A stretch of 64,000 nucleotides of DNA from the NCBI GenBank assembly GCA_964527185.1, contig CAZGOI010000001.1, forward strand, positions 167,097 to 231,096. Direction: 5' to 3'. The position numbers were made by a program, and so were the translations under genes. The notes under the pieces were generated by a model that saw nothing but the letters and a program-made list of their open reading frames with translations, ran no database searches and was not told the DNA's origin. This DNA is from an uncultured Candidatus Saccharibacteria bacterium (GTDB lineage Bacteria > Patescibacteriota > Minisyncoccia > Phycocordibacterales > UBA9973). How positions within the stretch are numbered: position 1 is the stretch's first letter; the number at the start of each line of letters is the position of its first letter. Positions 1 to 64,000 of this stretch are shown in pieces.

Positions 1-155
1 ATGGAAATTAAAAAGATTATCTAGGACTATTCAAACATATCTTATCCATCAAAGACTTGGGAACATCGAATGGCAATTCGACCTTTTGCTTGTTTATATT
101 GACACTGAAAACAGACTGGCTAGAGTTAGAACAATAGACAATATTATTTTATAAA

Positions 156-229
156 TGGTGCGGGATAGGGGAATCGAACCCCTGCTTACAGTTTGGAAAA
201 CTGTCATTCTACCACTAAACTAATCCCGC
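156..229 (-). tRNA. tRNA-Gly (anticodon UCC)
   Basis: Reverse complement is a 74-nt cloverleaf GCGGGAT..ATCCCGC-A-CCA. T-loop is TTCGATT. Anticodon stem ACAGT/ACTGT with loop TTTCCAA gives UCC. CCA is encoded. A first reading as Trp-CCA was discarded after indexing showed the CAGTT/AACTG stem would leave only a 5-nt loop. Confidence 0.8.
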
Positions 230-237
230 GTATTTTG

Positions 238-310
238 TCGGGGTGCCGGGATTCGAACCCGGAGTCGCCTGTTCCCAAAACAGGAATGTTAGCCGTTACA
301 CCACACCCCG
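238..310 (-). tRNA. tRNA-Pro (anticodon UGG)
   Basis: Reverse complement CGGGGTG..CACCCCG-A. T-loop is TTCGAAT. Anticodon stem CCTGT/ACAGG with loop TTTGGGA gives UGG. G37 is present. CCA is not encoded. Confidence 0.85.
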
Positions 311-389
311 AAAATCATAAAAACATTTGTCTATCTTATCATATTTTATATTAAAAACAATTGTAATTTAACACTCCTATGCTATCATT

Positions 390-1124
390 ATGGAATATAA
401 TATGAGGTTTTTGTTTATAATCTTTACTTTTATATCCACTTTTATTGGCGGGCTATTTGGTTTGAAATTTAAAAATAAAATGCACCTACTGCTTGGGTTT
501 ACTGCCGGCGTCATCCTCGGAGTAATCGCATTTGATATATTACCAGAAATCATGAAAATGATTGGAGTCACTGGTGTAGATCCTATATTTCCAATGATAT
601 TTCTAGTTTTAGGGTTCATACTTTTTCACATTGCTGAAAAAATTCTTCTTGTTCATCACAATCATGAAGATCAATATGGCCCACACACCCATAAAACGGT
701 AGGGAAGTTCCAAGCACTAGCACTATCGGGGCACTCATTTCTTGATGGTGTTGGTATCGGACTTGGTTTCCAAGTTTCAACAACAACTGGTATATTTGTT
801 GCTCTGGCAGTAATCGCCCATGATTTTGCCGATGGTCTCAATACCGTTTCTCTTATGCTTCGCCACCACAACACTGATAAACGGGCGATACAATTTTTGT
901 TTATCGATGCTTTTGCACCAGTGCTCGGAGGCTTGTCTACGCTTTTATTTAGTCTTTCTGAAAAAACACTCCTAGCCTATCTTGGGTTTTTTGCTGGATT
1001 CCTACTTTATATTGGCGTCTCAGATATACTTCCCGAGGCACACAGCAAAAACTCATCACTCAAAACTGTATTAATGACAATCACTGGAGTACTTTTTATA
1101 TTCTTAGTAACGCGAGCAATATAA
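390..1124 (+). CDS. ZIP-family divalent metal transporter (ZupT-like)
   Basis: 244-aa polytopic membrane protein. His-rich loop HHNHEDQYGPHTH. Motifs HSFLDGVGIG and AHDFADGL are typical of ZIP transporters. Confidence 0.7.
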   Translation: MEYNMRFLFIIFTFISTFIGGLFGLKFKNKMHLLLGFTAGVILGVIAFDILPEIMKMIGVTGVDPIFPMIFLVLGFILFHIAEKILLVHHNHEDQYGPHTHKTVGKFQALALSGHSFLDGVGIGLGFQVSTTTGIFVALAVIAHDFADGLNTVSLMLRHHNTDKRAIQFLFIDAFAPVLGGLSTLLFSLSEKTLLAYLGFFAGFLLYIGVSDILPEAHSKNSSLKTVLMTITGVLFIFLVTRAI

Positions 1125-1125
1125 A

Positions 1126-1150
1126 AGTCCTGATTTTTTAGATCAGGACT
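1126..1150. terminator. bidirectional intrinsic terminator between convergent genes
   Basis: Hairpin AGTCCTGAT-TTTTTAGA-TCAGGACT flanked by A/T runs, between the stops of 390..1124(+) and 1151..2200(-). Confidence 0.6.
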
Positions 1151-2200
1151 TCAGTTCTTCTTAGTCTCCTTACCCAACTCTCTCATTTTTAAAATGTGTG
1201 ACCAAATTGCTCCGCCAAGCTTTTCATAATTATGATAGGGGAGGTTTAGTTTCACACATTCCTCTTCTACCATCTTGCTAATAGCAGGATAGTGTACGTG
1301 TGACACGTAGTAGTACAAGTGATGCTCAACTTGAAAATTGAGTCCACCTATGTACCATGTCAATAGCCCACTTCTCTTTGCAAAGTTAGCCGTTGTGCGT
1401 AACTGGTGTACAATATCTCGCCTCACTGTTCCATTTTCTGACGCATCCAGCATTTCAGTCTTCTCGACAACGTGTGCAAGCTGAAATACAAAGCTGATGA
1501 TAACACCCGTCACCATAGTTGTAATAATGTAGCCGATAATTACTGTAGTAAAATCATGGTGTGTAAGTGGTAGGCCGATAAAAATAGCAACATGGATCAG
1601 TTTACTGAAGATCATCTTTAGATAATCAGTAAATTTATAGCCAAGATTTTTTGCTTTGATAAAATCAAGCAAATAAACCCAACCAAGATGAGAAAGCGGG
1701 TATAAAAGTAGTGGCATATAGATATGTTGGTATCTATGCCACCAGTACCGTTTCTGACTTGGGTGCAGCCTAGCAAATTTTCCAAAATCCAAATCCCCAT
1801 CGAGGCCATTGATATTGGTATTCATATGGTGGTCGGCATTGTGCTGAGCTTCCCATATGGGCCAATATCCACCTAGAAGGTTAAGTGAATAACTGAAAAA
1901 AGTGTTCCACATTTTTTTGCTACTAAAACTACGATGCACTGCATCGTGCATAACATTAAACCCAATTCCTGCTACCACAATTCCTAGTATTACCGAGGAA
2001 AAGTAGTAAAGTGGTTTAGATAAAATGTCTGTCGAAAGTAAAAATAGAATTAAAATAAGAGATAAAAAGAGCAACAAGGCTTTAAAATAGAGCCTGATAT
2101 CACCAGTGCGTTTGCGATTATGAAGGTACCCAGCAAGTCGCTGGCGCATATTCAAATCAAACGCCTGTGATCGCTGGTCGATCATAAAAGTTTTTTGCAT
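1151..2200 (-). CDS. membrane fatty-acid desaturase family protein
   Basis: Three histidine boxes HDAVH, HNADHH and QVEHH. Multiple TM segments. Confidence 0.75.
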   Translation of the reverse strand: MQKTFMIDQRSQAFDLNMRQRLAGYLHNRKRTGDIRLYFKALLLFLSLILILFLLSTDILSKPLYYFSSVILGIVVAGIGFNVMHDAVHRSFSSKKMWNTFFSYSLNLLGGYWPIWEAQHNADHHMNTNINGLDGDLDFGKFARLHPSQKRYWWHRYQHIYMPLLLYPLSHLGWVYLLDFIKAKNLGYKFTDYLKMIFSKLIHVAIFIGLPLTHHDFTTVIIGYIITTMVTGVIISFVFQLAHVVEKTEMLDASENGTVRRDIVHQLRTTANFAKRSGLLTWYIGGLNFQVEHHLYYYVSHVHYPAISKMVEEECVKLNLPYHNYEKLGGAIWSHILKMRELGKETKKN

Positions 2201-2253
2201 GGTAAAATTTTTAATGTTTTTTTTATCATACCATGCAATCAGTTAATAAAAAA

Positions 2254-2290
2254 CCACTCTAGATAGAATTGAGTGGTTTTTTATTTTTTG
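2254..2290. terminator. intrinsic terminator (serves hup on minus strand)
   Basis: CCACTC-loop-GAGTGG hairpin flanked by A-run and T-run, immediately 3' of the minus-strand HU gene. Confidence 0.55.
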
Positions 2291-2308
2291 TGTTTTGCAA
2301 AACGCAAA

Positions 2309-2581
2309 CTATTTGACTGCGTCTTTTAAAGCTTTAGCAGCTCTAAATTTTGGCACTCGTGTTGCAGGGACCTTGACCTGTTCACCAGTCTTTGGGTTGC
2401 GGGCCATACGTGCGGCGCGCTGCTTGACTGAGAAGATTCCAATACCTGCGATCGATACTTCTTCGCCCTTTTTCAAGGTAGCGACTATAGCATCAAACAT
2501 TCCATTCACGACTTCCTCGGCTTGTACTTTAGTACCTCCAATTTTACCGTGAACCCATTCTACTAATGCTTGTTTATTCAT
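2309..2581 (-). CDS. hup: DNA-binding protein HU
   Basis: 90 aa. Full-length similarity to HU/IHF fold, with the GFGxF-like arm motif and ARNPKTGE. Confidence 0.9.
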   Translation of the reverse strand: MNKQALVEWVHGKIGGTKVQAEEVVNGMFDAIVATLKKGEEVSIAGIGIFSVKQRAARMARNPKTGEQVKVPATRVPKFRAAKALKDAVK

Positions 2582-2807
2582 TATTTTTTTCTCATATTCT
2601 GATAAACATAAGAATTCTATCTGAATAATATTCGACCGTTTGCAAACGTATTCCTTAAAATAGGAGTAATACTATTATATACCAAGGTATTTTTTATACA
2701 AGTAAATATAAAATTTGACAAAATGCTAATTCTATTTCAATAAATCAATTTTAAAACCACAATTACACAATGAATTTTCAACAAACATGTTATAATCACG
2801 TTTACGT

Positions 2808-3188
2808 ATGAGTGGAATCACTAGAACTTTCGTTAGAAGCAAGGAAACAATGGATCGATATATAAGGGAAGCAAGCGAAAAGGTCACAAATGACCCATTT
2901 ATGACTTGGGATGGAGGAGTAATAAAAGAATTTGAGAATTGGGTGATTATAGACAACAAATACCCATATGACGCTATTGCAAGTACCAGCCATATACTTT
3001 GTACAAAGAGGCAGGTGTTGTTTAAATGGGAACTTTTGACCGAAGGAGAGGTAGACGAGCTAAGCCATATAAAGAAAAACTACCTGAACAATAATTATGA
3101 TATTATCTGGGAAAATTTACCAAAAGGCCAAACAGTCCCAGTGCATTTTCATCTCAACCTTTTGATACTCAAACGTGAACCAGCATAA
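2808..3188 (+). CDS. hypothetical protein, possibly degenerate HIT-like
   Basis: 126 aa. C-terminal HFHLNLL resembles the HxHxHxx histidine-triad motif with the third His replaced by Asn. Otherwise no recognisable motifs. Confidence 0.3.
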   Translation: MSGITRTFVRSKETMDRYIREASEKVTNDPFMTWDGGVIKEFENWVIIDNKYPYDAIASTSHILCTKRQVLFKWELLTEGEVDELSHIKKNYLNNNYDIIWENLPKGQTVPVHFHLNLLILKREPA

Positions 3189-3189
3189 T

Positions 3190-3216
3190 AAAAATCCCGA
3201 CTGAGTCGGGATTTTT
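3190..3216. terminator. bidirectional intrinsic terminator
   Basis: AAAAATCCCGAC-TGA-GTCGGGATTTTT between convergent 2808..3188(+) and rny(-). Confidence 0.65.
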
Positions 3217-3217
3217 A

Positions 3218-4744
3218 TTATCTTGCATATTCTATAACTCTATTTTCGCGTATGACTGTGACCTTGATCTCGCCAGGATAGGTTAGTTCTTGTTCTATTT
3301 TCTTGGCAATATCGTGAGCCAAATCTTTTGATTGAATATCACTTAACTTTTCTGGTGTGACAAATATTCTGATTTCACGTCCGGCAGATAAGGCATATGA
3401 CTTTTCAACCCCCTCAAAACTTTTAGCTAACGCCTCGAGGTCCTGCAGTCTCTTGATGTAATTTTCCACAGAATCACGGCGTGCCCCAGGACGACCACCA
3501 GAGATCATATCTGCTGTTTGAACTATAACTGCCTCGATAGATTCGTGCGGGCAATCATCGTGGTGACTTTTCATAGCTGTAATGATGCGTGGATCGGCTC
3601 CAAATTTTTGAAGGATTCTAATACCTATGTCTATATGCGTGCCTTGGACTTCGTGGTCGAGAGCTTTACCGATATCGTGTACTAGGGCGCCAGCTTTGGC
3701 AATCTGGATGTCTGCGCCTAATTCTTCGGCAAGCATTCCAGCAATGTGGGCCATCTCGATTGAATGCTGAAGAACGTTTTGGCCGTATGATGTGCGGAAG
3801 TACAAACGACCAATTATAGCGACGATGCGCGGATCGAGATTAAAAATTCCACATTCATATACCGCTTGGTCACCCTTATCTTTAATAATTTTGTTTATAT
3901 CTTCTTGGGCTTTGACTACAACCTCTTCAATCTTGGCTGGTTGAATTCGACCATCAAGTATCAAATTCTCGAGGGCGAGCCTGGCAACTTGGCGACGAAC
4001 AGGGTCAAAAGATGATATGACAATTGCACCTGGAGTCTCATCGATAATAAGTTCAACCCCAGCTGCCCGTTCAAATGCTCGGATATTACGACCCTCTTTG
4101 CCAATAATCTTGCCCTTGACTTCATCATTTGGAATATTGACCGAAGTCGTCATCATCTCGCTCGCTGTTGACGAGGCAAGACGATTGATCGAGGCCGCTA
4201 TAATATCTTTTGCCCGACGATCAAGCTTTTCAGTATTTGCAACTTCCATCTTTTGCATACGTACCAGCAAATCTTCTTCGTAACGACTCTCAATGTTTTT
4301 AAACAAAACTCCTTTGGCGTCTTCGACAGAAAGATGTGCGATTTTTTCAAGCTCACTTTCTTTTTCAGCTTCGATGTTGTCGATACGTTCTTTTATTTTT
4401 TTTACTTCCTCTACTTTTATTTTTACATTTTCGACTTCTTTATCTATCTCGACTTGTCGAGCATCGAGCAATTCTTCTTTTTTAATCAAACGATGCTCTG
4501 TTTGCTTGAACTCTTCTTCTTTTTTTGCGGCTGATTGCTGAGACTCTTCTGTTTTTTCCTCGGCCTTTTTCTTGGCTTCATCGAGCACTCTCTGGGCCTC
4601 TTCTTTGGCACCGAGCATAATTTGCTTGATCTCAAGCTCCATCGAACCCTTCTGACCGAGGGAGATAATGACTCGCAAATAGTAACCAAGACCAACCCCA
4701 GCGACAAGCGCCAGAGCTGAAATTACAATTGCTGTTAAACTCAT
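3218..4744 (-). CDS. rny: ribonuclease Y
   Basis: 508 aa. N-terminal TM helix, long coiled-coil and KH region (GKIIGKEGRNIR). HD domain (HSIEMAHIAGMLA..LVHDIGKA). Confidence 0.9.
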   Translation of the reverse strand: MSLTAIVISALALVAGVGLGYYLRVIISLGQKGSMELEIKQIMLGAKEEAQRVLDEAKKKAEEKTEESQQSAAKKEEEFKQTEHRLIKKEELLDARQVEIDKEVENVKIKVEEVKKIKERIDNIEAEKESELEKIAHLSVEDAKGVLFKNIESRYEEDLLVRMQKMEVANTEKLDRRAKDIIAASINRLASSTASEMMTTSVNIPNDEVKGKIIGKEGRNIRAFERAAGVELIIDETPGAIVISSFDPVRRQVARLALENLILDGRIQPAKIEEVVVKAQEDINKIIKDKGDQAVYECGIFNLDPRIVAIIGRLYFRTSYGQNVLQHSIEMAHIAGMLAEELGADIQIAKAGALVHDIGKALDHEVQGTHIDIGIRILQKFGADPRIITAMKSHHDDCPHESIEAVIVQTADMISGGRPGARRDSVENYIKRLQDLEALAKSFEGVEKSYALSAGREIRIFVTPEKLSDIQSKDLAHDIAKKIEQELTYPGEIKVTVIRENRVIEYAR

Positions 4745-4944
4745 AAAAGTGACAGTGTCACTTAAAAAACACGCATTATCTTAGAAGCGTCATATATTTG
4801 AAATTCTTATACGAACGATCGATGGAAAGGAAACTTTTGTTCATAAAATAAATTAAACTCATCAGCAGTATCAGATAAAACCGTATTTTAAAAGCGAGCA
4901 CCAAAAATAACTGTTAAAATTCGATATATCTATAGTACCGCACA

Positions 4945-6261
4945 ATGGTATTTTTGTCTATATATGATAGATTTGCTAGAATTAAGAGTATGAAATTTGA
5001 TACGCCTCCTCAACTTGCCAAGAAAAAAGACAATAAGAAAGAAATCAGAGAATTGGAAGAGAAATTTGTCAAAGATTTACAGGAAGTTAAAGACGATGAC
5101 TATATCAAAATAGCTTTGAAATATTTTTACTCGGATACTATACCAAAAGAAATCAAAACCCACATCTATGATTTGCTCTATACTGATCCAGACGGCGGTG
5201 GAGCATTCGTCGCTACAAAAAAAGATTCCACGTTTCTTGCGCCATTCTCAACAAGTGTCGAATCCTTTGAGGATCAATTAAGTTTTATAAATGGTAGACC
5301 AGAGAAGATAGTAGAAGACACTAGTATTGTCGAATCTTTTCATTATTATTGCGTTCTCTTGAAAGACGATCTTCCGTCTTTGGGCCAGAAATTTGAAAAC
5401 AGGTATAAAGATTTAAAAAAACTAGCTCAAAAAAGAGGCAGAGAAATAGCCAAGAGAAATTATTTCTTAGGAAGATACTTGGAAAATATAAATCTATCAC
5501 CACCCTGGGATCAAGGATTCAATCCAAAAGAAATCTCACCTAGTATGTACGTAGCCATCAATGGTCATGAAGTTTCAATATCTGACGGTAGTCCAGTGAG
5601 CGCAAAAAAGATTTTCGCTCTCAAGAAAAAATTTGATACCCTTGCTGAAAAAACACATGCTGACTACTATAGTGCAACGACACGTGATAAACCTGATCCC
5701 ACGGCGGAGCAAATTTTTAATAAACGTCAGCGGGAGCTTGGCGAACTGCGGCAAAAGTTAAAATCCTACTTCTCTACTCCGCAAGGACAAGATTTTTTTA
5801 CAGTCTCGACCCCACATATTCCCCCAGAGGGGATTCCAACAGTTTTTCGTTTCATGTCCCAAGGCGGAGTACGAGATGTCTTTGAGAAGACATTTAATGT
5901 TGGATTAAATTCTTTTTCTTTTCCGGAGCAATTCCGCATCTTTGAATTTATGTATACAGCGGGGGAAGATACAGTTATGAAAATTAAATCCTTGTCTGAT
6001 TCTAAGAAATTTGGAGTAACGTTCTTTAGGACCTTTCTCTCCATTGAGCAAGGTGGCAAGGAGATGGGCGATAAGATAATAAAAATTGCCGAGAAATTAC
6101 CGTACTTAAATGCTAGGATGATTTTTAAAAAGTATTCAGAAATAATAGATAGCGCTAATAAAATCACTGAAGTTCTAAAGAATCGGTTTGGCAAAGAAGA
6201 GACTCCAGAACTAGCAAACGCTATCAGGGAAAATGTGCTAAAAAAAGCAAAGATTTACTAG
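4945..6261 (+). CDS. hypothetical protein (no recognisable domain)
   Basis: Long ORF of 438 aa with coding-like composition. The start may be the internal Met at 4990 (MKFDTPPQ). Confidence 0.5.
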   Translation: MVFLSIYDRFARIKSMKFDTPPQLAKKKDNKKEIRELEEKFVKDLQEVKDDDYIKIALKYFYSDTIPKEIKTHIYDLLYTDPDGGGAFVATKKDSTFLAPFSTSVESFEDQLSFINGRPEKIVEDTSIVESFHYYCVLLKDDLPSLGQKFENRYKDLKKLAQKRGREIAKRNYFLGRYLENINLSPPWDQGFNPKEISPSMYVAINGHEVSISDGSPVSAKKIFALKKKFDTLAEKTHADYYSATTRDKPDPTAEQIFNKRQRELGELRQKLKSYFSTPQGQDFFTVSTPHIPPEGIPTVFRFMSQGGVRDVFEKTFNVGLNSFSFPEQFRIFEFMYTAGEDTVMKIKSLSDSKKFGVTFFRTFLSIEQGGKEMGDKIIKIAEKLPYLNARMIFKKYSEIIDSANKITEVLKNRFGKEETPELANAIRENVLKKAKIY

Positions 6262-6440
6262 CCAGTTCAGAGGGTCGACTTGACTTATGTCAAGATAAGG
6301 AATGTGTCAACATAGGCGCAGATATAGAACGAGAACTGAAGCATATTCATGAGGAAAATATTTTACTCGCAGGTGCATATAAAAATTTAATAAAATCAGA
6401 AAACATTAAACTAGATGAAATCAAAGGCATTTCCCTTTCC

Positions 6441-6905
6441 ATGGAAAATACAGTAGAAGGGGTAGCTAATTATCAGGACGAAATGATGCGCATTTATAAA
6501 GAGAACCGTAAAAATTATCCCCAGAACCTTTTAAAAGAAACTACAGAAGAATTCAGATCTATTCTAAATGAGCCTAGGGGTAATGAATTCTATATTCTAA
6601 AGAACAAGGAAGATATTTTGGCTTTTATGAGATTTGATCTACTTCCAAATGGCAACTACTATGCAGGTTCACTTAATGGTCGTAACGAAATTCACGGACT
6701 TGCCTTGGGTGGCTCGCTTTTAAAAGAACTTCTTAAAAGAAAATCCCAAGAGCACAATATTGAAGCTGTGGTATATGAGCAAAATCCAATGCTAGATAGA
6801 TATTTGAACGAATTCGGTTTCAAAGTCGCAGGCGAGATAGCAAACTATAAAAATACTGGTCAGAAATTCTACAAACTAGAGGTTAAGAAAGGTTCTCTTT
6901 CTTAG
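6441..6905 (+). CDS. GNAT-family N-acetyltransferase (putative)
   Basis: 154 aa. The acetyl-CoA motif-A-like segment EIHGLALGGSLLKELL sits about 85 residues in. C-terminal FGFKVAGE..YKL is typical of GNATs. Confidence 0.45.
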   Translation: MENTVEGVANYQDEMMRIYKENRKNYPQNLLKETTEEFRSILNEPRGNEFYILKNKEDILAFMRFDLLPNGNYYAGSLNGRNEIHGLALGGSLLKELLKRKSQEHNIEAVVYEQNPMLDRYLNEFGFKVAGEIANYKNTGQKFYKLEVKKGSLS

Positions 6906-7290
6906 TTGTAACTCTCTCTCCATTTTCCCAAGCTTGTCTGAAGAAGATCTTGTGCATATTGGCTATGTCTTGATCTTCGATAATTATGCCGATCTTTTTA
7001 TTTTCGGATAAAGTCAAGTAACTTATTTTGTTATCGTAGATTTGCATGACTGTGCCGAAGTTCCGAATTTCTTTGGCTATGCGTACTTCAGTCAATTCAT
7101 TGTTTATTTGTCTTGCATGTTCTTTAGCATAATCACTGTCTGGCGAGAGCATTTCTTTTTTTATCCCAAGCTTTATTCTTTTTTTGACATAGTCTTCGTT
7201 TTCTTTAGGTACAAATTTATTTACTGCCTCATTGTCTATATATTGCAAAATCGTTTCCTTGCTATTTAAAGAATCATTTATCACTTCCAT
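6883..7290 (-). CDS. hypothetical protein
   Basis: 135-aa ORF immediately downstream of, and co-oriented with, the TrmB-like regulator. Confidence 0.4.
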   Translation of the reverse strand: MEVINDSLNSKETILQYIDNEAVNKFVPKENEDYVKKRIKLGIKKEMLSPDSDYAKEHARQINNELTEVRIAKEIRNFGTVMQIYDNKISYLTLSENKKIGIIIEDQDIANMHKIFFRQAWENGERVTTKKENLS

Positions 7291-7299
7291 TATTCCTTC

Positions 7300-7689
7300 C
7301 TACCCTTCAAAAAACCTTACGTTTGGTTTACCGGAGAGCAGATTGTATTTAGAAGACAGTTGTCCTAGTCCAGCCGAGACTACGTCTTTAGCTAGCTCCA
7401 AGGATTTTTTGTCTCGCTCCATTTTGTCAAGAATAAGTGATGGATGGGCGGGGTAAAATACTGCGACAGTGCCTATGCCGCCCTTTTTTTCTACCAATCC
7501 CATGTTCTCAAGTTGCTCCAAGACTTTATATGTCAAACCTCTTTTTATACCTGTCCAAACGGAAAGAGGGGTTGCTTTTTGTGGACCCTTGTCTAGGAGT
7601 GTTTGGTAGGTCATAGCCTGCTCTTCAGAGAGTCCAGCTTGTTTTAAGATATTTTCCTCACTCTCATTATTCATACAATAATCATACAC
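7300..7689 (-). CDS. TrmB/MarR-like winged-helix transcriptional regulator
   Basis: 129 aa. Region LSEEQAMTYQTLLDKGPQKATPLSVWTGIKRGLTYKVLEQLENMGLVEKK fits the TrmB-type wHTH pattern. Confidence 0.55.
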   Translation of the reverse strand: MYDYCMNNESEENILKQAGLSEEQAMTYQTLLDKGPQKATPLSVWTGIKRGLTYKVLEQLENMGLVEKKGGIGTVAVFYPAHPSLILDKMERDKKSLELAKDVVSAGLGQLSSKYNLLSGKPNVRFFEG

Positions 7690-7787
7690 TATTTGTTTTT
7701 GTTATGTAAATATGACAATGTGGATAACTTTTTTATCTTTATTTATAAGACTATAATACCTACTATAGTTATTATATACATGTTATA

Positions 7788-7816
7788 TTGACAAGATAAT
7801 TTAATTATGCTATACT
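7788..7816 (+). promoter_or_regulatory. sigma70-like promoter (TTGACA-17-TATACT with TGC extension)
   Basis: TTGACA at 7788-7793, a 17-nt spacer, then TGCTATACT at 7808-7816. Confidence 0.5.
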
Positions 7817-7822
7817 ATCTGC

Positions 7823-8279
7823 AGAAAAGTTGAGGAAGGCAAATCGAAAAAAATGATTCCAAGACAAGCACATTGAGGAGAGAGTATAGAGATTGATGTT
7901 CACTTCTGAACCCGAAAGAGGATGGCACCTAGGCCTGTAAGTTAGGAAAGAAGAGAAGGGAACTAAACACAATTTTTATAGAATCTGTTTGCACTGTGAA
8001 TTGCGAGTAAATCAAAGCCGCAAACCGAGATTAACGAGCAAAAATTCACAACCGTGTAATCTCAAGTTAAGACTCGAGAAGACATAGGCAGACCATAAAG
8101 GCCTAACCCACCTTTGTGATCTGAAATGTCTTTATGAAGGAATTCCGACTAGAGGAGAGATAAAAAAGTCGGAGAGCACAAATGAGGAGAGAGGCCTGCT
8201 TTGTGATAAAGGCAAATTCTTTGACAAGAAAATAGGAAGTAAATTTCTTGATGACTCACTTCGTGAAGTTTTTCATGGA
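7823..8279 (+). ncRNA. candidate non-coding transcript or long structured leader (purine/GGA-rich)
   Basis: About 455 nt with no ORF of 60 aa or more on either strand. Strongly purine-biased on the plus strand, with repeated GAGGAGAGAG/AGGA motifs. Sits downstream of a good promoter. Confidence 0.3.
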
Positions 8280-8540
8280 GTGCGATCATCAAAAAATAAA
8301 AAAATGAAAAATGTAGATCTTAGCCAGATATATACACTCTGGCATTGTGCAAACTCTTTTGGCCTTGGCGAATGGCTAACGGCCAAAAGACTCTCAGAAA
8401 AGATATGGTTTTTTCAAACAAATGACAATATCGGAGGGCACTTTTCTTTGGTCAAGGTCGGAAGCCTTGGGGAGATAAAAGAGTTTGTTCGGGAGAAATA
8501 CTCGGACAAAAAAATGGCAGAAGAAATTCTGTCCCTTTAG
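8280..8540 (+). CDS. hypothetical small protein
   Basis: 86-aa ORF. No known motifs. Confidence 0.35.
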   Translation: MRSSKNKKMKNVDLSQIYTLWHCANSFGLGEWLTAKRLSEKIWFFQTNDNIGGHFSLVKVGSLGEIKEFVREKYSDKKMAEEILSL

Positions 8541-8556
8541 ACATTTGGGTTAAATC

Positions 8557-8645
8557 AGCAAAGGTGAGATGACCTCAAACCTTTGCTTTCTTATTCGGTT
8601 TCTGATTCGCTTGCCGTGAGCTTGCCGAATGGGAGATCGATTGGA
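8557..8645 (+). repeat. structured intergenic element copy 1
   Basis: Hairpin AGCAAAGGT-loop-ACCTTTGCT, then TTTCTTATTC and a partially conserved ~50 nt. Matches the copy at 10162..10255. Confidence 0.55.
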
Positions 8646-8653
8646 ACAAAATT

Positions 8654-8701
8654 GGTAAGAGTAAAAAGTTTTTCTATAGAGGAGAATTTTTTACTCTTAC
8701 C
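8654..8701 (+). other. perfect 14-bp stem hairpin (GGTAAGAGTAAAAA / TTTTTACTCTTACC)
   Basis: Seen directly in the sequence. The loop is GTTTTTCTATAGAGGAGAAT. Confidence 0.6.
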
Positions 8702-8855
8702 AAGGAAAATGCGAGAGCATTAGTACCCTCCGTAAACTGATTCTCGTACCAGGCATGCCAGCCAGGAGGACGAGTGAGGTAAGAGTTGCTGCCGAGGGAA
8801 GCCCGGATGTAAATCCCAGACTAATTCAAATCCTCGACTGGGCGGGGTGAAATAA

Positions 8856-10040
8856 ATGGAAGGTAAAAAAATAAAAATGGCAGACTACATAAAAATTTGC
8901 CATCCTACAGATGGTCGTGAAGGCTATCTGAGGAAACCACTACCAGCTGATTTTCAAGAAGCTGGTGAGTATTTTGAGAAAAGTCAGCCTTTAGTGGATA
9001 TCTACGGCAAATCATTGCCGTACAGATTTCTCCCGTATTATGAAGGAAAGCTGGCGACCCGTGACGAGGTGATATACCTCGGATCTGGTGAAGATGGATG
9101 GCCGGCTTTAATTCAGGCTTACGGCGAATTTAAAAAAAACGCCAAGCCGTTTACTTACCACACATTTTTTCCATGTGTCGGTGAGACTGTAAAGGTAACA
9201 GGCAGAGAAGGAGGAGTTTTTCTGAATGGTAAGAAAACTTCTCACTCCATACTCGCCTTAGGGCGAGCATTTGAGAACTTTGCCATTCTTCCTAAGGAGA
9301 TTATAGGTGAACTGGAAGAGCAATACTTCCTTGAGGCCTATAAAGATCATCCTGTGGAAGATTACTTTGACCTCCTGTCAAAAGGAGGTATATTTAATGT
9401 AATAAAAATTGCCCAAAACAATGGGCATATTTATATTGCAGAGAAATTAAAAACCTGGCTAGATGTAGGCATGACCGATGCCGAATCTAGGAATGTATGG
9501 ATAAATCATCAAAAAGATGATTACCATAATAGAACATATTTTTGGAAGGGTGTGGTAGTCTGTTATGAGTCCTATGGGCTCGATTATCCCCGCGTAAAAA
9601 AAATATGTGAAATTACTCCTCAAGAAATTGAGGAAGTAAAGGCGCAAAAGGTCGCCGAAGAGCAGGCACGCATAGAGACCCGCAAAAAAAAGTTTCAAGA
9701 ACTTTCAAAAGCCGTCACTGAAAAGTACGGTGAGGTAGTTCTGAAACTTACCCTTCGCAAGAAGGGTTCAGTTCTCGCGATTTTGAAAATGCTGAGCGAA
9801 AGCACAGCGCAAGTAGAACTTGCAGAGCTGAAAAAAATCTTCGCTTTATCAAGCGAAGCACCAGTAATCGCAAACCTTATGACTTGCGTAGCTGGTGAGG
9901 TGGACCCCTTTAAGGCTGCAAAGGTTGCAAAGAAAGCGTATGCTTGGGCATATCTGAGCGACGCCTTGCCAGGGGTTTATTTCAAGGGGTACTTTGATGC
10001 CGCGAAAACGGCATTGGAGATTTACTCCAAGAATTGGTAA
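8856..10040 (+). CDS. hypothetical protein (no recognisable domain)
   Basis: 394-aa ORF, coding-like. Flanked upstream and downstream by the repeated structured element. Confidence 0.5.
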   Translation: MEGKKIKMADYIKICHPTDGREGYLRKPLPADFQEAGEYFEKSQPLVDIYGKSLPYRFLPYYEGKLATRDEVIYLGSGEDGWPALIQAYGEFKKNAKPFTYHTFFPCVGETVKVTGREGGVFLNGKKTSHSILALGRAFENFAILPKEIIGELEEQYFLEAYKDHPVEDYFDLLSKGGIFNVIKIAQNNGHIYIAEKLKTWLDVGMTDAESRNVWINHQKDDYHNRTYFWKGVVVCYESYGLDYPRVKKICEITPQEIEEVKAQKVAEEQARIETRKKKFQELSKAVTEKYGEVVLKLTLRKKGSVLAILKMLSESTAQVELAELKKIFALSSEAPVIANLMTCVAGEVDPFKAAKVAKKAYAWAYLSDALPGVYFKGYFDAAKTALEIYSKNW

Positions 10041-10161
10041 AAAAATTTAGCCTAACAGTATCAAACCTAGGCGCTCTGAATGTCGCAAGATAGACAGAGA
10101 GAATGGTTTGTCAAAAAACAGGCAAGAGGGTTCTTGCTTGATAAAAGGGTTCTAAAGATTT

Positions 10162-10255
10162 AGCAAAGGTTTGAAATATAACCTTTGCTTTCTTATTCAG
10201 GTTTTTACTTTGGCGTTGCTAGGTAGAAGCTTGATAGGAAAATTCGGGAGTCGGC
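10162..10255 (+). repeat. structured intergenic element copy 2
   Basis: Same AGCAAAGGT..ACCTTTGCT stem with a different loop, then TTTCTTATTC and similar downstream sequence. Confidence 0.55.
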
Positions 10256-10328
10256 AGGATGGAAATCTCTCTCCTCTGGCGCAAGGGCACTTGCGCTTTA
10301 TCCTGTCGGCCCTTGAGTTTTTCTTAAA

Positions 10329-10679
10329 TTAATTTAAAGATTCCTGGCTTGGTTCAGCATAGATATGCTTCTCAAGGCGTTCTAAGAGAGTATTAATTTC
10401 TCCCCACTCTTTGAGTAACGCATCAAACTCTCTTTGATAGGCAACACTCTCTGCTTTTTCAGTCTTGCCAATCATTATTTTATAGAACGATCTACTATCG
10501 TCATTTAATTTTTTTAATTTTTCATTATAAAGTGGCAACATCTTCTCTAATTCTCGCATTATCTCTCGGTCTTCTTCTTTAAAACCCCTAAATTCTTTTA
10601 AGGTTTCCTTGCCATCAAATTCTCCTTTTGTTTCTTTACTATCATATCCAACTATGGGAATTTCTGGTATTTCTTTCAT
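10329..10679 (-). CDS. hypothetical protein
   Basis: 116-aa acidic or coiled-coil-like ORF at the 3' end of the clpP-HK gene string. Confidence 0.4.
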   Translation of the reverse strand: MKEIPEIPIVGYDSKETKGEFDGKETLKEFRGFKEEDREIMRELEKMLPLYNEKLKKLNDDSRSFYKIMIGKTEKAESVAYQREFDALLKEWGEINTLLERLEKHIYAEPSQESLN

Positions 10680-10713
10680 GGGTTTATTATATCCTTTTTA
10701 TTTTCTGAGACAA

Positions 10714-11463
10714 CTATTTTTTAATTGGTAAAATTATGTAAAAAGTTGAACCTCGATTAATTCCACCTGACTTAAATTTTATATTTCCCCCATGACGCTT
10801 AACAATTTCACGGGCGAGATAAAGCGAAAGACCAATACCATCAGTATTTATTTTCTTGGCGCGCTCTCCACGATAGAACCTACGGAAAATATTGTTTTTA
10901 TCTTTACGCGAAAGGCCGATACCATCATCACTTACTTTTAAAATCAATTTATTATCCTTTAGTTCTGAATCTACAATTAACTTTCCATTAATTTTTCCAT
11001 AAAAAATTGCATTTTCTATTATCGAATCGATAACAAAAGAAATTTTTTTTGTATCGACAGTAATGAGTGGTATGTCAGTAAAAGAAGGCAGAGAAATATT
11101 TATATGTTTTTCATTTAACGAAGTACGAAATCTACTGATTGAATTCTCTAATATCTCGCGGATAGATACAGCACGAAGATCATAGGAAGAAATATTGTTT
11201 ACATCTTTAATACCGGCGATGACTTCGACGATGCCAAGCAGCTTGTCTGTCGCATTCTCGAGGCTCGAGATAAGCTCGAGCTCGTCTTTGCGTGGCATCT
11301 CTTCTTTTAGTTTATCGCTCATCCACTTTATGCGAGTCAGTGGAGTACGGAAAACATGATTAACGATCGACAGAAAATATTCCTCGGTCAAAACTCTTTT
11401 TTGACTTCTAATCACAAGGTATATGATTACCAAAACTGCAAATATTAAAAGTATAGTTTGCAT
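10714..11463 (-). CDS. sensor histidine kinase (single TM, no sensor domain)
   Basis: 249 aa. N-terminal TM helix. H-box HVFRTPLTRIKW. HATPase_c motifs (DDGIGLS, GLSL..REIV). Confidence 0.8.
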   Translation of the reverse strand: MQTILLIFAVLVIIYLVIRSQKRVLTEEYFLSIVNHVFRTPLTRIKWMSDKLKEEMPRKDELELISSLENATDKLLGIVEVIAGIKDVNNISSYDLRAVSIREILENSISRFRTSLNEKHINISLPSFTDIPLITVDTKKISFVIDSIIENAIFYGKINGKLIVDSELKDNKLILKVSDDGIGLSRKDKNNIFRRFYRGERAKKINTDGIGLSLYLAREIVKRHGGNIKFKSGGINRGSTFYIILPIKK

Positions 11464-11465
11464 TT

Positions 11466-12056
11466 TTATTTACTATTTTTATTTTTTACGACAATGTCGT
11501 CGATTATGCCGTATTTTTTTGCTTCATCAGAGGTCATGTAGTAGTCGCGGTCAGAATCTTTGTCTACTTGTGCAACCGTCTGCCCTGTATTTTTGGCAAG
11601 AATTTTGTTTAACGTTTCTTTTGTGCGAAGTATATGTTTGGCATTTATGGCAATGTCTGATGCTTGGCCTTCGGCCCCGCCCATGACCTGGTGGATCATA
11701 ACTTCGGAATTTACAAGGCCAAAACGTTTACCTTTCGTTCCGGCCGAAAGAAGTATCGCCCCCATCGAAGCTGCTATTCCGACACATATAGTAGAGACAT
11801 CGGCTTTCACAAAACCCATGGTATCGAGTATGGCAAGGCCTGCCGTAACCGAGCCGCCAGGGGAGTTGATGTATAGATATATATCCTTCTTCGAGTCAGT
11901 ATGGTCAAGGTATAAAAGCTGGGCAATAACAAGGTTTGCCACATGGTCATCTATCGGTCCGCCTAGGAAAATAATACGTTCATTTAAAAGGCGAGAATAT
12001 ATATCGTAAACCCGCTCGCCAAACTGAGATTTTTCTATAACTGTTGGAATTAACAT
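11466..12056 (-). CDS. clpP: ATP-dependent Clp protease proteolytic subunit
   Basis: 196 aa. Full-length ClpP similarity, including catalytic Ser (GIAASMGA), His and Asp regions. Confidence 0.9.
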
Positions 12057-12257
12057 GGCAACAGTATAGCAAAATAAGGCTTTTTTGCCAATAGGTCACC
12101 TTGACAGATAGCTATTTTTTATGGTATAATCGCAGCAGAATTGGTCTTTGAGAATATGACTTTTCATTAGTGGTTTGGTTCGCCTCGGATGTCTTAATTT
12201 AGATCTCTAAAGCGAATCAAATCACAAATTTTTTAACAAATAAATTTTTTAAAAAAA

Positions 12258-12680
12258 ATGAAAAAGCTATTATCAGCAATCATTATGGTTGCATCAATAT
12301 TTTTACCATTCACTTCTTGTACAAAAACCGGCGTTGGAGCAACCATAGGTGTTGGACTTGGTCCTATTTGGGTACAGTTCAACATAGGTAATGGCGGTGG
12401 AAACTACTACCCCTATGGGAATATTCCAGGAAATGTTTCATCATCGATTGCATACATCAATGCATACCCACTTGATGAAACGCGGATTCCTGTATTCGAC
12501 CAATCAGGTCAAATGCTCGGTTTTGTGAATTGCCCGTCGGGAACAGGTTCACAGACCAACATGGCAATCACGGCGATCCGCAATTGGTTTGCTAGTGGTC
12601 ATATCACTTTGCCAGTGTTGGTGAATTGGAACCAAAGATGGACCAACGCTCCATGGGATGGAAGTATAATTGGTTTCTAA
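12258..12680 (+). CDS. lipoprotein, hypothetical
   Basis: Signal peptide with lipobox FTSC. Gly-rich mature domain. Confidence 0.5.
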   Translation: MKKLLSAIIMVASIFLPFTSCTKTGVGATIGVGLGPIWVQFNIGNGGGNYYPYGNIPGNVSSSIAYINAYPLDETRIPVFDQSGQMLGFVNCPSGTGSQTNMAITAIRNWFASGHITLPVLVNWNQRWTNAPWDGSIIGF

Positions 12681-12729
12681 AATATTGGGACAGTAAGTAA
12701 GGGCCTCGGCAGCGATACCAGGCTCTTTT

Positions 12730-13803
12730 TTATTGTTCTTCAAGGAATTTAAAAACTTTTTCGTTCTCGAGTACATTCTCGATGTAGGCGCGAGCGCGAG
12801 CAGGGTCGGCATCTTTGTAAATGTTTAAAATACTTTCTACTTCTTTTTCTATTTCTTCTTCGCTAGGTGTTAGATTTTCTTTTTCTGAAATTGCGTGAAT
12901 GACCATCTGCAATTTTGCGCGTTTATCGGCATCAGGGCGCCACTCTTTTCGCAGGTCTTCTTCAGTTTTTTTTATCTGTGTTAAATAATCTTCGTATTTA
13001 AGTCCAGTATTCGTAATATCTGCTTGTAGACGGTATAAAATTTTTTCAATCTCGCCTTCGATGAGCACTTCGGGTATATCGCCCTCTGTTTTTTCTAGTA
13101 ATTCTTCGACGATAGCTAGCCGCAGTTTGTCTTTTGCTTCGGTTTCTTTCTCGATTTTCATATTTGAGCGAATTTTATCTTTAAGCGCTTGTGCGTCTTT
13201 AAAATCACCAAAAGATTTTGCAAAAGCATCGTCAAATGGCGGATAATCTTTTTCTTTTATTTCATGAGCTTTTACATGTTCTTCTTCCGTCATATTTTCA
13301 TGATCCTCGTGTACACCTTTTGCTTGCTCGGCTCGCATCTTTCGAAGTTCGAGAATTGTCTTCTCAACTTCAGATTCGTCGATTTTTATTTGATCAATTG
13401 GATTTTTAATTTTTATTTCATTCGCGATTTTTTTATAATTTGGAAGTTTCATTTCTGGCAAAACTGCAGTTACTATTTTAAATTCAAGATCTGAACCGCG
13501 GGCGATTTTTGTAATTGAGATCTGTGGCCGACCGATGGCGTCAATCTTTTCTTCGCGAATTATTCTTGGATAAGAATCCATAAGCGCCAGCTCAGCCATT
13601 TCTTCGAGGACCATCATGTCGGTTACATTTTCTTTTACAATTTTTGTCGGCGCTTTGCCTTTGCGAAAACCAGGCAACTCAAGACGCTCACTGATTTTAG
13701 TGAGCGCCCCGTCTTCATATTTTTCGAAATCTTCTTTCGCTATTGAGCCAGAAATCTCAATCTCACTTTTTTCAAGTTTTTTGATATTAATTTTCATATC
13801 CAA
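12730..13803 (-). CDS. tig: trigger factor (short form)
   Basis: N-terminal ribosome-binding signature PGFRKGKAP. Acidic helical C-terminal domain. 357 aa, so the PPIase domain is reduced or absent. Confidence 0.75.
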   Translation of the reverse strand: MDMKINIKKLEKSEIEISGSIAKEDFEKYEDGALTKISERLELPGFRKGKAPTKIVKENVTDMMVLEEMAELALMDSYPRIIREEKIDAIGRPQISITKIARGSDLEFKIVTAVLPEMKLPNYKKIANEIKIKNPIDQIKIDESEVEKTILELRKMRAEQAKGVHEDHENMTEEEHVKAHEIKEKDYPPFDDAFAKSFGDFKDAQALKDKIRSNMKIEKETEAKDKLRLAIVEELLEKTEGDIPEVLIEGEIEKILYRLQADITNTGLKYEDYLTQIKKTEEDLRKEWRPDADKRAKLQMVIHAISEKENLTPSEEEIEKEVESILNIYKDADPARARAYIENVLENEKVFKFLEEQ

Positions 13804-13819
13804 TTTATCTTAAAACTTT

Positions 13820-15853
13820 TTACTTAAACCAAAACATCACAAGAATTGGAACAATAAGAAGAGCAATGATGTTTAGAATTTTAATCATTGGGTTTATGGC
13901 TGGTCCAGCAGTGTCTTTGTATGGGTCACCAACAGTGTCGCCGGTAACAGAGGCCTTGTGTGCATCGCTACCCTTGCCACCGTGATTTCCTAGCTCTATG
14001 TATTTCTTGGCGTTGTCCCAAGCGCCACCACCTGAGGTCATCGAGACAGCTAGGAATATACCGGTAATAATAGAACCAACAAGTAGACCACCCAGGGCTT
14101 GTGGGCCAAGAACAAAACCAACAACAATCGGAGCAAGTACTGGAATAAGCGCTGGCACGACCATCTGTTTTATAGCACCGGTTGTTACGATGTCCACACA
14201 TTTTGCATAATCTGGTTTACCAGTGCCGTCCATGATTCCAGGAATTTCTCTAAATTGTCGCCGAACTTCACCAACAACTTTTCCAGCTGCTTTACCAACA
14301 GCCTCCATACAAAGAGCACTGAAGTAATATGGAAGTAAGCCACCAATCAAAAGACCAGCGATCACAAGTGGGTTGCCAAGATCAAAGTTTAATTTATGTC
14401 CCAAGTCGGCAAAATCTTGAGTGTATGAAGAAAATAAAACAAGAGCCGCGAGTCCAGCTGAACCAATAGCATAACCCTTCGTTACTGCTTTGGTTGTATT
14501 ACCAACTGCGTCGAGGGGGTCAGTTACATTTCTAACACTCTCTGGTAATTTGGCCATCTCTGCTATGCCACCAGCATTGTCTGTAATCGGGCCAAATGAA
14601 TCGATAGCAACTATTATACCAGTGAGTGACAGCATCGACATCGCAGCAATTGCTACACCATAGAGTTCACCGAAATGGTATGAAATTAAAATTCCCAAGA
14701 CAATTGCAATGAGTGGCAAACCAGTAGACTTCATCGAGATCGCAAGACCCTGGATGACATTTGTACCATGACCCGATTCCGAAGCCTTTGCGATTGACCT
14801 AACGGGAGAAAATTTTGTCGCGGTATAGTATTCAGTCGCAATAATTATCGTCGCAGTTACCAAGATACCAACAATTGCACACATATATAATGAGCCAACC
14901 GAGTAAATGTTTTGTCCCTCCATGAGCATTTTTGTAATAGGATAGAAACCAATTGCTGAAAGCACGCCAGCAGCAATTAGACCCTTGTAAAGCGCACCCA
15001 TAATATTATTATTTTTTCCAAGTCGCACAAACCATGTACCAATTATCGAACAAATAATTGCCATACCGCCAATCGCAAGTGGATAAATAACTGCGTTGCC
15101 AAAATTTACAAAGACAAGTGAGCCGAGCAACATTGTCGCTACAGAAGTAACAGCATAAGTTTCAAATAAGTCAGCCGCCATACCAGCACAGTCGCCAACA
15201 TTATCACCAACGTTATCGGCAATGACCGCAGGGTTTCTAGGATCATCTTCTGGAATTCCAGCTTCAACTTTACCAACTAAATCAGCCCCGACATCAGCTG
15301 CTTTTGTAAAAATTCCTCCACCGAGTCTAGCAAAAACAGAAATCAAACTTGCACCAAAAGATAAACCAACCAATGGTCGGACGGCACCAACTCCCGCGTA
15401 GTGGACAGCGATAGTATAGAAAACTGTCACACCGAGAAGCGCAAGACCAACAACCAAAAGACCAGTAACAGTTCCACCACGGAAAGCAAGCGAAAGAGCT
15501 TCTTTCAAACCCTTCTTGCCAGCTTCGGCCGTACGGACGTTTGCGCGAACAGAAACATTCATACCGATATAACCGGCAACAGCCGATAAGACTGCGCCAG
15601 TTATAAAACTTGAGGCCATCATCCAACCGAGCATTGGTATGAAACCAATTATCAAAAATAAAATAACAGCAATGATACCGATAGTTTTGTACTGACGATT
15701 TAAGTATGCTGAAGCACCTTGTTGAATAGCCTTGGCGATACTCTTCATCTTTTCGTCACCAGAATCTTGACTAAGAACAAGTTTGATAAGAAACAATCCA
15801 TATAAAATTGCGATAACCGAGGAAACGATAGCGAGAACAATAAATGAATTCAT
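13820..15853 (-). CDS. hppA: membrane-bound proton-translocating pyrophosphatase
   Basis: 677 aa with about 15 TM helices. Signature [18 protein letters not shown] and other H+-PPase blocks. Confidence 0.9.
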
Positions 15854-15889
15854 ATTTTATTTTCTAATTAATAATAAATAATAATTTAA

Positions 15890-17104
15890 TTAATTTCCTG
15901 TACCATCATCGACTAGACCTTCATCGAGTGATACTTCATCAGAATCTACTTTAATTGCTGAAGTGCTCGTTTCGTCTTCGCTTGAAACGATTTCGCCTTC
16001 GATACCCTTGATATCGATTCTCCAACCAGTCAGTTTAGCCGCCAGGCGAACATTTTGCCCGCCCTTGCCGATGGCAAGAGAGAGTTGGTCGTTAGCAACT
16101 TCGACTACTGCTTTGTGTTCTTCTTCACTAATTTCAATATCTAGCACTCGGGCAGGAGAAAGGGCGCTTGAAATATATTCAGCGGGGTCGGCTGACCATG
16201 GGATAATATCTATTTTCTCGCCACCGAGCTCGCTCATGACAGTCGTCACACGCACGCCCTTCTGGCCGACGCATGAGCCGACCGGATCGACGTGTTCGTC
16301 ATTTGAATAGACTGCAATCTTTGAACGCGAGCCAGCTTCGCGAGCGATAGCTTTGATCTCGACAACACCTCCGGCGATTTCTGGAGCTTCCATCGCAAAC
16401 AACCCTTCGATCAATTGAGGATGGGTGCGAGAGAGTTTTAGATTTACTCCGCGTGGAGTTTCTTCGACACTGTAGAGATATGCGCGGATGCGCTCGCCGC
16501 GTTTATAAAATTCACCAGGAATTTGTTCTTCTGGCAAAATTATTCCAGTCGCGCGATTGAAATCAACATATACAATACCGCGTTCAACTTTTTGGACAAA
16601 GCCATTGACGATCTCCCCCTCTTTACTGCCGTATTCGTCGATGATTGCACCACGTTCAGCTTCGCGGATTTTTTGAATTATAACTTGCTTGGCAGTTTGG
16701 GCCGCAATGCGACCATAGTCTTCTTTTGTTTCGAGCGGGAAAATTATTTCTTCTTCGAGTTTTGCATCGCTCTTTATTTTTTTTGCATCAGAGAGAAGTA
16801 TATGATGCTCTTCGTTGAATCTAACGCGCTCATCACCCTCTTCTATTTCTTCTTCATCGTCAGCTTCTACGTCGGTCGGCATCCGGACGAGTGTATCGTC
16901 GACGACAATCTTTACTTGGTAAAATTCCATCTTGCCCGAATCGACATCGATATGAGCGCGAATTATTTGACCCTTTTTTCCATAATCTTTTTTATAGGCA
17001 GCAGCAATAGCCTGCTCGATGGCATCGATGATTTTCTCGCGAGGTATTTTGCGCTCCTGTTCTAGTTGCTCGAGCGCTGATTTCATTGTTTTTAGGTCTA
17101 GCAT
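15890..17104 (-). CDS. nusA: transcription termination/antitermination factor NusA
   Basis: 404 aa. NusA N-terminal domain, S1 and two KH domains. Acidic tail. Confidence 0.85.
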   Translation of the reverse strand: MLDLKTMKSALEQLEQERKIPREKIIDAIEQAIAAAYKKDYGKKGQIIRAHIDVDSGKMEFYQVKIVVDDTLVRMPTDVEADDEEEIEEGDERVRFNEEHHILLSDAKKIKSDAKLEEEIIFPLETKEDYGRIAAQTAKQVIIQKIREAERGAIIDEYGSKEGEIVNGFVQKVERGIVYVDFNRATGIILPEEQIPGEFYKRGERIRAYLYSVEETPRGVNLKLSRTHPQLIEGLFAMEAPEIAGGVVEIKAIAREAGSRSKIAVYSNDEHVDPVGSCVGQKGVRVTTVMSELGGEKIDIIPWSADPAEYISSALSPARVLDIEISEEEHKAVVEVANDQLSLAIGKGGQNVRLAAKLTGWRIDIKGIEGEIVSSEDETSTSAIKVDSDEVSLDEGLVDDGTGN

Positions 17105-17422
17105 ATTAAGTTGTCCCGCCCGACGGACGGGTAGTATTTAGTTTTTAAAAATAAAAGCCCGGTTCGAGGAACGGACTAATGGGCCCATCCTACTATAATA
17201 AGGCTTTTTCGTCAAATATGTGGATAAAAAGTGGATAAAATAGCCATCAAAACTTGACTATACCCCCAAATAGAGCTATACTTGACACGAAAGAGTTTAG
17301 TATGTGTACTAAGCAAAAAGATCATTGAAATTGCTGTGAATAGAAAATATCGCCTTGGTTTTCTTAATATTTCAAGGAAATTGAAGTGATATTTTCTATT
17401 TCAAAACAAAAAATAACAGTCA

Positions 17423-18148
17423 ATGAAAACAATCAACAGCCGGAAGGCTTTAAGTTTCACGATTTTCGTGCTGTTGATCAGCACGACAGTACTATCATCA
17501 TGCCAAAAAGATGGGGTTATCAGCCACGGTAGTGGTTCTGGTAATAGCGTATCCTTTACATCCAATCCGAGTGCATCGCCTGGAAAGGTGTATGACCAGG
17601 ATTCAACTATGATTACCTGGGGAGCAGCAAACTGGACCAGTTTTTCTCTGACCTCAACCAGCGGCGAAAGCGTTACTGGTTTGAATAAACAATCATATAC
17701 AACAGGGGCCCTTACTGGCGCACCAGGTGGTTCAATTGTGACGTTTACAATTTTTGCTAATGGTACTGGTGGGCCAATTAGCCGGAGTGCTTCGGTGGTT
17801 GTTTATTCGCCCAGGATGAAGGCCCTTTGCAAGGATGGAGCAAGATGGATGACAATTTTTGATCAATCTATCAGCTCCAATGGGCTTATTACAAACGCTC
17901 CACCAGATACCAACCTGTACACCTACTACCCAGATGGATCTGGAAAGGTTTTAGGTGCAGATGGATCTATTCACACGGGCACTTGGTCATTTCTGAATAA
18001 CGACAATGTCTTCCATGCATCGCTTAACAACGATTACATGATTGACTCATTGTCAAGTGCATTTTTTAAAATGCATCAAACAGGACATGACTTAGTAGAC
18101 CCAAGCATCACATGGGTGAGAACGATTATTTCAACCGCTCCTCACTAA
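17423..18148 (+). CDS. lipoprotein, hypothetical
   Basis: Signal peptide with lipobox LSSC. Ser/Thr/Gly-rich secreted domain. Confidence 0.5.
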   Translation: MKTINSRKALSFTIFVLLISTTVLSSCQKDGVISHGSGSGNSVSFTSNPSASPGKVYDQDSTMITWGAANWTSFSLTSTSGESVTGLNKQSYTTGALTGAPGGSIVTFTIFANGTGGPISRSASVVVYSPRMKALCKDGARWMTIFDQSISSNGLITNAPPDTNLYTYYPDGSGKVLGADGSIHTGTWSFLNNDNVFHASLNNDYMIDSLSSAFFKMHQTGHDLVDPSITWVRTIISTAPH

Positions 18149-18280
18149 ATTTTTTGTGGCAATGAAAGAACTTACAATTCCCTTGGATGATCAAGGGAAT
18201 TTTTTTGTGGATAACTCTCGATACTATTTTTTACGCAATAGATGATATAATTACCCTATTATGAAGTTTTATTTAAACTC

Positions 18281-19597
18281 ATGAAAATGAAAAAATATTT
18301 TATCATAGGAATCTTAATTTTCGCACTCTCTATTTCCTATGGCCAGGTCTATGCACAAACACCTCCTAATACATCTTCTATAGCCAATGTAAAACCTACC
18401 AATGGCGTGTTGGTAGCTAGTGTAAATCTTACAAATGCAAAAATTATTTTACAAGACAAAAATACCTTCAAAATATATTTTGAAATAAGTAATGGCGCTG
18501 GCCTCCAGACCGGTGTTAAGTATGGTCTGCAACTTATTTCAAATGGTCCTGGCAGTCAGTATATTGCAGACGAAAAAGTTTACGATGAATCCTTAAACCT
18601 TGGAGAAAATAGTATTACTGTAAAAAACATTACATATACTGCCCCAGAAAATTTAAATGGTAGCTATACCCTAATGCTTTCAGTTAAAAACGCTAGTAAT
18701 TTTCCATTTGCGATAGCTTCTCTTGGCGAAGTTAAACTTTCTGCCACAGAAAAAGGTGTCTATATAGATCCTGCATCATGCTACCTATCTATTCAAAATG
18801 CCAAAGATAGTAAGCACTACACCCTAACCCAAGGTATTGATATTTCTAGCGATCAAAATCTGGCTTTAAACTGTAACGTCAAGAATGAAACTAACAATCA
18901 AGTTTCTCTAACGCCATTTTTTGAAAACAGACCTGGCGGGGCCTATGGCGATGTGGCAAGCCAAACTGGCGGGGACTATAGCACCATAAATTTTTCTCAA
19001 AATGAAAGCAAAAATATCTCAGTAATCCTATCAAAAGGTTCGGCGCCAAAGTTCTATGATACGAAATTTATGCTCACAGGTAATGTGCATAATTCAAATT
19101 CAATTTTTCTAAATTATAATTTGAAGGGGGCAAGCGCGACCATCTATAAACTCTCGCTCGATAAAGATTATTACAATTCTGGCGACCAAGCCAAAGTATC
19201 GCTGCTTTGGTTCACAACTCCGAGCGGAACCCTAGAAGTTGATGGCAAGACTATGAATACTACAACATTTGCGACTGTCGCTCTGTCTGTCAAAAGTGGC
19301 GATGAAAAATGCTCTGACGAAGTTATTAATCCTCTGACGAGAAATCTAAATAGCCCAGTGACAGAAATCGCTGTGCCGATAAAATCTTCTTGCCAAGACC
19401 CAACAGTCATAGCTATCGCCCGAGATAGCAAAGGGAATATCCTAGACCAGAAAGAATTTACTTTCAAAACAAAAAACCCTGGAAGCAAGCAAGTATTTAG
19501 CACCAACGCAATCATTGTGTTATTTATAATTCTGATCATCATTGCTTTGTTGTTTCATCCTAAAAGTCGCAAAATAAATTTACCAAAGAATAATTAA
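18281..19597 (+). CDS. secreted, cell-surface-anchored protein, hypothetical
   Basis: N-terminal signal peptide, beta-rich body, C-terminal TM anchor (AIIVLFIILIIIALLF) followed by a basic tail. Confidence 0.5.
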   Translation: MKMKKYFIIGILIFALSISYGQVYAQTPPNTSSIANVKPTNGVLVASVNLTNAKIILQDKNTFKIYFEISNGAGLQTGVKYGLQLISNGPGSQYIADEKVYDESLNLGENSITVKNITYTAPENLNGSYTLMLSVKNASNFPFAIASLGEVKLSATEKGVYIDPASCYLSIQNAKDSKHYTLTQGIDISSDQNLALNCNVKNETNNQVSLTPFFENRPGGAYGDVASQTGGDYSTINFSQNESKNISVILSKGSAPKFYDTKFMLTGNVHNSNSIFLNYNLKGASATIYKLSLDKDYYNSGDQAKVSLLWFTTPSGTLEVDGKTMNTTTFATVALSVKSGDEKCSDEVINPLTRNLNSPVTEIAVPIKSSCQDPTVIAIARDSKGNILDQKEFTFKTKNPGSKQVFSTNAIIVLFIILIIIALLFHPKSRKINLPKNN

Positions 19598-19602
19598 ATC
19601 TT

Positions 19603-20706
19603 ATGAATAAAAAACTTACAAAAATAATAAAAAACCTATCGGTAATTTCCCTCTTAGTATTTTTTGGTTTTATTTTGAAAATAAAAAATGTTTCAGCTGA
19701 TAACTATTCCTATGTTTGCGCAGATGGCGGTACAATAACTTCCACCGTATCGATATCTCCAAGTGGTCCGTTTCCACTAAATCCAAATACTTTTACCGCC
19801 TATGGCATGCTCACAGACAATTCGTGCACTGTTAACAATGTTAATCTAACCGTCCAAAATAATAGTGGTACTATCTACACCATAATTCCAACCCAACCGA
19901 TAAGTCTAAATGGACAAATTCCATTAGGTGCCCCCGCTTATCAGCAGTTAACCCCCCCAGCTTCTGCTGGCAACTATGCCGTTCACTTTGTAACTGGCGT
20001 TAATGAGAATGGAGGTGGCACGTATGGAGGTGGTTTTGCTCGTTGTTTTGTGGCCGATACTAAAGTGACAATGGCTGATGGTTCAAAGAAAAATATTCAG
20101 GATGTTAAAATTGGCGACATGTTAATGAGTAAGGGCGGAAACAATAAAGTTCTAGGCTTCCACCAGCCAAAACTTGGAAATCAAAAGCTATACTCATTCA
20201 ATAGTGGGAGATATTTCGTGACAGCCGAACACCCATTCCTGACAACTGATGGATGGAAATCTTTAGATCCAGAAAAAACAGCAAATGAGCACCTCAACAT
20301 AAATATTACGGCGCTACACGTCGGCGACATGCTTATCACAGACCATGGAAATGTGAAACTAAATTCTATAAATGGAAAATATGAGAGTAGTGATACACAA
20401 CTATATAACTTTATTCTAGATGGCGATCATACATATTATGCAGATGGTTATTTGGTTCACAACAAGGTTGGTTGCACAGCAGATGGCTCGGGTGCGCCAA
20501 ACTACCCACTGTGTCCAAGTAATATTTACTGTCTAGACAGTACACCACCCCCAACGGGTGCCCTGGCTTACCCTCCAAATTCAAGTAACGTCGGGACATG
20601 TTCTATCCCGTGCTCAGTACCAGAATCAAATCCACAAGCATATTGTACTGCTAACCCAGGTAGAACGTTCTGTTCGACAGACCTTTATATGCACAACTGC
20701 CCCTAA
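19603..20706 (+). CDS. secreted protein with bacterial intein-like (Hint) domain and Cys-rich C-terminus
   Basis: Signal peptide. Hint block A CFVADTKV, block B TAEHPF, C-terminal block YNFILDGDHTYYADGYLVHN ending His-Asn. The next residue is Lys, not a nucleophile, so it resembles a BIL A-type rather than a true intein. Followed by a Cys-rich tail. Confidence 0.65.
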   Translation: MNKKLTKIIKNLSVISLLVFFGFILKIKNVSADNYSYVCADGGTITSTVSISPSGPFPLNPNTFTAYGMLTDNSCTVNNVNLTVQNNSGTIYTIIPTQPISLNGQIPLGAPAYQQLTPPASAGNYAVHFVTGVNENGGGTYGGGFARCFVADTKVTMADGSKKNIQDVKIGDMLMSKGGNNKVLGFHQPKLGNQKLYSFNSGRYFVTAEHPFLTTDGWKSLDPEKTANEHLNINITALHVGDMLITDHGNVKLNSINGKYESSDTQLYNFILDGDHTYYADGYLVHNKVGCTADGSGAPNYPLCPSNIYCLDSTPPPTGALAYPPNSSNVGTCSIPCSVPESNPQAYCTANPGRTFCSTDLYMHNCP

Positions 20707-20736
20707 ATTATTAGTGATCTAAGCTAGAGATAAAGT

Positions 20737-22035
20737 ATGAAAAAAACAATCACGAAATATTTAATACTCTCAACTGCGACTTTGTTTGCTCTATTTGGTT
20801 TTTGGAATAAATCTTTGGCGTGGAATTATGTTCAATACGACGTAAGTTACGTTGTTAGTGCTACTCCTGTTCCAGTCGTCACGATCACTGCAAACCCGAC
20901 ATCTGGTACTGTCAATTCAGTCCATGGGATTCTGTCTTGGAGCGCGACCAACAATCCGACCTCATGCAGCGCTTCTGGCGATTGGTCTGGGGCGCAGGCG
21001 GTATCTGGCAACAATGTTGACCAAGGAGTCTTGACTCAAGTTCGCACATATACCTACACCCTAACTTGTTCAAATGCTAGTGGCACGAGTTCACCTGCTT
21101 CAGCCACTGTGGTTGTAAACTCTGCAACTAACAACCCCCCAACGTGTAATGCTGGTGCAAACCAAAGCATAACCCTACCTACTAATTCAGTCTCACTCTC
21201 TGGCTCTGGATCAGACCCAGATGGTGACCCAATAACCTATCAATGGTCTAAAACAGCCGGTCCAAGTTCATATAACATATCTTCACCGACATCAGCATCG
21301 ACTTCAGTAACTGGGTTAGTTCAAGGCACGTACACATTCCAATTTGTTACCACAGATAATCATGGAGCAAGTTGTTCACCAGTAAGCACAACTCAAGTAA
21401 CTGTAAATCCTGCCGCTAGTCCAAGTGGTTCTCTGACAGTTTCGCCAAACACTTGTACAATTTCCTCTGGGGCAAGTACTTGCAGTGTCACTGGCGCGAC
21501 GTGGACGACAAGTAACACAACATCGCCACAACTTCAGGACGGGAACACTGGTAATATACTCTCAACGCTTGCCAATAATGCGACACCACTGCAAGTTTGG
21601 GTTGCCTATCCTTCGACCACGTTTAATCTAAAAGACGGTGGCACACTACTTGATTCGAAAGTAGCAACGGCTTCGTGTACTGGCGGCACGTCTTGGAATG
21701 GAACTATTTGCGCAACAGTTGTTGTTAACGGAGTTTGTGCAGCTACCCACTGGAATTGTACCGCTGGAACAAGTATAAATAATGCAACTGGTGCAAACTC
21801 GTGGACATGGCAATGCAAAGGCTCTGGTGGTGGTTCAACTGCATCGTGTTCAGAAAATTTCCCAGTAGGCAGCCCTCAATGTAGCGATGGTATAGACAAT
21901 AATGGCGATGGGTTAATAGATTCAAACCAGCCATCTTGTCATACAGATTGCAATGCCAATAATGCTTCCTCTTACAATCCTAATCTAAACAACGAAGCCA
22001 AGAGGTGCATAAACCCGATATATAAGGAACTTTAA
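20737..22035 (+). CDS. secreted PKD-domain repeat protein
   Basis: Signal peptide. Ser/Thr-rich Ig-like repeats. PKD signature SGSGSDPDGDPITYQWSKTAGP. Cys-rich C-terminus. Confidence 0.6.
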   Translation: MKKTITKYLILSTATLFALFGFWNKSLAWNYVQYDVSYVVSATPVPVVTITANPTSGTVNSVHGILSWSATNNPTSCSASGDWSGAQAVSGNNVDQGVLTQVRTYTYTLTCSNASGTSSPASATVVVNSATNNPPTCNAGANQSITLPTNSVSLSGSGSDPDGDPITYQWSKTAGPSSYNISSPTSASTSVTGLVQGTYTFQFVTTDNHGASCSPVSTTQVTVNPAASPSGSLTVSPNTCTISSGASTCSVTGATWTTSNTTSPQLQDGNTGNILSTLANNATPLQVWVAYPSTTFNLKDGGTLLDSKVATASCTGGTSWNGTICATVVVNGVCAATHWNCTAGTSINNATGANSWTWQCKGSGGGSTASCSENFPVGSPQCSDGIDNNGDGLIDSNQPSCHTDCNANNASSYNPNLNNEAKRCINPIYKEL

Positions 22036-22043
22036 AATAAATA

Positions 22044-22076
22044 AAAAACACCCTGAAACAAGAGGGTATTTTTTAT
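22044..22076 (+). terminator. intrinsic terminator
   Basis: CACCCT-GAAACAAG-AGGGT hairpin followed by TATTTTTTATTT. Confidence 0.6.
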
Positions 22077-22104
22077 TTGACATTATTTTTTAATTTGCTA
22101 GTAT
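22077..22104 (+). promoter_or_regulatory. promoter of tuf / S10 operon (TTGACA-16-TGCTAGTAT)
   Basis: TTGACA at 22077-22082, extended -10 TGCTAGTAT ending at 22104. The same motif recurs at 26777, 30143 and 60567. Confidence 0.6.
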
Positions 22105-22214
22105 TGGAAAATCGTATGTAAATACCCATCTCGGGTATCTCTCGATAAGAGAGTAATTATTAGTAATTTATGTCCCTCGCTAATTAACACTTAGCTCGGG
22201 ACCAATAAAAAAAT

Positions 22215-23414
22215 ATGGCAGAAGAATTTAATCGAGATAAGCCTCACGTAAATGTGGGCACCATTGGTCACGTTGACCACGGTAAAACAACATTAACAGC
22301 CGCTATCCTTGCAATACTTGCCCGTGCAGGTGATGGCTATGGCGCGAAGATAAAAGGTGTCGATCAGATCGACTCAGCACCTGAAGAAAAAGCTCGTGGT
22401 ATCACGATCGCTCTTTCTCACAACGAGTACTGGACGCCAACACGTCACTACGCTCACATAGATGCCCCTGGACACGCTGACTATATTAAAAACATGATCA
22501 CTGGTGCTGCTCAAATGGACGGCGCTGTGCTTGTCGTTGCTGCGACTGATGGTGCTATGCCTCAGACACGCGAGCACGTCCTCCTTGCAAAGCAAGTTGG
22601 TGTTCCAAAAATCATAGTGTTCTTAAATAAATGCGACATGGTTGACGACAAAGACATGATCGATCTCGTCGAAGAAGAAATTCGAGAGCTCCTAACAAAA
22701 CAAGGTTTCGATGGTGCCAATGCTCCAGTCATCCGCGGTTCAGGCCTAAAAGCTCTTGAATCTAAAGACAACAACGATGAGTGGGCCAAAAAAGTTATGG
22801 ATCTTGTCAACGCGCTTGATACCTACATTCCAATTCCAGAACGCGATACAGCAAAGCCATTCCTAATGCCAATCGAAGACATATTCTCAATCGAAGGCCG
22901 TGGCACTGTTGTCACTGGCAAGATTGAACGCGGAATCGTTAAAGTCGGTGAAGACGTAGAAATCGTCGGCATCAAAGACACTGCTAAGACCACAGTCACT
23001 GGTATCGAAATGTTCAACAAAAATTTGAAAGAAGGTATGGCCGGTGATAACGCTGGAATCCTTATTCGTGGTATCAAAAAAGAAGATATTACTCGCGGTC
23101 AAGTTCTTGCCAAGCCAGGTACAGTTACTCCGCACTCAGAATTTGAATGTGAGGTCTATGTCCTAAAAAAAGAAGAAGGTGGTCGTCACACTCCGTTCTT
23201 TACTGGTTACAAACCACAGTTTTATATCCGTACGACTGACGTAACCGGAGAGGCTACGCTTCCATCTGGCACCGAAATGGTTATGCCAGGCGATACGGTT
23301 AAACTTGCGGTCAAACTCGTAACTCCAGTTGCACTCGAAGAGCAAATGCACTTTGCTGTCCGTGAAGGTGGCAAGACAGTTGGTGCCGGTGTCGTTACAA
23401 AGATTGTTAAGTAA
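22215..23414 (+). CDS. tuf: elongation factor Tu
   Basis: 399 aa. [18 protein letters not shown] and NKCD G-motifs. Confidence 0.95.
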
Positions 23415-23452
23415 ATACTTAGCAAGTCCCGCTCTTTATTAATTACAAACGT

Positions 23453-23818
23453 ATGGCAACAAATAAAACTACAAATAAAGTCGCAACCAAAACAAAAAAG
23501 AAAGAAGATCAGGTTGTGAAATTGCGCATCAGAGTGCGAGCATACGAGAATAAAATTCTCGATGCTTCGGTCAAGCAGATAATAGATACTGCCACTCGCT
23601 ATGATGCCAAGATCATCGGCCCGATTCCGCTACCGACTGAAATAAAAAAATATACAGTCAATCGAGCATCGTTTGTATTTAAAAATGCTCGCGAACAATT
23701 TGAAATTAGAATTCATAAGCGCGTAATCGATATCCTAAACCCTAACCCAAAGACGATCGAAGCGCTGACCAACCTCTCTCTTCCATCGGGAGTTGATATC
23801 GATGTGAAGATGATGTAA
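23453..23818 (+). CDS. rpsJ: 30S ribosomal protein S10 (N-terminally extended)
   Basis: S10 core KLRIRVRAYENKILD..IIGPIPLPTE with a 20-aa Lys/Thr-rich N-terminal extension. Confidence 0.85.
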   Translation: MATNKTTNKVATKTKKKEDQVVKLRIRVRAYENKILDASVKQIIDTATRYDAKIIGPIPLPTEIKKYTVNRASFVFKNAREQFEIRIHKRVIDILNPNPKTIEALTNLSLPSGVDIDVKMM

Positions 23819-23830
23819 TAGAAAATCAAT

Positions 23831-24448
23831 ATGAAATTTATCCTAGGTAAAAAACAGCATATGATGCAGTGCTTTGATGAAAGTGGCAAGGTCGTCCCTA
23901 CTACTGTTATTGAGGCTGGTCCACTGATTGTAACCCAGGTTAAAAATGGTGAAAGTGACGGCTATACTGCTATCCAAGTAGCGTATCTTGAGCAAAAGAA
24001 AAATAGGGCAAGCAAAGCTCACTTGGGTCATGTCAAAAAAGCTGGACTCCCAGAAGATTCTGCATTCAAACACTTGCGTGAATTCCGCGATATCGAAGAG
24101 GTCGCCGTCGGCGACAAGATCACCGTCGAAGCTTTTGCCAAGGGCGACGTCGTGACCATCTCTGGTGTTTCAAAATCAAAAGGCTTTCAAGGTGTTGTTA
24201 AAAGACATGGTTTCTCTGGTGGGCCAAGGTCTCACGGCCAGAAGCACTCTGAACGCGAACCGGGTTCGATCGGTGGTGGTCTTCGTAATAAAGTTCCGAA
24301 AGATATGCGCATGGCCGGCCGAATGGGAGGCGATAGAATTACTGTCAAAAATCTTGAAATTGTCGGAATCGACAAAGAGCACAATCAAATTCTTGTTAAA
24401 GGTGCAATTCCAGGACGACGTGGAACACTCATCGAAATCATAGGCTAA
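23831..24448 (+). CDS. rplC: 50S ribosomal protein L3
   Basis: Operon position and L3 motifs (GxxKGKGFQG). Confidence 0.85.
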   Translation: MKFILGKKQHMMQCFDESGKVVPTTVIEAGPLIVTQVKNGESDGYTAIQVAYLEQKKNRASKAHLGHVKKAGLPEDSAFKHLREFRDIEEVAVGDKITVEAFAKGDVVTISGVSKSKGFQGVVKRHGFSGGPRSHGQKHSEREPGSIGGGLRNKVPKDMRMAGRMGGDRITVKNLEIVGIDKEHNQILVKGAIPGRRGTLIEIIG

Positions 24449-24451
24449 TTT

Positions 24452-25132
24452 ATGGAAACACAAGTATACAATCAAAAAGGTACAGCTATTGGTAAACTTG
24501 AATTACCAAAAGAAATTTTTGGTTTGCCTTGGAACGCAGATTTAGTGCACCAGGTTGCGACTGCCATGACTGCCAATGCACGCACGCCAGTAGCCCATAC
24601 AAAATTCCGCGGAGAGGTTCGCGGTGGTGGCAAGAAACCATGGCGTCAAAAAGGCACCGGTCGCGCCAGACACGGTTCGACCCGCTCGCCGATCTGGGTC
24701 GGGGGTGGTATTACCCATGGTCCGCGCAATGAAAAAATATATGCAAAGAAAATAAACAAAAAGATGAGCACAAAAGCGCTGTTTGTGGTCCTATCAGAAA
24801 AAGCTCGTCGCGGCCAAATTCTTTTCCTCGAAGAAATAAACCTAAAAAATATTAAAACAAAAGATGCTGCTCAAATTATAAATAATCTTAGCAAGGTTAA
24901 AGGGTTTGAAAAAATTGTCGGTGGTAAAAAGAAAAATACATACATCACTCTTCCGGCTAAAAGCAATATTATAAAGAAAAGTTTTGGCAACTTGCCAACT
25001 GTCACCATCGATGAAGTCAGAAACATTAGCCCGCTTGGCTTGCTATCGTATAAATACATCGTTATGTCTCAACCAAAAGAAAGTTTTGCATTCTTGGGCG
25101 GCAAGATTGAAAAGAAAGTAGCAAAGAAATAA
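24452..25132 (+). CDS. rplD: 50S ribosomal protein L4
   Basis: Position after L3. KKPWRQKGTGRAR motif. Confidence 0.85.
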   Translation: METQVYNQKGTAIGKLELPKEIFGLPWNADLVHQVATAMTANARTPVAHTKFRGEVRGGGKKPWRQKGTGRARHGSTRSPIWVGGGITHGPRNEKIYAKKINKKMSTKALFVVLSEKARRGQILFLEEINLKNIKTKDAAQIINNLSKVKGFEKIVGGKKKNTYITLPAKSNIIKKSFGNLPTVTIDEVRNISPLGLLSYKYIVMSQPKESFAFLGGKIEKKVAKK

Positions 25133-25133
25133 T

Positions 25134-25463
25134 ATGGCAAAAGAAAAAACTAAAACCAAAGAAGCAAAAGACAAAGAAGAGGGTAAGAAAATCTCACACC
25201 CGCTTATTTTGGGCACGCGTATCACCGAGCGCTCATCGATCGCCGCCGATAGGGGGGTCTATACATTCAACGTCGTCAAAGATGCAAACAAATCTGAAAT
25301 AAAAAAAGCGATAAAAAAGCTTTACAATGTAACCCCGGTCAAAATTGCCATCGCAAAAATTCAAAGTAAAACAGTCGTGCGCCAAGGCGTCGTCGGTACT
25401 AGAGCCGGCGGTAAAAAAGCCATCGTCTATTTAAAAAAGGGCGACAAAATAGCATTTGTATAA
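25134..25463 (+). CDS. rplW: 50S ribosomal protein L23
   Basis: Position and size. Lys-rich N-terminal extension. Confidence 0.8.
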
Positions 25464-26319
25464 TATGAAAACATATAGACCAACAACTCCATCAAGAAGA
25501 AGCCAAACAACCGTATCGTATCGCGGCGTTTTGTCTGGTCACAAGAAAAATAAATCTCTAACGTACGGCTTCAAGCGCGCCGTCGGCCGCAACAACCAGG
25601 GTCGCATCACTACTCGGCACAAAGGTGGCGGCCACAAGCGCCTCTATCGCGAGGTAGATTTTATGTATAACAAGAAAGACATTCCGGCCAAGATTGCTTC
25701 GATCGAGTACGACCCAAACCGCAACGCATTCATCTCACTTGCTATCTATGCCGATGGTGAGAAGCGATATGTTATCGTTCCAAAGTCTATGAAAATTGGC
25801 GACAAATTTATCGTCAGCGACAAGGCCCCGCTTTCAATCGGTAATAGATTGCCACTTCGTCTTATACCAGTTGGAACTTTTATTTACAATATTGAGATAA
25901 AGCCTGGTAATGGCGCAAAACTTGTTCGTAGTGCTGGAGTTTTCGGCCAAGTTGTAGCAAATGACGGCGGTTATTCAAATATTAAAATGCCATCGACAGA
26001 GGTTCGAAAAATTTCTGAGAATTGTTATGCATCGATCGGCGAAGTCTCAAACTCTGAATATAAATTGCAAAATTTTGGCAAAGCAGGTCGCTCACGCTGG
26101 AAGGGTATCCGCCCGACAGTTCGTGGTTCTGTCATGAACCCAGTCGATCACCCACACGGTGGTGGTGAGGGCCGGCAGGGCAGAGGCACCCGCCGAGCCA
26201 AAAGCATGTGGGGCAAGCCGACCGGCAAGGGCCAGAAAACAAGAACGCCAAAGAAATATTCTAATATGTGGGTCGTGTCTCGTCGAAAAGTTGGCAAATC
26301 AAAAAATTCAAAAATCTAA
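25456..26319 (+). CDS. rplB: 50S ribosomal protein L2
   Basis: 287 aa. L2 motifs, including [12 protein letters not shown]. Confidence 0.9.
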
Positions 26320-26346
26320 ATTACAAAAGCGCCCAATAAAGCGCTT

Positions 26347-26760
26347 TTGTTGTATAATAATCACATGGAAGAAAAACTTTCTGAAAAAGCAAGATTCTCA
26401 ATAGTCGCCCGCATAAAAAGCACCAACCACGCGCTTCGTGGGCTTATAATTTTTTTCAAAGGTACTCACAACGCCTGGCTCCATTTATTTTTTGGAATAG
26501 CGGCAGTCTACCTCGGGTTTATACTCCATATATCAAGCGGTGAATGGGCGACGCTCGTTCTAACCATCGGCCTCGTTATGGTAACTGAAGCTATAAATAC
26601 TGCAATCGAAATCGATATCAATCTAACAAGCCCAACCTATCACCCGTATGCCCGCGATACTAAAGACATCGCTGCCGCCACTGTTGTAATTGCCATCATA
26701 GCTGCGGGCACAAACGGCCTCATAATTTTTCTCCCAAAAATTTTAACCCTAATGAAATAA
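26347..26760 (+). CDS. dgkA: diacylglycerol/undecaprenol kinase family (DgkA-like) membrane protein
   Basis: 137 aa, 3 TM helices. DAGK_prokar signature region VTEAINTAIE. Inserted between rplB and rpsS. Confidence 0.65.
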   Translation: MLYNNHMEEKLSEKARFSIVARIKSTNHALRGLIIFFKGTHNAWLHLFFGIAAVYLGFILHISSGEWATLVLTIGLVMVTEAINTAIEIDINLTSPTYHPYARDTKDIAAATVVIAIIAAGTNGLIIFLPKILTLMK

Positions 26761-26776
26761 AAACCATTTAATTAGT

Positions 26777-26804
26777 TTGACTTTATTTTTAGTTTTGCTA
26801 GTAT
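26777..26804 (+). promoter_or_regulatory. internal promoter (TTGACT-16-TGCTAGTAT) before rpsS
   Basis: Same architecture as the tuf promoter. Confidence 0.5.
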
Positions 26805-26841
26805 AGGCAGACAAGCTCATGGCGAGCTTATTTATATTGTT

Positions 26842-27183
26842 ATGACACGATCGCTTAGCAAGGGCCCGTTTGTCGACCCTCGACTTCTAAAGAAGATTGC
26901 CGGCAAAAAACCAATAGAAACCGGTGTAATAAAGACCTGGTCTCGTTCTTGCGTTATTTCGCCAGAAATGGTTGGTTTTGTCTTCGGGGTTCACAATGGC
27001 AAAAACCATATCGAAGTGCTCGTCGGTGAAGACATGGTTGGCCACCGGCTCGGCGAATTCTCGCCGACCCGCAAGTTTGTTAAACACGGAGGCAAGATGC
27101 AGAAAGAATTAGAAGAGAAAAAGAAAGAAGCCGAGATCGCCGCCGCCAAATCTGCCAAGGCTACGATAGAAGATAAAAAATAA
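26842..27183 (+). CDS. rpsS: 30S ribosomal protein S19 (C-terminally extended)
   Basis: [19 protein letters not shown]. Lys-rich tail. Confidence 0.9.
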
Positions 27184-27192
27184 TTTGTTATT

Positions 27193-27597
27193 ATGAAAGC
27201 GTTTTTAAAAAATTACAGACAGTCTCCTCGCAAGGTTCGCCTTGTGACAGAGCTCATCAAAGGCAAAAGGGTTGCCGAAGCTTTTACCCATTTAGATTTT
27301 TTGCCAAAGCGAGCTAGCGAGCCAATCCGCAAACTCCTCGCTTCGGCTGTTGCTAACGCTAAAGCTTCTGGTATATCTGAGGAGGATTTGGTGGTTGCAA
27401 GTGTCGTCGTGAACAAAGGCATCGTGCTTAAGCGTGTTATGCCGCGGGCTCGCGGTAGCGCTTCTCGCATCAACAAGCGCACTAGCCACGTTACCCTCGT
27501 ACTATCAAATAATCCGGTAAATAAAAAAGAAGAAAAGAAAATTGAAAAAACAGAGAAGAAAACAGTAAAAACTAAAAAAGCAAAAGCTGCAAAATAA
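27193..27597 (+). CDS. rplV: 50S ribosomal protein L22
   Basis: Position. L22 core with Lys-rich tail. Confidence 0.8.
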   Translation: MKAFLKNYRQSPRKVRLVTELIKGKRVAEAFTHLDFLPKRASEPIRKLLASAVANAKASGISEEDLVVASVVVNKGIVLKRVMPRARGSASRINKRTSHVTLVLSNNPVNKKEEKKIEKTEKKTVKTKKAKAAK

Positions 27598-27599
27598 TT

Positions 27600-28286
27600 A
27601 TGTCAAAAGTTGTCCACCCATATTCACATAGACTAGTAATCCTCCGCGACTGGAAGTCGCGCTGGTTTGCCGATAAAAAATACAAACACTTGCTTGCAAG
27701 TGACGTAGTCATTCGCGAGTTTCTGGCTAAAAAATTGCGTGGCTTTTATGTTTCTCGTATTGATATCGAGCGCAATGTTAAATCGACCCGCGTTATTGTC
27801 CACACTTCTCGTCCTGGTATGATCATCGGTCGCTCTGGCGAAGGCGCTGCAAAAATAAAAACAGAACTTGCAACCTATATGAAGAAGCGCGGCGTGGCCG
27901 TGCCGGAAGATTTTAAATTTGATATCGTTGAAGTTACAAACCCAGACGCCGATGCGGCCATCATCGCCTGCTCGATTGCCGAGGGTATAGAGAAGCGTCT
28001 ACCGTATCGAAGAGTCATCAAACAAGCGATCGATAAAGTCATGGCGGCTCGGGGAGTGAAGGGCGCTCGCATATACGTTGGCGGCCGTTTGGCTGGAGCC
28101 GAGATCGCCCGCACAGAACAGATAAAACGAGGTTCTATACCACTGCAGACATTTCGAGCCGATGTTGATTTTGCTCGCGAGAAGGCCCACATGAGTTACG
28201 GCGATATCGGTATCAAAGTTTGGATTTACCGCGGTGAAGTTTTTGAAAAAGGAAACGAAGCGACGAGTAAAAGCATTAAGAAATAA
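27600..28286 (+). CDS. rpsC: 30S ribosomal protein S3
   Basis: KH domain and S3-C motifs. Confidence 0.9.
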   Translation: MSKVVHPYSHRLVILRDWKSRWFADKKYKHLLASDVVIREFLAKKLRGFYVSRIDIERNVKSTRVIVHTSRPGMIIGRSGEGAAKIKTELATYMKKRGVAVPEDFKFDIVEVTNPDADAAIIACSIAEGIEKRLPYRRVIKQAIDKVMAARGVKGARIYVGGRLAGAEIARTEQIKRGSIPLQTFRADVDFAREKAHMSYGDIGIKVWIYRGEVFEKGNEATSKSIKK

Positions 28287-28291
28287 TTTTT

Positions 28292-28708
28292 ATGTTACTA
28301 CCAAAAAAAGTAAAATTTAGAAAGTGGCACACCAACCGAAAAGACATGTCTCTGGTTACCCCCGAGACTCGCGGTATTACTGTTTCGTTTGGTTCGTTCG
28401 GCCTCAAGGCTACAACCGGCGGTCGCATTCGCTCAAACCAGATCGAGTCGGCCCGCAAGGCGGCTACTCGCTCGATGGGCAAAACCGGCCGGATGTGGAT
28501 CCGCATTTTTCCTGATAGGCCGTTCACTGCCAAGCCAGCTGAAGTCGGCATGGGAAAGGGCAAGGGCGACCCGCAGGGTTACTGCCTCGATATCCGCCCG
28601 GGCCGAGTACTTTTTGAAATCGATGGCGTCAGCGAGCCGGTTGCCCGCGAAGCTCTGCGTAAAGCCGGCACAAAATTACCAGTAAATACTCGCGTTGTTG
28701 CTAGATAA
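28292..28708 (+). CDS. rplP: 50S ribosomal protein L16
   Basis: [16 protein letters not shown] motifs. Confidence 0.9.
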
Positions 28709-28709
28709 T

Positions 28710-28955
28710 ATGAATAAAACAAACAAACAAACAAAAAAAGCGTTGAAAGGTATCGTCGTTTCAGATAAAATGGCCAAGACCGTAGTGGTTAAGGTCACGC
28801 GTTTTGTCGAGCACCCAAAATATGGCAAGAGAATTAAAAAGACAAAAAACTACAAAGCCCACGATGAGAAAAATGAAAAGAAAATTGATGACACAGTCAT
28901 GATCGAAGAAGTTCGACCAATTTCAAAAGACAAAAGGTTTAAAGTAATAGAATAA
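28710..28955 (+). CDS. rpsQ: 30S ribosomal protein S17
   Basis: [16 protein letters not shown] motif. The likely start is ATG at 28710 rather than 28695. No rpmC (L29) lies between L16 and S17. Confidence 0.8.
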
Positions 28956-28964
28956 TAAATTTTT

Positions 28965-29336
28965 ATGATTCAAGACGGAACAGTAGTAAATATCACAGAC
29001 AACGCCGGCGGTAAAGTCGGCAAAGTATTCAAAGTACTCGGCGCTTCAAAGCGACGCTACGCTGGGATTGGCGACAAAGTTATCATCTCTGTTAAGGTCG
29101 CCGACCCGAGAAAGGCAGTCAAGAAAAAAGGAGTCCACCAAGCCGTTGTTGTTCGCACGGTCAAAGCCTATCGCAGAGACGATGGTTCATATATCAGATT
29201 CGACGACAACGCAGTCGTCATACTTGAAAAAGATAAGCTTGACCCAATCGGCGGCCGTGTCTTTGGCCCGATCCCGAGAGAGTTGGCTGAGCGCGGTTAT
29301 CAGAAAATTATTTCCCTAGCCCAAGAGGTTATTTAA
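28965..29336 (+). CDS. rplN: 50S ribosomal protein L14
   Basis: MIQ..NITDNAGG start. 123 aa. Confidence 0.9.
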   Translation: MIQDGTVVNITDNAGGKVGKVFKVLGASKRRYAGIGDKVIISVKVADPRKAVKKKGVHQAVVVRTVKAYRRDDGSYIRFDDNAVVILEKDKLDPIGGRVFGPIPRELAERGYQKIISLAQEVI

Positions 29337-29341
29337 ATTTT

Positions 29342-29560
29342 ATGAAGATCAAAAAAGGAGACAATGTAATAGTGCTTGCAGGCAACGACAAAGGCAAAAA
29401 AGGCAAAGTCATAAAGTCTATGCCGAAAGAGGGTAAAGTAATCGTCGAAGGCGTAAATATGATGAAAAAATCTCGCAAGGCCGAGAAGCGCGGCGAGCAA
29501 GGCCAAATACTTGAAAAGGCTATGCCGATTCATATTTCAAATATTGCTAAACACAGTTAA
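29342..29560 (+). CDS. rplX: 50S ribosomal protein L24 (short)
   Basis: KIKKGDNVIVLAGNDKGKKG KOW motif. Confidence 0.85.
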   Translation: MKIKKGDNVIVLAGNDKGKKGKVIKSMPKEGKVIVEGVNMMKKSRKAEKRGEQGQILEKAMPIHISNIAKHS

Positions 29561-29568
29561 AAAATATT

Positions 29569-30108
29569 ATGGAAACAGTCAAACAAAAAGAAAAAAAATC
29601 ATTTGCTACCCTAAAGTCTAAATACGGCTACAAGGGTTCTATGGCTGCGCCTCGATTGGTCAAAGTTGTGGTTGCAACTGGCACGGGTACGGGAATAAAA
29701 AAAGACAAAGATCGCAACAAATTTGTTATGGACCGTTTAGCAAAAATTACTGGCCAAAAACCGGCAACTCGCGGTGCCAAAAAGTCTATCGCAAGCTTCA
29801 AAGTTCGCCTCGGTGACCCGATCGGCGTTATGGTCACCCTCCGCGGAGCTCGGATGTATGGCTTTCTAGACAAACTCATCAATGTTGCCATTCCTCGCAC
29901 AAAAGATTTTCGAGGTATCGAAAGAAAAGTCGTCGACAACATCGGCAACATGACCCTCGGCATCAAAGAACACACCATTTTCCCAGAAACAGCCGATGAA
30001 GACATCAAAGATATTTTTGGTCTGTCTGTTACTATTGTTTCGACAGCAAAAAACAAAGCCGAAGCCACAGACTTCTTTGAACTCCTAGGCGTACCATTTA
30101 AGAAATAA
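29569..30108 (+). CDS. rplE: 50S ribosomal protein L5
   Basis: 179 aa. L5 motifs and operon position. Confidence 0.85.
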   Translation: METVKQKEKKSFATLKSKYGYKGSMAAPRLVKVVVATGTGTGIKKDKDRNKFVMDRLAKITGQKPATRGAKKSIASFKVRLGDPIGVMVTLRGARMYGFLDKLINVAIPRTKDFRGIERKVVDNIGNMTLGIKEHTIFPETADEDIKDIFGLSVTIVSTAKNKAEATDFFELLGVPFKK

Positions 30109-30116
30109 AATTTCCC

Positions 30117-30140
30117 AAAAATCCCCACGAGGGGATTTTT
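30117..30140 (+). terminator. intrinsic terminator inside the ribosomal protein operon
   Basis: AAAAATCCCC-ACGA-GGGGATTTTT. Confidence 0.6.
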
Positions 30141-30142
30141 GA

Positions 30143-30171
30143 TTGACATAAGTTTAGCTGTCTGCTAGTAT
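30143..30171 (+). promoter_or_regulatory. internal promoter (TTGACA-17-TGCTAGTAT) before rpsN
   Basis: Seen directly in the sequence. Same extended -10 motif as the other promoters. Confidence 0.55.
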
Positions 30172-30278
30172 AAGGGAAGTTCAATATTGGGTAGATCTGT
30201 GTTTCTCCTTAAGGTCTAGAACAAGATTTTAAGAACAAACACACGATATCGCTCGATTAGGAACTATTATTTTTATTT

Positions 30279-30464
30279 ATGGCAAAAACATCAGTTTTAG
30301 CGAGACATCGCAAAAAGTCTAAATTCTCAACTCGGGAAACAAACCGATGCTTTCGCTGCGGCCGTGGCCGCGCCTATATGAGAGATTTCGGCATTTGCCG
30401 TATCTGCTTCCGCGAACTTGCAAATGAGGGCGTGTTGCCGGGTGTTCGTAAATCTTCTTGGTAG
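30279..30464 (+). CDS. rpsN: 30S ribosomal protein S14 type Z (zinc-binding)
   Basis: 61 aa. CxxC..CxxC zinc ribbon. Confidence 0.9.
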
Positions 30465-30495
30465 TTCAACCATTCTTACTATAAATATAAAAATT

Positions 30496-30882
30496 ATGGA
30501 TCAAATCGCAAACATGATGAATATGATAAAGACCGGCAATGTCGCAGGACATGAGTTTGTCACTGTGCCTTATTCAAAGATCAAAGAATCGATTGCCAAC
30601 TGTCTAGTCAAAGAAGGTTATCTTTCTTCTGTTACTAAAAAAGCCCAAAAAGGTTTCCCAGTCCTCGAGCTCGGCCTTTCATACAATAGTGGTTTGCCAA
30701 AAGTAAATGGTGTCGAGCGCGTTTCAAAATCTTCCCGTCGCGTTTATGCTGGAGTCAAAGACATCAGATCTACGCGAAATGGTTATGGTATTTCAATTTT
30801 AACTACACCAAAAGGAATTTTGACAGACAAACAAGCCCGCAAAGAATTAGTCGGTGGCGAAGTCCTATTTAAGCTTTGGTAA
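30496..30882 (+). CDS. rpsH: 30S ribosomal protein S8
   Basis: Starts MDQIANMMNMIKTG. The ORF-track N-terminus (30418) is an upstream in-frame artefact. Confidence 0.85.
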   Translation: MDQIANMMNMIKTGNVAGHEFVTVPYSKIKESIANCLVKEGYLSSVTKKAQKGFPVLELGLSYNSGLPKVNGVERVSKSSRRVYAGVKDIRSTRNGYGISILTTPKGILTDKQARKELVGGEVLFKLW

Positions 30883-30886
30883 TATT

Positions 30887-31423
30887 ATGTCTAGAATCGG
30901 CAAACAAAAAGTAATAGTTCCAAATGGTACCGAAGTCAAACTCGAAGGCACACTTTTTTCTGTCAAAGGCCCAAAGGGCACACTATCCCGCAACTTTCCT
31001 GGCGCAGTTTCAATAAAAATCGAAGGCAATCAAGTAACTTTTGTTCCGGCAATTTTAGGAGATAGAAAAGTCAATGCTCTTTGGGGGGCCTATGCCTCGC
31101 ATGTAAAAAATATGGTAGAAGGTGTAAACAATGGCTACGACAGGACTCTGGTACTTGAGGGTGTCGGCTACAAATCAGATGTTTCTGGCAACACACTCAA
31201 TCTGGCTCTCGGTTTTTCGCATGGAGTCAAGGTAACAATCCCAGAAGGAATTAAAGTTACTGCCGATAAAAATGTCATCAATATATCTGGTATAGACAAA
31301 GAACTCGTTGGCCAATTTTCGGCTGCAATCAGAGCTATGAAAAAACCAGAACCATACAAAGGAAAAGGTTTTCACTACACTACCGAGGTCGTTCGTCGCA
31401 AACAAGGCAAGAAAGCTGCATAA
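30887..31423 (+). CDS. rplF: 50S ribosomal protein L6
   Basis: Starts MSRIGKQKV. Two L6 repeats. Confidence 0.85.
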   Translation: MSRIGKQKVIVPNGTEVKLEGTLFSVKGPKGTLSRNFPGAVSIKIEGNQVTFVPAILGDRKVNALWGAYASHVKNMVEGVNNGYDRTLVLEGVGYKSDVSGNTLNLALGFSHGVKVTIPEGIKVTADKNVINISGIDKELVGQFSAAIRAMKKPEPYKGKGFHYTTEVVRRKQGKKAA

Positions 31424-31429
31424 TAATAT

Positions 31430-31771
31430 ATGAACAAGAAACAAGAAAAGAGAATACGATTAAAGAAAAAAATTAGAACAAAAGTTTTTGGCACTGCCAA
31501 GCGACCGCGTCTATCTATTTTTCGCTCGAACCGATTTATCTATGCCCAGCTCGTAGATGACGAATTGCATAAAACATTGATTTCAGCCTCAGATGTTAAA
31601 ATATCAAAAGGTAAAAAAAGCGATCGAGCAAAAGATGTAGGTCAGGAACTCGCCAAAGAAGCAAAGGCAAAAAAGATAAAAAAAGTGGTTTTTGATCGCA
31701 ATGGGTTCAAATACAGTGGTCGCATCAAAGCCCTCGCTGACGCTGTCAGAGAAGCAGGTTTAGAATTTTAA
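31430..31771 (+). CDS. rplR: 50S ribosomal protein L18
   Basis: Position. RLSIFRSNR motif. Confidence 0.85.
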   Translation: MNKKQEKRIRLKKKIRTKVFGTAKRPRLSIFRSNRFIYAQLVDDELHKTLISASDVKISKGKKSDRAKDVGQELAKEAKAKKIKKVVFDRNGFKYSGRIKALADAVREAGLEF

Positions 31772-31781
31772 TTTCAAAAAT

Positions 31782-32393
31782 ATGGACGTACCAAAGAAAA
31801 ACAACAGAAATAGTGATGCAAAAAAAGAAGGAGACCGCAAACCGCGTGCTCACTTTGAACGACCAAAACCCGAGTTTGACCAAAAGATGGTCTCGATTAG
31901 GCGGGTAACTCGTGTCGTAGCTGGGGGTCGCCGTATGACCTTTGCCGTAGCACTTGCTATCGGTGACAAGAAAGGTTCTGTTGGCCTTGGTACTGGCAAG
32001 GGTGGCGATACATCTATCGCCATTGGTAAAGCACTTCGCCAAGCCAAAAAAAGTATGTTTAAAATTAAAACCACTAAATCAATGTCTATTCCGCACGAGG
32101 TCAGCGCAAAGTTTTCAAGTTCCAAGCTCATGATTATGCCAAACAAAGGCAAAGGTCTAGTTGCTGGCAGTACTGTTCGCGATATGCTAGCGCTCGCAGG
32201 ACTTAAAAACGTTACAGCCAAGCTTCACTCTGGTAGTAAAAATAAATTGAACAACGCTCGAGCTGCCTACAAGACTCTTTATATACTTCGTTCAAATACG
32301 ACTCCGGTTCCAGCAAAAATTATTACCGAAGTCATGACAGAAGACAAGGAAGTTGGAAAAGAAGTTGCCGAAGATAATAGTTCTAAAGAATAA
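31782..32393 (+). CDS. rpsE: 30S ribosomal protein S5
   Basis: dsRBD plus S5 C-domain, with N- and C-terminal extensions. Confidence 0.85.
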   Translation: MDVPKKNNRNSDAKKEGDRKPRAHFERPKPEFDQKMVSIRRVTRVVAGGRRMTFAVALAIGDKKGSVGLGTGKGGDTSIAIGKALRQAKKSMFKIKTTKSMSIPHEVSAKFSSSKLMIMPNKGKGLVAGSTVRDMLALAGLKNVTAKLHSGSKNKLNNARAAYKTLYILRSNTTPVPAKIITEVMTEDKEVGKEVAEDNSSKE

Positions 32394-32396
32394 TAT

Positions 32397-32825
32397 ATGC
32401 AAATACACGAAGTAAAAAGAAAAAATAAAAATAAAAAATCAAGGCTCGTCGGTCGTGGTGGCAAGCGTGGCAAAACTTCTGGTCGTGGTGGCAAGGGGCA
32501 GACAGCTCGTGCCGGAAACAAACGTCGACCACAAATGCGAGACATCATAAAAAAGCTGCCAAAACTTCGAGGCTATAGATTTAAATCGATTGAAAAAGTT
32601 TCTGCGCCGGTCAACCTTGGCTCACTAAGCGTTTTCAAAAAAGATGAAACCGTCAACCCAAAAACTCTTTTTGAAAAAGGCCTAGTTCGCAAAACCTCTG
32701 GCCTCCTTCCTCGTGTTAAAATACTAGGCGGGGGAGAAATCGATAAACCGCTCCTGTTTGAGGGCTGCAGTATCTCTCAAGCAGCCAAAACCAAGATCGA
32801 AAAATCTGGCGGGACGATAAAATAA
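32397..32825 (+). CDS. rplO: 50S ribosomal protein L15
   Basis: GRGGKRGKTSGRGGKG motif. Directly follows rpsE with no rpmD (L30). Confidence 0.85.
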   Translation: MQIHEVKRKNKNKKSRLVGRGGKRGKTSGRGGKGQTARAGNKRRPQMRDIIKKLPKLRGYRFKSIEKVSAPVNLGSLSVFKKDETVNPKTLFEKGLVRKTSGLLPRVKILGGGEIDKPLLFEGCSISQAAKTKIEKSGGTIK

Positions 32826-32826
32826 C

Positions 32827-34098
32827 ATGGATAAATTTTTCAGTAAAATAAAAACAATTTTTACCGACAAGACTTTACGCTCGCGGATACTTTTTGTGCT
32901 TTGCGCACTCGTCGTCTTTCGCATTCTTGCTATCATTCCGGTTCCAGGTATCGACAAGACCAAGCTCGATGCATTTTTAAATAACAACCAATTTCTAGGG
33001 GTCTTAAATATTTTCTCTGGTGGCGGCCTGTCACACCTGTCGATACTCATGCTCGGGGTTGGCCCATACATCACCGGTTCTATCATCATGCAACTCTTGA
33101 CCATCATGTCACCAAGACTCAAAGCAATGTATCAAGAAGACGGCGAAATTGGCCGCAAAAAATTTACTCAATACGGTCGCGTGCTGACGGTTCCACTTGC
33201 AATCATTCAAGGGCTCAGCCTCCTCATACTTTTGAGCAGGCAAGGAATACTCGGCAGTGTTACTCATTTTGAAATGGTGGCAAACGTTGCGGTCATCGTC
33301 GGTGGTTCGATGCTTCTAATGTGGATCGGCGAACTCATATCAGAATTTGGCATTGGCAATGGCGTCTCGCTCATAATCTTTGCCGGTATCGTAGCAAATA
33401 TTCCAAATGAACTCTCGCAATTCCTTTTCACTTTTGATAAAACAAATCTACCTACATATATTATGTTTCTAGCTATTGGCCTGCTCATCGTTGCAAGCGT
33501 TGTCGTCGTGACCGAAGCCGAGCGGCCGATACCTGTCACTTATGCCAAGCAGATTCACGGTGACAAAGTTTCTGGCGGTACACAGACGTATTTACCGCTC
33601 CGTGTAAATCAAGCCGGCGTCATCCCCATCATCTTTGCGCTTTCGATACTTCTTTTCCCGCAATTGATCGGCAACTTTTTAGCTGGTTCAAGCCACGCGG
33701 CGCTGGCTGCGATATCTCGAGGTTTGCTCTGGTTTGTAAATAATGTCTGGCTATACTCTCTGACATATTTCATTTTTGTTTTTCTATTTACATATTTCTA
33801 CACGGCCGTTACATTTGACCCCGATCAACTCTCAACAAATTTACAGAAAAATGGTGCCTTCATCCCCGGCATTCGCCCAGGCCAAGCGACGCGCGAATAT
33901 ATTTCAAAGATTTTAAATCGTATAACCCTTATGGGCGCGGTCTTCCTCGGCATCATCGCTGTCGTGCCGCTCATCATTCGGGCAGTCACCGGCATTACAT
34001 CGTTTGCTATTGGTGGAACGGCGCTCCTCATCGTTGTCTCCGTTGTGCTTGATCTTATAAAGAAAATGGAAGCCCAGCTCTCGATGCGCGAATATTAA
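32827..34098 (+). CDS. secY: preprotein translocase subunit SecY
   Basis: 423 aa, 10 TM helices. SecY signature regions. Confidence 0.9.
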   Translation: MDKFFSKIKTIFTDKTLRSRILFVLCALVVFRILAIIPVPGIDKTKLDAFLNNNQFLGVLNIFSGGGLSHLSILMLGVGPYITGSIIMQLLTIMSPRLKAMYQEDGEIGRKKFTQYGRVLTVPLAIIQGLSLLILLSRQGILGSVTHFEMVANVAVIVGGSMLLMWIGELISEFGIGNGVSLIIFAGIVANIPNELSQFLFTFDKTNLPTYIMFLAIGLLIVASVVVVTEAERPIPVTYAKQIHGDKVSGGTQTYLPLRVNQAGVIPIIFALSILLFPQLIGNFLAGSSHAALAAISRGLLWFVNNVWLYSLTYFIFVFLFTYFYTAVTFDPDQLSTNLQKNGAFIPGIRPGQATREYISKILNRITLMGAVFLGIIAVVPLIIRAVTGITSFAIGGTALLIVVSVVLDLIKKMEAQLSMREY

Positions 34099-34124
34099 AA
34101 AACTCGACGGAAGTCGAGTTTTTT
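34097..34124 (+). terminator. intrinsic terminator after secY
   Basis: AAAAAACTCGAC-GGAA-GTCGAGTTTTTT. Confidence 0.6.
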
Positions 34125-34138
34125 AATATAATGGCCTT

Positions 34139-34732
34139 ATGAAGAAACCATATACATTTGTATTTTTTGGAGTTGTTGGCTCTGGCAAAGGAACCCAGAT
34201 AGAACTCTTGGAAAAATATATCAAAGACAAAGATATGGGCGCCAAAGTATTGACTATCTACCCAGGGGCCCTCTTTCGAGACCTAATCGGTGGTGGAACA
34301 TATACCGGCAAATTGGTTAAGGAAACATTAGATCAAGGTTGGCTACAGCCAAATTTTATAGCCATGGGTCTTTTTACTGAAAAACTCATATCATCGCTTG
34401 ATGAGCACACCAATCTAATCGTCGATGGCTTCCCGAGGACGGTCACCCAGTCAGAAGTTCTTGAAGCCGCTATGGATTTTTATAAAAGAGGCGACATTAA
34501 AATTATTTATATAAAAGTTGAAAAAGATGAAGCAGTCCACCGCATGAAGATGCGTGGCCGCAGCGATGACACCGACGAAGGCATAGAAAAACGCATGGAC
34601 GAATACATAAACAACGTTGTCCCAGCCATGATGTATTTTAAAGACAAAAGCAACTACACTATATATACGATCAACGGTGAGCAATCTATCGAAGACGTCC
34701 ACAGGGATCTAATCAAAGCGCTCGATCTCTAA
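34139..34732 (+). CDS. adk: adenylate kinase
   Basis: P-loop GVVGSGKGTQ. LID and NMP-binding segments. Confidence 0.85.
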   Translation: MKKPYTFVFFGVVGSGKGTQIELLEKYIKDKDMGAKVLTIYPGALFRDLIGGGTYTGKLVKETLDQGWLQPNFIAMGLFTEKLISSLDEHTNLIVDGFPRTVTQSEVLEAAMDFYKRGDIKIIYIKVEKDEAVHRMKMRGRSDDTDEGIEKRMDEYINNVVPAMMYFKDKSNYTIYTINGEQSIEDVHRDLIKALDL

Positions 34733-34733
34733 T

Positions 34734-35420
34734 ATGCAAAGGGACAAAAACATTGTCATATCTCTCGGCGGTTCGCTCATCGTGCCGGGCGATATCGATA
34801 CTGTTTTTGTCAAAGATTTTGTCGAACTCGTATCTGTCTATGCGAAAGAAAATTTTCATTTTGTGATTATTACCGGCGGTGGGAAAATCTGCCGCAAATA
34901 CAACGAAGCGCTTGAAAAAATAATCACCCCGAGCCACGAAGACCTCGACTGGCTCGGCATCGCCATCACGCGAGCCAATGCCGAATTTGTGCGCATTGCT
35001 TTTGGCGACCTAGCCGATGAGAAAATTTCTCTCGACCCAGACCACTTAGAGAAAAAAGAAAAACCGATCAAGGTCGGCGGCGGCTGGCAACCCGGAAACT
35101 CGAGCGATTTGGCCGCTGTTCGATCGGCAAAAAGCGTTGGAGCAAAAAAAGTAATAAACCTTTCAAACATCGACTACGCCTATGATAAAGACCCGAAAGT
35201 TTTTCCTGATGCCAAAAAGATAGAGCAAACTTCTTGGGCCGATTTCCGAGCCATACTGCCGACAGAGTGGGACCCGGGCCTAAATGCACCCTTTGACCCT
35301 ATCGCTGCCCGCGAAGCAAGCGAGCTCGACCTCGAAGTAGCTATCATGAATGGCAAAAATATCGACAATCTAAAAAACTATCTCGATGGTAAACCTTTCA
35401 TCGGAACTGTTATAACATAA
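34734..35420 (+). CDS. pyrH: UMP kinase, archaeal type (amino-acid kinase fold)
   Basis: 228 aa. Blocks ISLGGSLIVP, ITGGGKICRKY, GIAITRANA, GGWQPGNSSD, LSNIDYAYDKDPKVFPDAKKI and DPIAAREA are collinear with archaeal UMP kinases rather than bacterial PyrH. Confidence 0.7.
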   Translation: MQRDKNIVISLGGSLIVPGDIDTVFVKDFVELVSVYAKENFHFVIITGGGKICRKYNEALEKIITPSHEDLDWLGIAITRANAEFVRIAFGDLADEKISLDPDHLEKKEKPIKVGGGWQPGNSSDLAAVRSAKSVGAKKVINLSNIDYAYDKDPKVFPDAKKIEQTSWADFRAILPTEWDPGLNAPFDPIAAREASELDLEVAIMNGKNIDNLKNYLDGKPFIGTVIT

Positions 35421-35465
35421 ACTGCTATTGTTTTTAATTTTTCTTTCATCTAATATAGGCCCTAC

Positions 35466-36233
35466 ATGGCGGTAATCATTAAAACTAAAGAGGAGATTGA
35501 AATACTGAGGGAAGGGGGGCATCGGCTCGCTTCTGTTTTGAAGAAAGTTGCCGCAAAAGTTGCTCCTGGTATTTCCACTTACGAGCTCGACCAATATGCA
35601 CATAAACTCATTAAAGAATTGGGCGACGAGCCAGCATTTTTGGGCTACAAACCAGAAGGGCAGAAATTCCCATACCCGGCGACGCTCTGCACTTCGGTCA
35701 ACGACGAAGTAGTGCACGGTATTCCAAACAAAAATAAAATTTTAAAAGAGGGCGACATCGTGTCGCTCGACCTTGGCCTCAAACACAAAGGCATGTTTAC
35801 CGACCACGCTGTGACGGTGGCCGTTGGGAAAATAAATAGCAATTCGCAAAAACTTCTGATCGATACCAAAGAAGCGCTCGAAGTCGGCATCGCAAATGCC
35901 CGCGCCGGCAAAACCGTCGGCGACATCGGTTACGCCATAGAGAAATTTGTCAATAAAAAATACGGCATAGTTCGCGACCTGGCTGGCCATGGAGTAGGCA
36001 AAAAAATTCACGAAGACCCATTTGTGCCAAACTTTGGCAAACCGGGCAAGGGCGAGAGGCTAGTTCCCGGCATGGTCATCGCTATCGAACCGATGCTTAA
36101 TTTGGGCGGTGCAAACGTCGTCACAATGCCGGACGGCTACACAATAAAAACCGCCGATGGTTCCCGCAGCGCGCATTTCGAGCATACAATTTTAATTACA
36201 GAAGATAATGCAGAAATTTTGACTACTATATAA
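35466..36233 (+). CDS. map: methionine aminopeptidase type I
   Basis: 255 aa. MetAP metal-ligand blocks (D..D..H..E..E pattern: DLGLKHKG, HGVGKKIHE, AIEPM, HFEHT). Confidence 0.9.
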   Translation: MAVIIKTKEEIEILREGGHRLASVLKKVAAKVAPGISTYELDQYAHKLIKELGDEPAFLGYKPEGQKFPYPATLCTSVNDEVVHGIPNKNKILKEGDIVSLDLGLKHKGMFTDHAVTVAVGKINSNSQKLLIDTKEALEVGIANARAGKTVGDIGYAIEKFVNKKYGIVRDLAGHGVGKKIHEDPFVPNFGKPGKGERLVPGMVIAIEPMLNLGGANVVTMPDGYTIKTADGSRSAHFEHTILITEDNAEILTTI

Positions 36234-36261
36234 AAATCACGATATCGCTACCGTGATTTTT
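36232..36261 (+). terminator. intrinsic terminator ending the S10-spc-secY-adk-map operon
   Basis: AAAAATCACG-loop-CGTGATTTTTG. Confidence 0.6.
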
Positions 36262-36589
36262 GCATAAATTTTTTTTGGGCCTCAGTTTTTAATTATGAGC
36301 AGATCTTCCTTTGTATTTTTTCAAAAGCTTTTTGAGAGTTTCTGAAACATATTTTAATTCAGGGGTAGAAAGCTCTAATTCTTCCCCTGAATATTGGCCA
36401 CTCTCTAATTTTTTCCTCTGGGTTACTAAGAGAATGAGTTTTCCTGTTTGTATGCAGATTATACGACTAAGAGTTTTTTCACTTGGCATAAACTATGTTT
36501 TTAAGTATTTTAAATTAATTTATACATTTGTCAAGTAAGCTTTAAATTTCAATATATTTTTCTATTTCTACATGTTACAATAGTCTACA

Positions 36590-39322
36590 ATGGAAGGTTT
36601 GAATTTAGATAATGCTCCGAAGTTTAAAACTCCGCAGGAAGAGTTAGAATTTTTACGCGCGCATATCAAGGAGCGCGAGAAATTGTTGCAAGAATCTGGG
36701 CAAGAAGTTTACCACGAAAATCTGGCAGACGACGTTCTTTCTGAATATCGCAAGTTTGAGCCAGAAGAGGTCATGCACAAGAGCGCCACCATCAAAGAAA
36801 AAGACGCGCAAGACCTGGTCTTGCGTCTCCACCCAGAACCCCACGATAAGAAGATGGAAGAAATGCTCGGCATACTTCTCGACAAAGGTATTTCAAACGC
36901 CCTGTCGATCATCGGCAAGATGAACAACCCGCACCTAGACGACGACTTTCACCGATTCCTCGTCCAATACCTCTACAGCACCCACAAAATCCCCGGCCTA
37001 AAAGAAGGCAGCCCGCTTTTCAAGTCGCTCGACATGAAACTTTTTGAAATAACACTGCCAGACCCGACAGAAGACGAAAAAGAAAAGAAAAATTTAAAAG
37101 AATTACTCTCGGCTATGGATCAATTCTATGCCGGCATGCACTCGGTTGGCCTTGGCCGTGAAAATGCCAACCGCAATCACTTCACACTCGAGATCGCCCT
37201 GGCCGAAGGCAGCGACAGCTTTGTTTTCTATACCGCCGTCCCGACCCACAAAGCTGAACTTTTTGAAAAACAATTAATCGGCGTTCACCCAAACGCAAAA
37301 GTCAACGAAATTTCCGACGACTACAATATTTTCACCGAGGGTGGTTCGGTCGCGGCCTCGTATGCCACCCTTGCCAACCCCGAAGTCTACCCGATCAAGC
37401 TCTATGATTCCTTCGACCACGACCCGCTCAATATCATCCTCAACGTTTTTACTAAATTAAAAAAGACCGGCGAAGGCGCAGCCATCCAATTCACCATCTG
37501 CCCAGAAGACGACGATATCATAAAAAAATTCCACATAATTTTGGGCGATGTCAAAGAGGGAATGTCGGTCAAAACGGCTTCGAGCATGACTCGCCAATTC
37601 GGCAAAGAAGTCGGTGCCCTCCTAACCCATGCATTTACGGGGCAAAATAAAAAAGAAGAAAAAAAAGTAGATGAAAAAGTAGTCGAAGACATCGGTGAGA
37701 AAATAAAAAGCACGATCATGGCCGCCAATATCCGCATCGTCACCTCGGCCGAGACCAGCCTGCGCGCCAAGCAGATACTCTCTGACATCGAATCTTCATT
37801 CAACCAATTCACCGAATCGCACAGGAACGGCTTTAATTGGAATCACCCCGACGGTCGCAGTTTGCACGACCTGGTGCACGATTTTTCATACAGAAATTTT
37901 AGCGACAAATATTCTATGCCGCTCAATCTAAAAGAACTCTCGACGGTTTTTCATTTCCCATACGGCATTTCTTCTTCACCACAATTAAAACAAGCCCGAG
38001 CTGGCATCGCCCCAGCGCCGATTGAAATAGGAACCGAGGGCGTCGCCCTTGGAACCAATAGCTATCGAGGCAAAGATACAATAATCCATTTTGCCGAGGA
38101 AGATCGCATGCGGCATCTATATGTCATCGGCCAGACAGGTACCGGCAAAACAACGATTATGAAAAATATGATCGCCCAAGATATCGCCGCCGGCCACGGT
38201 GTCTGCTATATCGACCCGCACGGGACAGACATTCAAGATATTTTAAGCTACATTCCAAAAGAGCGCATCGACGATGTCATATATTTCGACCCGGCCTATA
38301 CTGCTCGGCCGATGGGCCTCAACATGCTCGAGTATGACCCAAAATATCCCGAGCAGAAAACTTTTGTCGTCAATGAGCTGATGAATATTTTCAATAAGCT
38401 TTTTGATATGAAGACGGCTGGTGGCCCGATGTTTGAACAGTATTTCAAAAATTCTGCCTTCCTAGTCATGGAGCACCCAGAGAGCGGCGCCACACTGCTT
38501 GAGATCGGGCGTGTGCTCTCCGACAAGGAATTCCGCGATATGAAACTCTCGCATTGCAAAAACCCGATCATCACCCAATTTTGGAAAAGCGCCGAGCAAA
38601 CAACCGGCGACCAGTCGATCGCCAATTTTGTACCGTACATCACATCAAAATTCGACAACTTCATTTCAAACGACATCATGCGCCCGGTAGTCCTTCAAGA
38701 AAAGTCGGTTTTCAACTTCCGCGATATCATGGACAATAAAAAAATCCTCCTGGTCAATCTTTCAAAAGGCCGACTCGGTGATATCAACGCCGACCTAATC
38801 GGGCTCGTAATCGTAAATAAAATTCAGATGGCGGCGCTGTCGCGCGTCGATATGTATGGCAAGGCGATGGAAGACTTTTTCCTGTACATCGATGAATTTC
38901 AAAATGTCACAACCGATTCGATCGAATCTATTCTGTCAGAAGCCCGCAAATACCGCCTGTCGCTTACCGTCGCCCACCAATACATCGCCCAGCTCGAAGA
39001 AAATATCAAAAACGCTGTCTTTGGCAACGTCGGCTCGATGGCCGTTTTTCGCGTTGGAGCCGAAGACGCCGAAGCCCTCGAGAGCAAATTCAAGCCGACA
39101 TTTACCACAGCCGACATCATGAAAATTGAAAATTACAATGCCTACATTTCGATGCTAGTGAATGGCCAGCCGACAAAACCTTTCAACATCGCAACATTTC
39201 CACCGCCACAGGGCAACATGGAGATCGTCGAGAGCATAAAAGAACTCTCATACCTTAAATATGGCCGCGACCGCAATGAAGTCGAAGAAGAAATTATGAA
39301 TAAATATCGACAGGGTGCATAG
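36590..39322 (+). CDS. FtsK/TraD/VirD4-superfamily P-loop ATPase with large N-terminal domain of unknown function (soluble)
   Basis: 910 aa. The C-terminal half has Walker A HLYVIGQTGTGKTT, Walker B FFLYIDEFQNV and coupling-protein-like Q motif LSLTVAHQYIAQL. No TM helices. The first ~500 aa have no recognisable motifs. Confidence 0.6.
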   Translation: MEGLNLDNAPKFKTPQEELEFLRAHIKEREKLLQESGQEVYHENLADDVLSEYRKFEPEEVMHKSATIKEKDAQDLVLRLHPEPHDKKMEEMLGILLDKGISNALSIIGKMNNPHLDDDFHRFLVQYLYSTHKIPGLKEGSPLFKSLDMKLFEITLPDPTEDEKEKKNLKELLSAMDQFYAGMHSVGLGRENANRNHFTLEIALAEGSDSFVFYTAVPTHKAELFEKQLIGVHPNAKVNEISDDYNIFTEGGSVAASYATLANPEVYPIKLYDSFDHDPLNIILNVFTKLKKTGEGAAIQFTICPEDDDIIKKFHIILGDVKEGMSVKTASSMTRQFGKEVGALLTHAFTGQNKKEEKKVDEKVVEDIGEKIKSTIMAANIRIVTSAETSLRAKQILSDIESSFNQFTESHRNGFNWNHPDGRSLHDLVHDFSYRNFSDKYSMPLNLKELSTVFHFPYGISSSPQLKQARAGIAPAPIEIGTEGVALGTNSYRGKDTIIHFAEEDRMRHLYVIGQTGTGKTTIMKNMIAQDIAAGHGVCYIDPHGTDIQDILSYIPKERIDDVIYFDPAYTARPMGLNMLEYDPKYPEQKTFVVNELMNIFNKLFDMKTAGGPMFEQYFKNSAFLVMEHPESGATLLEIGRVLSDKEFRDMKLSHCKNPIITQFWKSAEQTTGDQSIANFVPYITSKFDNFISNDIMRPVVLQEKSVFNFRDIMDNKKILLVNLSKGRLGDINADLIGLVIVNKIQMAALSRVDMYGKAMEDFFLYIDEFQNVTTDSIESILSEARKYRLSLTVAHQYIAQLEENIKNAVFGNVGSMAVFRVGAEDAEALESKFKPTFTTADIMKIENYNAYISMLVNGQPTKPFNIATFPPPQGNMEIVESIKELSYLKYGRDRNEVEEEIMNKYRQGA

Positions 39323-39324
39323 TT

Positions 39325-39894
39325 ATGGAAGAAATAGAAGTAAAATTTTTAGAGATAGATATAGATATTTTAAAAAATAAACTCAAAAGTCTTGGGGCAA
39401 CTTTCATGGGAAGTTTCGATTATAAAAGAAAAGCATATGACTTTGCTGATAGATCTCTTGCAGAAAAAAATGCTTGGGTAAGGTTGCGTGATGAAGGCGA
39501 TAGAGTAGTTCTTACATATAAGCAACGTTTTGGTATTGAAAAAGATATTCTTCAGGGTGGAGGCATGAAAGAAGTTGAAACAATTGTCAGTGATTTTGTT
39601 ATTACTGATGAGTTCCTATCCTCTATCGGTATGATTCAAAAGTTTTATGAGGAAAATAAACGTGAAAGGTATATTCTTGATAACGTAGAAATAGATATTG
39701 ATACATGGCCGATGATTCCTCCGTATGTTGAACTTGAGGGTAGCACATGGAATGCAGTAGAAGCAGTATCTAAAAAACTTGGGTTTGATTGGAGTAAACA
39801 TTTTAAATGTTCGACGATGCAAATATATGAAAAATACGGGATTAATGAAAACGACTACTCAGTTATTACTTTTACGGAACAGATTAAAAAGTAA
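39325..39894 (+). CDS. CYTH-domain protein 1 (CyaB/thiamine-triphosphatase-like triphosphate tunnel metalloenzyme)
   Basis: 189 aa. N-terminal EIEVKF (ExExK), then WVRLR, DIDTWP and PPYVELEG blocks. The start is 3 nt after the ATPase stop. Confidence 0.65.
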   Translation: MEEIEVKFLEIDIDILKNKLKSLGATFMGSFDYKRKAYDFADRSLAEKNAWVRLRDEGDRVVLTYKQRFGIEKDILQGGGMKEVETIVSDFVITDEFLSSIGMIQKFYEENKRERYILDNVEIDIDTWPMIPPYVELEGSTWNAVEAVSKKLGFDWSKHFKCSTMQIYEKYGINENDYSVITFTEQIKK

Positions 39895-39961
39895 TTGCAA
39901 AATATCAGTTTTTTTGCTATATTACAAGTATTAATACAACCGCGAAAGCGATTTTTTATTT

Positions 39962-40546
39962 ATGAAACACCCAAAAGAAGAACTTACATATGTTATGCTT
40001 AAACCAGATGGCGTCCGCAAAGGACTCACTGGTGAGGTTATTAGGCGCTTTGAACAGCGTGATCTCAAGATCGTTGCCCTCGAAATGTTTATGCCCCAAT
40101 TCGACAAGGTCAACGACCACTACCCAAAGAGCGAAGATTGGATCACTCGCCTTGGCAACAAAACACTCACCACATATGAAAAATATGGCTATGACGCGAT
40201 GAAAGATTTTGGTACAACCGATCCATCAAAAATTGGCCCTGAAATACGCAAATGGCTTATCGACTATATGACCTCAGCCCCCCTTGTAAAAATGGTGATA
40301 AAAGGTGTACACGCAGTTGACGTCGTAAGAAAAATTGCCGGCGATACCATGCCATACAAAGCCGATATAGGTACAATCCGTGGCGATTTTTCTATCGATA
40401 GTCCTGCCCTTGCCAACATGGAAAAGCGCGCAGTGATGAACATCGTCCACTGTTCAGAGACTCCAGAAGAAGCAGAACATGAGATTAAACATTGGTTTGG
40501 TGATTTAAAGATTTTAGATTACAAACGCTTTGGAGTAGATGAGTAA
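39962..40546 (+). CDS. ndk: nucleoside diphosphate kinase (with insertions)
   Basis: YVMLKPDGVRKGL, RFEQRDLKIVALE, active-site His in NIVHCSE. 194 aa, against a usual ~140. Confidence 0.8.
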   Translation: MKHPKEELTYVMLKPDGVRKGLTGEVIRRFEQRDLKIVALEMFMPQFDKVNDHYPKSEDWITRLGNKTLTTYEKYGYDAMKDFGTTDPSKIGPEIRKWLIDYMTSAPLVKMVIKGVHAVDVVRKIAGDTMPYKADIGTIRGDFSIDSPALANMEKRAVMNIVHCSETPEEAEHEIKHWFGDLKILDYKRFGVDE

Positions 40547-40551
40547 AACAT

Positions 40552-40573
40552 AAAATCCCCGAAAGGGGATTTT
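40552..40573 (+). terminator. intrinsic terminator after ndk
   Basis: AAAATCCCC-GAAA-GGGGATTTT. Confidence 0.6.
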
Positions 40574-40589
40574 ATGCTAATATAGCCAT

Positions 40590-41129
40590 ATGCATGAAAT
40601 AGAAACTAAAATACTAGAAGTTAATACTAGTGATATAGCCAAGAAATTAAGCGCGCTTGGATCGGAAAAAATACAAGATGTCTTACTTAGCGTCGATTGG
40701 TTTAGTTTAAGTGGAGTTACCAAGGAAAACAACCCTTGGTTTCTTAGAGTCCGTTCATACAATACTGGTAAAGTTGAAGTCACTTGGAAAGCAAAATCAG
40801 AAATATTGGGTGTGGCTCGCAAGCATAAAGAAATAAATCTGATTGTCGATAGTCACGAAGAAGCCAAAAATCTTTTTGAAGAAATTGGTCTTGTGCTATA
40901 TGCTCATCAGGAAAAGAAAAGAACGTCATGGAAACTTAATAGTATCCAGTTTGATTTAGATACTTACCCAAACATGCCTCCTTATCTTGAGATTGAAGCT
41001 GGGAGTGAAAAAGAAATAACTGAAATGATAAAACAACTCGAACTTGAGGAAAATGATACATGGAATGATGGAGAACGAACTTTAATTGAAGAAAAATATA
41101 AACTTAACTGGAGTGATATGAAATTTTAG
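40590..41129 (+). CDS. CYTH-domain protein 2 (paralog of 39325..39894)
   Basis: 179 aa. HEIETKI (ExExK), WFLRVR, DLDTYP and PPYLEIEAG are collinear with CYTH protein 1. TGCTAATAT sits 7 nt before the ATG, suggesting a leaderless transcript. Confidence 0.65.
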   Translation: MHEIETKILEVNTSDIAKKLSALGSEKIQDVLLSVDWFSLSGVTKENNPWFLRVRSYNTGKVEVTWKAKSEILGVARKHKEINLIVDSHEEAKNLFEEIGLVLYAHQEKKRTSWKLNSIQFDLDTYPNMPPYLEIEAGSEKEITEMIKQLELEENDTWNDGERTLIEEKYKLNWSDMKF

Positions 41130-41135
41130 AGTTTT

Positions 41136-41780
41136 ATGCGGAAAATTACTGATATATACGAAGAATACAAAATCATGCCGAATTTGCAGTTGCATCAGCT
41201 GCGAGTCACTGCTGTAGCCAAGCAAATTTGCGAATCATTGGATATAGAACTAGACAAGAAATTAATAATAACAGCGGCTCTTGTTCACGATATGGGTAAC
41301 ATTATAAAATCTGACCTTGGTTACTTTTCAGAATTTATAGAATCGGGGCAACTGGGATACTGGGAGGAGGTTAAAGAGCAATATATAAAAAAATACGGAA
41401 AAGATGAGCATGAAGCCACAGTAAAAATTCTTAAAGAACTTGGTTTACCTGAAAGTATAGTAGAGCTTGCAAGCGAGAATCGTTTTTCTTTACTTTGTGC
41501 CCATGCTTTGGGCAAAGATCTCAATCTTAAAATAATTCATTATTCAGATATGCGAGTGGGCCCCTACGGCGTCCTTTCGTATGAAGAGCGAATGAATGAG
41601 GCAAAGAAGCGTTATAAGAATCGCTCAGGGGGCATAGAGGGAAATGAGCGTCAGAAGCTCGTTGATTGTGGTAAAGAAATAGAAAAACAGATTTTTGCTC
41701 ACTCAAACATCAAACCAGAAGATATAAATGATGAATCTGTGGCGAATGATATTGAGGAATTGAAAAATTTTGAAATCTAA
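41136..41780 (+). CDS. HD-domain phosphohydrolase
   Basis: 214 aa. H..HD..D metal-binding pattern (LHQLR, ALVHDMGN, IHYSDMR). Lies 7 nt after the CYTH2 stop. Confidence 0.65.
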   Translation: MRKITDIYEEYKIMPNLQLHQLRVTAVAKQICESLDIELDKKLIITAALVHDMGNIIKSDLGYFSEFIESGQLGYWEEVKEQYIKKYGKDEHEATVKILKELGLPESIVELASENRFSLLCAHALGKDLNLKIIHYSDMRVGPYGVLSYEERMNEAKKRYKNRSGGIEGNERQKLVDCGKEIEKQIFAHSNIKPEDINDESVANDIEELKNFEI

Positions 41781-41833
41781 ACTCTAAATTTAACTTGAAA
41801 TACTGTCAAAAGTGTGTTTTTTTGAAAAAAAAC

Positions 41834-41861
41834 TTGCGCGGGTATAGGCTAGGAGTATACT
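41834..41861 (+). promoter_or_regulatory. promoter (TTGCGC-16-TATACT) of candidate sRNA
   Basis: Seen directly in the sequence, at the head of a 310-bp ORF-free spacer. Confidence 0.45.
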
Positions 41862-41867
41862 GAAAGT

Positions 41868-42055
41868 AGGGTTATTTGAAATGTATTACCTAGATCATAA
41901 TTTATAGGGGGCAAAGTGTTTTGATACGAGCGCTGTAACATTATTAATGTAGACAAACCTCTATCATCCATAGTCCCACTTAGCATAACGCTATGGTAAT
42001 ATCATTCAAATAGTCCTAATAAGAGATTCTTCCTAGATTTGGAAGGATTTTTTAT
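41868..42055 (+). ncRNA. candidate structured sRNA (~188 nt, 6S-like long imperfect hairpin)
   Basis: Bounded by the promoter and terminator (TTCTTCC-TAGATTT-GGAAGGA + T-run at 42027-42057). The 5' segment GGGTTATTTGAAATGTATTACC pairs with the 3' segment GGTAATATCATTCAAATAGTCC with an internal bulge. Confidence 0.35.
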
Positions 42056-42088
42056 TTTTAACTGAAATTAGAGTATAATCTACCCATA

Positions 42089-43459
42089 ATGGCTTCTGCT
42101 ACAGAATTAAAAATCACTTTTTGCTCCGGCGCTGGAACGGTCACCGGGGCTAATTTTCTACTCGAAGGCAATGGTAAAAGGTTTTTGATCGATTGCGGCC
42201 TCGTCCAGGGCGAGAAAGTTGGCGAAGAGCTCAACCTCAAACCATTTCCATACGACCCCGCCTCGATCGACGCGCTTTTTATCACCCACGGCCACATCGA
42301 CCACATCGGTCGCATACCGAAGCTCGTCGAATTTGGTTTCAAGGGTCGAATAATATCGACAATCCCGACCAAAGATATCGCAAGGGTTATGCTCATTGAT
42401 ATGGATGAAATTCTTTCACACGACAAGGCCGACAAGCTAGATGAAATTTACACAAAAGAAAACGAAGAGAAAGCGATGAGGATGTGGGAGACGATAGACT
42501 ACCACCAACCCCTTGGTTTTGATGGCGGTTTTAGTTTTTTATACAAAGACGCTGGGCACATACTCGGCTCGGGCATGCTCGAAGTCTCTTACAACAATAA
42601 AAAAATTGTTTTTACCGGCGACTTGGGCAACTCGCCATCGCCGATACTTTGCGACACCGAAGTTATTAACGACGCTGATTATCTGATAATGGAATCTGTT
42701 TATGGCGATCGCAATCACGAAGGTCGCGATGAACGCAAGAAAAAACTCGCCCAAGTTATCAACGACAACTACAAACGCAAGGGCACGCTCGTCGTTCCGA
42801 CTTTTTCACTCGAACGCACCCAGGATTTGCTGTTTGAAATAGACTCGCTGTTGAATTCTAATTCAATTCCAAAAATGAAAATATTCCTCGACTCGCCGCT
42901 CGCAATTAAACTCACCGATGTCTATTTGAAGTACGAAAAATATTTTAACGATATAGCTCGCAAAGTTGTTTCAACCGGCGACAAGATTTTTAACTTCCCA
43001 GAACTGGTCGAGACCCCAGAAACTGACGAGTCAAAAGCCATCCTTCGGGCCACTAGCCCAAAAATAATAATTGCCGGCAGTGGCATGTCAAACGGTGGGC
43101 GCATTATTCACCACGAGAAAAATTACTTGCCCGATGGCAATAACACCATACTCCTAACAGGCTTCCAATCTGTCGGGACGCTAGGCCGATTGATACAAGA
43201 AGGCACCCGAAATCTTCGCATCCAAGGTGAAAATATAAAACTGCGCGCCCATGTCGAGATGATCCGCGGCTACTCTGGTCATAAAGATTCAAACCACCTG
43301 GTCGAATTTGTCGAAGACACGGCCAAAACAGTCAAAAAAGTTTTTGTCGTCATGGGTGAACCCCAATCTTCGATGTTTCTAGCCCAGAAGCTTCGCGACA
43401 ATTTAAATATCGATGCCTACGTCCCAGAAGCCGGCGAGCAAGTCGTGATAGAATGTTAA
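42089..43459 (+). CDS. RNase J / beta-CASP family metallo-beta-lactamase ribonuclease
   Basis: 456 aa. MBL motif HGHIDHIG plus beta-CASP downstream blocks. It has its own TATAAT 11 nt before the ATG. Confidence 0.7.
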   Translation: MASATELKITFCSGAGTVTGANFLLEGNGKRFLIDCGLVQGEKVGEELNLKPFPYDPASIDALFITHGHIDHIGRIPKLVEFGFKGRIISTIPTKDIARVMLIDMDEILSHDKADKLDEIYTKENEEKAMRMWETIDYHQPLGFDGGFSFLYKDAGHILGSGMLEVSYNNKKIVFTGDLGNSPSPILCDTEVINDADYLIMESVYGDRNHEGRDERKKKLAQVINDNYKRKGTLVVPTFSLERTQDLLFEIDSLLNSNSIPKMKIFLDSPLAIKLTDVYLKYEKYFNDIARKVVSTGDKIFNFPELVETPETDESKAILRATSPKIIIAGSGMSNGGRIIHHEKNYLPDGNNTILLTGFQSVGTLGRLIQEGTRNLRIQGENIKLRAHVEMIRGYSGHKDSNHLVEFVEDTAKTVKKVFVVMGEPQSSMFLAQKLRDNLNIDAYVPEAGEQVVIEC

Positions 43460-43465
43460 AGTATT

Positions 43466-44104
43466 ATGAAAACAGAAAAAAATAAAACCGAGTATCTCTG
43501 CTACAATGGTCCAATCGGCAACGGCGACAGGCACAACCATTTAAAATTAAAAATTGCCGTCTGCGGAGCAGCTGAAACAACAACCTGTGGGGCAAATGCC
43601 TTCAACCAAGCCAAAGCCCTTGGTCGGGAGATAGTCTGCCAAGGAGGGATTTTAGTTACCGGCGCAACAGCCGGGTTTCCGATGTGGGCAGCAATTGGGG
43701 CCAAAGATGAAAAGGGAATCAGCATTGGTATTTCACCGGCTGCCAACGAACACGAACACATAGACACATATCGTTTGCCGCTTGATTATATGGATCTCAT
43801 CATCTACACCGGTTTTGGTTTTCCTGGCCGGGATTTGTTGCTCACACGTTCCTGCGATGCTATCATCCTCGGTTGTGGGCGAATAGGCACTATACACGAA
43901 TTCACGATTGCATTTGAAGACGACAAGCCGATCGGGGTGCTCGAGGGCGATTGGGATACTTCAAAGACCATACGCGAGATCATCGAACGCGGCAATCGGC
44001 AAAATGACAAAATAATTTTCGACAAAGACCCAAAAGTTCTAGTCGAAAAAATTCTGATGATGGCCTCTAAAAATAAAACGCCAAAAGAAAACTCTCTAGA
44101 TTAG
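43466..44104 (+). CDS. LOG/SLOG-like Rossmann-fold nucleotide-binding protein (TIGR00725-like)
   Basis: 212 aa. VTGATAGFPMWAAIGA and ILGCGRIGTIHEF blocks resemble the LOG/DprA-like SLOG family. Confidence 0.45.
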   Translation: MKTEKNKTEYLCYNGPIGNGDRHNHLKLKIAVCGAAETTTCGANAFNQAKALGREIVCQGGILVTGATAGFPMWAAIGAKDEKGISIGISPAANEHEHIDTYRLPLDYMDLIIYTGFGFPGRDLLLTRSCDAIILGCGRIGTIHEFTIAFEDDKPIGVLEGDWDTSKTIREIIERGNRQNDKIIFDKDPKVLVEKILMMASKNKTPKENSLD

Positions 44105-44119
44105 CTAGAGAGTTTTCTT

Positions 44120-44461
44120 TTACATATTCTTTATAATTCTTGAAAATGTCTCTGGGTTTCGCATTGCGATATCAGAGAGGATTTTGCGATCGAGTTTTAC
44201 ATTTTTCTTTTTCAAAGTATCGATAAATTTGCTATATGAAAGTCCATGCTCGCGAACGCTGGCGTTGATGCGTGTCGTCCACAGGCTTCGCTGGTCTGCT
44301 TTTTTGTCTTTTCTATGGGCAAAAGAATATGCCCCAGCGTGCATGATAGCTTCTTTGGCTTGAGCTTCTTTTTTACTGCGGCCAAATCTAAAGCCTTTTG
44401 TTTGAGCCAAAATGTTCCTACGACGCTTATTTTTTATTACACCTCTTTTTACTCTTGTCAT
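44120..44461 (-). CDS. rplT: 50S ribosomal protein L20
   Basis: MTRVKRGV..RRR start. 113 aa. Confidence 0.9.
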   Translation of the reverse strand: MTRVKRGVIKNKRRRNILAQTKGFRFGRSKKEAQAKEAIMHAGAYSFAHRKDKKADQRSLWTTRINASVREHGLSYSKFIDTLKKKNVKLDRKILSDIAMRNPETFSRIIKNM

Positions 44462-44481
44462 GTCTTTTTATTTATTAGTAA

Positions 44482-44673
44482 TTATGCATTTGGTAAATAA
44501 GTCCTTGTGATTTTATTTGTCAAAACCATTTTGTTCATCCTTTTGCCGCCGAGCTGCTTGCTGCGCGATTGCTTGGCATTGAAATGGTTAAAACCTGGCG
44601 CTCGCGAAAGAACCTTGCCATTTTTTGTGACTTTCAAACGCTTTGTTAATGATTTATTTGTTTTGATGCTCAT
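44482..44673 (-). CDS. rpmI: 50S ribosomal protein L35
   Basis: 63 aa, basic. KTNKSLTKR motif. Sits between infC and rplT. Confidence 0.85.
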   Translation of the reverse strand: MSIKTNKSLTKRLKVTKNGKVLSRAPGFNHFNAKQSRSKQLGGKRMNKMVLTNKITRTYLPNA

Positions 44674-44693
44674 ACTTGTGCGCCTTTGGCGTA

Positions 44694-45206
44694 TTATTTC
44701 TTTAAATCTCTTTCAATTGTAATCGTCGGACCCTTGGGACCCCTTTTTAACTCTTCGGCCACTTTATAATTTTCGGTTATAAGGTCTAGTACCCGATTTA
44801 ATCTTTCCTTTAAAAATTCATCTGGCATAAATTTTGACCGGCCAGATAAGAAGAGCTCGACTTTTATTCTATGTCCGTCTTTGAGCCATTCCGAAGCCTT
44901 GCGAGCCTTGAGTGCTAAGTCATTGTCGCCAGTACCGATCTTGACTTGAATTGACTTAGTCTCGGTTGGCTTGGATCCTGCCTTGGCCTTTTTCTGCTTC
45001 TTATTTTGTTCGTACTGGTATTTGCCGTAATCTGCTATCTTTGCTATCGGTGGGGTCGAGGTTGCAGAGATTTCAATCAAATCGAGACCTTCTTTTTCAG
45101 CCATTGACAGGGCTTCTTTAAAACTCAAAACGCCTAGGTTTTCGCCTTTGCTTGAGATTACACGAATCTCGCTAGCGCGTATTTGATTATTTACCCTTTC
45201 CTTCAA
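44694..45206 (-). CDS. infC: translation initiation factor IF-3
   Basis: IRASEIRVI and N- and C-domain blocks. 170 aa. Confidence 0.85.
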   Translation of the reverse strand: MKERVNNQIRASEIRVISSKGENLGVLSFKEALSMAEKEGLDLIEISATSTPPIAKIADYGKYQYEQNKKQKKAKAGSKPTETKSIQVKIGTGDNDLALKARKASEWLKDGHRIKVELFLSGRSKFMPDEFLKERLNRVLDLITENYKVAEELKRGPKGPTITIERDLKK

Positions 45207-45255
45207 TTGCGATTTAGTTTAGCCGATAGAAATAAATAGATTACTACCTAGGGCC

Positions 45256-45281
45256 TATACTAGCACATATATGCTAGTATA
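45256..45281. promoter_or_regulatory. palindromic divergent promoter/operator (TATACTAGCA-CATATA-TGCTAGTATA)
   Basis: Perfect inverted repeat. Each arm is the recurrent extended -10 motif, one facing infC and one facing truB. The plus-strand -10 ends 6 nt before the truB ATG. Confidence 0.5.
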
Positions 45282-45286
45282 GCAAC

Positions 45287-46069
45287 ATGAAAGAAAATGT
45301 AATCATCGCCTACAAAAATCTTGGCGAGACCCCACTTGAATGCCTAGAGCTCGTTAGACTATCGCGAAAAATTTCCCAAAATACCAAAATGACATACGCC
45401 GGCCGGCTCGACCCGATGGCCGAAGGGGTTTTGCTACTTCTTTTAGGCGAGGAATGCAAAAATAAAGAAAAATATTTAGGGCTGGACAAAACATATGAGT
45501 TTGAAATCCTTGTTGGTTTTTCGACGGATACTCATGATTTACTCGGATTGGTAACTTCGTCACTAGACAAAATTTCTGGTCCTCGGGTAAAATCGCCAGA
45601 CGCAAAAATTTTGTCTAGTGATTCCCTTTTAAAACATTTCATTGGTCTTGTTGTCCAAAAGTATCCAAAATTTTCTTCAAAAACTATAGATGGCAAGCCA
45701 CTATTTAGGCTCTCACGGCAAGGCAAATTCGAATCTGGCCAACCAGAACACCAAGTCACAATCTATGAACTGAAATTCGAAGAAAATAGAAAGATCTCAA
45801 AAGAAAATTTAGAAAAAGAAATCACAAGGCGCATAGGTCTAGTATCTGGAGACTTCAGACAGGAAGAAATAAAAAAATCTTGGCAAACCGCACTCGAAAA
45901 ATCGATTGAGGAGAATTATAAAATTATAAAACTAACATGCAAATGCAGTAGCGGCACGTACATACGGCAATTAACCGAAGACATCGGTCGCGAGGTTGGC
46001 TTACCGCTCGTTACGTTCTCGATCAAGAGAACCCAAATAGGTTTATACACACTCGATGGTATTTTTTAA
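45287..46069 (+). CDS. truB: tRNA pseudouridine(55) synthase TruB
   Basis: AGRLDPMAEGVLLLLLGE (GxLDxxAxGVL motif). 260 aa. Confidence 0.8.
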   Translation: MKENVIIAYKNLGETPLECLELVRLSRKISQNTKMTYAGRLDPMAEGVLLLLLGEECKNKEKYLGLDKTYEFEILVGFSTDTHDLLGLVTSSLDKISGPRVKSPDAKILSSDSLLKHFIGLVVQKYPKFSSKTIDGKPLFRLSRQGKFESGQPEHQVTIYELKFEENRKISKENLEKEITRRIGLVSGDFRQEEIKKSWQTALEKSIEENYKIIKLTCKCSSGTYIRQLTEDIGREVGLPLVTFSIKRTQIGLYTLDGIF

Positions 46070-46202
46070 TATATAGAAAAGGTATAATTAAGGTAAGATT
46101 TTTCTTGTTAAAACTCCTCAAAATATTTGTTCTAGAATTCCAAGCAGTCGGCAGTTGTAGAAATCCGAAATGAAGGCATGGTTTCAATCCAATACTATGC
46201 CT

Positions 46203-47537
46203 TCAAATCCTTTTTATCACAGCTTCTACCAATTCCTCGGCGCGATCTTTTGTTTTTGCCTCGGACCAAATGCGTACTATCGGCTCGGTGTTCGATTCGC
46301 GGATTTGCACCCAAGACCTATCTTTGAAATCTATCCTCAAACCATCTCGGTAATCAGCCCTGCCGTCAGGCAAGGCACCAACTACTTTTTCAAAAATCTC
46401 ATTTAAACTGCCAATAAATGGCTTTTTCTTTTTGACAGAATAATATTTAGGCAGATCCATTATTATTTTAGATAATGGTTCATCTACTTTTGCCATATAT
46501 TCGAGCGTAAGCGCCATGGCGACCAAGCTGTCTCGACAAAGATTTATTTTTGGGTAGATCACGCCCCCGCTACCTTCACCGCCGATAACTGCGTGGTGCT
46601 CTATGATGCCTTCTACGACGTTACCTTCACCAACTTTTGTTCTAAAATTTTTTCCGCCAACTTTCTGTACCAAATCTTCATTTGTGTTTGAGGTCGACAG
46701 GTTTGTAACAATATCTCCAGGCCCTTTAGAAAGAACCGCCTCGATGGAAAGGGATAAAGTATATTCTTCAAAAACTATTTCACCGTGCTCGTCGCACAGG
46801 ACGAGCCGATCGGCATCTGGATCCTCGGCAAAACCAACATCAGCAGTGACCCCTCTTACTTTTTCGCCAAGCCCGACCAAGTTCTCGGCCAATGGCTCGG
46901 GCACGTGGGCAAAATCGCCATTCGGCTCGCCGTTTATGACGATGACATCGCACCAAAGTTCCCGAAGGAGCATTGGGGCAAGTTCGTAGCCTGCGCCATT
47001 TATGACATCGAGCACAACTTTAAATTTTTTACCCCTTATCAAATCTCTATCGACATTTTTTATGATATGTTCGACGTGTTTTTTGCCCAGATTTTTATTT
47101 TCTTTGACTATCCCACCATCTTTTTGCTCCACAGTTTTGCCGAGATAACTTTTTATCTCTTCGAGCTCGGCTTCGTTTATATACATGGCGCTACTTGTGA
47201 AAAATTTTAGGCCGTTATATTCTTTTGGGTTGTGTGAAGCGCTTATCATCACCCCGCCATCAAATGGCATATTGCGAACAAGAAATATCAAGGTCGGGGT
47301 AGGGGCGATATCTATATCTGTGATTTCAAAGCCAGCGCCGGTCAAGACCTCGATTGCGATATTTTTTATGATACTACCCGAGACCCTCGTGTCTCGAGCA
47401 AGCAATATTTTCTTAGCGCCTCTTTTTTGCAAGAAAATAGCAAAGGCTTCGAGGTTCTCTCTGCAAACATCCTCTGTCAGACCTTCGCCCCAAACGCCAC
47501 GCAAGCCAGAAATGCTAAATTTTACCCCCGTACTCAT
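46203..47537 (-). CDS. glmM: phosphohexomutase (phosphoglucosamine mutase / phosphomannomutase family)
   Basis: 444 aa. Active-site SASHNP. Four-domain alpha-D-phosphohexomutase layout. Confidence 0.7.
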   Translation of the reverse strand: MSTGVKFSISGLRGVWGEGLTEDVCRENLEAFAIFLQKRGAKKILLARDTRVSGSIIKNIAIEVLTGAGFEITDIDIAPTPTLIFLVRNMPFDGGVMISASHNPKEYNGLKFFTSSAMYINEAELEEIKSYLGKTVEQKDGGIVKENKNLGKKHVEHIIKNVDRDLIRGKKFKVVLDVINGAGYELAPMLLRELWCDVIVINGEPNGDFAHVPEPLAENLVGLGEKVRGVTADVGFAEDPDADRLVLCDEHGEIVFEEYTLSLSIEAVLSKGPGDIVTNLSTSNTNEDLVQKVGGKNFRTKVGEGNVVEGIIEHHAVIGGEGSGGVIYPKINLCRDSLVAMALTLEYMAKVDEPLSKIIMDLPKYYSVKKKKPFIGSLNEIFEKVVGALPDGRADYRDGLRIDFKDRSWVQIRESNTEPIVRIWSEAKTKDRAEELVEAVIKRI

Positions 47538-47677
47538 AGCCCTATAATACCAATTCTAAAGCCAAATAGCCAAAAGAGGCTTGAAATTAAAGGCCATTTT
47601 CCTTGACTTTTTATGTAAAATCTGATATAATGCGACTAAATTGATCTAAACCTATTTAAAAATCAAAATTCCCAATC

Positions 47678-47947
47678 ATGGAAAAAACCAATTCTCGTAC
47701 TTACAATATAAGCCTTGTAAGTATTCTAAGTTTTTTTGGCATAATTTTTGCTCTTATGCCATTTAAAATGCGATTCTTTGGAATCCTGCCCGGGATTTTC
47801 TTTTTTATTTTCTTTGCTCTGTCGATGCTTTGCTGGTTTCTCCGCAAAGCTGAACCCAAACACAGAATCATTTTTGCGATTTTTTTCGTAGCAGCGATTT
47901 TTAAAATTGTTGGGTTGGTAGTTGGAAACGACTACCACATAAGATAA
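47678..47947 (+). CDS. small membrane protein, hypothetical
   Basis: 89 aa, 3 TM helices. Confidence 0.4.
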   Translation: MEKTNSRTYNISLVSILSFFGIIFALMPFKMRFFGILPGIFFFIFFALSMLCWFLRKAEPKHRIIFAIFFVAAIFKIVGLVVGNDYHIR

Positions 47948-48040
47948 TAAAAAAGAAAAAAATTGGCCGATCGCAAAAATCGGCCATTTAATTTGCAATC
48001 TTTTAAATTATATGATATAAGAAAAGAAAAATTTTTATTT

Positions 48041-48349
48041 ATGCAACAACCAAATAATTTTATACAAGGATGGGGTTTATTGATTTTTGTTTTTATCCTT
48101 TTTGGCGCAGTGGCTATTACTTCATGGAAAATTCGGCATATAAGATCTTATAAAAAAATAATCTGCCGTGTCTTGACTAAAAGCGATACTATTTATAATT
48201 CTGAAATTAAGTGGCATAAAGACAAAAAGATGGGCACATACTACAGTATAAGAAAACACAGGCATCATCCACTAACGAAAAGAAATAGAGAAATTGTTAT
48301 GGAGGCATTAGAAAAAAATGAAATACCTGAAATAAAATCTTCATACTGA
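48041..48349 (+). CDS. small membrane protein, hypothetical
   Basis: The start is re-set to MQQPNNF, because the upstream part of ORF 47963 overlaps the terminator hairpin GGCCGATCGCAAAAATCGGCC. Confidence 0.4.
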   Translation: MQQPNNFIQGWGLLIFVFILFGAVAITSWKIRHIRSYKKIICRVLTKSDTIYNSEIKWHKDKKMGTYYSIRKHRHHPLTKRNREIVMEALEKNEIPEIKSSY

Positions 48350-48412
48350 AATTATTTAACATCTCTCCTTGTGGGGGATGTTTTTGTATCAAATTATGTA
48401 TAATGTTTATGT

Positions 48413-48853
48413 ATGAGTATTCTCGTAGACAACAGAAAAGCGCATTTTAATTATGAAATCATCGAACGCTATGAGGCCGGTATCGAGCTTGCCGGTTTTG
48501 AGGTTAAATCGCTAAAATCTGGTAAAGCGACACTAGTCGGCGCCTATGCTAGATTGCGCGATGGGCAGGTCTACATCGTCGGGATGCAGATATCGCCATA
48601 CCAAGTTGGCAACACCCCGAAAGATTATGACAGCACGCGCTCACGAAAGCTTTTGTTAAACAAAAAAGAAATTAAAGAACTCGAAGAAATCGATAATAAA
48701 AAGGGTTTGACTATAGTGCCGCTTTCGCTATATAGTAAGGGTCGCCGGATCAAAGTAGAGCTCGGCGTTGCTCGGGGCAAGAAAATGCACGACAAGCGAG
48801 AGGCTATCAAGCGCCGCGACCTCAACCGCGAAATGAAGCGGGCTGAGGCTTGA
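48413..48853 (+). CDS. smpB: SsrA-binding protein SmpB
   Basis: 146 aa. NRKAxFxYxIxExxEAGIxLxGxEVKS motif. Confidence 0.9.
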   Translation: MSILVDNRKAHFNYEIIERYEAGIELAGFEVKSLKSGKATLVGAYARLRDGQVYIVGMQISPYQVGNTPKDYDSTRSRKLLLNKKEIKELEEIDNKKGLTIVPLSLYSKGRRIKVELGVARGKKMHDKREAIKRRDLNREMKRAEA

Positions 48854-48877
48854 TTCTTTGAAAAATAAATTAAACAT

Positions 48878-49257
48878 GGGACTGACGGGCTTCGACGAAA
48901 GACTGTCATCATCTGTGTGCATGTAAAGTGCGGAGGTATCTTTTTAAACTACTTCCAAAAGACTAAGTGCAAACAAAGTCGCTTCAGTGAAGTCACCATA
49001 TTTTGGTAATTTCGCTTTCGCTGTCGCCTAACGGCCACGCGAATGTTCACTCTCTAGACATCCGATATAGGGAGTGGGCATAATTTATCGGGTTAAGATT
49101 TGGGGATTGCTCGACCCCGAGTCTGACAATCTAGAGCTCGGTGTAGCGATATTTTTCTTATTCTCTAGTCGCTATATTTAAACCAAAAAAATAAGATACA
49201 CATGTAGATTCACTTATGAGCGCCTTTTGCATCTGGGTTCAACTCCCAGCAGTTCCA
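48878..49257 (+). ncRNA. ssrA: tmRNA (SsrA)
   Basis: 5' GGGACUG pairs with 3' CAGUUCC-A. The tRNA-like T-arm is CTGGG-TTCAACT-CCCAG. Internal tag ORF GCA AAC AAA ..GCC TAA encodes ANKVASVKSPYFGNFAFAVA. Lies directly downstream of smpB. Confidence 0.85.
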
Positions 49258-49298
49258 CATTTTTTATTTAAGCACTTTTGTGTATAATAGCTAGACTT

Positions 49299-51194
49299 AT
49301 GGCAGAAAAGGGTAAACCAAAACAGCCTAAAAAGGTTCCCAATATAGGCAACCAGATATTGGTCGCAGTTTTGATATTTGCAGCTATCACGGTCATATAT
49401 TCGTATGTTGCAAAAAACCCCGAAGATATAAAAGCGTTGACAATATCTGACGTCGCCAAAGATGTAAGCGCTGGCACAGTAGAGAAGATAGAAGTCTCGG
49501 GCCAAGATGTGACAGTTTATTTTAAAGACAAAACTAAAGGCTCGGCCCAAAAAGAATCCGAGAGCTCTCTTTCAACGACACTCGCAAACTATGGCGTTAG
49601 CACCAAAGATCTAAACGCCACACCGATTGAAATAAAAGGTGACAGCGGTTGGGGATATTGGCTCGCAAATATTTTGCCATTCCTTTTACCGGTTATCCTC
49701 GTAGTGTTTTTTATCTGGATGTTGTCGCGGCAAGTCAAAGGCGCCGGCATGCAAGCGTTTACCTTTGGCCAATCAAAAGCTCGCATCACAAACCCAGACG
49801 ATAAAAATAATCGCGTGACCTTCAAAGATGTTGCAGGTTCAAAAGAAGCCAAAGAAGAATTGAAAGAAATTGTTGATTTCCTAAAAAACCCAAAGAAATT
49901 TTTAGACATCGGCGCCCGCATTCCAAAAGGCGTGCTCTTGACCGGTGCCCCAGGCACCGGCAAAACTCTCCTTGCTCGGGCAGTTGCCGGTGAAGCTTCG
50001 GTCCCATTTTTCCACCTATCTGGTTCTGAATTTGTCGAGATGTTCGTCGGGGTTGGCGCATCGCGGGTGCGAGATTTGTTCAAGATGGCCAAGAAATCTG
50101 CCCCAGCCATAATATTTATAGACGAAATAGATGCTGTCGGCCGGGTGCGTGGAACTGGTGTCGGTGGAGGAAACGATGAACGCGAACAAACCTTAAACCA
50201 AATACTTGTCGAGATGGATGGCTTTGAACCAAATGAAAAAGTTATCGTCATGGCGGCTACAAACCGCTCTGACGTGCTCGACCCGGCGCTTTTGCGCCCA
50301 GGTCGTTTCGACCGCCGAGTCGTGCTCGACCTTCCAGACCGCGCTGACCGCGAAGAAATTCTGACAATCCATTCAAACAAGAAACCATTTGCCGAGGATG
50401 TAAATCTGAAAGTCATCGCCGAGCGGACACCAGGGTTCTCTGGCGCAGATTTGTACTCGCTCATGAATGAAGGGGCAATACTTGCCGCCCGCGAAGACCG
50501 TAAGAAAGTCGCCCAGTTCGACCTCATTCGTTCGATCGAAAAAGTCATGATGGGGCCAGAGCGAAAGAGTCACCTTCTTTCAAACAATGAAAAGAAAATC
50601 ACCGCCTACCACGAAGCCGGGCATGCGCTCGTGGCCTCGGTTCTGCCGCACGCCGACCCGGTCCACAAAGTTTCGATCGTTTCGCGCGGTAACGCCGGCG
50701 GTTACACCCTCAAACTCCCACTCGAAGAACGCAGGCTGCAAAGTAAAAAAGAATTTCTCGACGATATCGCCATGGCTCTCGGCGGTTACGCCGCTGAGCA
50801 AATAATTTTTGGCGATATCACAACTGGGCCATCGAACGACCTGCAGGTGGCGACAAACATGGCCCGGGCCATGGTTACCCGCTGGGGCATGTCTGAAACT
50901 GTCGGCCCGATTGCTCTTGAAAACGACGGTGGGCACCCGATGTTTGGCAAAGGTATGGGTGGCGAAGAATATTCTGAAAAAGTCGGCGCCATGATTGATG
51001 AAGAAGTTTCAAAAATTATGAACAATGCGCTCGTAACCGCCAAAGAAGTCCTGACAGAACACCGAAAAGTTCTCGACGCTATTGCCAATAAATTGATCGA
51101 AGTAGAAACGCTCGAGCAAAACGAGTACAACCAGCTCATCATCGCCCACGGCATAATGCCAAAGAAAAAAGAAGAGACTGTAAAAGAGAAATAA
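49299..51194 (+). CDS. ftsH: ATP-dependent zinc metalloprotease FtsH
   Basis: N-terminal TM pair. AAA Walker A GAPGTGKT, Walker B, SRH. Zinc motif HEAGHA. The start is probably the Met at 49299. Confidence 0.9.
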
Positions 51195-51245
51195 AATTCC
51201 AATTGCAGGAATTGTGCAACTAGGATATATTGAATGAACGTCCAA

Positions 51246-51319
51246 CCACCCTTAGCTCAGTTGGTTAGAGCACAGAGCTTATACCTCTGGGGTCCTTGGT
51301 TCGAATCCAAGAGGGTGGA
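51246..51319 (+). tRNA. tRNA-Ile (anticodon UAU)
   Basis: CCACCCT..AGGGTGG-A acceptor, D-arm GCTC/GAGC, anticodon stem CAGAG/CTCTG with loop CTTATAC, T-loop TTCGAAT. No encoded CCA. Confidence 0.7.
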
Positions 51320-51321
51320 CA

Positions 51322-51801
51322 ATGCAAAAAACAAAAAATTATATACTAATACTTCCCGACATCCGTTCAGCTATCAATGTCGGGGCCATCTTTCGCACGG
51401 CCGATGCAGTTGGAGTTTCGAAAATTTATTTAACTGGTCAGACCCCAACACCGGCAGATAGGTTTGGTCGGGTTCAGAAAGATATCGCCAAAGCGGCTCT
51501 CGGGGCTGAAAATTTTATTTCGTGGGAATATAAAAAAATGGTCTGCCCAGTGATCATAAAATTGCAGCGCGATGGATATAAAGTCATCGCTATCGAGCAA
51601 GATGAAGATGCGATCGATTACAGAAAAATAAAAAAGCAAGATAGGCTTGTATTTATTCTAGGGTCCGAAACAAAAGGCCTAGATAAAAAAATATTAAAAA
51701 TGTGCGACAAGATAGTAGAGATACCTATGCTAGGCAAAAAAGAGTCGCTCAATGTTTCAGTTGCGGCCGGGGTGGCACTCTTTAGAATATTACAAGGCTA
51801 G
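51322..51801 (+). CDS. SpoU/TrmH-family RNA 2'-O-methyltransferase
   Basis: 159 aa. SPOUT motifs LVFILGSETKGL and IPMLGKKESLNVSVAAGVALF. Confidence 0.7.
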   Translation: MQKTKNYILILPDIRSAINVGAIFRTADAVGVSKIYLTGQTPTPADRFGRVQKDIAKAALGAENFISWEYKKMVCPVIIKLQRDGYKVIAIEQDEDAIDYRKIKKQDRLVFILGSETKGLDKKILKMCDKIVEIPMLGKKESLNVSVAAGVALFRILQG

Positions 51802-51955
51802 CTATGGCCCGTATGGTTGTAGTGGGGCACTCTGGTCTGTCCCTGGGGTGATGTATGGTTTGCCCTCGCTTTTTTTCGGCCCACCGGTTAAAACCCAGAT
51901 TATGAATATGGCAACCAAGACCATCAGTATGACCATGATCATGCTCGCGTCGCCT

Positions 51956-52909
51956 CTATTTTTTTGAATTCTTTTTTCCATTGAATAATTTTTGGTGTTT
52001 GTTGCAAAAATGCGCACTGCGACCATTTAAAACTTTTCTTATTATAACACCATGACAACCCGCCTTGCCACAGGGCTCGTTTTTCTTGCCATAGACGTTG
52101 TGTTTGTTTTGAAATCTGCCACGGCCGCCGGTTATGTCGCGATAGTCAGACATCGAATCACCTCCGAAATCTATACCTTGTTTTAGAACTTGCTTCATAG
52201 CTAGAAAAAGAGTCGAGAGTTTTTCTTTTGATATAAATTTTGATTGCGACTCTGGGTGGATGCCAGAGAGCCACAGCATTTCGTCTGAATAAATATTGCC
52301 GATACCAGCGACGACACCTTGATCCATCAAAACAGTTTTTATATAGCGAGTTGGTTTTTTAAAAAGTCTTTCTATAAAATCTTTCAATTTAAAATTTTTA
52401 TCGAGTGGTTCGGGACCTATATTTTTTAAATGAATCGTTTCGTGGGCTTCGCCTGTATCGAGGGTTGTGACCTTGCCGAATTTTCGCGAGTCACAAAAAA
52501 CAAAATGCTTGCCGTTTGAAAGTGAGAAAACAACATGGATAAATCGGTTGTATGGGTCAAAAAGAGATTTCCGCTCACCCTGGCTTGGCCGCCACATATT
52601 TTCTTTTTTATCGTAGGTGTATTTACCATAGAGGATATGGCCAGTCATCCTTAGATGGATTAAAATAGTTTTTTTATTTGAAAGGTTGATCAGGATATTT
52701 TTGGCCCGACGCTCGACATTTAAAACTCTAGCCCCGACTACTTGGCGCTTAAATTTTTTAAAAAACTTTTCGCTCTTTAGGGTCTCCTTGAATTGTTTTA
52801 TAGGCTGATTCTTTTTTGCCAAGTCTGTCCAAACAGATAAAATGGCAAGTCTTGGCAAAACGCCCTGCAGGCCATTAACTGTTGTTGTGACTTCTGGTAG
52901 TTCGGGCAT
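51956..52909 (-). CDS. fpg: formamidopyrimidine/Nei-family DNA glycosylase (extended)
   Basis: N-terminal MPELPEV catalytic Pro/Glu. H2TH region. C-terminal CxxC..CxxC zinc finger. 317 aa. Confidence 0.8.
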   Translation of the reverse strand: MPELPEVTTTVNGLQGVLPRLAILSVWTDLAKKNQPIKQFKETLKSEKFFKKFKRQVVGARVLNVERRAKNILINLSNKKTILIHLRMTGHILYGKYTYDKKENMWRPSQGERKSLFDPYNRFIHVVFSLSNGKHFVFCDSRKFGKVTTLDTGEAHETIHLKNIGPEPLDKNFKLKDFIERLFKKPTRYIKTVLMDQGVVAGIGNIYSDEMLWLSGIHPESQSKFISKEKLSTLFLAMKQVLKQGIDFGGDSMSDYRDITGGRGRFQNKHNVYGKKNEPCGKAGCHGVIIRKVLNGRSAHFCNKHQKLFNGKKNSKK

Positions 52910-52911
52910 GA

Positions 52912-53487
52912 TTATTTACTGCTTAGAATTTTTAGCGCTTCTTTGATGCGAGCGTTGGTTCCGGAAATATTAGCTCCCACTTGCTTGAGCGCGTCGCGAG
53001 CCTCATTGTGTGAATAGCCAAGAGTTTTTAATGCTTCAAAAACATCGCCCTCGCCCCGCAGAGAATCATCGGCGCCCGCGTTTTTGTCGAAAGCTACTTT
53101 GTCGCGAAGCTCGAGCACTATTTTATCGGCTGTTTTTTTGCCGATACCGGAAACTTTATTGAGATAGCTTGTATCGCCACTTGCAATAGCTTTGCGCAGG
53201 GTATCTGCTGAGGCAACTGACAGAATTGAAATTGCTGACTTCGGTCCAATACCAGAGACATCGAGCAAAAGCTCGAAAAAATTCATTTCATCTTCTGTTT
53301 TGAAACCATATAGGTCGATAGCATTTTCGCGTACGGCTGTATACACCCAAAGGCTGGCAGAATCTTTTTCTTTAAACCCGGAAAGGGTATCGAGCGTGGC
53401 AAAAACTTTGTAACCGACACCAGAAACATCAATTATGATAAATTTATCTTCTTTTGAAATTATAGTTCCACTTAGATGGGCGATCAT
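52912..53487 (-). CDS. ruvA: Holliday junction branch-migration protein RuvA
   Basis: OB domain plus two HhH motifs (GIGPKSA, GIGKKTA). 191 aa. ruvB is not adjacent. Confidence 0.8.
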   Translation of the reverse strand: MIAHLSGTIISKEDKFIIIDVSGVGYKVFATLDTLSGFKEKDSASLWVYTAVRENAIDLYGFKTEDEMNFFELLLDVSGIGPKSAISILSVASADTLRKAIASGDTSYLNKVSGIGKKTADKIVLELRDKVAFDKNAGADDSLRGEGDVFEALKTLGYSHNEARDALKQVGANISGTNARIKEALKILSSK

Positions 53488-53579
53488 GCTCTGATCATAG
53501 CAAATATTGCCTTTGCCGGCTATTTCTGATACTATGCCCTTATTCGATTAAGAATTTTATTAGATTAAGAATTTAAATT

Positions 53580-53834
53580 ATGCCAATTACAAAATCAGCC
53601 AAGAAGGCTCTTCGCGGCTCGAAAACAAAAAAAGCCGCCAATGATCGCAATAAAAAAGCCGTCAAGGATATAACAAAAAATATCGAAAATCTTGTCAAAG
53701 ATGGCAAAAAAGCTGAAGCAAAGAAAATGCTCCCAAAAGCTTATGCCGCTATCGACAAAGCCCTAAAGAAAGGAATATTCAAGAAAAACAATGCTGCTCG
53801 CCAAAAAGCCAGACTCTCTAGGATAACAAAATAA
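53580..53834 (+). CDS. rpsT: 30S ribosomal protein S20
   Basis: MPITKSAKKALR start, helical basic protein. 84 aa. Confidence 0.85.
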   Translation: MPITKSAKKALRGSKTKKAANDRNKKAVKDITKNIENLVKDGKKAEAKKMLPKAYAAIDKALKKGIFKKNNAARQKARLSRITK

Positions 53835-53835
53835 A

Positions 53836-54099
53836 ATGGAATTACTTTTTTTCTATGGGCTCGAATGCCCCCACTGCATACACATGGAGAAGCTCGTAGA
53901 TAAATTGAACAAGGAAGGTTTCAAAATTAAAAAAATTGAAATCTGGCACAATGAAGCAAATAATAAAATGATGGAGCGCCTCGATTGCGAACCAGAGCCT
54001 TGTGGCGGTGTTCCATTTTTTCTAAATCAAAAAACTGGCAAGACCGTCTGTGGCGAAGCAACCATAAAAGAACTCAAAGACTGGGCAAGCCAAAATTAA
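53836..54099 (+). CDS. thioredoxin-fold (glutaredoxin-like) small protein
   Basis: CPHC active-site motif near the N-terminus. 87 aa. Confidence 0.6.
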   Translation: MELLFFYGLECPHCIHMEKLVDKLNKEGFKIKKIEIWHNEANNKMMERLDCEPEPCGGVPFFLNQKTGKTVCGEATIKELKDWASQN

Positions 54100-54135
54100 A
54101 ATCTCTCCAACAGGAGAGATTTTAATTTATAGAGT

Positions 54136-54447
54136 CTATTGCTTTGCCGCTGGTGTCGTCGTTGCAGGCTTGGCTGCCGAAGTATCTGGCCTTACCCAAC
54201 CCATCATGCCGTAACCATAGTTATCGTTATTATCAAAACCACGATTCCAACCCATCATGCCACCATGACCAAAACCAGAATATCTGAGTTCGGCCTTTAT
54301 CTCGCCAAGTTGAACGCCAAAACAAAATACGATAATAACAAGCACAAGCATGAAAAACTTTTTTAGCAAATAATGCTTGTTGTTGTGCATCATCTCGCCA
54401 TGACCGCAGCACTGACAAGATAAAGAATCTTTATTTTCCATATTCAT
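54136..54447 (-). CDS. small membrane-anchored Met/His/Cys-rich protein (putative metal-binding)
   Basis: CQCCGHGEMMH, then a TM helix, then repeated HGGMMGW / GMMGW motifs. Confidence 0.45.
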   Translation of the reverse strand: MNMENKDSLSCQCCGHGEMMHNNKHYLLKKFFMLVLVIIVFCFGVQLGEIKAELRYSGFGHGGMMGWNRGFDNNDNYGYGMMGWVRPDTSAAKPATTTPAAKQ

Positions 54448-54556
54448 AATTTTTTAAAAATATTATCTAATAAACCGACCAATGTTTTTACATAGTATAT
54501 TATAACAAAAAACGCTTGCTAATGTATAATTGTTAGTGTAGATTAGTACGGTATTT

Positions 54557-54628
54557 GGTCCCGTCGTTCAATGGATAGGACGTAACTTTGCGGAAGTTAT
54601 GATGCAGGTTCGATTCCTGCCGGGATCA
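54557..54628 (+). tRNA. tRNA-Arg (anticodon GCG) - identity tentative
   Basis: GGTCCCG..CGGGATC-A acceptor, D GTTC/GGAC, anticodon stem TAACT/AGTTA with loop TTGCGGA, T-loop TTCGATT. Confidence 0.6.
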
Positions 54629-54721
54629 CACAAATATGAAAAACATCTTTTTATCATAGTTTCTTCGTCTGTGATATGATAGATACATTAACATCTTAAT
54701 GATTTTTTAAATTTTTAAACC

Positions 54722-56476
54722 ATGTTTTTCTTTTTTCTATCATTTCTAGCTGGAGTTCTAACGGTCCTCGCACCCTGCACCATATCACTTTTGCCGGTTA
54801 TAGTCGGTGGCTCGATGGCCGAGGGGCGAAACTTTAAAAAAGTCATAACCGTCACCGCTTCGCTCGCGCTCTCGGTCATATTTTTTACTTTGATCTTAAA
54901 AGTAAGCAGCCTATTTGTAACCATTCCCCAGGCCTTTTGGGAAATTTTTTCTGGCACGGTTATAGGCTTGATCGGGTTATCGATGCTTTTCCCAAATATC
55001 TATGAAGGCATTCCAATTTTAAATAACCTAAACCAAGAATCAAATAAACTTCTTGCCACCGGCTATAACAAAAAAAATTTTATCGGCGATATCACGATCG
55101 GCGCCGCACTCGGGCCAGTTTTTTCGAGTTGTTCGCCGACATATTTCATAATTCTGGCTGTAATTCTGCCGAAAAATTTTGTTTCTGGGCTTGTCGATCT
55201 GGTTGCCTATGCTCTCGGGTTGTCGCTTGCGCTACTCGTCGTCGCTTTTGCCGGACAGAAGCTCATGCACCTGCTAGGCGTCGGTTCTGACCCTAAAGGC
55301 AAATTCAAGCGCATCATCGGCATACTATTTTTAATCGTCGGCATTGCTATTGCCACCGGCTATGATCGAAAACTCGAAACAAGTCTAACAACAAATGGAT
55401 TGTTCAATGTCGCCAATATCGAGCAAACCCTACTTTCAAAACACGACGATACTAACAAGACTAAAGAAATAAATTCTCAAATTTCATCAACCGAAATGTT
55501 GACGCTCGCAGAGAAAATGAAAAAATACACCAAGGCCCCAGAGCTAGTCAGCCCCGACGGCTACATAAACACAGGCGGCCAGCCGATAACCCTCGGCCAA
55601 TACGTCGGTAAAAACGTAGTCCTCGTTGATTTCTGGGATTATAGTTGCATCAACTGCCAGCGCACATTTCCGTATTTAAAAGCTTGGTATCAAAAATATA
55701 AAGACCAAGGCCTCGTCATTGTTGCCGTGCATACGCCCGAATTTGCTTCTGAACAATTGCAATCAAATGTCGAAGCAGCGGCCAAGCAATTTGGACTCGA
55801 ATATCCGATTGTCCTTGATAATGGTTACAAAACTTGGAATGCATTTAACAATGAATACTGGCCGAGAGAATATCTCATCGATATCGACGGCTATATAGTT
55901 CACGACCACGCCGGCGAGGGGCAGTACGATGAAACAGAAAAAGCGATACAAACTGCGCTCGCCGAACGGGCAAGTAGGCTCGGCCAAAAAGCCACCGAAC
56001 AATCAACCGTCAACATACCAGAAGCCGACCTGTCTTCGATCGGTAGCCCAGAAACATATTTTGGTTCGCGTAGGAATGAATACTTGGGAAATGGTACAAA
56101 ATATCTAAACGGCCCGCAGACATTTACACTGCCAGATATTATTTCGCCGAATACCCTTTATCTTGGTGGTGATTGGAATATGAGCCCCGAATACGCCGAG
56201 GCTGGGCCAAAGAGCGATATAGTGTTTAGGTATATCTCTAAAGATGTTTATGTAGTTGCTAGAAATTCAAAAGACCCAGTCAAGATAAAAGTCTACCGCG
56301 ATGGCAAACCAGTTGGCGCATTTGCCGGCGCAGATGTCGACCCAGCCACAAGCGAAGCGACGATAGACGGCGATAGGCTCTATCGACTCATCCACGACGA
56401 CCTGCCAGGAATCCACACTATAAAAATAGAAATCGAGTCCGGAGTACTCGATATGTATACATTTACTTTTGGTTAA
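54722..56476 (+). CDS. CcdA/DsbD-like transmembrane electron-transfer domain fused to TlpA/ResA-like thioredoxin domain and C-terminal domain
   Basis: N-terminal 6-TM region with LAPCT..LP. Periplasmic thioredoxin fold with WDYSCINCQ (CxxC). About 200-aa C-terminal beta-rich extension. Confidence 0.55.
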   Translation: MFFFFLSFLAGVLTVLAPCTISLLPVIVGGSMAEGRNFKKVITVTASLALSVIFFTLILKVSSLFVTIPQAFWEIFSGTVIGLIGLSMLFPNIYEGIPILNNLNQESNKLLATGYNKKNFIGDITIGAALGPVFSSCSPTYFIILAVILPKNFVSGLVDLVAYALGLSLALLVVAFAGQKLMHLLGVGSDPKGKFKRIIGILFLIVGIAIATGYDRKLETSLTTNGLFNVANIEQTLLSKHDDTNKTKEINSQISSTEMLTLAEKMKKYTKAPELVSPDGYINTGGQPITLGQYVGKNVVLVDFWDYSCINCQRTFPYLKAWYQKYKDQGLVIVAVHTPEFASEQLQSNVEAAAKQFGLEYPIVLDNGYKTWNAFNNEYWPREYLIDIDGYIVHDHAGEGQYDETEKAIQTALAERASRLGQKATEQSTVNIPEADLSSIGSPETYFGSRRNEYLGNGTKYLNGPQTFTLPDIISPNTLYLGGDWNMSPEYAEAGPKSDIVFRYISKDVYVVARNSKDPVKIKVYRDGKPVGAFAGADVDPATSEATIDGDRLYRLIHDDLPGIHTIKIEIESGVLDMYTFTFG

Positions 56477-56943
56477 AAACCAAGTTTATCGGCTAAGATC
56501 ATTGAATTTGATTCTCGCAATTGTATTTGCGGGACAAATTTTGCAATCGATTCTCTAACCTGATTGGTCAGCGAAGCCGGAAGGGTAATGGTATAGATAG
56601 GCAAGAAATATCTAGTCGTTTCGATCATGAGTTTACTCTCGACATCCCCAGGCAGGATATTGAAACCCTTGATATTTTTCCAGGGGTATTTATTTTTACC
56701 CATCATCAGACCGTCATTTGCGATCATGAACCGCACTGTTCCTGGCTCGCGAATGCTAAACATCAAAAGGCAGCCGCCAGAGATAAAAATAAATATTCCA
56801 AAGACAAAATTGCCAAGCCAAACTGCAACTACGCAAGCGACAATTGTCACAAGTATTATAGTCCAGATAAAATCAGGGCTTTTTTTCTTGTGATTGTACT
56901 CAAGGGTTTCCCAGCTGATAGTTTCAATTGTGGCGCCTTCCAT
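56473..56943 (-). CDS. membrane protein, hypothetical
   Basis: 156 aa, two TM helices. Confidence 0.4.
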   Translation of the reverse strand: MEGATIETISWETLEYNHKKKSPDFIWTIILVTIVACVVAVWLGNFVFGIFIFISGGCLLMFSIREPGTVRFMIANDGLMMGKNKYPWKNIKGFNILPGDVESKLMIETTRYFLPIYTITLPASLTNQVRESIAKFVPQIQLRESNSMILADKLGF

Positions 56944-56986
56944 GAGACTAGTATAGCAAGAGATGAATTAAAAGACTATAAATATT

Positions 56987-57754
56987 TTATTTGAAGGCAA
57001 AGAGGAGATCAGCTTGGGCCTTTTCGATTGCTTTTTTGAATATATTTTCTGCCAGGGCAATAGCATCATCGCGAGTTTTATTTAGGTTATTTAATGTATC
57101 GGTCATAAGAAAATTTTTACTGCTGTCTTCTAGGTCTTTGCGGGCTTTTAAGATTATTTTATTTGTATCCATTTTCAAATTTTTGGCGACACTTCTGCTT
57201 GCACCCTGGCAATCGGCCGATGCTTTAGATAACGCCGCATCGACACTAGCCTTGAATGTAGTAATAGAGTCGTCGACGCTTTTTGCATGCATTGTGATAG
57301 CAGAATTTAGACCATCTCTGTAAATTTTTATAGCTTGGTCGATGCTCGCACGTCGAATATTAACTGCATTTGTAACAGCATTTTTATAAACTTCGACTGC
57401 TTTTTTCTCAGCATCGGTCGTGGCTCTCTTTGTGATTTTGTTCCAGTTTTCTGCATGCCTGCTATCTATGCCTACACGGCTGGCGGCCCGCTTAGCATCG
57501 GCATCGCTTTCGGCCTTGGCAAGCTTTGCTAGCCTATCGGCTTCATTTTGAGAATGTTTTACTTCGGCACCCGTGATTTGATCAGAGTATTTTGATTCCA
57601 GATTACCGATATTGCTACAGACGTTACTCGGATCTGTTATCTGGCTAGGATTATTTTTTAAACCCTTGTTTGAATTATCCGCAAAGGCAAAAACTGGCAC
57701 AAGGCTCGAACCGAGAAAAATTGCTATTAATATTTTTTTAAAATTAGAGCGCAT
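56987..57754 (-). CDS. secreted helical protein, hypothetical
   Basis: Signal peptide. Ala/Lys-rich helical repeats. Confidence 0.4.
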   Translation of the reverse strand: MRSNFKKILIAIFLGSSLVPVFAFADNSNKGLKNNPSQITDPSNVCSNIGNLESKYSDQITGAEVKHSQNEADRLAKLAKAESDADAKRAASRVGIDSRHAENWNKITKRATTDAEKKAVEVYKNAVTNAVNIRRASIDQAIKIYRDGLNSAITMHAKSVDDSITTFKASVDAALSKASADCQGASRSVAKNLKMDTNKIILKARKDLEDSSKNFLMTDTLNNLNKTRDDAIALAENIFKKAIEKAQADLLFAFK

Positions 57755-58139
57755 TTGTTGATGATGTTAAATCTATAACTGCTGGTTCATTTAAATCGGT
57801 CGGAGCGGCTAGGTCATCGTAATCGACACCAGACTCTTCGACTGATTCATCTTGAACGACCAAGTCTTTTATACTCGCGTCATTTTTTGCCCTACTCGGC
57901 GACAATGAATAGATGCCGACAACAATAAGGACTATCAGGCTTGGAACAAGTATCGCCCGTTTTGTTTTCCAAATTTTTGCAAATTCTGAAACCTTTACAA
58001 ATGGGCTCTCGATCGGCAAAAATTCTTTTTCTGTATTAACTTCGATATGCTCGAGCGCGAACTTCAAAGAAGCTCGATCTGGTAGATCGGTTTGTTTTAG
58101 ATTTTTTCTTATTAAATTTTCGAATTCTTGATCGTTCAT
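57744..58139 (-). CDS. putative anti-sigma factor (single-pass membrane)
   Basis: 131 aa with a central TM helix. Overlaps and follows the ECF sigma gene. Confidence 0.4.
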   Translation of the reverse strand: MNDQEFENLIRKNLKQTDLPDRASLKFALEHIEVNTEKEFLPIESPFVKVSEFAKIWKTKRAILVPSLIVLIVVGIYSLSPSRAKNDASIKDLVVQDESVEESGVDYDDLAAPTDLNEPAVIDLTSSTNAL

Positions 58140-58140
58140 A

Positions 58141-58695
58141 TTAATTTTTATAAAGCTCTCGCAATTTTTTTATGGCCCGCGAGTGGACTTGACGTATAGC
58201 ATCTTCGCGCTTACCGGTAATTTCGGAAATTTCTTTGTATGACATGTCACTGACGTAGAAAAGATTTATGACCTCTTGTTGTTCTTCGGAAAGCCTGGCG
58301 ACTACCTCAAACAAAACTTCGTGCAAGTCAGAATCATCAAAGTTTTCCTTCTCGGCAACTGCTTCGGCTCTAGCACCGACAATTTCATCAGAAACAATTT
58401 CACGATGAGAATTTTTCCTGAAATAGTCGATCATGCTGTTGCGCGCAACAGTAAAGAAAAAAGAAAGCGGTGAAGTATGGTTCTCATTCCAGTTTGGTAT
58501 GGCGCCCCAGATTTTTATAAAAACATTCTGGGTCATGTCTGTGGCTTCGTCTTTGTGCTTGATACGAGAGAGGATATATCGGTAAAGCGGGGTATAGTAA
58601 GAAGAATAAATTTGCTCAAAGGCTTTGTCGTTGCCAGATTTGGCTTCTAGAATAAGCCTTTTAAGCTCTTCTTGCTTTTGTAATAGTTCACTCAT
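58141..58695 (-). CDS. ECF-type RNA polymerase sigma-70 factor
   Basis: Region 2 (YRYILSRI, FIKIW) and region 4 (YKEISEITGK..VHSRAIKKLR) motifs. 184 aa. Confidence 0.8.
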   Translation of the reverse strand: MSELLQKQEELKRLILEAKSGNDKAFEQIYSSYYTPLYRYILSRIKHKDEATDMTQNVFIKIWGAIPNWNENHTSPLSFFFTVARNSMIDYFRKNSHREIVSDEIVGARAEAVAEKENFDDSDLHEVLFEVVARLSEEQQEVINLFYVSDMSYKEISEITGKREDAIRQVHSRAIKKLRELYKN

Positions 58696-58749
58696 ATGTA
58701 ACGTATAATATACTCTTTTGTGATCTAGAGCAAAAGAATTGTAGTTATG

Positions 58750-59976
58750 TTAGAGGACTGCAAGTAGAGCATCCAGTGCAACCTTCTCATTTGCTATATT
58801 TGGACTGACGGCTCGGAGTTCTCGCAAGACTTTATCGATCTTGCCATCGATCAATGTCCAGGCAGTAGGATTTTTTGGTTTTAGTCGTGCTTCGGCACTG
58901 TCCCATTCATATTCCAAATCTCCGATACGGGTAGTCGCGCCAGATTGGTTTCCTGCATTCAGTAAATCGAGAGTATCTTGGGTAATAGTTTTAAATGAAG
59001 ACATGTCACCAAGCGGTGATGTTTGTGTGTTCGCGCCACCAGAACGAGAAGTCGTATCTGCATTCTTTAGGGCAGATTGGCGCATGTTATAGCCAACCAA
59101 CCCGGCGGTCGCAAGCAAGGCGACGACAATTATCGTTTGAATCAAGCCACTTCTTTTTTTATTTGAACCAATTTCTTTTTCAACCCCCTCTTTGTTTTCT
59201 TTTTTTATAACATCTCTCTTGGTTATTGAAAGGTAAGCGACAATTGCAAGAATACCACCGACAAATATGAAACTAGTGACAGTCGCCCCAAGCCCCAGCC
59301 CGCCGTATTTTGGAGGTTGAGATAGATAATCACCGATCGATGCGCCGAGTGGCCGAGTCAAAATATAAATAAGCCAAAAAGACAAGACTGGGTTTAATTT
59401 AAATCGCCAAGCAATCGTAAATATTGCGATCAGACCTGCGATGATGAAACCAGTTGTCGCATAGCCGAGGCCAAGCCCTTCGGCCATCAGGTCGCCCGAA
59501 GCTGTGCCAAGCGCAAAAGTAAATAAAATAGTGAGCCAATAAAAAGCTTCTCTTCGAGGTGTAAATATCGAGTGGATTGACAGTGTTTTTTCGAAGTAAT
59601 ACCAAACAATGAAAGTGGCAGCCAAAAGAATACTGAATATGATGGTGCTTGTTTCAAGCGGTACGCCGATTTTGTCGGTTAGATTATCCGTCACGAGTGT
59701 TCCAAACACGCTGATGAACATGACAGAAAGCCAATAGGTTACCGGGACATATTTTTTTGCTCTAAATTGAAAGACGAGGGCGATAGCAAGCAATATTCCA
59801 GTTACGATCGATGTTCCGGTTAAACCCAGATTGAGGTTTACGTTTAAATAGTCTGCAGCTGTTTCCCCGACAGTCGTACACATTACCTTTATGAACCAAA
59901 ACCAGAGCGTGATCTCTGGAACTTTGTTGAGCATTTGCCGCCATTTTGCATCAATATTTTGTATGGTAGATGACAT
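58750..59976 (-). CDS. polytopic membrane protein, hypothetical
   Basis: 408 aa with about 8 TM helices plus a C-terminal soluble domain. Confidence 0.45.
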   Translation of the reverse strand: MSSTIQNIDAKWRQMLNKVPEITLWFWFIKVMCTTVGETAADYLNVNLNLGLTGTSIVTGILLAIALVFQFRAKKYVPVTYWLSVMFISVFGTLVTDNLTDKIGVPLETSTIIFSILLAATFIVWYYFEKTLSIHSIFTPRREAFYWLTILFTFALGTASGDLMAEGLGLGYATTGFIIAGLIAIFTIAWRFKLNPVLSFWLIYILTRPLGASIGDYLSQPPKYGGLGLGATVTSFIFVGGILAIVAYLSITKRDVIKKENKEGVEKEIGSNKKRSGLIQTIIVVALLATAGLVGYNMRQSALKNADTTSRSGGANTQTSPLGDMSSFKTITQDTLDLLNAGNQSGATTRIGDLEYEWDSAEARLKPKNPTAWTLIDGKIDKVLRELRAVSPNIANEKVALDALLAVL

Positions 59977-60162
59977 AAAGTAGATTGTAAAATAAAATTA
60001 CAACTCACACAACCCAAAAATTGCGGAACCAGAGGGATTTAGGTAGGTCTAATTCTATTATCAAAATTGTATTATTCCCCCGATTTCTATATAATTATTA
60101 TACTGGTTCTTTAAAAATATTACGAATATTTGAAATTTTTTTAACACTTTAAAACTAAACAT

Positions 60163-60369
60163 ATGCCGAAAAGAATAAGAAGTTTTGCTACAAGCGACGG
60201 CAAAGCTTACTACGAACACACTGGTCACTACTATGAATTCAAAAAAATTTCGAAAAAGAAATTTTTAATGCCCCCTTCATCTGCCACAAAGCAGAACCTT
60301 GTTCAAACAGGCGATAATAGTGCAGCTATAACAACAACAAAAGCTGTAATGAAAGAATTTGGCTATTAA
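60163..60369 (+). CDS. hypothetical small protein
   Basis: 68-aa ORF. Weak support. Confidence 0.25.
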   Translation: MPKRIRSFATSDGKAYYEHTGHYYEFKKISKKKFLMPPSSATKQNLVQTGDNSAAITTTKAVMKEFGY

Positions 60370-60422
60370 TTTTCTTTTTTAACCCAACCGTACCTTAATC
60401 ATATTAAGGTACTTTTAAATTT

Positions 60423-60514
60423 TGGCGGAACCGGAGGGATTCGAACCCTCGAGGGGGTATAAAGCCCCTACCTCTTTAGCAAAGAGGTACGTTAGACCAC
60501 TCTGACACGGTTCC
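60423..60514 (-). tRNA. tRNA-Ser (anticodon GCU)
   Basis: Reverse complement GGAACCG..CGGTTCC-G-CCA. Loop TTGCTAA. Long variable arm TAGGGGCTTTATACCCCCT. T-loop TTCGAAT. Confidence 0.85.
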
Positions 60515-60584
60515 AAAATGCCCCTACACATTATCATATTTGATATTTTTACTCAAAACTATTGTTATGCTAGTATGTGAAAAT

Positions 60585-60599
60585 TGGAGGCGTGGATGA
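60585..60599 (+). repeat. duplicated 5' 15-nt fragment of the downstream class II tRNA
   Basis: GGAGGCGTGGATGAG is identical to 60689-60703. Preceded by TGCTAGTAT at 60567-60575. Followed by a 13-bp perfect hairpin GGGTAAATATAAA-CTGC-TTTATATTTACCC. Confidence 0.6.
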
Positions 60600-60688
60600 G
60601 ATGGGGTAAATATAAACTGCTTTATATTTACCCGCGAGCAGAGCGAGAGAACCACTCAGACACGAGATTCCGACAATGCGGAGCATAT

Positions 60689-60776
60689 TGGAGGCGTGGA
60701 TGAGTGGTTTAAATCAACGGTTTACTAAACCGTCGACCCTTAATCGGGTCCGTGAGTTCGAATCTCACCGCCTCCG
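60689..60776 (+). tRNA. class II tRNA (Ser-like) with anomalous anticodon ACU; possible pseudo or unusual tRNA
   Basis: GGAGGCG..CGCCTCC-G acceptor, 3-bp D stem with long loop, anticodon stem ACGGT/ACCGT with loop TTACTAA, 17-nt variable arm, T-loop TTCGAAT. Confidence 0.55.
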
Positions 60777-60861
60777 CAACGATCTTTTCAAACAACCCCC
60801 TGCTATTTTTGTATAAAAAGAATTTGTAGTACACTTAACTTAAGTATAAATAATAAATGAT

Positions 60862-61005
60862 ATGGAAATTATGAAAATCAATTTTGATTTCCTGACAATT
60901 TTAAGCATGATTGTTCTTGTTGCTGTATTAATCTGGCTCCCTTTTCTAATCAGAAATCTCCGACGGGATTCTAAGTTAAACAACTCCGAAAACAAGAGTA
61001 TTTAG
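60862..61005 (+). CDS. small membrane peptide (47 aa), hypothetical
   Basis: Below the ORF-track cutoff. MEIMKINFDFLTILSMIVLVAVLIWLPFLIRNLRRD.. with one TM helix. A terminator-like hairpin lies downstream near 61040-61075. Confidence 0.3.
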   Translation: MEIMKINFDFLTILSMIVLVAVLIWLPFLIRNLRRDSKLNNSENKSI

Positions 61006-61192
61006 CCAAATTATAAGCTCAGGAAAAAATTTTCACCCAATGCTCCTAATTCAGGGGCATTTTTTATGCAAGCAAGTAAGAGAATTTATTAACTATTGTC
61101 TTTGTACAATAAAAATTATGAACAAATAAAATTTACAATACTATTAAATAGGGTGTATAATGTGGACATTAAAAGCTAATTAATTTATCGAT

Positions 61193-61363
61193 ATGACTTT
61201 TATTCAAACACTTCTTCAAACAATCTGGTCGTCGCTCGTGATGCTCGGTCCTATCAAGGTTGTTATCGTGGTTGTAATCATCGCGCTTCTCTCGAGGGCC
61301 CAATCGCTCCTCGGTCTGCTCGCCGCCATACTCTTCATAGCCTATCTGGCCCACTGGATCTAA
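61193..61363 (+). CDS. small hydrophobic peptide (56 aa), hypothetical
   Basis: MTFIQTLLQTIWSSLVMLGPIKVVIVVVIIALL.., two TM-like segments. Preferred over the overlapping minus ORF 61169..61387. Confidence 0.3.
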   Translation: MTFIQTLLQTIWSSLVMLGPIKVVIVVVIIALLSRAQSLLGLLAAILFIAYLAHWI

Positions 61364-61410
61364 AAATTTTGCTGTTTGGTTAATCAATTCAATTTAAGTA
61401 TAATAAACTT

Positions 61411-61608
61411 GTGGAGGGCATAGAGTTTGAAAAAGAAAATATAGCATACAGGCCTCTGGCAAAACCCGAAGCCAAAGTCCCTTGGATGCACCGCATGGTC
61501 ATGAAACTAAGCGGCGGCAAGGTCAAAGACATAGAGCAGTCAAGAAAAATACTGGTTATTGTTGCTATTATTTTATTTCTTCTATCGATTTATAATTTCT
61601 TCTTTTAA
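61411..61608 (+). CDS. small membrane protein, hypothetical
   Basis: 65 aa with a C-terminal TM helix. Confidence 0.3.
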   Translation: MEGIEFEKENIAYRPLAKPEAKVPWMHRMVMKLSGGKVKDIEQSRKILVIVAIILFLLSIYNFFF

Positions 61609-61616
61609 TTTTATTT

Positions 61617-62141
61617 ATGAAAAATAAAAAAAGAGGTTTCACTCTAGTTGAACTCATGGTCGTCATAGCGATCATCACTTTCTTGGCGAGTATCGTCGTC
61701 TCGGCGCTCAATGCTTCCCGTTCGAAAGCAAGAGATGCCGAAAGAAAGCAAGACATGATACAAGTTAGAAACGCTCTCGAGCTCTACTACTCTGTAAACA
61801 AATCATACCCAAGCACCGGTGGAAATTTTTATAGCACTTCGGTCAACGTGCCTGGCCCGGGGACTTGCAGTGACTTTAACGGCAGTGGCACATATACGAG
61901 AACCGGGGCAAATGGCTACATACCAAATCTTGCCCCAACATACATATCGATTCTGCCCATAGACCCAAGGCCACTGTCGACTGGCAATTGCTATCTATAT
62001 AGATCAGATGGGGTTAATTATAAATTCTTGGTTTTTGGAACGGTTGAAAATTTTTCCTCAAATGATCCCATCAACGACCCCGGTAACCGCGCAAATAGTT
62101 GGGCGTATTGCACCGACACAGTTTCTTGCACAACTTGGTGA
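61617..62141 (+). CDS. type IV pilin / pseudopilin (prepilin N-terminal methylation domain)
   Basis: KKRGFTLVELMVVIAIITFLASIV class III signal, followed by a Cys-containing globular domain. Confidence 0.85.
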   Translation: MKNKKRGFTLVELMVVIAIITFLASIVVSALNASRSKARDAERKQDMIQVRNALELYYSVNKSYPSTGGNFYSTSVNVPGPGTCSDFNGSGTYTRTGANGYIPNLAPTYISILPIDPRPLSTGNCYLYRSDGVNYKFLVFGTVENFSSNDPINDPGNRANSWAYCTDTVSCTTW

Positions 62142-62354
62142 TATAAATAAAGAATGAAGACAAAAGTTAAAAATTATTGGGTCATTATAGTTTTGATTAT
62201 TTTGGTAAATATTTTTGTATTTAAATTTTTCTCAAGCCATTTGGAAAATTATGTAACCAACTACGAAACCGACCTAAACGCCAAAGCAGGATTGTGATAG
62301 AGGCAATATGGTATAATAAACCCAGGTCGCGCTTATAAGCCCTGTTAAATTATT

Positions 62355-63626
62355 TTGGTTTATGAAAAAAGGCAACGACCACTAAGAGAGATTAAAGTCT
62401 CGCAAAGGAGGGAGCCCAGCTCCCTTTCTTTGTACCAGGCAAACAAAGTGAAAAAAAAGAAAAATAAATGCCCATATTGTGGTGATAGCGAGATCAACCA
62501 CACACTCGTTTTTATAGAAAACAGCATCTCGCCGCTATTTGACTCGCACATCTCGTGGGCCACTAAGCACGCGCCACAATTTCTGAAAAACTTTGCAAGC
62601 AGTGTACCAAATTTTTTATTCACAGGTCTTTCGAAAATCGGCTTGGCCAGTTTTTCTTCTGACATAGAAAAATCAAAATCTTTTCGTTCTCGCGTTATCT
62701 GGGAAGAGGCCGAAAGGCGCGGTATAAAAATGGAACAAGTTTTTCTCGGCAAACGTGGGATAGACTGGTATCGGGCAGAACTCGGCGACAAAACAATTTT
62801 TTTTGAAAGTATACCAGTGCAACCAGAATACCTAGATTTTAAAAAAGATTGGGACAATAAAATTATTCTTAAAAAAGAATTAGCCAGGCACAGTGTCCCA
62901 GTTCCGAAATTTATAAAGATATTTCCTATAAGATTATCGAGCCTAGAGAAAAAATTTTCCAAATTAGAAAAACCGATAATAGTAAAACCAATGCTAGGCT
63001 CTCGAGCCCGGCACACGGTCACAAATATAAATACATTTGAAGAATTTAAAAATGCACTTCGATTAACAAGACAGATTTCCCCATATACAATTGCCGAAGA
63101 GCATGTCGATGGCTACATATGCAGGGCAACGCTCGTCGGTGGCAAGCTCGCTGGTTTCTATAGTGGTGAACCCCCTTTTATAATTGGCGACGGTAAAAAT
63201 AGTATAAAGTATTTGATAGATTTGAAAAACTCAAAAAAAGAAAATACTCGCTACAATATCCGCATCAACGATGAATTAAAAAGTCATGTATCGAGGCTAG
63301 GCTATGGATTAGAAAACATTTTAGAAAACAACAAGCGCATATATCTTTCCCATAGAAACGGCCAACTTTTCGGAGGTTATACCAAAGAAATGATCGATAG
63401 CTTGCACCCGAGCTTCATTCCAATTCTTGAAAAAGCTGCAAAAGTAATCGGTCTGCCAGTCATAGGCCTCGATTGTCTGATTCCCGACCCGACAAAAAAT
63501 GAAAGTACGCAAAAGTGGGCGATAATCGAGTGCAACACTCTGCCGTTTATCGACATGCACTACTTTGCGCTCGAAGGCAAACCCCGAAATATTGCCGGTA
63601 TGATTTGGGACATGTGGCAGAAATAA
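62355..63626 (+). CDS. ATP-grasp family ligase (RimK/cyanophycin-synthetase-like) with N-terminal Cys motif
   Basis: C-terminal block GLPVIGLDCLIP..WAIIECNTLPF resembles the ATP-grasp catalytic loop. N-terminal CPYCGDSEINH. 423 aa. Confidence 0.45.
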   Translation: MVYEKRQRPLREIKVSQRREPSSLSLYQANKVKKKKNKCPYCGDSEINHTLVFIENSISPLFDSHISWATKHAPQFLKNFASSVPNFLFTGLSKIGLASFSSDIEKSKSFRSRVIWEEAERRGIKMEQVFLGKRGIDWYRAELGDKTIFFESIPVQPEYLDFKKDWDNKIILKKELARHSVPVPKFIKIFPIRLSSLEKKFSKLEKPIIVKPMLGSRARHTVTNINTFEEFKNALRLTRQISPYTIAEEHVDGYICRATLVGGKLAGFYSGEPPFIIGDGKNSIKYLIDLKNSKKENTRYNIRINDELKSHVSRLGYGLENILENNKRIYLSHRNGQLFGGYTKEMIDSLHPSFIPILEKAAKVIGLPVIGLDCLIPDPTKNESTQKWAIIECNTLPFIDMHYFALEGKPRNIAGMIWDMWQK

Positions 63627-63628
63627 AA

Positions 63629-64000
63629 TTAATGCGCCAATGCAAAGCCGACAACTTTTTTTGCGCCGGCTGACTCTAACAACTTTTTTATTTCGCCGAT
63701 CGTTGCGCCGGTTGTCGTGACGTCGTCGATGACGATGACCACCCGACCCGAAACAGCATTTTTATTTTTTAACCTAAACGCTCCCTTGATATTTTTTATG
63801 CGCGCAGTGCGATTGACGATCCGAGCCTGCGGGGGAGTGTCGATCGCTCTTTCTACGATATCGGTTCGCAACGCCAAATTATTTTTACCAACCGGAGCGC
63901 AAAAATACCTAGCAATAATTTTTGCTTGGTTATAGTTTCGGGCCCTGCTCTTTTGTTTTGATATCGGCACTGGTATTACCAAAATCGGCTGGCTACCTGC
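63629..64000 (-). CDS. comF: ComF-like phosphoribosyltransferase-domain protein (partial, N-terminus beyond window end)
   Basis: Type I PRTase motif VVIVIDDVTTTGATIGE. The ORF track shows an internal Met at 63982, but the frame remains open to the window edge. Confidence 0.5.
   Translation of the reverse strand, partial: AGSQPILVIPVPISKQKSRARNYNQAKIIARYFCAPVGKNNLALRTDIVERAIDTPPQARIVNRTARIKNIKGAFRLKNKNAVSGRVVIVIDDVTTTGATIGEIKKLLESAGAKKVVGFALAH

Follow-up and report, generated by a model that had tools for sequence, protein, structure and literature searches.

Bacterial intein-like (BIL) domains of type A are recognized by a His-Asn end that is not followed by a Cys, Ser, or Thr at the +1 position (Amitai et al. 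2003; PMC4031507, PMC7765530). They form a thioester and cyclize their terminal Asn, with cleavage as the dominant outcome and splicing occurring via a free amino group (PMC4031507). For another described domain, BIL2 of the Tetrahymena thermophila polyubiquitin-like locus BUBL1, the depositors report that the thioester is resolved by a lysine amine, yielding an isopeptide (PMC8616854). A C-type BIL is also named in PMC9185962. Here, we compare these systems with a gene for a Hint protein found in a window of 64 kb, i.e., the whole stretch of DNA analyzed.

Layout of the gene and identity of its Hint domain

The features of the Hint protein and of its neighbors are collected in Table 1. All of the motifs that the initial annotation had read from the open reading frame were present as described, namely, CFVADTKV, TAEHPF, and YYADGYLVHN followed by Lys. 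An identical protein is already on record, having been called on a 22-kb Logan contig.

Table 1. Features of the Hint-protein gene and the neighboring genes (positions in the window)
Feature	Position	Strand	Remarks
Putative lipoprotein, 241 aa	17423..18148	+	Lipobox LSSC; the conserved cassette starts with this gene; 2 Cys
Terminator-like hairpin	18176..18201	+	11-bp stem and T run, 3' of the lipoprotein gene; consensus scan only
Upstream partner, 438 aa	18281..19597	+	Signal peptide, ~350-aa ectodomain, C-terminal TM anchor, basic tail
Hint-protein gene, whole CDS	19603..20706	+	ATG start, TAA stop; 367 aa; secreted (predicted)
Signal peptide, aa 1-32	19603..19698	+	Hydrophobicity and sequence inspection; cleavage inferred
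N-terminal domain, aa 33-133	19699..20001	+	All-beta sandwich predicted (AF2); 2 Cys
Gly-rich linker, aa 134-147 (NENGGGTYGGGFAR)	20002..20043	+	Sequence; last residue Arg147 is -1
Hint (BIL-type) domain, aa 148-287, 140 aa	20044..20463	+	Pfam, PDB searches, AF2/Foldseek, profile comparison
Cys148 codon TGT	20044..20046	+	Predicted block A nucleophile, start of CFVADTKV
Block B motif T207-A-E-H210-P-F, aa 207-212	20221..20238	+	T207, H210, P211, and F212 nearly invariant
His286-Asn287, CAC AAC	20458..20463	+	End of YYADGYLVHN; block G; predicted Asn cyclization site
Lys288, AAG	20464..20466	+	Clade-specific +1 residue
C-terminal 80-aa module, 8 Cys	20464..20703	+	Alignment of tails
PKD protein, 432 aa	20737..22035	+	Exported (predicted); K319L-like PKD domain, Pfam PF22352, 8e-22; Cys-rich C-terminus
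Terminator-like hairpin	22050..22067	+	3' of the PKD gene; consensus scan only

The predicted signal peptide consists of MNKKLTKIIKN, LSVISLLVFFGFIL, and KIKNVSA in succession and is followed by DN. Its cleavage was assigned by eye; the VSA/ASA site is kept in close homologues, and 80 of the 118 Met-initiated homologues have a signal-peptide-like N-terminus. The N-terminal domain, the strands of which were modeled by AF2 with a pLDDT of approximately 65 to 79, had no match in Pfam or in a PDB sequence search and was common to only 5/120 homologues. Judged from these homologues, it is a variable "cargo" placed ahead of the Hint domain, from which it is separated by a region with a pLDDT of <50 (aa 133 to 144).

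Pfam searches with the Hint protein gave partial-length matches above the cut-offs for Hom_end_hint (36 bits; cut-off, 32.1) and Vint (31.3 bits; cut-off, 27), in agreement with the Hint domain proposed by the initial annotation. The PF01079 (Hint) family, which it had also named, stayed below its cut-off (18.8 bits; cut-off, 29.7). A phmmer search of the PDB with the Hint protein matched BIL and intein chains. The AF2 model had a pLDDT of >90 across aa 148 to 287, and Foldseek matched it to BIL2, gp41-1, and CthBIL with E values of 2e-9 to 1e-6 and TM scores of 0.76 to 0.81. Because the Pfam searches, the PDB sequence and profile searches, and AF2/Foldseek agree, the domain is confirmed, at the level of sequence and predicted fold, as a genuine member of the HINT superfamily, well beyond chance. 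Two other matches were set aside. An AXH (Ataxin-1) domain call fell short of its threshold (28.6 bits; cut-off, 33) and reflects the shared Hint-core motif EHPF...GW.S..P, and the PADLOC defense models gave only a trivial 13.7-bit match between the first 36 Hint residues and a homing-endonuclease model. No second Hint copy was found in the 64-kb window.

A large clade with lysine after the terminal His-Asn

A profile search at E<=1e-30 gathered 1,208 representatives (50%-identity clusters) of a clade to which this Hint domain belongs and in which the terminal His-Asn is nearly always followed by Lys. Homologues of the Hint protein come from Patescibacteria MAGs. In the window itself, the genes for S5 and L15 lie without an L30 gene between them, as in CPR/Patescibacteria. 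The initial annotation had proposed checking the key Cys, His, and Asn among homologues, and their conservation was borne out: Cys1 was present in 308/309 clade domains and the terminal His-Asn in approximately 290 of 300, while the T-x-x-H of block B (T207, H210) was nearly invariant. Cys148 is the sole cysteine within the Hint domain, and 239/281 clade Hint domains likewise have no Cys besides Cys1; the flanks are Cys-rich, here with even counts (2 and 8). This pattern fits a putative free catalytic thiol amid disulfide-bonded extracellular domains.

The +1 residue was Lys in 260/289 clade domains (~90%). Ten domains had Lys at +2 only and seven had Arg at +1; among approximately 300 domains, Cys was found at +1 in two and Thr in one. 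The K:R ratio at +1 was 37:1, compared with ~6.6:1 over whole Hint domains. On this alignment evidence, the lysine at +1 is itself a conserved feature, beyond the mere lack of a nucleophile. Some clade members stop 1 to 2 residues past His-Asn and still keep the Lys, and others have tandem Hint domains with a lone Lys between them (HN-K-CF). Therefore, the clade cannot serve in general to release a C-terminal product. Its near-invariant Lys+1 is unaccounted for by simple cleavage. We also considered the Lys-poor flanks (tails, 1.7%; N-regions, 2.6%; Hint domain, 9.3%) as a sign of a special role of Lys288, but rejected this, since the exported neighbors are equally Lys-poor (PKD protein, 1.5%; lipoprotein, 2.8%).

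As the initial annotation pointed out, the hallmarks of an A-type BIL are present, i.e., Cys1, the block B His, the terminal His-Asn, and no +1 Cys, Ser, or Thr; the classical A-type BILs, represented by Clostridium thermocellum BIL4 (PDB 2lwy) and the Neisseria MafB BIL, likewise end in His-Asn without such a +1 residue and are found in exported, non-housekeeping proteins. The fold is shared (TM, 0.77 to 2lwy), as are the motifs CF[VI]A[DG]T, T-x-x-H-P-F, and YNF..D..HTY...LVHN. Membership of the A-type BIL/PT-HINT family, however, did not hold up: PF07591 stayed under its cut-off (21.2 bits; cut-off, 27.7), covering only aa 233 to 286 (54 residues), while it was present in 120/120 of the C. 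thermocellum-type homologues listed. An alignment to the BIL-A domains, as had been suggested, upheld homology (hhalign of the His-Asn-Lys clade against the C. thermocellum clade: probability, 99.2%; identity, 30%) but not identity of the +1 residue, which is Lys in the former and in the latter was Ala in 50/61 domains and Lys in 0/61. In addition, the His-Asn-Lys clade has an extra loop of ~14 aa (GWKS.DP.KT..E), which 2lwy lacks, and a conserved 8-Cys module lies behind the Hint domain here, unlike the variable toxin domain of the classical clade. By profile comparison, the His-Asn-Lys clade is thus a large separate branch and forms the sister group of the classical A-type BIL/PT-HINT domains.

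Profile comparison also places the clade nearest to the ciliate BUBL domain BIL2 (PDB 6tmm, 6y75). This was the best PDB match, with a full-length profile E of 4e-16 and a Foldseek E of 2e-9, scoring 62 bits against the His-Asn-Lys clade profile but 37.6 bits against the classical one, and it shares the WKS..P loop with the His-Asn-Lys clade. BIL2 differs in being eukaryotic and cytoplasmic, in its ubiquitin-like flanks, and in its +1 Met, and identity is ~24%. In the Hint protein, Pfam found no ubiquitin-like domain of the kind that flanks a BUBL-type BIL. The class 1 mini-inteins gp41-1 and DnaB share the HINT fold, Cys1, the block B His, and the His-Asn end. Unlike them, the Hint protein has no +1 Cys, Ser, or Thr and is not an insertion in a conserved host protein; its Hint domain lies between a variable domain that is exported and a module rich in Cys and, being 140 aa long, leaves no space for an intein-type homing endonuclease. 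Finally, the order of signal peptide, N-terminal cargo, Hint domain beginning with Cys-Phe, and C-terminal region of ~60 to 80 aa is reminiscent of Hedgehog Hog. However, the Hedgehog Hint domain has no terminal His-Asn and its C-terminal region stays attached, whereas the junction between Hint domain and tail keeps a conserved His-Asn here.

In the literature searched, we found no paper on Hint domains in Patescibacteria/CPR, and the His-Asn-Lys clade is uncharacterized so far. It possibly overlaps with the C-type BIL, reportedly described by Dori-Bachash et al. in 2009, which is said to occur in Bdellovibrio and to be associated with a PPS-1 domain.

Eight-cysteine tail and the surrounding cassette

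The tail follows the framework K-x2-C-x12-C-x5-C-x22-C-x3-C-x10-C-x8-C-x8-C, of which K1 and all eight Cys were invariant across 17 tail sequences with a mean identity of 32%. A single cluster takes 92/147 tails, and 91/147 begin with K-x-x-C. The N-regions were far more diverse, with 187 of them falling into 65 clusters, so the variable part, which the initial annotation had proposed to look for in the Cys-rich tail, lies on the N-terminal side. Across the window and 33 loci, the 8-Cys module was seen only directly behind a Hint domain. A tail-only AF2 model (pLDDT, 77.6) had no significant fold match in the PDB, and a search of a 5.8-billion-protein set with the tail profile returned nothing at E<=0.01, a level of significance that a profile of 65 positions cannot reach in that set.

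The partner gene stops 5 nt ahead of the Hint gene, and the stretch from 18281 to 22035 is probably a three-gene unit, set off by the hairpin behind the lipoprotein gene. The run of secreted proteins noted earlier at 17423-22035 proved to be a conserved cassette of exported proteins, with synteny in the homologous loci L001 and L012 and partly in L007. The partner gene is syntenic with the Hint gene in all three, and L001 and L012 also carry PKD homologues downstream of the latter. The accompanying claim of Cys-rich termini in all four proteins stood for the Hint tail (8 Cys) and for the PKD protein, which has 16 Cys overall, but not for the lipoprotein (2 Cys) or the partner (4 Cys). In eight representatives, the partner is fused in frame to the Hint protein; the fusion in L012 had been considered as an assembly error, which was dropped once these eight independent fused representatives turned up. 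The partner had no match in Pfam, NCBIfam, or a PDB sequence search, and the lipoprotein had none in Pfam or NCBIfam. Synteny and fusion suggest that the Hint protein works with its membrane-anchored upstream partner in a conserved cell-surface cassette of this Patescibacterium.

Predicted processing, alternatives, and meaning

We consider it fairly probable, from the sequence comparisons, that the Hint protein is an exported self-processing precursor that is mainly cleaved into three pieces and belongs to a partner-linked surface cassette. Following Sec export and loss of the signal peptide, the Hint domain would fold outside the cell, and Cys148 would attack the Arg147-Cys148 bond (N-to-S acyl shift), producing a thioester at the C-terminus of the N-domain. 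Cyclization of Asn287, aided by His286, would break the Asn287-Lys288 bond. This would mainly yield three pieces, namely, the N-domain, the Hint domain on its own, and a mini-protein of 8 kDa with eight cysteines that begins at Lys288, while a minor re-ligation of the N-domain to the tail via the Lys288 amine may occur, as reported for type A BIL domains.

It is conceivable, if rather doubtful, that ligation is instead the main outcome, with Lys288 as the acyl acceptor, the Hint domain excising itself, and the N-domain joined to the 8-Cys module; the epsilon-amine, or the alpha-amine after Asn287 cyclization, would attack the Cys148 thioester to form an isopeptide or a peptide bond. The conservation of Lys at +1, or at +2 in the 10 further domains, its retention even with 1- to 2-residue tails and in the HN-K-CF tandems, and the K:R ratio all point this way. 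So do the K(epsilon-NH2)-C-terminal isopeptide reported for BIL2, the closest solved relative (PMC8616854), and the splicing of type A BILs via a free amine (PMC4031507). However, BIL2 has Met at +1, and hence its nucleophilic Lys must lie elsewhere; Arg, the commonest substitute at +1 (7 domains), is incapable of accepting an acyl group; and no Hint-less allele of the form N-domain-K-tail was found in what was a weak search. Likewise, we hold only tentatively that the clade may be a distinct splicing or ligating class, in which the amine of the +1 Lys replaces the Cys, Ser, or Thr of inteins, with an extracellular isopeptide product or transfer of the cargo to a lysine of the partner or host. 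Transfer of the Hedgehog type, in which an external nucleophile would resolve the Arg147 thioester and leave the N-domain covalently attached to an acceptor (for instance, an amine of the cell wall or of a lipid, the upstream partner, or a host surface molecule), with the 8-Cys module recognizing the adduct or partner, seems unlikely to us. The idea is purely analogical, and the conserved His-Asn leads one to expect that, unlike in Hedgehog, the Hint-tail bond breaks. What speaks for it is the combination of a Hint domain with a conserved module of ~63 to 80 aa, recalling the Hog Hint domain and sterol-recognition region in architecture only, together with the tight coupling to, and recurrent fusion with, the membrane-anchored partner, the many Hint-terminal clade members with N-terminal cargo alone, and the description of BIL2, according to which the domain upstream of it is conjugated to other proteins (PMC8616854).

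The polymorphic-toxin-like character suggested by the initial annotation, by which a pretoxin PT-HINT domain would release a toxic C-terminal peptide against competitors or the host, is in our view very unlikely. The protein is predicted to be secreted, its tail is small and disulfide-rich like some toxins, and it matched PT-HINT weakly (E, 3.7e-4), as did 37/92 homologues at E<=1e-3. Nevertheless, the score lies under the gathering score, and the tail is a conserved module rather than a polymorphic tip, with no toxin family found in the tails of 92 clade members; the variable side is the N-terminus. Moreover, the downstream gene encodes a conserved exported PKD protein, unlike an immunity gene, and no spare tail cassettes were found in the 64-kb window. 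That the Hint-fold domain is catalytically dead or purely structural is highly improbable: hardly any variation is seen in Cys1, the block B His, or His-Asn over >280 domains at 30 to 75% identity, and nothing specific favors this reading beyond the below-threshold match to AXH, one of the HINT-fold domains that are noncatalytic.

Hint and BIL domains underlie widely used protein-ligation tools and are, to our knowledge, the only ATP-free route by which a protein turns its own backbone into a thioester. The present clade fixes a lysine where inteins require Cys, Ser, or Thr and classical BILs carry Ala. If the domain merely cleaves, it adds a new but routine subfamily to an autoprocessing domain that is already known. 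If the Lys is the acyl acceptor, it would represent a naturally occurring splicing domain that forms isopeptides under oxidizing extracellular conditions. Lysine ligation, if true, would also mean that ultra-small epibiotic bacteria build or attach surface proteins independently of sortase and ATP, and it would point to bacteria as the source of the BUBL domains of ciliates. Very few surface proteins of Patescibacteria have been characterized, and the cassette of lipoprotein, partner, Hint precursor, and PKD protein, with its recurrent fusion, is a candidate system for surface assembly or host contact.

Domain layout and Hint identity

The features of the Hint protein, the 367-residue product under study, and of its neighborhood are collected in the table; the residues named in the initial annotation were described exactly, as re-reading of the ORF and codon positions confirmed. 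In Pfam, the protein exceeded the gathering scores of Hom_end_hint (36 bits versus 32.1) and Vint (31.3 versus 27) and fell short of those of PT-HINT (21.2 versus 27.7) and Hint PF01079 (18.8 versus 29.7). A phmmer search of PDB sequences matched BIL and intein chains. The AlphaFold2 model, built with 92 homologues as input, had a pLDDT of >90 over aa 148-287, and the best Foldseek match in the PDB was BIL2, the Hint domain of the Tetrahymena BUBL locus (E 2e-9, TM 0.76-0.78), followed by the gp41-1 intein and the Clostridium thermocellum BIL 2lwy (TM 0.77). All of these approaches agree with the original claim: residues 148-287 are a Hint domain.

Features of the Hint gene and its neighborhood, with counterparts in other loci
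Feature	Position	Strand	Remarks
Putative lipoprotein	17423-18148	+	241 aa, no known family; first gene of the cassette
Lipoprotein counterparts	L001 3032-3757; L012 3441-4172		cassette head in three genomes
Terminator-like hairpin	18176-18201		strong; after lipoprotein gene; consensus scan only
Upstream partner gene	18281-19597	+	438 aa; 5 nt before Hint gene
Hint protein ORF	19603-20706	+	367 aa, first ATG to TAA
Signal-peptide-like N-terminus	aa 1-32		basic n-region, 14-residue hydrophobic core, VSA then DN
N-domain	aa 33-133		predicted all-beta sandwich (AlphaFold2, pLDDT about 65-79); 2 Cys
Gly-rich linker	aa 134-147		low model confidence; last residue Arg147
Hint domain	aa 148-287		140 aa, between linker and Lys288
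CFVADTKV, starting at Cys148	20044-20046 (TGT)	+	
TAEHPF	aa 207-212		
YYADGYLVHN, ending in His286-Asn287	20458-20463	+	
Lys288	codon AAG		directly after Asn287
C-terminal tail	aa 288-367		80 residues, 8 Cys
PKD-domain exported protein	20737-22035	+	432 aa; 30 nt after Hint gene
PKD protein counterparts	L001 6699-8336; L012 6644-7696		
Terminator-like hairpin	22050-22067		after PKD gene; consensus scan only
Ribosomal protein genes S5, L15	31782-32393; 32397-32825		3 nt apart
Fused partner-Hint representatives	L012 ORF 4309-6639		P0159, P0150, P0137, P0154, P0164, P0152, P0146, P0151

A Hint clade ending in His-Asn-Lys

From a word-indexed search we obtained 170 homologues; those with a name were Patescibacteria (Paceibacterota, Nomurabacteria, and Gracilibacteria). 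The window itself is consistent with CPR/Patescibacteria, since no L30 gene lies between S5 and L15; the lack of L30 is a well-established feature of CPR genomes. Scanning GTDB genomes yielded 33 Hint loci, the majority in Patescibacteria MAGs, with further loci at 40-52% identity in Bacteroidota (Negadavirga and Olivibacter), Alphaproteobacteria, and others. When 1.84 billion cluster representatives were searched exhaustively with a profile, 1,208 proteins matched at E<=1e-30 and 4,261 at E<=1e-10. Residue statistics were drawn from 327 Hint domains in 223 proteins. The key residues, whose conservation had been in question, are well kept: Cys1 in 308/309 domains and His-Asn in about 290/300. 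The residue after the terminal Asn (+1) is Lys in 260/289 and Arg in 7, while 10 more have Lys only at +2. No Cys besides Cys1 occurs in 239 of 281 domains, which suits a catalytic thiol that needs to stay free among disulfide-bonded extracellular domains.

Type A BILs, as reviews define them, end in His-Asn without a +1 nucleophile and mostly cleave, with some splicing in which the C-fragment reacts through its free amino group (PMC4031507; PMC7765530). By these functional criteria the Hint protein's domain qualifies as a type A BIL, its chemistry being predicted. The A-type assignment made initially thus holds for the His-Asn end, the lack of a +1 Cys, Ser, or Thr, and the BIL-like character, but not for strict membership in the PT-HINT/A-type family. 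To sample the classical clade, we used the sequence of the experimentally characterized C. thermocellum BIL, read off an alignment, and recovered its native relatives. All of these had PT-HINT among the Pfam matches listed; at +1, 50/61 had Ala, 5 had Ser, and none had Lys. When the profiles of the two clades were compared (probability 99.2%, E 1e-19, 30% identity over 130 columns), both had the motifs CF.A.T, T..HPF, and YNF..D..HTY...LVHN, but the His-Asn-Lys clade carried an extra loop of ~14 residues, GWKS.DP.KT..E. Taken together, the PT-HINT score below cut-off, Lys rather than Ala at +1, the profile comparison, and the extra loop indicate a sister group of the classical A-type BIL/PT-HINT clade, defined by His-Asn-Lys. 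We found no Pfam model covering this clade end to end, and literature searches turned up no paper on it. The clade is large and separate from PT-HINT; its novelty is qualified chiefly by a possible overlap with the C-type BILs of Bdellovibrio, the comparison having covered the classical A-type and BUBL domains.

BIL2 (PDB 6tmm/6y75) shares the extra loop (WKS..P) and scored 62 bits against the His-Asn-Lys profile versus 37.6 bits against the classical one (alignments A2 and A4), which suggests that eukaryotic BUBL Hint domains derive from the bacterial His-Asn-Lys clade. Sub-threshold Pfam AXH (Ataxin-1/HBP1) matches were seen in 80/92 family members (aa 206-246, about 20218-20340, in the Hint protein), and the family profile matched Ataxin-1 AXH structures (E about 3e-5, profile positions 10-107), hinting that AXH may be related to the N-terminal two-thirds of the clade's Hint domain.

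Two to seven tandem Hint domains occur in 73/223 family proteins, midway in giant surface-type proteins (Laminin_G, Laminin_B), often separated by just one Lys (15 cases) or by Lys followed by 2-5 small residues. Examples are P0121 (Mucilaginibacter angelicae, 4119 aa), P0122, P0123, P0125, and P0129, and, at 3.3-3.4 kaa, L019 and L022 (Negadavirga and Olivibacter). P0121 was the one member whose source annotation was checked; its NCBI name, 'Hint domain-containing homing endonuclease', looks like a mis-annotation. Under table 11, the Hint ORFs of L015, L024, and L026, loci that include Peribacteria and Absconditabacterales, have an in-frame TGA or a TGA end, as expected where lineages use TGA as a sense codon, and the architectures listed for these three loci are truncated.

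The Cys-rich tail and the surface cassette

Variability of the tail was a point to check in the initial annotation; the alignments show that the tail does not vary freely. Across 17 aligned tails, Lys1 and 8/8 Cys are invariant at a mean identity of 32%, in the framework K-x2-C-x(5-12)-C-x(4-8)-C-[IL]-D...G-[ST]-C-x3-C-x(9-12)-C-x(6-11)-C-x(6-8)-C. Among the 147 tails with 40 aa or more, 91 begin with K-x-x-C, 100 have a Cys content of at least 7%, and 92 fall into one BLAST cluster; longer tails have 13 or 15 Cys. The N-terminal regions form 65 clusters among 187, and the Hint protein's N-domain is common to only 5 homologues. Searched across the window and 33 loci, the tail profile matches only directly C-terminal of Hint. 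The tail-only model (pLDDT 77.6) had no significant match among PDB folds. The Cys-rich tail was seen at Patescibacteria-type loci; Bacteroidota and proteobacterial members have Gly-rich sequence after Lys. As judged from sequence, the tail is a conserved 8-Cys module.

The flanking hairpins make the genes at 18281-22035 look like one unit, as judged from the consensus terminator scan only. L001 and L012 are syntenic with the window over all four exported-protein genes, and L007 in part, which bears out the proposed surface cassette. The partner has a signal peptide and an ectodomain of ~350 aa that belongs to no known family; at its C-terminus a transmembrane helix is followed by a basic tail. 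In eight cluster representatives (L012 and seven more, 776-950 aa), partner and Hint are a single polypeptide, always laid out as ectodomain, TM1, short Lys-rich loop, TM2, variable N-domain, Hint, Lys, and Cys-rich tail; both hydrophobic segments are kept, with a VSA/ASA-type site at the end of TM2. In the window this architecture is split over two genes, and the recurrence of the fusion is good evidence that their products act together. The C-terminal about 110 aa of the PKD protein are Cys-rich, include a weak match to the NCBIfam 'acidic double-disulfide repeat' (CSDGIDNNGDGLID...), and share 68% identity with the C-terminal end of the L001 neighbor; the cassette thus has another conserved C-terminal module that is rich in disulfides.

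Predicted processing and the +1 lysine

Beyond domain identity and conservation, we infer what the Hint protein does. It has the conserved residue set, Cys148 with His210 for an N-S acyl shift and His286-Asn287 for Asn cyclization, together with a single free Cys in the Hint domain and its export signal. By analogy with the reactions established for inteins and type A BILs (PMC4031507), it is fairly probable that outside the cell the Arg147-Cys148 bond would become a thioester and the Asn287-Lys288 bond would be cut. N-domain, Hint domain, and an 8-Cys mini-protein would then be separate products, with possible re-ligation of N-domain and tail via an amine of Lys288.

Simple cleavage leaves the conserved Lys unexplained: Lys is kept where proteins stop one or two residues on (HNK, HNKA, and similar) and at 15 HN-K-CF junctions, where the next Hint begins right after it; the spacers in the 4,119-aa Mucilaginibacter protein, with 5 tandem Hint domains, include KGSS and KGGGS. 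The most interesting of the remaining readings, a variant that splices or ligates with the help of its lysine, is rather unlikely: this retention and a K:R ratio of 37:1 at +1 versus about 6.6:1 across Hint domains overall speak for it, as does the K(epsilon-NH2)-C-terminal isopeptide that BIL2 forms according to its depositors (PMC8616854), but the +1 residue of BIL2 is Met, and Lys at +1 is most often replaced by Arg. Hedgehog-like transfer to an external acceptor or to the partner protein is an unlikely route. A polymorphic toxin, as the initial annotation had implied, is quite improbable: no Pfam toxin family was found in the tails of 92 members, and the window has no immunity-like gene and no spare tail cassette. 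A second Hint copy was likewise absent from the window. A dead domain, with the catalytic residues kept across the clade, is hardly credible.

The overall picture drawn initially is thus partly supported: BIL-like chemistry is predicted for the domain, and its gene sits in a surface cassette, but the protein is not toxin-like and its tail does not appear hypervariable. What distinguishes the clade is the fixed +1 Lys and a conserved membrane partner that is fused in some cases, and in Patescibacteria the 8-Cys module would be a dedicated partner of the Hint domain.

Follow-up and report, generated by a model that had tools for sequence, protein, structure and literature searches.

The region following map in the 64,000-nt stretch of DNA analyzed here (the window) is best read, with a probability of about 60%, as a two-layer housekeeping neighborhood concerned with the nucleotide pool and lying beside an orphan core motor, rather than as one machine or as an insertion. 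It would represent the stretch that, in Paceibacteria (tiny symbiotic bacteria), typically continues the spc ribosomal-protein operon. Its first, fixed layer would comprise map, a DUF8128 ATPase, ndk, and a structured RNA with a β-CASP RNase gene (plus a SLOG gene), and the second would be a variable slot flanking ndk, where small phosphohydrolases accumulated in this sub-clade. The original prediction had instead seen an accessory five-gene module (ATPase, CYTH, ndk, CYTH, HD), inserted at the place normally taken by infA-rpmJ-rpsM-rpsK-rpsD-rpoA-rplQ. Its nucleotide or phosphoanhydride theme does fit the wider neighborhood, with adk and pyrH upstream, ndk, CYTH, and HD genes within, β-CASP and SLOG genes downstream, and NUDIX, HAD, or adk-like genes in relatives.

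All features whose coordinates are given below lie on the plus strand. The five predicted open reading frames are real, with the expected positions and domains, and inspection of ORFs, Pfam and NCBIfam searches, and Kyte-Doolittle profiles bore out the gene content, the motifs, the tight spacing, and an ATPase devoid of transmembrane (TM) segments. The spc operon ends with two NMP kinase genes, adk (34139-34732; Pfam ADK) and an archaeal-type UMP kinase gene, pyrH (34734-35420; AA_kinase; 157.9 bits against TIGR02076, pyrH_arch, whose cut-off is 158.05), followed by its last gene, map, for methionine aminopeptidase (35466-36233; Peptidase_M24). Beyond it lie the genes for the 910-aa DUF8128 ATPase (36590-39322), CYTH1, a triphosphate-tunnel metalloenzyme (39325-39894; Pfam CYTH, 2.5e-12), a long, 194-aa form of Ndk with an internal insertion (39962-40546; Pfam NDK, 2e-33, in two stretches), CYTH2 (40590-41129; Pfam CYTH, 2.5e-7), and an HD phosphohydrolase, probably YfbR/HDDC2/OxsA-like (41136-41780; Pfam HD, 1e-9). 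Further downstream are genes for an aCPSF1/Cas14-like β-CASP ribonuclease (42089-43459; Beta-Casp, 1e-31, and RMMBL) and a SLOG/LOG-like protein (43466-44104; LDcluster4, 8e-32), two proteins whose NCBIfam matches fall under the respective cut-offs. The gaps between the ATPase stop and the CYTH1 start, and between CYTH2 and HD, are 2 and 6 nt, as tight as predicted if not exactly the 3 and 7 nt first given. As had also been noticed, none of infA, rpmJ, rpsM, rpsK, rpsD, rpoA, or rplQ was found in the 64 kb by tblastn with the E. coli proteins. The GC content of the segment (0.38-0.44) is that of the remaining window, and there is thus no compositional sign of foreign DNA.

Both of the terminators proposed at the outset, after map and after ndk, correspond to hairpins that a simple consensus terminator scan missed and that folding verified. 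The first, AT-rich and likely a terminator, spans 36231-36262 (-9.9 kcal/mol, z -4.0, with 0 of 200 shuffles folding as well); the second, stronger (40549-40576; -18.4 kcal/mol, z -6.4), is a predicted terminator dividing ndk from CYTH2-HD. Split by these hairpins, the region comprises three or more transcription units.

Comparison with some 25 species of GTDB and 19 loci from metagenomes shows what is fixed in this arrangement. The backbone secY-adk-(pyrH)-map-ATPase-ndk-[RNA]-βCASP-(SLOG)-<rplT<rpmI<infC is shared by about 30 species of Paceibacteria, with ATPase identities as low as approximately 44%. It is anchored on the left by map, located 5' of the ATPase gene in more than 25 loci, and on the right by the β-CASP and SLOG genes. 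In about 25 species the ATPase gene is followed by ndk, coding either for the 194-aa form (80-90% identical) or for a form of ~157 aa (~30% identical), and the ATPase-ndk-βCASP adjacency is kept even with the other ndk type; an adk-like kinase gene takes the place of ndk in loci L005 and L093. The ATPase and ndk genes are thus fixed, lineage-wide neighbors of the ribosomal-protein operon in Paceibacteria, which does not agree with an inserted accessory module. Nor do the five genes behave as one unit, since close relatives (L003 and L007-L011) have the ATPase and ndk genes with neither CYTH nor HD, CYTH copies vary from 0 to 3 per locus, and HD is not always accompanied by CYTH2. Other species fill this slot with NUDIX, HAD, or adk-like genes, IS200 transposases, DUF559, or a HepT toxin gene; CYTH and HD are variable cargo of one sub-clade. 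Within that sub-clade, CYTH1 orthologs (at least 50% identical) lie between the ATPase gene and ndk, or the ndk replacement, in nearly every locus, with L105 as an exception. This constancy shows that the ATPase-CYTH1 adjacency is inherited and not due to chance, the outcome that the original prediction had named as a refutation. The two genes may be co-transcribed, and therefore have some functional tie.

The ATPase itself combines parts of two families. Its residues ~485-910 form a P-loop motor resembling those of type IV coupling proteins (T4CPs; VirD4/TrwB), with three Pfam T4CP models matched above their gathering scores: T4SS-DNA_transf (PF02534; 30.2 bits against 20.1), TrwB_AAD_bind (PF10412; 27.1 against 20.5), and TraG-D_C (PF12696; 25.3 against 22). 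The Walker A (GQTGTGKT, 38129-38152) and Walker B (LYIDEF, 38882-38899) residues are invariant. The N-terminal half, at first described as free of recognizable motifs, carries PF26449 (DUF8128) according to precomputed annotation. A clade-specific helical extension (residues 1-~140) precedes an alpha/beta domain (~140-460) that resembles the N-terminal domain of VirB4, not that of T4CPs, and that, as in VirB4, lies ahead of the ATPase domain. The full-length model aligns to TrwK across ~890 columns, and TrwB and HerA-nuclease complexes are also among its fold matches; confidence in these models is moderate, with pLDDT values of 71-73 and a pTM of 0.42 (full length) or 0.76 (N-domain), and trimmed database homologs were used in structure prediction. 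Sequence profiles link it to just two solved proteins, TrwB (1e-6) and DotL, and VirB4 is absent from the profile-versus-PDB matches. The protein also scores far under all NCBIfam full-length cut-offs for TraD, VirD4, and CD1115 (TIGR03743, 46.8 for a cut-off of 366; NF045973, 34.7 for 250; TIGR03754, 32.2 for 647), and its 22 bits against VirB4 TIGR00929 (cut-off 643) cover the P-loop only.

What is shared with VirD4, TraD, TrwB, and DotL is the C-terminal ~420 residues, with Walker A and B, the helical insertion between them, and the TraG-D_C region. In contrast to these coupling proteins, the ATPase has no N-terminal TM anchor (no Kyte-Doolittle mean over 19 residues exceeds 1.41, and its N-terminus is predicted to be built of soluble helices) and has instead a soluble N-region of ~480 residues with the VirB4-like domain; it is chromosomally encoded at a fixed place beside the ribosomal operon and unlinked to a relaxase or type IV secretion system (T4SS). 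It differs from VirB4/TrwK by the lack of VirB4 sequence signal and of adjoining VirB3, VirB6, or VirB8, none of which is present in the window or the syntenic loci.

The naming of such proteins in databases (for example, 'type IV secretory system conjugative DNA transfer family protein') and the T4CP Pfam matches would be compatible with a leftover coupling protein from a conjugative or integrative element, a reading that the synteny and conservation data refute at this locus and to which we give next to no credence. No relaxase, integrase, VirB gene, repeats, or other context of an integrative and conjugative element (ICE) is seen near the ATPase gene: neither relaxase, VirB4, nor integrase is among the annotated neighbors across the 64 kb, and no relaxase or T4SS Pfam family occurs among annotated neighbors in the window, L002, or L003, or near distant homologs. 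The missing TM anchor and the VirB4-like, not T4CP-like, N-domain also speak against a remnant, as does the occupation of the same place next to map in dozens of species. Moreover, identities of the ATPase and of SecY across relatives run in parallel (83/82, 78/79, 77/78, 65/70, and 52/65%), and the ATPase is as conserved as SecY and under housekeeping-level purifying selection. Given native GC, strict synteny, and SecY-like divergence, we reject the readings of the region as an ICE remnant, as a defense island, or as DNA recently inserted by horizontal transfer. The synteny and the substitution rate suggest instead a core status for this protein.

The ATPase family is large, with 5,325 representatives at E <1e-30; clusters 77-86% identical to the ATPase number more than 120, and every one is from Patescibacteria. 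A survey of 2,918 Patescibacteria genomes reported 5,713 VirD4-like homologs, only 148 of them near virB4, raised a possible exaptation, and placed the genuine virB4 of Paceibacteria near dnaA/dnaN, not beside map (PMC12102498). The ATPase is almost certainly one of these 5,713 VirD4-like homologs, among those far from virB4. Neither architecture nor fold or synteny of the orphan T4CP homologs is described in that paper, and no VirB4-like N-domain, map-ATPase-ndk synteny, or SecY-like conservation was found in the text read; a full-text literature search for DUF8128 returned no paper.

About 50 more distant homologs of the ATPase have unrelated neighbors, with no ndk, CYTH, HD, or β-CASP gene, the sole exception being L083, a distant Uhrbacteria homolog directly followed by RNase J. 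No shared partner was found beside these homologs, and neither a T4SS component nor a partner for the N-domain emerged; their neighbors of 800-1200 aa are mostly devoid of Pfam matches, homologous only pairwise, and not found in the window, and the others are a lipase-like protein, ClpB, and AddA. An ATPase-β-CASP link outside the clade was rejected as too thin, with RNase J adjoining in L083 and a match in L043 that is partial and 9 kb away.

These observations bear on the proposal that the whole stretch from adk to SLOG is one salvage pathway, in which the ATPase, as a putative nucleic-acid-binding DNA or RNA translocase (HerA-NurA-like, or an FtsK/VirD4 pump), would deliver polymer to the β-CASP nuclease, the adk, pyrH, and ndk products would re-phosphorylate the NMPs and dNMPs set free, and HD, CYTH, and LOG-like proteins would trim them. 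The preserved order adk-pyrH-map-ATPase-ndk-RNA-βCASP-SLOG in about 30 species is in line with such a scavenging machine, as are the place of ndk, kept despite a change of type or, in two loci, substitution by an adk-like kinase, the assignment of the motor to the FtsK/HerA/VirB4 superfamily, its fold matches to HerA-nuclease complexes, and the general lack of nucleotide synthesis in Patescibacteria (PMC12102498). The ATPase-ndk-βCASP adjacency and the RNase J gene of L083 additionally hint at a motor-nuclease link. However, gene order beside ribosomal operons is often kept in the absence of any functional link, as for adk and map, the distant ATPase homologs have unrelated neighbors with the exception of L083, hairpins and an RNA gene divide the units, and the enzymes most similar to the β-CASP protein are RNA-processing ones of the aCPSF1 type. 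We consider a single scavenging machine unlikely.

Turning to the variable layer, CYTH1 and CYTH2 are, as predicted, paralogs (26% identity, E 5e-16), and the loci contain altogether three CYTH paralog families, CYTH3 being present in relatives. Among 37 CYTH proteins from syntenic loci, both window copies included, no more than one deviates at any of the catalytic residues E3, E5, K7, R53, R55, K66, E83, R113, D126, E136, and E138. The Pfam CYTH scores exceed the gathering threshold. The closest solved relative of CYTH1 is SaTTM (7ns8, 3e-5), and the best solved matches of CYTH2 are the archaeal TTM-like 2dc4 (4.5e-7) and 1yem; orthologs of CYTH2, 46-51% identical, occupy the same position, and CYTH2 is followed by HD in six loci including the contig of the window. 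The ExExK motif and a complete set of tunnel residues (Arg, Lys, Glu, Asp) are shared with the inorganic triphosphatases SaTTM, CthTTM, and NeuTTM and with the 25-kDa thiamine triphosphatase, whereas the existence of three paralog families in one locus is unusual. According to PMC8233210, class IV cyclases (CyaB) are recognized by an HF motif that precedes ExExK by four residues. This motif is absent from all three CYTH families; there is no room for it, as all begin with M-x-E-[IV]-E-x-K. The window proteins score 34.7 and 42.9 against TIGR00318 (cyaB), under the cut-off of 57.95. A WxRxR motif, described as a marker of thiamine triphosphatases (PMC8233210), has the form W-[VLI]-R-[LVI]-R in CYTH1 and is present in all 22 orthologs, while its W is shifted by one position in CYTH2 and absent from CYTH3; this single motif is only a lead toward a possible thiamine triphosphatase activity of CYTH1. 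A literature search combining CYTH and Patescibacteria returned nothing relevant.

Ndk reaches 115.5 bits against PF00334, with NIVHCSE matching the canonical N-x-x-H-G-S-D region, and lies under the NCBIfam equivalog cut-offs, probably because of its insertion of ~45 residues. In HD, the residues H20, H51, D52, and D138 of the H...HD...D metal site are invariant in 31 homologs. Its profile weakly matches 1xx7, HDDC2 (4dmb), and OxsA (E ~1e-3), and its nearest solved relatives are nucleotidases; it shares the H...HD...D site with the YfbR, HDDC2, and OxsA enzymes and differs from them by family-specific C-terminal ~90 residues. Some homologs match PF13023 (HD_3), and the window protein matches only generic HD and HDIG models.

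That CYTH, HD, HerA-like ATPases, and SLOG proteins all occur in known defense systems, and that HepT toxin genes and IS200 elements take the variable slot elsewhere, could evoke a conflict system based on a nucleotide signal or on nucleotide depletion, also envisaged in the original prediction, where CYTH, as a cyclase or triphosphatase, would make or destroy a signal, HD would degrade this signal, and the ATPase would be effector or sensor. No defense system was detected in seven proteins scanned with PADLOC-DB v2. The ATPase had weak matches to mad8 (5.6e-14) and HerA, restricted to the generic P-loop core; HD matched dGTPase at E 9e-4 over 35 residues, β-CASP gave weak, partial matches to LmuA and RTasMBL, and no model matched CYTH1, CYTH2, Ndk, or SLOG. 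Together with the absence of the HF motif, the native GC, the independent occurrence of the components, and an ATPase that, unlike defense genes, is strictly syntenic and conserved like SecY, these results largely refute a conflict system, which we hold to be very improbable.

Between HD and the β-CASP gene lies a structured RNA of ~195 nt (41864-42060), directly upstream of the latter gene and supported by covariation. It is preceded by a promoter-like sequence (TTGCGC-16 nt-TATACT, 41834-41861) and ends with a terminal hairpin and a U-run. Over 270-312 nt, the region shows 75-82% nucleotide identity to its counterparts in the eight closest relatives, and L007 reaches 73%, compared with only ~50% for the neighboring HD protein. 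A covariance model (R1) recovers the RNA in 33 loci, 14 of them outside the seed, always on the plus strand and upstream of either a small TM ORF or the β-CASP gene. An ORF follows in 32 loci; its distance from the RNA is 95 nt or less in 26 of these and reaches up to 265 nt in the others. In the alignment, 96.6% of cells are paired, versus 83% in shuffles and ~47% when slid, and double changes affect 30 of 37 pairs. Neither the RNA nor its region matched Rfam at gathering or permissive thresholds. The small ORF just mentioned encodes a multi-TM protein, lies upstream of β-CASP in 12 loci, has no homolog in the window, and faintly matches DUF2238.

A bolder combination of these elements would make the DUF8128 ATPase an essential, T4SS-independent, Patescibacteria-specific translocase of nucleic acid or protein, a hybrid of VirB4-type N-terminus and VirD4-type C-terminus scavenging nucleotides with the β-CASP protein and the kinases, with the RNA at 41864-42060 as a new riboswitch-like leader tuning the nuclease to a nucleotide-derived ligand; we regard it as quite doubtful. 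In the two-layer explanation that we favor, the ATPase is a soluble P-loop motor of the VirB4/VirD4 (FtsK-HerA) superfamily, made of a VirB4-type docking domain and a coupling-protein-type motor, that may form a ring, use its N-domain to dock onto a membrane or protein partner whose gene lies elsewhere, and energize the transfer of a macromolecular substrate. The most plausible partner would be the Patescibacterial T4SS-like apparatus, whose virB4 is near dnaA. Rather than cyclases, CYTH1, CYTH2, and CYTH3 would be triphosphatases with PPPi or an organic triphosphate as substrate, and HD a YfbR/HDDC2-like 5'-nucleotidase. Along with the adk, pyrH, ndk, β-CASP, and LOG-like SLOG products, these hydrolases would interconvert and clean the scavenged nucleotide pool of an organism devoid of de novo nucleotide synthesis, and the ATPase would be functionally independent of them.

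Patescibacteria represent a large share of bacterial diversity, and their core biology is mostly inferred from absences. Slow, SecY-like evolution, a fixed place at the end of a ribosomal operon, and a VirB4/coupling-protein hybrid architecture suggest that the ATPase is part of an indispensable and uncharacterized cellular machine, rather than the "conjugation protein" of the databases. With a defined architecture and ortholog group, the function of the thousands of orphan T4CP homologs, a question raised in PMC12102498, becomes testable. The RNA motif may represent a new cis-regulator or sRNA of a ribonuclease operon, and the three CYTH families, with the HD, NUDIX, and HAD cargo, point to how symbionts may handle a scavenged nucleotide and triphosphate pool.

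The window covers a housekeeping region of a chromosome from Patescibacteria (Paceibacteria/"Parcubacteria"), carrying genes for NusA, an H+-pyrophosphatase, trigger factor, ClpP, RNase Y and the S10-spc ribosomal proteins, together with tmRNA, SmpB, FtsH, RuvA and Fpg. Within it, the five-gene locus of the original prediction is confirmed as an observation: all five forward-strand ORFs were found, encoding a 910-aa ATPase (36590-39322), CYTH1 (39325-39894), Ndk (39962-40546), CYTH2 (40590-41129) and an HD protein (41136-41780). Profile HMM searches recover the two CYTH, one NDK and one HD domains, and the FtsK/TraD/VirD4-type C-terminal half of the ATPase matches T4SS-DNA_transf, TrwB_AAD_bind and TraG-D_C, all above gathering. 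The ATPase indeed lacks a TM segment, CYTH1 and CYTH2 are paralogs (26% identity), and folding places hairpins after map (36231-36262, -9.9 kcal/mol, z -4.0) and after ndk (40549-40576, -18.4 kcal/mol, z -6.4). The tight ATPase-CYTH1 and CYTH2-HD spacing also stands, with gaps of 2 and 6 nt rather than the 3 and 7 nt first counted.

Several other features of the window were recorded. The 328-nt spacer between map (35466-36233) and the ATPase gene contains a 66-aa ORF (36289-36489, reverse strand), a gene in the public assembly, which has no Pfam match and is replaced in relatives by different small ORFs. An archaeal-type UMP kinase gene (34734-35420, forward strand; TIGR02076, 157.9 bits for a cut-off of 158.05) lies within the spc operon, with adk before it and map after it, and has counterparts in many, not all, relatives. 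Upstream of the ribosomal operon, surrounded by otherwise family-less ORFs, a 367-aa protein with Hint/Hom_end_hint/Vint matches (19603-20706, forward strand) adjoins a PKD-domain protein (20737-22035, forward strand). ARAGORN reports a tRNA-Ile with anticodon TAT (51246-51320) and a divergent tRNA-Ser pair (60423-60514, reverse strand, and 60690-60777, forward strand), one with the unusual anticodon ACT.

The five genes had been taken as an accessory module inserted where infA-rpmJ-rpsM-rpsK-rpsD-rpoA-rplQ normally comes after map. None of these seven genes is present in the entire 64 kb, as claimed, but the inserted module does not survive comparison with relatives, in which the ATPase belongs to a conserved syntenic string while CYTH and HD genes vary; the GC content of the segment is native. 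The string, secY-adk-(pyrH)-map-ATPase-ndk-βCASP-(SLOG) followed by rplT, rpmI and infC in the opposite orientation, is found in about 25 species (loci taken at one genome per species) named Nomura-, Taylor-, Parcu- and Paceibacteria, down to about 44% ATPase identity. Over this series, ATPase identity tracks that of SecY, L20 and IF3, with ATPase and SecY values of 83 and 82% in locus L002, 78 and 79% in L003, 77 and 78% in L005, and 65 and 70% in L008. Database clusters with 77-86% identity over the whole protein number more than 120, without exception from Patescibacteria, and below E 1e-30 an exhaustive search collected 5,325 cluster representatives. Conservation extends over residues ~145-906; only the closest clade has the ~140 residues that come before. 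As judged from synteny and substitution rate, the ATPase thus appears to be a vertically inherited core gene under housekeeping-level constraint, and the loss of the alpha operon here a trait of the lineage rather than the outcome of a local insertion.

The N-terminal half of the ATPase is annotated (precomputed) as Pfam PF26449, DUF8128, a family for which a full-text literature search returned no paper. In a fold search, the best match of the full-length AlphaFold model (pLDDT 71) was plasmid R388 TrwK/VirB4 (E 1e-10, ~890 aligned columns), with HerA and then TrwB next. The original prediction saw no recognisable motifs in the N-terminal domain; with residues 130-480 modelled on their own (pTM 0.76), the top 14 Foldseek matches were exclusively TrwK chains, and this domain is thus predicted to be VirB4-like. 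In contrast, the motor half is not VirB4-like in sequence and resembles type IV coupling proteins, although the ATPase is soluble: the only solved proteins found by the family profile are TrwB (1e-6) and DotL (7e-5), and curated TraD, VirD4 and VirB4 thresholds are not approached. Walker A, Walker B and sensor residues are invariant. The VirB4-like predicted fold and the coupling-protein-like motor sequence together point to a soluble hybrid of a VirB4-type N-domain and a T4CP-type motor. VirB genes and relaxases are absent among its annotated neighbours; with the synteny and the SecY-like conservation, an ICE remnant is effectively excluded. Passages of PMC12102498 report 5,713 VirD4-like homologs across 2,918 Patescibacteria genomes, only 148 of them near virB4, place Paceibacteria virB4 near dnaA/dnaN, and raise exaptation of the homologs as a possibility. 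The ATPase very likely belongs to this orphan set; neither the VirB4-like fold nor the map-ATPase-ndk synteny is described in those passages. A T4CP homolog of Ca. Southlakia epibionticum ML1 is reported to be non-essential.

The genes following the ATPase behave differently. The ndk slot holds either a 194-aa protein with an internal insertion, as in the window (80-90% identical among holders), or a shorter form of ~157 aa that shares only ~30% identity with it, further ndk entries being those of L003 (12826-13299), L007, L009 and L010; L005 and L093 have an adk-like kinase of 358 aa there instead. Where the CYTH and HD genes lie in the window, other species carry NUDIX hydrolases, a HAD hydrolase, an SRPBCC protein, DUF559, a HepT toxin or IS200-type transposases, and inserts of the latter three kinds (IS200-type Y1 transposases, HepT toxin, DUF559 endonuclease-like) lie between ATPase and ndk at L005 13291-13926 (reverse strand), L089 7319-7981, L025 13188-13673 and L010 12833-13213. 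Given this variety, this slot is an insertion-tolerant hotspot, enriched in nucleotide phosphohydrolases. The CYTH and HD genes belong to its variable contents, both being absent from the close relatives L003 and L007-L011, which have ATPase-ndk-βCASP. When metagenomes were scanned with CYTH1 as the seed, orthologs with 50% identity or more recurred, as the proposed ATPase-CYTH pairing implied, in nearly every locus (L105 is an exception) with the ATPase gene on one side and ndk, or the gene replacing it, on the other; there are one to three CYTH copies per locus, and homologs below 50% identity occupy unrelated contexts. The CYTH2-HD pair is found in six loci, window contig counted, the HD gene being otherwise present or absent from locus to locus. 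The HD protein keeps H20, H51, D52 and D138 and weakly resembles YfbR/HDDC2/OxsA-type nucleotidases.

Three paralog families can be told apart among the CYTH proteins: C1, with 50-72% identity to the copy in the window, C2, with 46-51%, and C3, with about 20% to either. All keep E3, E5, K7, R53, R55, K66, E83, R113, D126, E136 and E138. The HF motif, diagnostic of class IV cyclases (PMC8233210), is in none of them, and among solved structures the best relatives are SaTTM, a triphosphatase, and TTM-like proteins from archaea. WxRxR, a thiamine triphosphatase marker (PMC8233210), is invariant in CYTH1, a single motif that offers a lead towards such an activity. Distant CYTH1 homologs at L117 6455-6940 and L130 9089-9643 lie a few genes from both a DUF8128-family ATPase homolog and a Cob_adeno_trans (PduO-type adenosyltransferase) gene. 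Inorganic triphosphate is a product of PduO-type enzymes, and this neighbour would fit a triphosphatase role for CYTH. More speculatively, the membrane H+-pyrophosphatase encoded 20 kb upstream (13820-15853, reverse strand) could be a sink for PPi from CYTH triphosphatases.

Downstream of the HD gene, the 308-nt "spacer" preceding the β-CASP ribonuclease gene (42089-43459) shares 75-82% nucleotide identity with its counterparts in the eight closest relatives and 73% with that in L007, beside an HD protein only ~50% identical. It contains a structured RNA of ~195 nt (41864-42060, forward strand), directly upstream of the β-CASP gene and preceded by a conserved promoter-like TTGCGC-16 nt-TATACT (41834-41861). 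Its multi-helix core comprises P1 (AGGGUUAUUU/AAAUAGUCCU), P2 (UAUUACC/GGUAAUA), a GGG/CCC helix, a UAGC hairpin and a variable insert; the RNA also has a terminal hairpin with a U-run after it. A covariance model matches it in 33 loci, all syntenic and 14 of them outside the seed, always on the forward strand and upstream of the β-CASP gene or of a small multi-TM ORF. Of the 32 loci with an ORF downstream, 26 have it within 95 nt and the others within 265 nt. Paired cells reach 96.6% versus 83% in shuffles and ~47% for slid partners, compensatory double changes occur in 30 of 37 pairs and 0/500 shuffles attain the observed values, statistics to be read in the light of an alignment fitted to the covariance model. 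No Rfam family matches. The RNA is a candidate for a new leader, a riboswitch-like element or an sRNA: it would either act in cis, as leader or attenuator for the ribonuclease operon, or be an sRNA in its own right. The conserved ~125-148-aa multi-TM ORF lies between RNA and β-CASP gene in 12 loci (L008 13733-14116; also L011, L017, L021, L025, L030 and others); it is absent from the window and has a faint DUF2238 match as its sole family match.

We favour, at roughly 60%, a two-layer organization, docking and nucleotide-pool roles included. The fixed backbone carries the orphan core motor, which probably assembles into a ring and would dock through its VirB4-like N-domain on a partner encoded elsewhere, most plausibly a Patescibacterial T4SS-like apparatus. 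The housekeeping phosphohydrolases around ndk form the variable layer; working with the products of adk, archaeal-type pyrH and ndk, with the β-CASP RNase and with the LOG-like SLOG protein (43466-44104), they would handle a pool of scavenged nucleotides and triphosphates. We infer ring state, partner and the substrates of motor and hydrolases alike. The main rival, a HerA-NurA-like scavenging line made up of motor, nuclease and kinases, draws on the persistence of the ATPase-ndk-βCASP order and on one distant adjacency in Uhrbacteria (L083 9797-14541), where a 43% identical ATPase homolog is directly followed by RNase J, another β-CASP ribonuclease; however, about 50 distant ATPase homologs lie in unrelated contexts and terminators separate the units, and we consider it unlikely. 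A conflict system, also envisaged originally, is effectively excluded; a PADLOC scan gives no defence assignment.

The inserted-module and conflict-system interpretation is not supported, while the nucleotide-processing theme proposed with it remains plausible. The interest of the locus lies in an orphan ATPase, a putative VirB4-N/T4CP-C hybrid conserved at SecY grade, in a CYTH set of three paralogs and in a candidate new RNA motif.

Follow-up and report, generated by a model that had tools for sequence, protein, structure and literature searches.

The bacterial tRNAs described with a genome-encoded A34 are tRNA-Arg(ACG), the substrate of the deaminase TadA, the tRNA-Leu(AAG) of certain Firmicutes and the tRNA-Thr(AGU) of Mycoplasma, in which A34 is unmodified. 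In bacteria, A34 is treated as essentially forbidden apart from the tRNAs for Arg and, in a few taxa, for Leu. A 2026 preprint reports the other 15 ANN anticodons to be absent across bacteria and lists ACU among those that are missing (bioRxiv 10.64898/2026.05.15.725136). Our literature searches recovered no description of a bacterial tRNA-Ser(ACU), and none of leaders like the one examined here in the candidate phyla radiation. In its logic, in which a structured core is joined to a copy of the tRNA 5' end (a mimic) and to a segment antisense to the tRNA, this leader is unlike anything described for tRNA genes.

The locus examined lies in a 64-kb window, the whole stretch of DNA that was analysed. 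We tentatively favour, with a probability of roughly 0.4, the joint reading that tRNA-Ser(ACU) is a functional tRNA reading AGU and that the leader gates its maturation.

A tRNA-Ser with an ACU anticodon

The tRNA-Ser(ACU) gene is found at 60690–60776 (+), with the anticodon at 60724–60726 (+), and does not encode CCA. ARAGORN called tRNA-Ser(act) at 60690–60777 (+), and the Rfam tRNA model (RF00005) scored 56.3 bits at 60690–60776, above its gathering score of 29. Both calls confirmed the class II tRNA with an ACU anticodon recorded in a preliminary description of this DNA, and every sequence feature listed there was found where it had been placed. In addition to the covariance-model score, the gene has the cloverleaf, long variable arm, discriminator G73 and T-loop TTCGAAT of a canonical class II tRNA-Ser, together with a 3-bp D stem and the anticodon loop TTACTAA, and its predicted fold is −34.7 kcal/mol (z = −3.6). 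A tRNA-Ser(GCU) gene that does encode CCA is its divergent neighbour (60423–60514, −; ARAGORN; Rfam tRNA 46.6 bits). A gene flanking the tRNA locus encodes 408 aa.

Relatives were sought with a pattern for the tRNA body that left the anticodon unspecified, and since the searches depended on one intact end of the tRNA, 5' or 3', the set of loci recovered is biased. It had been suggested that a canonical anticodon in related genomes would indicate a sequencing error here. At least 132 public Patescibacteria loci (Paceibacteria/Nomurabacteria) carried the tRNA body, and the anticodon was ACT in 127, TGA in five and GCT in none. Among the matches listed, a pattern restricted to the 3' end added 11 further Patescibacteria genomes with an ACU tRNA, and tRNA calls across the sequence analysed included 125 tRNA-Ser(ACU) and 99 tRNA-Ser(GCU). 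The anticodon loop UUACUAA was identical in all 57 distinct tRNA-Ser(ACU) sequences, which also contained compensatory changes at pairs 28–44 and 30–42 in the anticodon stem and 47–60 and 48–59 in the variable arm. The structure and the anticodon are thus under purifying selection across species. Because the loop is invariant and the stems have changed in a compensatory way, a sequencing error or a pseudogene is ruled out as the source of the ACU anticodon, and the pseudo-tRNA considered in the preliminary description is not supported. ACU is the conserved anticodon of this tRNA across a large Patescibacteria clade.

The ACU anticodon had also been described as one transition away from the GCU of the neighbouring gene. 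However, tRNA-Ser(ACU) is only 63% identical to that gene, ruling out a point-mutated copy of it, and is 80–87% identical to tRNA-Ser(UGA) genes of the same body. It is a paralogue of tRNA-Ser(UGA). Both genes were found on a single 840-kb contig (L008, L097).

Decoding by A34

The view that a genomically encoded A34 is exceptional among bacteria was borne out, and this tRNA is a real instance of it. SerRS charges its tRNAs independently of the anticodon, and since tRNA-Ser(ACU) has the body of tRNA-Ser(UGA), SerRS should charge it with Ser. In the conserved proteins encoded in the window, AGU codons align with conserved Ser. Across uL2, uL14 and the H+-PPase there are 14 AGA codons, of which nine align with R, one with K, four with other residues and none with S. 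Decoding of the I34 type, where the codons ending in U, C and A specify one amino acid, does not fit this distribution. Because AGA is still Arg in this genome, A34 most likely stays adenosine, and tRNA-Ser(ACU) is most likely a Watson–Crick reader of AGU that works beside tRNA-Ser(GCU). An orthogonal tRNA with an ACU anticodon decodes AGU alone, with AGC and AGA below detection (PMC11066159).

Conversion of A34 to inosine would let the tRNA read AGU, AGC and AGA and would leave AGA ambiguous or reassigned. In the anticodon loop, U33-A34-C35 of tRNA-Ser(ACU) match the TadA substrate tRNA-Arg(ACG), which differs in sequence at position 36. We nevertheless give this alternative next to no weight, as the AGA codons fall at invariant Arg positions, two further Patescibacteria genomes (L025 and L090) encode tRNA-Arg(UCU) and the CGN-box tRNA-Arg in the window has the anticodon GCG rather than ACG (ARAGORN). 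The replacement of ACG by GCG is a pattern reported in Mollicutes that lack TadA (PMC3711424). A search of the ORFs in the 64-kb window for the deaminase signature [HC]AE...PCxxC gave no match.

Anatomy of the leader

The leader occupies 60586–60689. A 15-nt repeat of the tRNA 5' end with a spacing of 104 had been noted previously, and both the repeat and the spacing were found. However, its length is 18 nt when the preceding ATT is counted (ATTGGAGGCGTGGATGAG, 60583–60600 and 60687–60704). Two matches to the 15-mer are present in the window compared to 0.03 expected (up to two mismatches allowed), and none of 100 shuffles reached two. The first copy (60586–60600, +), here called the mimic, is an exact copy of tRNA nt 1–15. 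An extended −10-like box, TGCTAGTAT, is found upstream (60568–60576, +) and is presumed to be the promoter of leader and tRNA. A simple scan for the −35/−10 consensus made no call at this box, though the form TGCTA(G/A)(T/G)AT recurs in many related loci, where it precedes the leader copy, or the tRNA if there is no leader, by 8–14 nt. The promoter element placed before the repeat in the preliminary description is thus recurrent in relatives but unseen by the scan, and is a putative promoter.

The mimic is followed by P1 (60604–60633, +), the perfect 13-bp hairpin that had been noticed inside the insert, with arms at 60604–60616 and 60621–60633 and the loop CUGC. Next is a small hairpin with a 3-nt loop and, as read from the sequence, tandem G.A mismatches (GCGAGC-AGA-GCGAG, 60634–60647, +). 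Pair 54–58 of this hairpin changes from C-G to U-A in two sequences of the same structural type, and its GCGAGCGAAGCGAG recurs in the leader of L025, where it forms the tip of P3. The antisense segment AACCACTCAGACACG (60650–60664, +), an inverted copy that was previously overlooked, is complementary to tRNA nt 6–20 at 13 of 15 positions and can alternatively pair with the mimic via a bulge. The conserved CCGACAA and the mini-hairpin P5 (AUGC-GGA-GCAU) complete the leader (60670–60686, +), ending 3 nt 5' of the tRNA. P5 itself (60676–60686) is a second small hairpin that had escaped notice. Its pairs 93–99 and 94–98 covary, with UAC/GUA in most sequences, UGC/GCA in the window and UAU/AUA in L041. 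The folding of the leader and tRNA region in the window has a z of −8.5.

Several other identities were considered. An SD-like GGAGG followed by AUG opens a 35-codon ORF in the window, but a leader peptide was rejected because the ORF is not kept in relatives (in L041 it begins with GUG and is cut short by an early stop, and in L025 the start is missing) and because the substitutions in P1 are compensatory and non-synonymous. No U-tract that would make an intrinsic terminator or attenuator follows any of the leader hairpins. By eye, the hammerhead core (CUGAUGA...GAAA) and the features of HDV-like, pistol and twister ribozymes are absent. A resemblance of P4 to helix 8 of the SRP RNA (GGUCCGGAAGGA in L049) was not supported by Rfam, and weak matches to COG2827-RNA were on the opposite strand and far under threshold. 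A possible promoter within the leader, CCGACA...TATATT, has a spacing of only 8 nt and was rejected.

A family of leaders with two structural types

Complete leaders were found before at least 26 ACU loci, 11 of them type A, the short form seen in the window, and 15 the longer type B. Type B leaders also precede two tRNA-Ser(UGA) genes. The mimic, which copies tRNA nt 1–12 or 1–15, is near-invariant in all leaders of both types, and gene conversion with the tRNA could account for this as an alternative to selection. The P1 loop and apical stem are kept in both types and in the tRNA-Ser(UGA) leaders, and P1 has compensatory changes at four stem pairs in type A and three in type B. In type B, 39 pairs were paired in 86.5% of cells, compared to 30–40% when the partners were slid, and 17 pairs had changed on both sides, a value matched in none of 500 shuffles. 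In type A, 35 pairs were paired in 93.9% of cells and seven had changed on both sides. Both pairs of RY-GAA-RY, the type B counterpart of P5, were altered on both sides in seven of 16 sequences. As the leader helices contain G.U pairs, the RNA strand is the strand of the tRNA. On this evidence the insert is the short form of a conserved, covarying family of leader RNAs.

The mimic, the antisense and the cognate tRNA change together, a three-way covariation. Complementarity of the antisense to tRNA nt 6–20 was 13–15 of 15 positions in all eight type A leaders compared. In L025 the mimic is GGAGGCGUGCCU and the antisense AGGCACGC, in L090 they are GGAGGUGUGGCU and AGCCACACCU, and each pair tracks its own tRNA. 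The antisense of L161 and L202 carries GCC, matching the GGC of their tRNA at a site beyond the mimic. The helix between mimic and antisense is 94.8% paired in type A, where variation is one-sided and mostly consists of G.U pairs on the antisense side. The same helix is only 66% paired in type B (approximately 83% in a 6-bp core), with real mismatches in several lineages, which is weak for an essential switch helix.

This degree of structure could also be explained if the leader were an independent structured sRNA, for example a platform for a protein, to which the tRNA supplies a 3' end cut by RNase P and in which the mimic is a relic. Such an RNA would suit the four to five helices that covary and the strong conservation of single-stranded motifs, the leader is predicted to fold by itself into a closed multi-helix domain and tRNA-linked ncRNAs that mature through RNase P are well established, MALAT1-mascRNA being an example. 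However, this explanation accounts neither for the tracking of the cognate tRNA by the mimic and antisense nor for the restriction of the leader to tRNA-Ser genes, and the leader is often lost. We consider it quite improbable.

Gain and loss of the leader

Among the matches listed, approximately 85 of the 127 ACU loci were leaderless and approximately 14 had only partial versions. As most relatives are without one, the leader is dispensable. In leaderless relatives the promoter directly abuts the tRNA, in the same way as it abuts the mimic elsewhere, and the filled and empty alleles are delimited exactly by the direct repeat. These empty sites agree with the proposal in the preliminary description that the insert entered the tRNA gene with a target duplication. 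The insert is not, however, a private MITE or integrative remnant, but belongs to a conserved family of covarying leaders. It has no terminal inverted repeats, and the direct repeat has no fixed length (12, 15 or 28 nt) and begins exactly at tRNA +1, except for the additional ATT in the window and L041 and a 16-nt flank in L090. In 1.65 Mb of related sequence, leader copies were confined to the fronts of tRNA-Ser genes. The insert, at 89–135 nt, is also geneless and has covarying helices, unlike the remnant of an att site.

A selfish or neutral insertion at nt 12/13 or 15/16 of tRNA-Ser, with a duplicated target and decay by deletion, is a broader form of this explanation. The element would be non-autonomous or a product of duplication, and its hairpins would be kept only to avoid disturbing the tRNA. 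In addition to the exact empty sites, a decay series of shortened leaders was found (L181, L182, L128, L199, L135, L237, L144, L235 and L131), as were nested units, with an old short leader 5' of a full type B in L153 and type B tails 5' of type A in L192 and L200. The repeat in L090 is 28 nt, including 16 nt of flank that is not tRNA, and is accompanied by a third partial copy. Identical tRNA sequences were found with type A, with type B or leaderless. On the other hand, unequal recombination between the direct repeats explains the nested forms and the 28-nt repeat equally well. The surroundings contain no transposase, integrase or reverse transcriptase, and searches of the 1.65 Mb with nhmmer and covariance models found no leader copy away from tRNA-Ser genes. 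One scan of viral contigs with the conserved core gave one unrelated match, which had neither a neighbouring tRNA nor any further feature of the leader, and a phage origin was rejected. The single-stranded GAGGGAAGG and ACGAAG and the P1 loop CUGC are shared by the ACU and UGA leaders of different lineages, which argues for a sequence-specific function. Overall, a selfish or neutral insertion is rather unlikely. If it were correct, the locus would still be a clear case of a tRNA gene with a structured insertion, gained and lost in evolution through its repeats.

A possible gate on tRNA maturation

In our preferred reading, the leader would be transcribed together with the tRNA from the promoter just 5' of the mimic and removed from the precursor by RNase P. 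Because the mimic and the 5' strand of the tRNA are identical in sequence, they would compete for the antisense and for the 3' acceptor strand of the tRNA. In the closed fold, pairing of mimic and antisense would allow the cloverleaf to form and RNase P to free a normal tRNA. In the swapped fold, the antisense would hold tRNA nt 6–20 and the mimic would take the 3' strand of the acceptor, and no mature tRNA would result. The leader would then be a gate on the maturation of tRNA-Ser(ACU), answering to a presumed controlling signal, with the architecture of a riboswitch expression platform. At the same time, its direct repeats would make the leader genetically unstable, leading to loss or to tandem duplication via unequal recombination.

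As in riboswitches, a structured, covarying domain is found 5' of the gene on the same strand, which is fixed by the G.U pairs, and it contains exclusive pairings, as the antisense can pair with the mimic or with tRNA nt 6–20. The minimum-energy fold paired the mimic into the acceptor stem in all 23 leader and tRNA sequences and was 5–20 kcal/mol lower than the leader and tRNA folded separately, a preference that is partly an automatic outcome of having both a repeat and an antisense.

The swapped fold can also be drawn as a cloverleaf with an insertion of 104–147 nt after nt 12 or 15, as if the mimic were the true 5' exon and the RNA up to the second copy were spliced out of the D-loop like an intron. 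The native promoter in front of the mimic would suit this arrangement. However, an intact contiguous tRNA is present in every ACU and every leader-bearing locus, and the second copy has not decayed in any of them, including the 11 recovered with the 3'-end-only pattern, making an interrupted gene, or the split precursor offered in the preliminary description, unlikely. A bulge–helix–bulge is not evident by eye, an insert of approximately 100 nt is far below the size of a group I intron and we know of no bacterial machinery for such tRNA splicing. Excision of this kind is very improbable.

The gate reading comes closest to the tRNA-derived regulatory RNA proposed previously, without the pseudo-tRNA that had been coupled to it. 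The fuller version, in which the leader represents an undescribed class of cis-regulatory RNA, with a sensor domain that the tRNA-like strand closes, and strand exchange with the acceptor/D 5' strand of the tRNA decides the folding of the pre-tRNA and the RNase P cut, on a tRNA with an unmodified A34, is rather unlikely when taken as a whole. If true, it would mean riboswitch-type control of tRNA maturation, acting on a tRNA that textbook rules deny to bacteria. The tRNA itself places an ANN anticodon in a split box, fixed across a large and diverse clade beside a G34 isoacceptor. It is a natural system for asking whether the loss of TadA permits A34, and what use is made of a Watson–Crick decoder dedicated to AGU.

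Comparison with known systems

Among bacterial tRNAs with A34, a parallel can be drawn with Mycoplasma, as the reduced genome and the apparently altered tRNA-Arg set, with GCG for ACG, would fit a cell without TadA (PMC3711424; PMC11066159). Unlike the known examples, ACU falls in a split box (AGY Ser/AGR Arg), where inosine or superwobble would lead to missense, and the ACU tRNA coexists with a G34 isoacceptor.

At gathering thresholds or with E values up to 10, Rfam did not cover the leader, except for a sub-threshold match of the type B leader of L049 to GA-cis (RF02987), a candidate motif, with 20.3 bits compared to a gathering score of 34.7. The 3' half of this leader and tRNA nt 1–16 align over the whole model, and the parts in common are GAG.G.AGG, a hairpin, CGA.GAC and a hairpin with tandem G.A and a GAA-type loop, enclosed by GCC/GGC. 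The type A leader in the window, L172 and 12 other loci had no GA-cis match.

At the integration sites of islands and prophages, as here, the inserted DNA lies between direct repeats of a portion of a tRNA gene, and examples involving a 3' fragment were present among the pattern matches, in Streptomyces, Dechloromonas and Pandoraea (L012, L087 and L099). The leader differs in that the 5' end is repeated and the insert is only 89–135 nt, geneless and conserved in RNA structure, and includes a segment antisense to its target. The non-canonical introns and split tRNAs of archaea share an insertion in the D-arm region and an intervening sequence that pairs with an exon. In contrast to these, the full tRNA is always kept downstream of the leader, a BHB motif is not evident and neither a bacterial splicing endonuclease nor a ligase pathway is implicated.

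In architecture, the leader can be compared with the expression platforms of riboswitches and attenuators. The partner here is the acceptor and D region of a tRNA instead of a terminator or ribosome-binding site, and regulation would be a property of the proposed gate. In those platforms, the 3' strand of the closing helix has an alternative partner downstream. The mimic, the antisense and the tRNA 5' strand have the same layout, in which competition between three strands requires a common sequence in the 5' strand and the downstream partner.

Conservation of the tRNA-Ser(ACU) gene

ARAGORN identified a tRNA-Ser with the anticodon ACT at window positions 60690–60777 (+) and a tRNA-Ser(GCT) at 60423–60514 (-), which scored 56.3 and 46.6 bits, respectively, with the Rfam tRNA model. 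The preliminary description of this region was borne out on reading the sequence. The tRNA is genuine, as is its A34, and both are unusual. The ACT anticodon is conserved across relatives, with no variation in the anticodon loop. When one genome per species was scanned using the T-arm and 3′ acceptor strand of the tRNA as the query, the same tRNA was found in at least 11 genomes of Patescibacteria (under labels such as Paceibacteria, Nomurabacteria and Minisyncoccia), with the anticodon ACT in those listed. Metagenomes were scanned using tRNA nt 1–27, a pattern that does not include the anticodon. Counting these matches, the window and the loci from the genome scan, this tRNA body was found in at least 132 loci, at least 127 with ACT and at least five with TGA, and none of the 132 matches listed had GCT. 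Among the matches listed, the 125 complete ACU genes comprised 57 distinct sequences, all with the anticodon loop UUACUAA. Compensatory changes were present in the anticodon stem (A-U/G-C at 28–44 and G-C/A-U at 30–42) and in the variable arm (pairs 47–60 and 48–59) of the 57 sequences. ACU is thus the conserved state of this anticodon.

The ACU gene in the window shares 80–87% identity with those genes of this body that have the anticodon TGA but only 63% with the adjoining tRNA-Ser(GCU), indicating that it is a remodelled paralogue of tRNA-Ser(UGA) and ruling out a mutated GCU gene. Both tRNA-Ser(UGA) and tRNA-Ser(ACU) were found on one 840 kb contig (public loci L008 and L097). ARAGORN made 99 tRNA-Ser(GCU) calls in the ACU loci, compared with 125 ACU calls. 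In three loci (L136, L229 and L176) the two genes are not divergent but form a tandem on one strand, with the GCU gene immediately 5′ of the ACU gene. The same tRNA-Ser 3′ end was also found as an isolated fragment with no 5′ half in Streptomyces, Dechloromonas and Pandoraea (L012, L087 and L099). They resemble the att-site duplications commonly left by integrated elements and are unrelated to the leader described below.

Decoding of AGN codons

If position 34 were inosine, the tRNA would also read AGA. AGN codons were located in conserved genes, and the encoded proteins were aligned with homologues of solved structure. In uL2, uL14 and the H+-pyrophosphatase there are 14 AGA codons, which fall opposite arginine (9), lysine (1) or variable positions (4), and none opposite serine. 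Some encode invariant arginines, e.g. in EDDPRNP and IRFD. AGU codons fall opposite conserved serines. Because AGA aligns with arginine and AGU with serine, the code is standard in the AGN box and I34 would be harmful. When an orthogonal tRNA with the anticodon ACU was used for sense-codon reassignment in E. coli, it read AGU, and reading of AGC and AGA was below detection (PMC11066159). The CGN-box tRNA-Arg of the window has the anticodon GCG rather than ACG (ARAGORN), a pattern seen in Mollicutes that have lost TadA (PMC3711424). We infer that A34 of tRNA-Ser(ACU) is left unmodified, a probable lack of TadA being the reason, and that the tRNA serves solely to read AGU by Watson–Crick pairing. 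It thus carries A34 in a codon box that is split between two amino acids. A literature search found no description of a bacterial tRNA-Ser(ACU), and a 2026 preprint gives the 15 ANN anticodons other than that of tRNA-Arg as missing throughout bacteria (bioRxiv 10.64898/2026.05.15.725136).

AGU and AGC are used nearly equally in the window (9.4 and 8.9 per 1000 codons). AGA, AGG, AGT and AGC are all absent from the EF-Tu gene (22215–23414), a highly expressed gene that thus avoids every codon of the AGN box. A 910 aa ORF (36590–39322) contains 15 AGC and one AGT, against the near-equal use window-wide. The anticodons of tRNA-Ile(UAU) at 51246–51320 and tRNA-Arg(GCG) at 54557–54629 are both unusual for bacteria and fit a lineage with neither TilS nor TadA. 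In at least 18 related loci, too, the ACU gene has a tRNA-Ile(UAU) in its neighbourhood. The window also includes a tmRNA (48878–49258; tag peptide ANKVASVKSPYFGNFAFAVA) and, between the uL2 and uS19 genes of the ribosomal protein operon, a hydrophobic, membrane-like ORF of 132 aa (26365–26760).

A structured leader precedes the tRNA

The 5′ repeat was present with the 104 nt spacing previously noted, but it is 18 nt long (ATTGGAGGCGTGGATGAG, 60583–60600 and 60687–60704) rather than 15. Two occurrences of the 15-mer were counted in the window, against an expectation of 0.03 even with two mismatches allowed. A perfect 13 bp hairpin between the copies was confirmed (arms 60604–60616 and 60621–60633). 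Two further features had been overlooked, an inverted copy of the 5′ part of the tRNA within the insert (AACCACTCAGACACG, 60650–60664, +), which pairs with tRNA nt 6–20 and is referred to here as the antisense, and a small hairpin immediately before the tRNA (60676–60686, +). The upstream copy of the tRNA 5′ end (60586–60600) is referred to as the mimic.

The full upstream element was found in at least 26 ACU loci, in a shorter form, type A (at least 11), and a longer form, type B (at least 15). Among the loci listed, the 11 type A leaders, including that in the window, are 99–120 nt and consist of the mimic (tRNA nt 1–15, then A-UGG), P1, the hairpin GCGAGC-GAA-GCGAG, the antisense, CCGACAA and the mini-hairpin P5, followed by the tRNA. 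The 15 type B leaders are 128–139 nt and consist of the mimic (nt 1–12), P1, whose CUGC loop is shared with type A, P2, P3, GAGGGAAGG, P4 with a GNRA loop, ACGAAG, a short antisense, GACGA and P5, again followed by the tRNA. For the 39 pairs of type B, 86.5% of cells are paired, compared with 30–40% for slid partners, and 17 pairs have changed on both sides, the observed value being reached by none of 500 shuffles. In type A, 93.9% of cells are paired across 35 pairs, seven of which have both-side changes. The G.U pairs in the leader helices indicate that the RNA strand is the tRNA strand. A leader peptide was rejected, as the small ORF starting in the mimic is not conserved.

The leader is a conserved structured RNA, and its anatomy and conservation are solid. 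The initial interpretation was right in part: the upstream pieces belong with the tRNA, but neither a pseudo-tRNA nor a private insertion, two of the options proposed initially, was borne out. An intron is disfavoured because a contiguous tRNA was present in every ACU or leader-bearing locus found. Rfam includes no family for the leader. One type B leader (L049, 4695–4758, -) matched the candidate motif GA-cis (RF02987) at 20.3 bits, below the threshold of 34.7. This match covers the 3′ half of the leader and tRNA nt 1–16, including a shared hairpin with tandem G.A mismatches, and was not reproduced in other members.

Gain and loss of the leader

Most relatives among the matches listed have no leader, and the TGCTA(G/A)(T/G)AT box that precedes the leader in other loci abuts the tRNA directly; others have shortened leaders. 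Nested units were also found, with an old short leader 5′ of a full type B in L153 and type B tails 5′ of type A in L192 and L200. In L090 (1182–1345, -), a 28 nt direct repeat (ACAATAGAATACATAC plus tRNA nt 1–12), which includes 16 nt of non-tRNA flank, surrounds a type B leader before a tRNA-Ser(UGA), and still further 5′ there is a third copy, a partial one (ATACGGAGGTGT). Tandem duplication in the recent past and a subsequent deletion would account for its appearance. Unequal recombination between direct repeats, leading to deletion or tandem duplication and then decay, fits these arrangements. A selfish insertion would fit them equally well. We found no terminal inverted repeats or mobility gene, no leader copy away from tRNA-Ser genes in the 1.65 Mb searched and nothing convincing in viral contigs.

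Competing folds and a possible gate

Profile and covariance-model searches revealed type B leaders ahead of two tRNA-Ser(UGA) genes, L025 (mimic GGAGGCGUGCCU, antisense AGGCACGC) and L090 (mimic GGAGGUGUGGCU, antisense AGCCACACCU). In each, the mimic is identical to nt 1–12 of the tRNA of that locus and the antisense is complementary to this sequence, so that both track the cognate tRNA. The type A antisense forms 13–15 of 15 pairs with tRNA nt 6–20, reaching five positions past the mimic, and in L161 and L202, where the tRNA has GGC for GGU within the target, the antisense is altered to match. The helix between mimic and antisense in type A varies on one side only, mostly that of the antisense, with pairing mostly kept as G.U. 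In the window, bases 60651–60664 of the antisense are identical at 13 of 14 positions to the reverse complement of the tRNA-Ser(GCU) 5′ end (60496–60509), so the antisense may also pair with that tRNA, or may have arisen from it by conversion.

Two topologies are open to the precursor, since its mimic has the same sequence as the 5′ strand of the tRNA. In the minimum-energy fold of all 23 leader plus tRNA sequences, the acceptor stem is built with the mimic (4–7 of 7 pairs, 6–7 in all except L187) and the antisense holds the tRNA's own 5′ strand. This swapped fold lies 5–20 kcal/mol below the sum for leader and tRNA folded separately. During transcription, the mimic:antisense helix could form first. 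With the leader closed, the cloverleaf would form and RNase P would cut; with the strands swapped, mature tRNA would not be made. Gating of tRNA maturation by the leader is the best-supported mechanism, though a tentative one, with a probability of roughly 0.3–0.4. The two competing folds also explain the direct repeat with no need for transposition. The weak mimic:antisense helix of type B (66% paired) and the dispensability of the leader count against an essential switch, and keep both a neutral or selfish insertion and an independent sRNA in contention. No counterpart of this leader has been described for tRNA genes, and its competing folds follow the same logic as the expression platform of a riboswitch.
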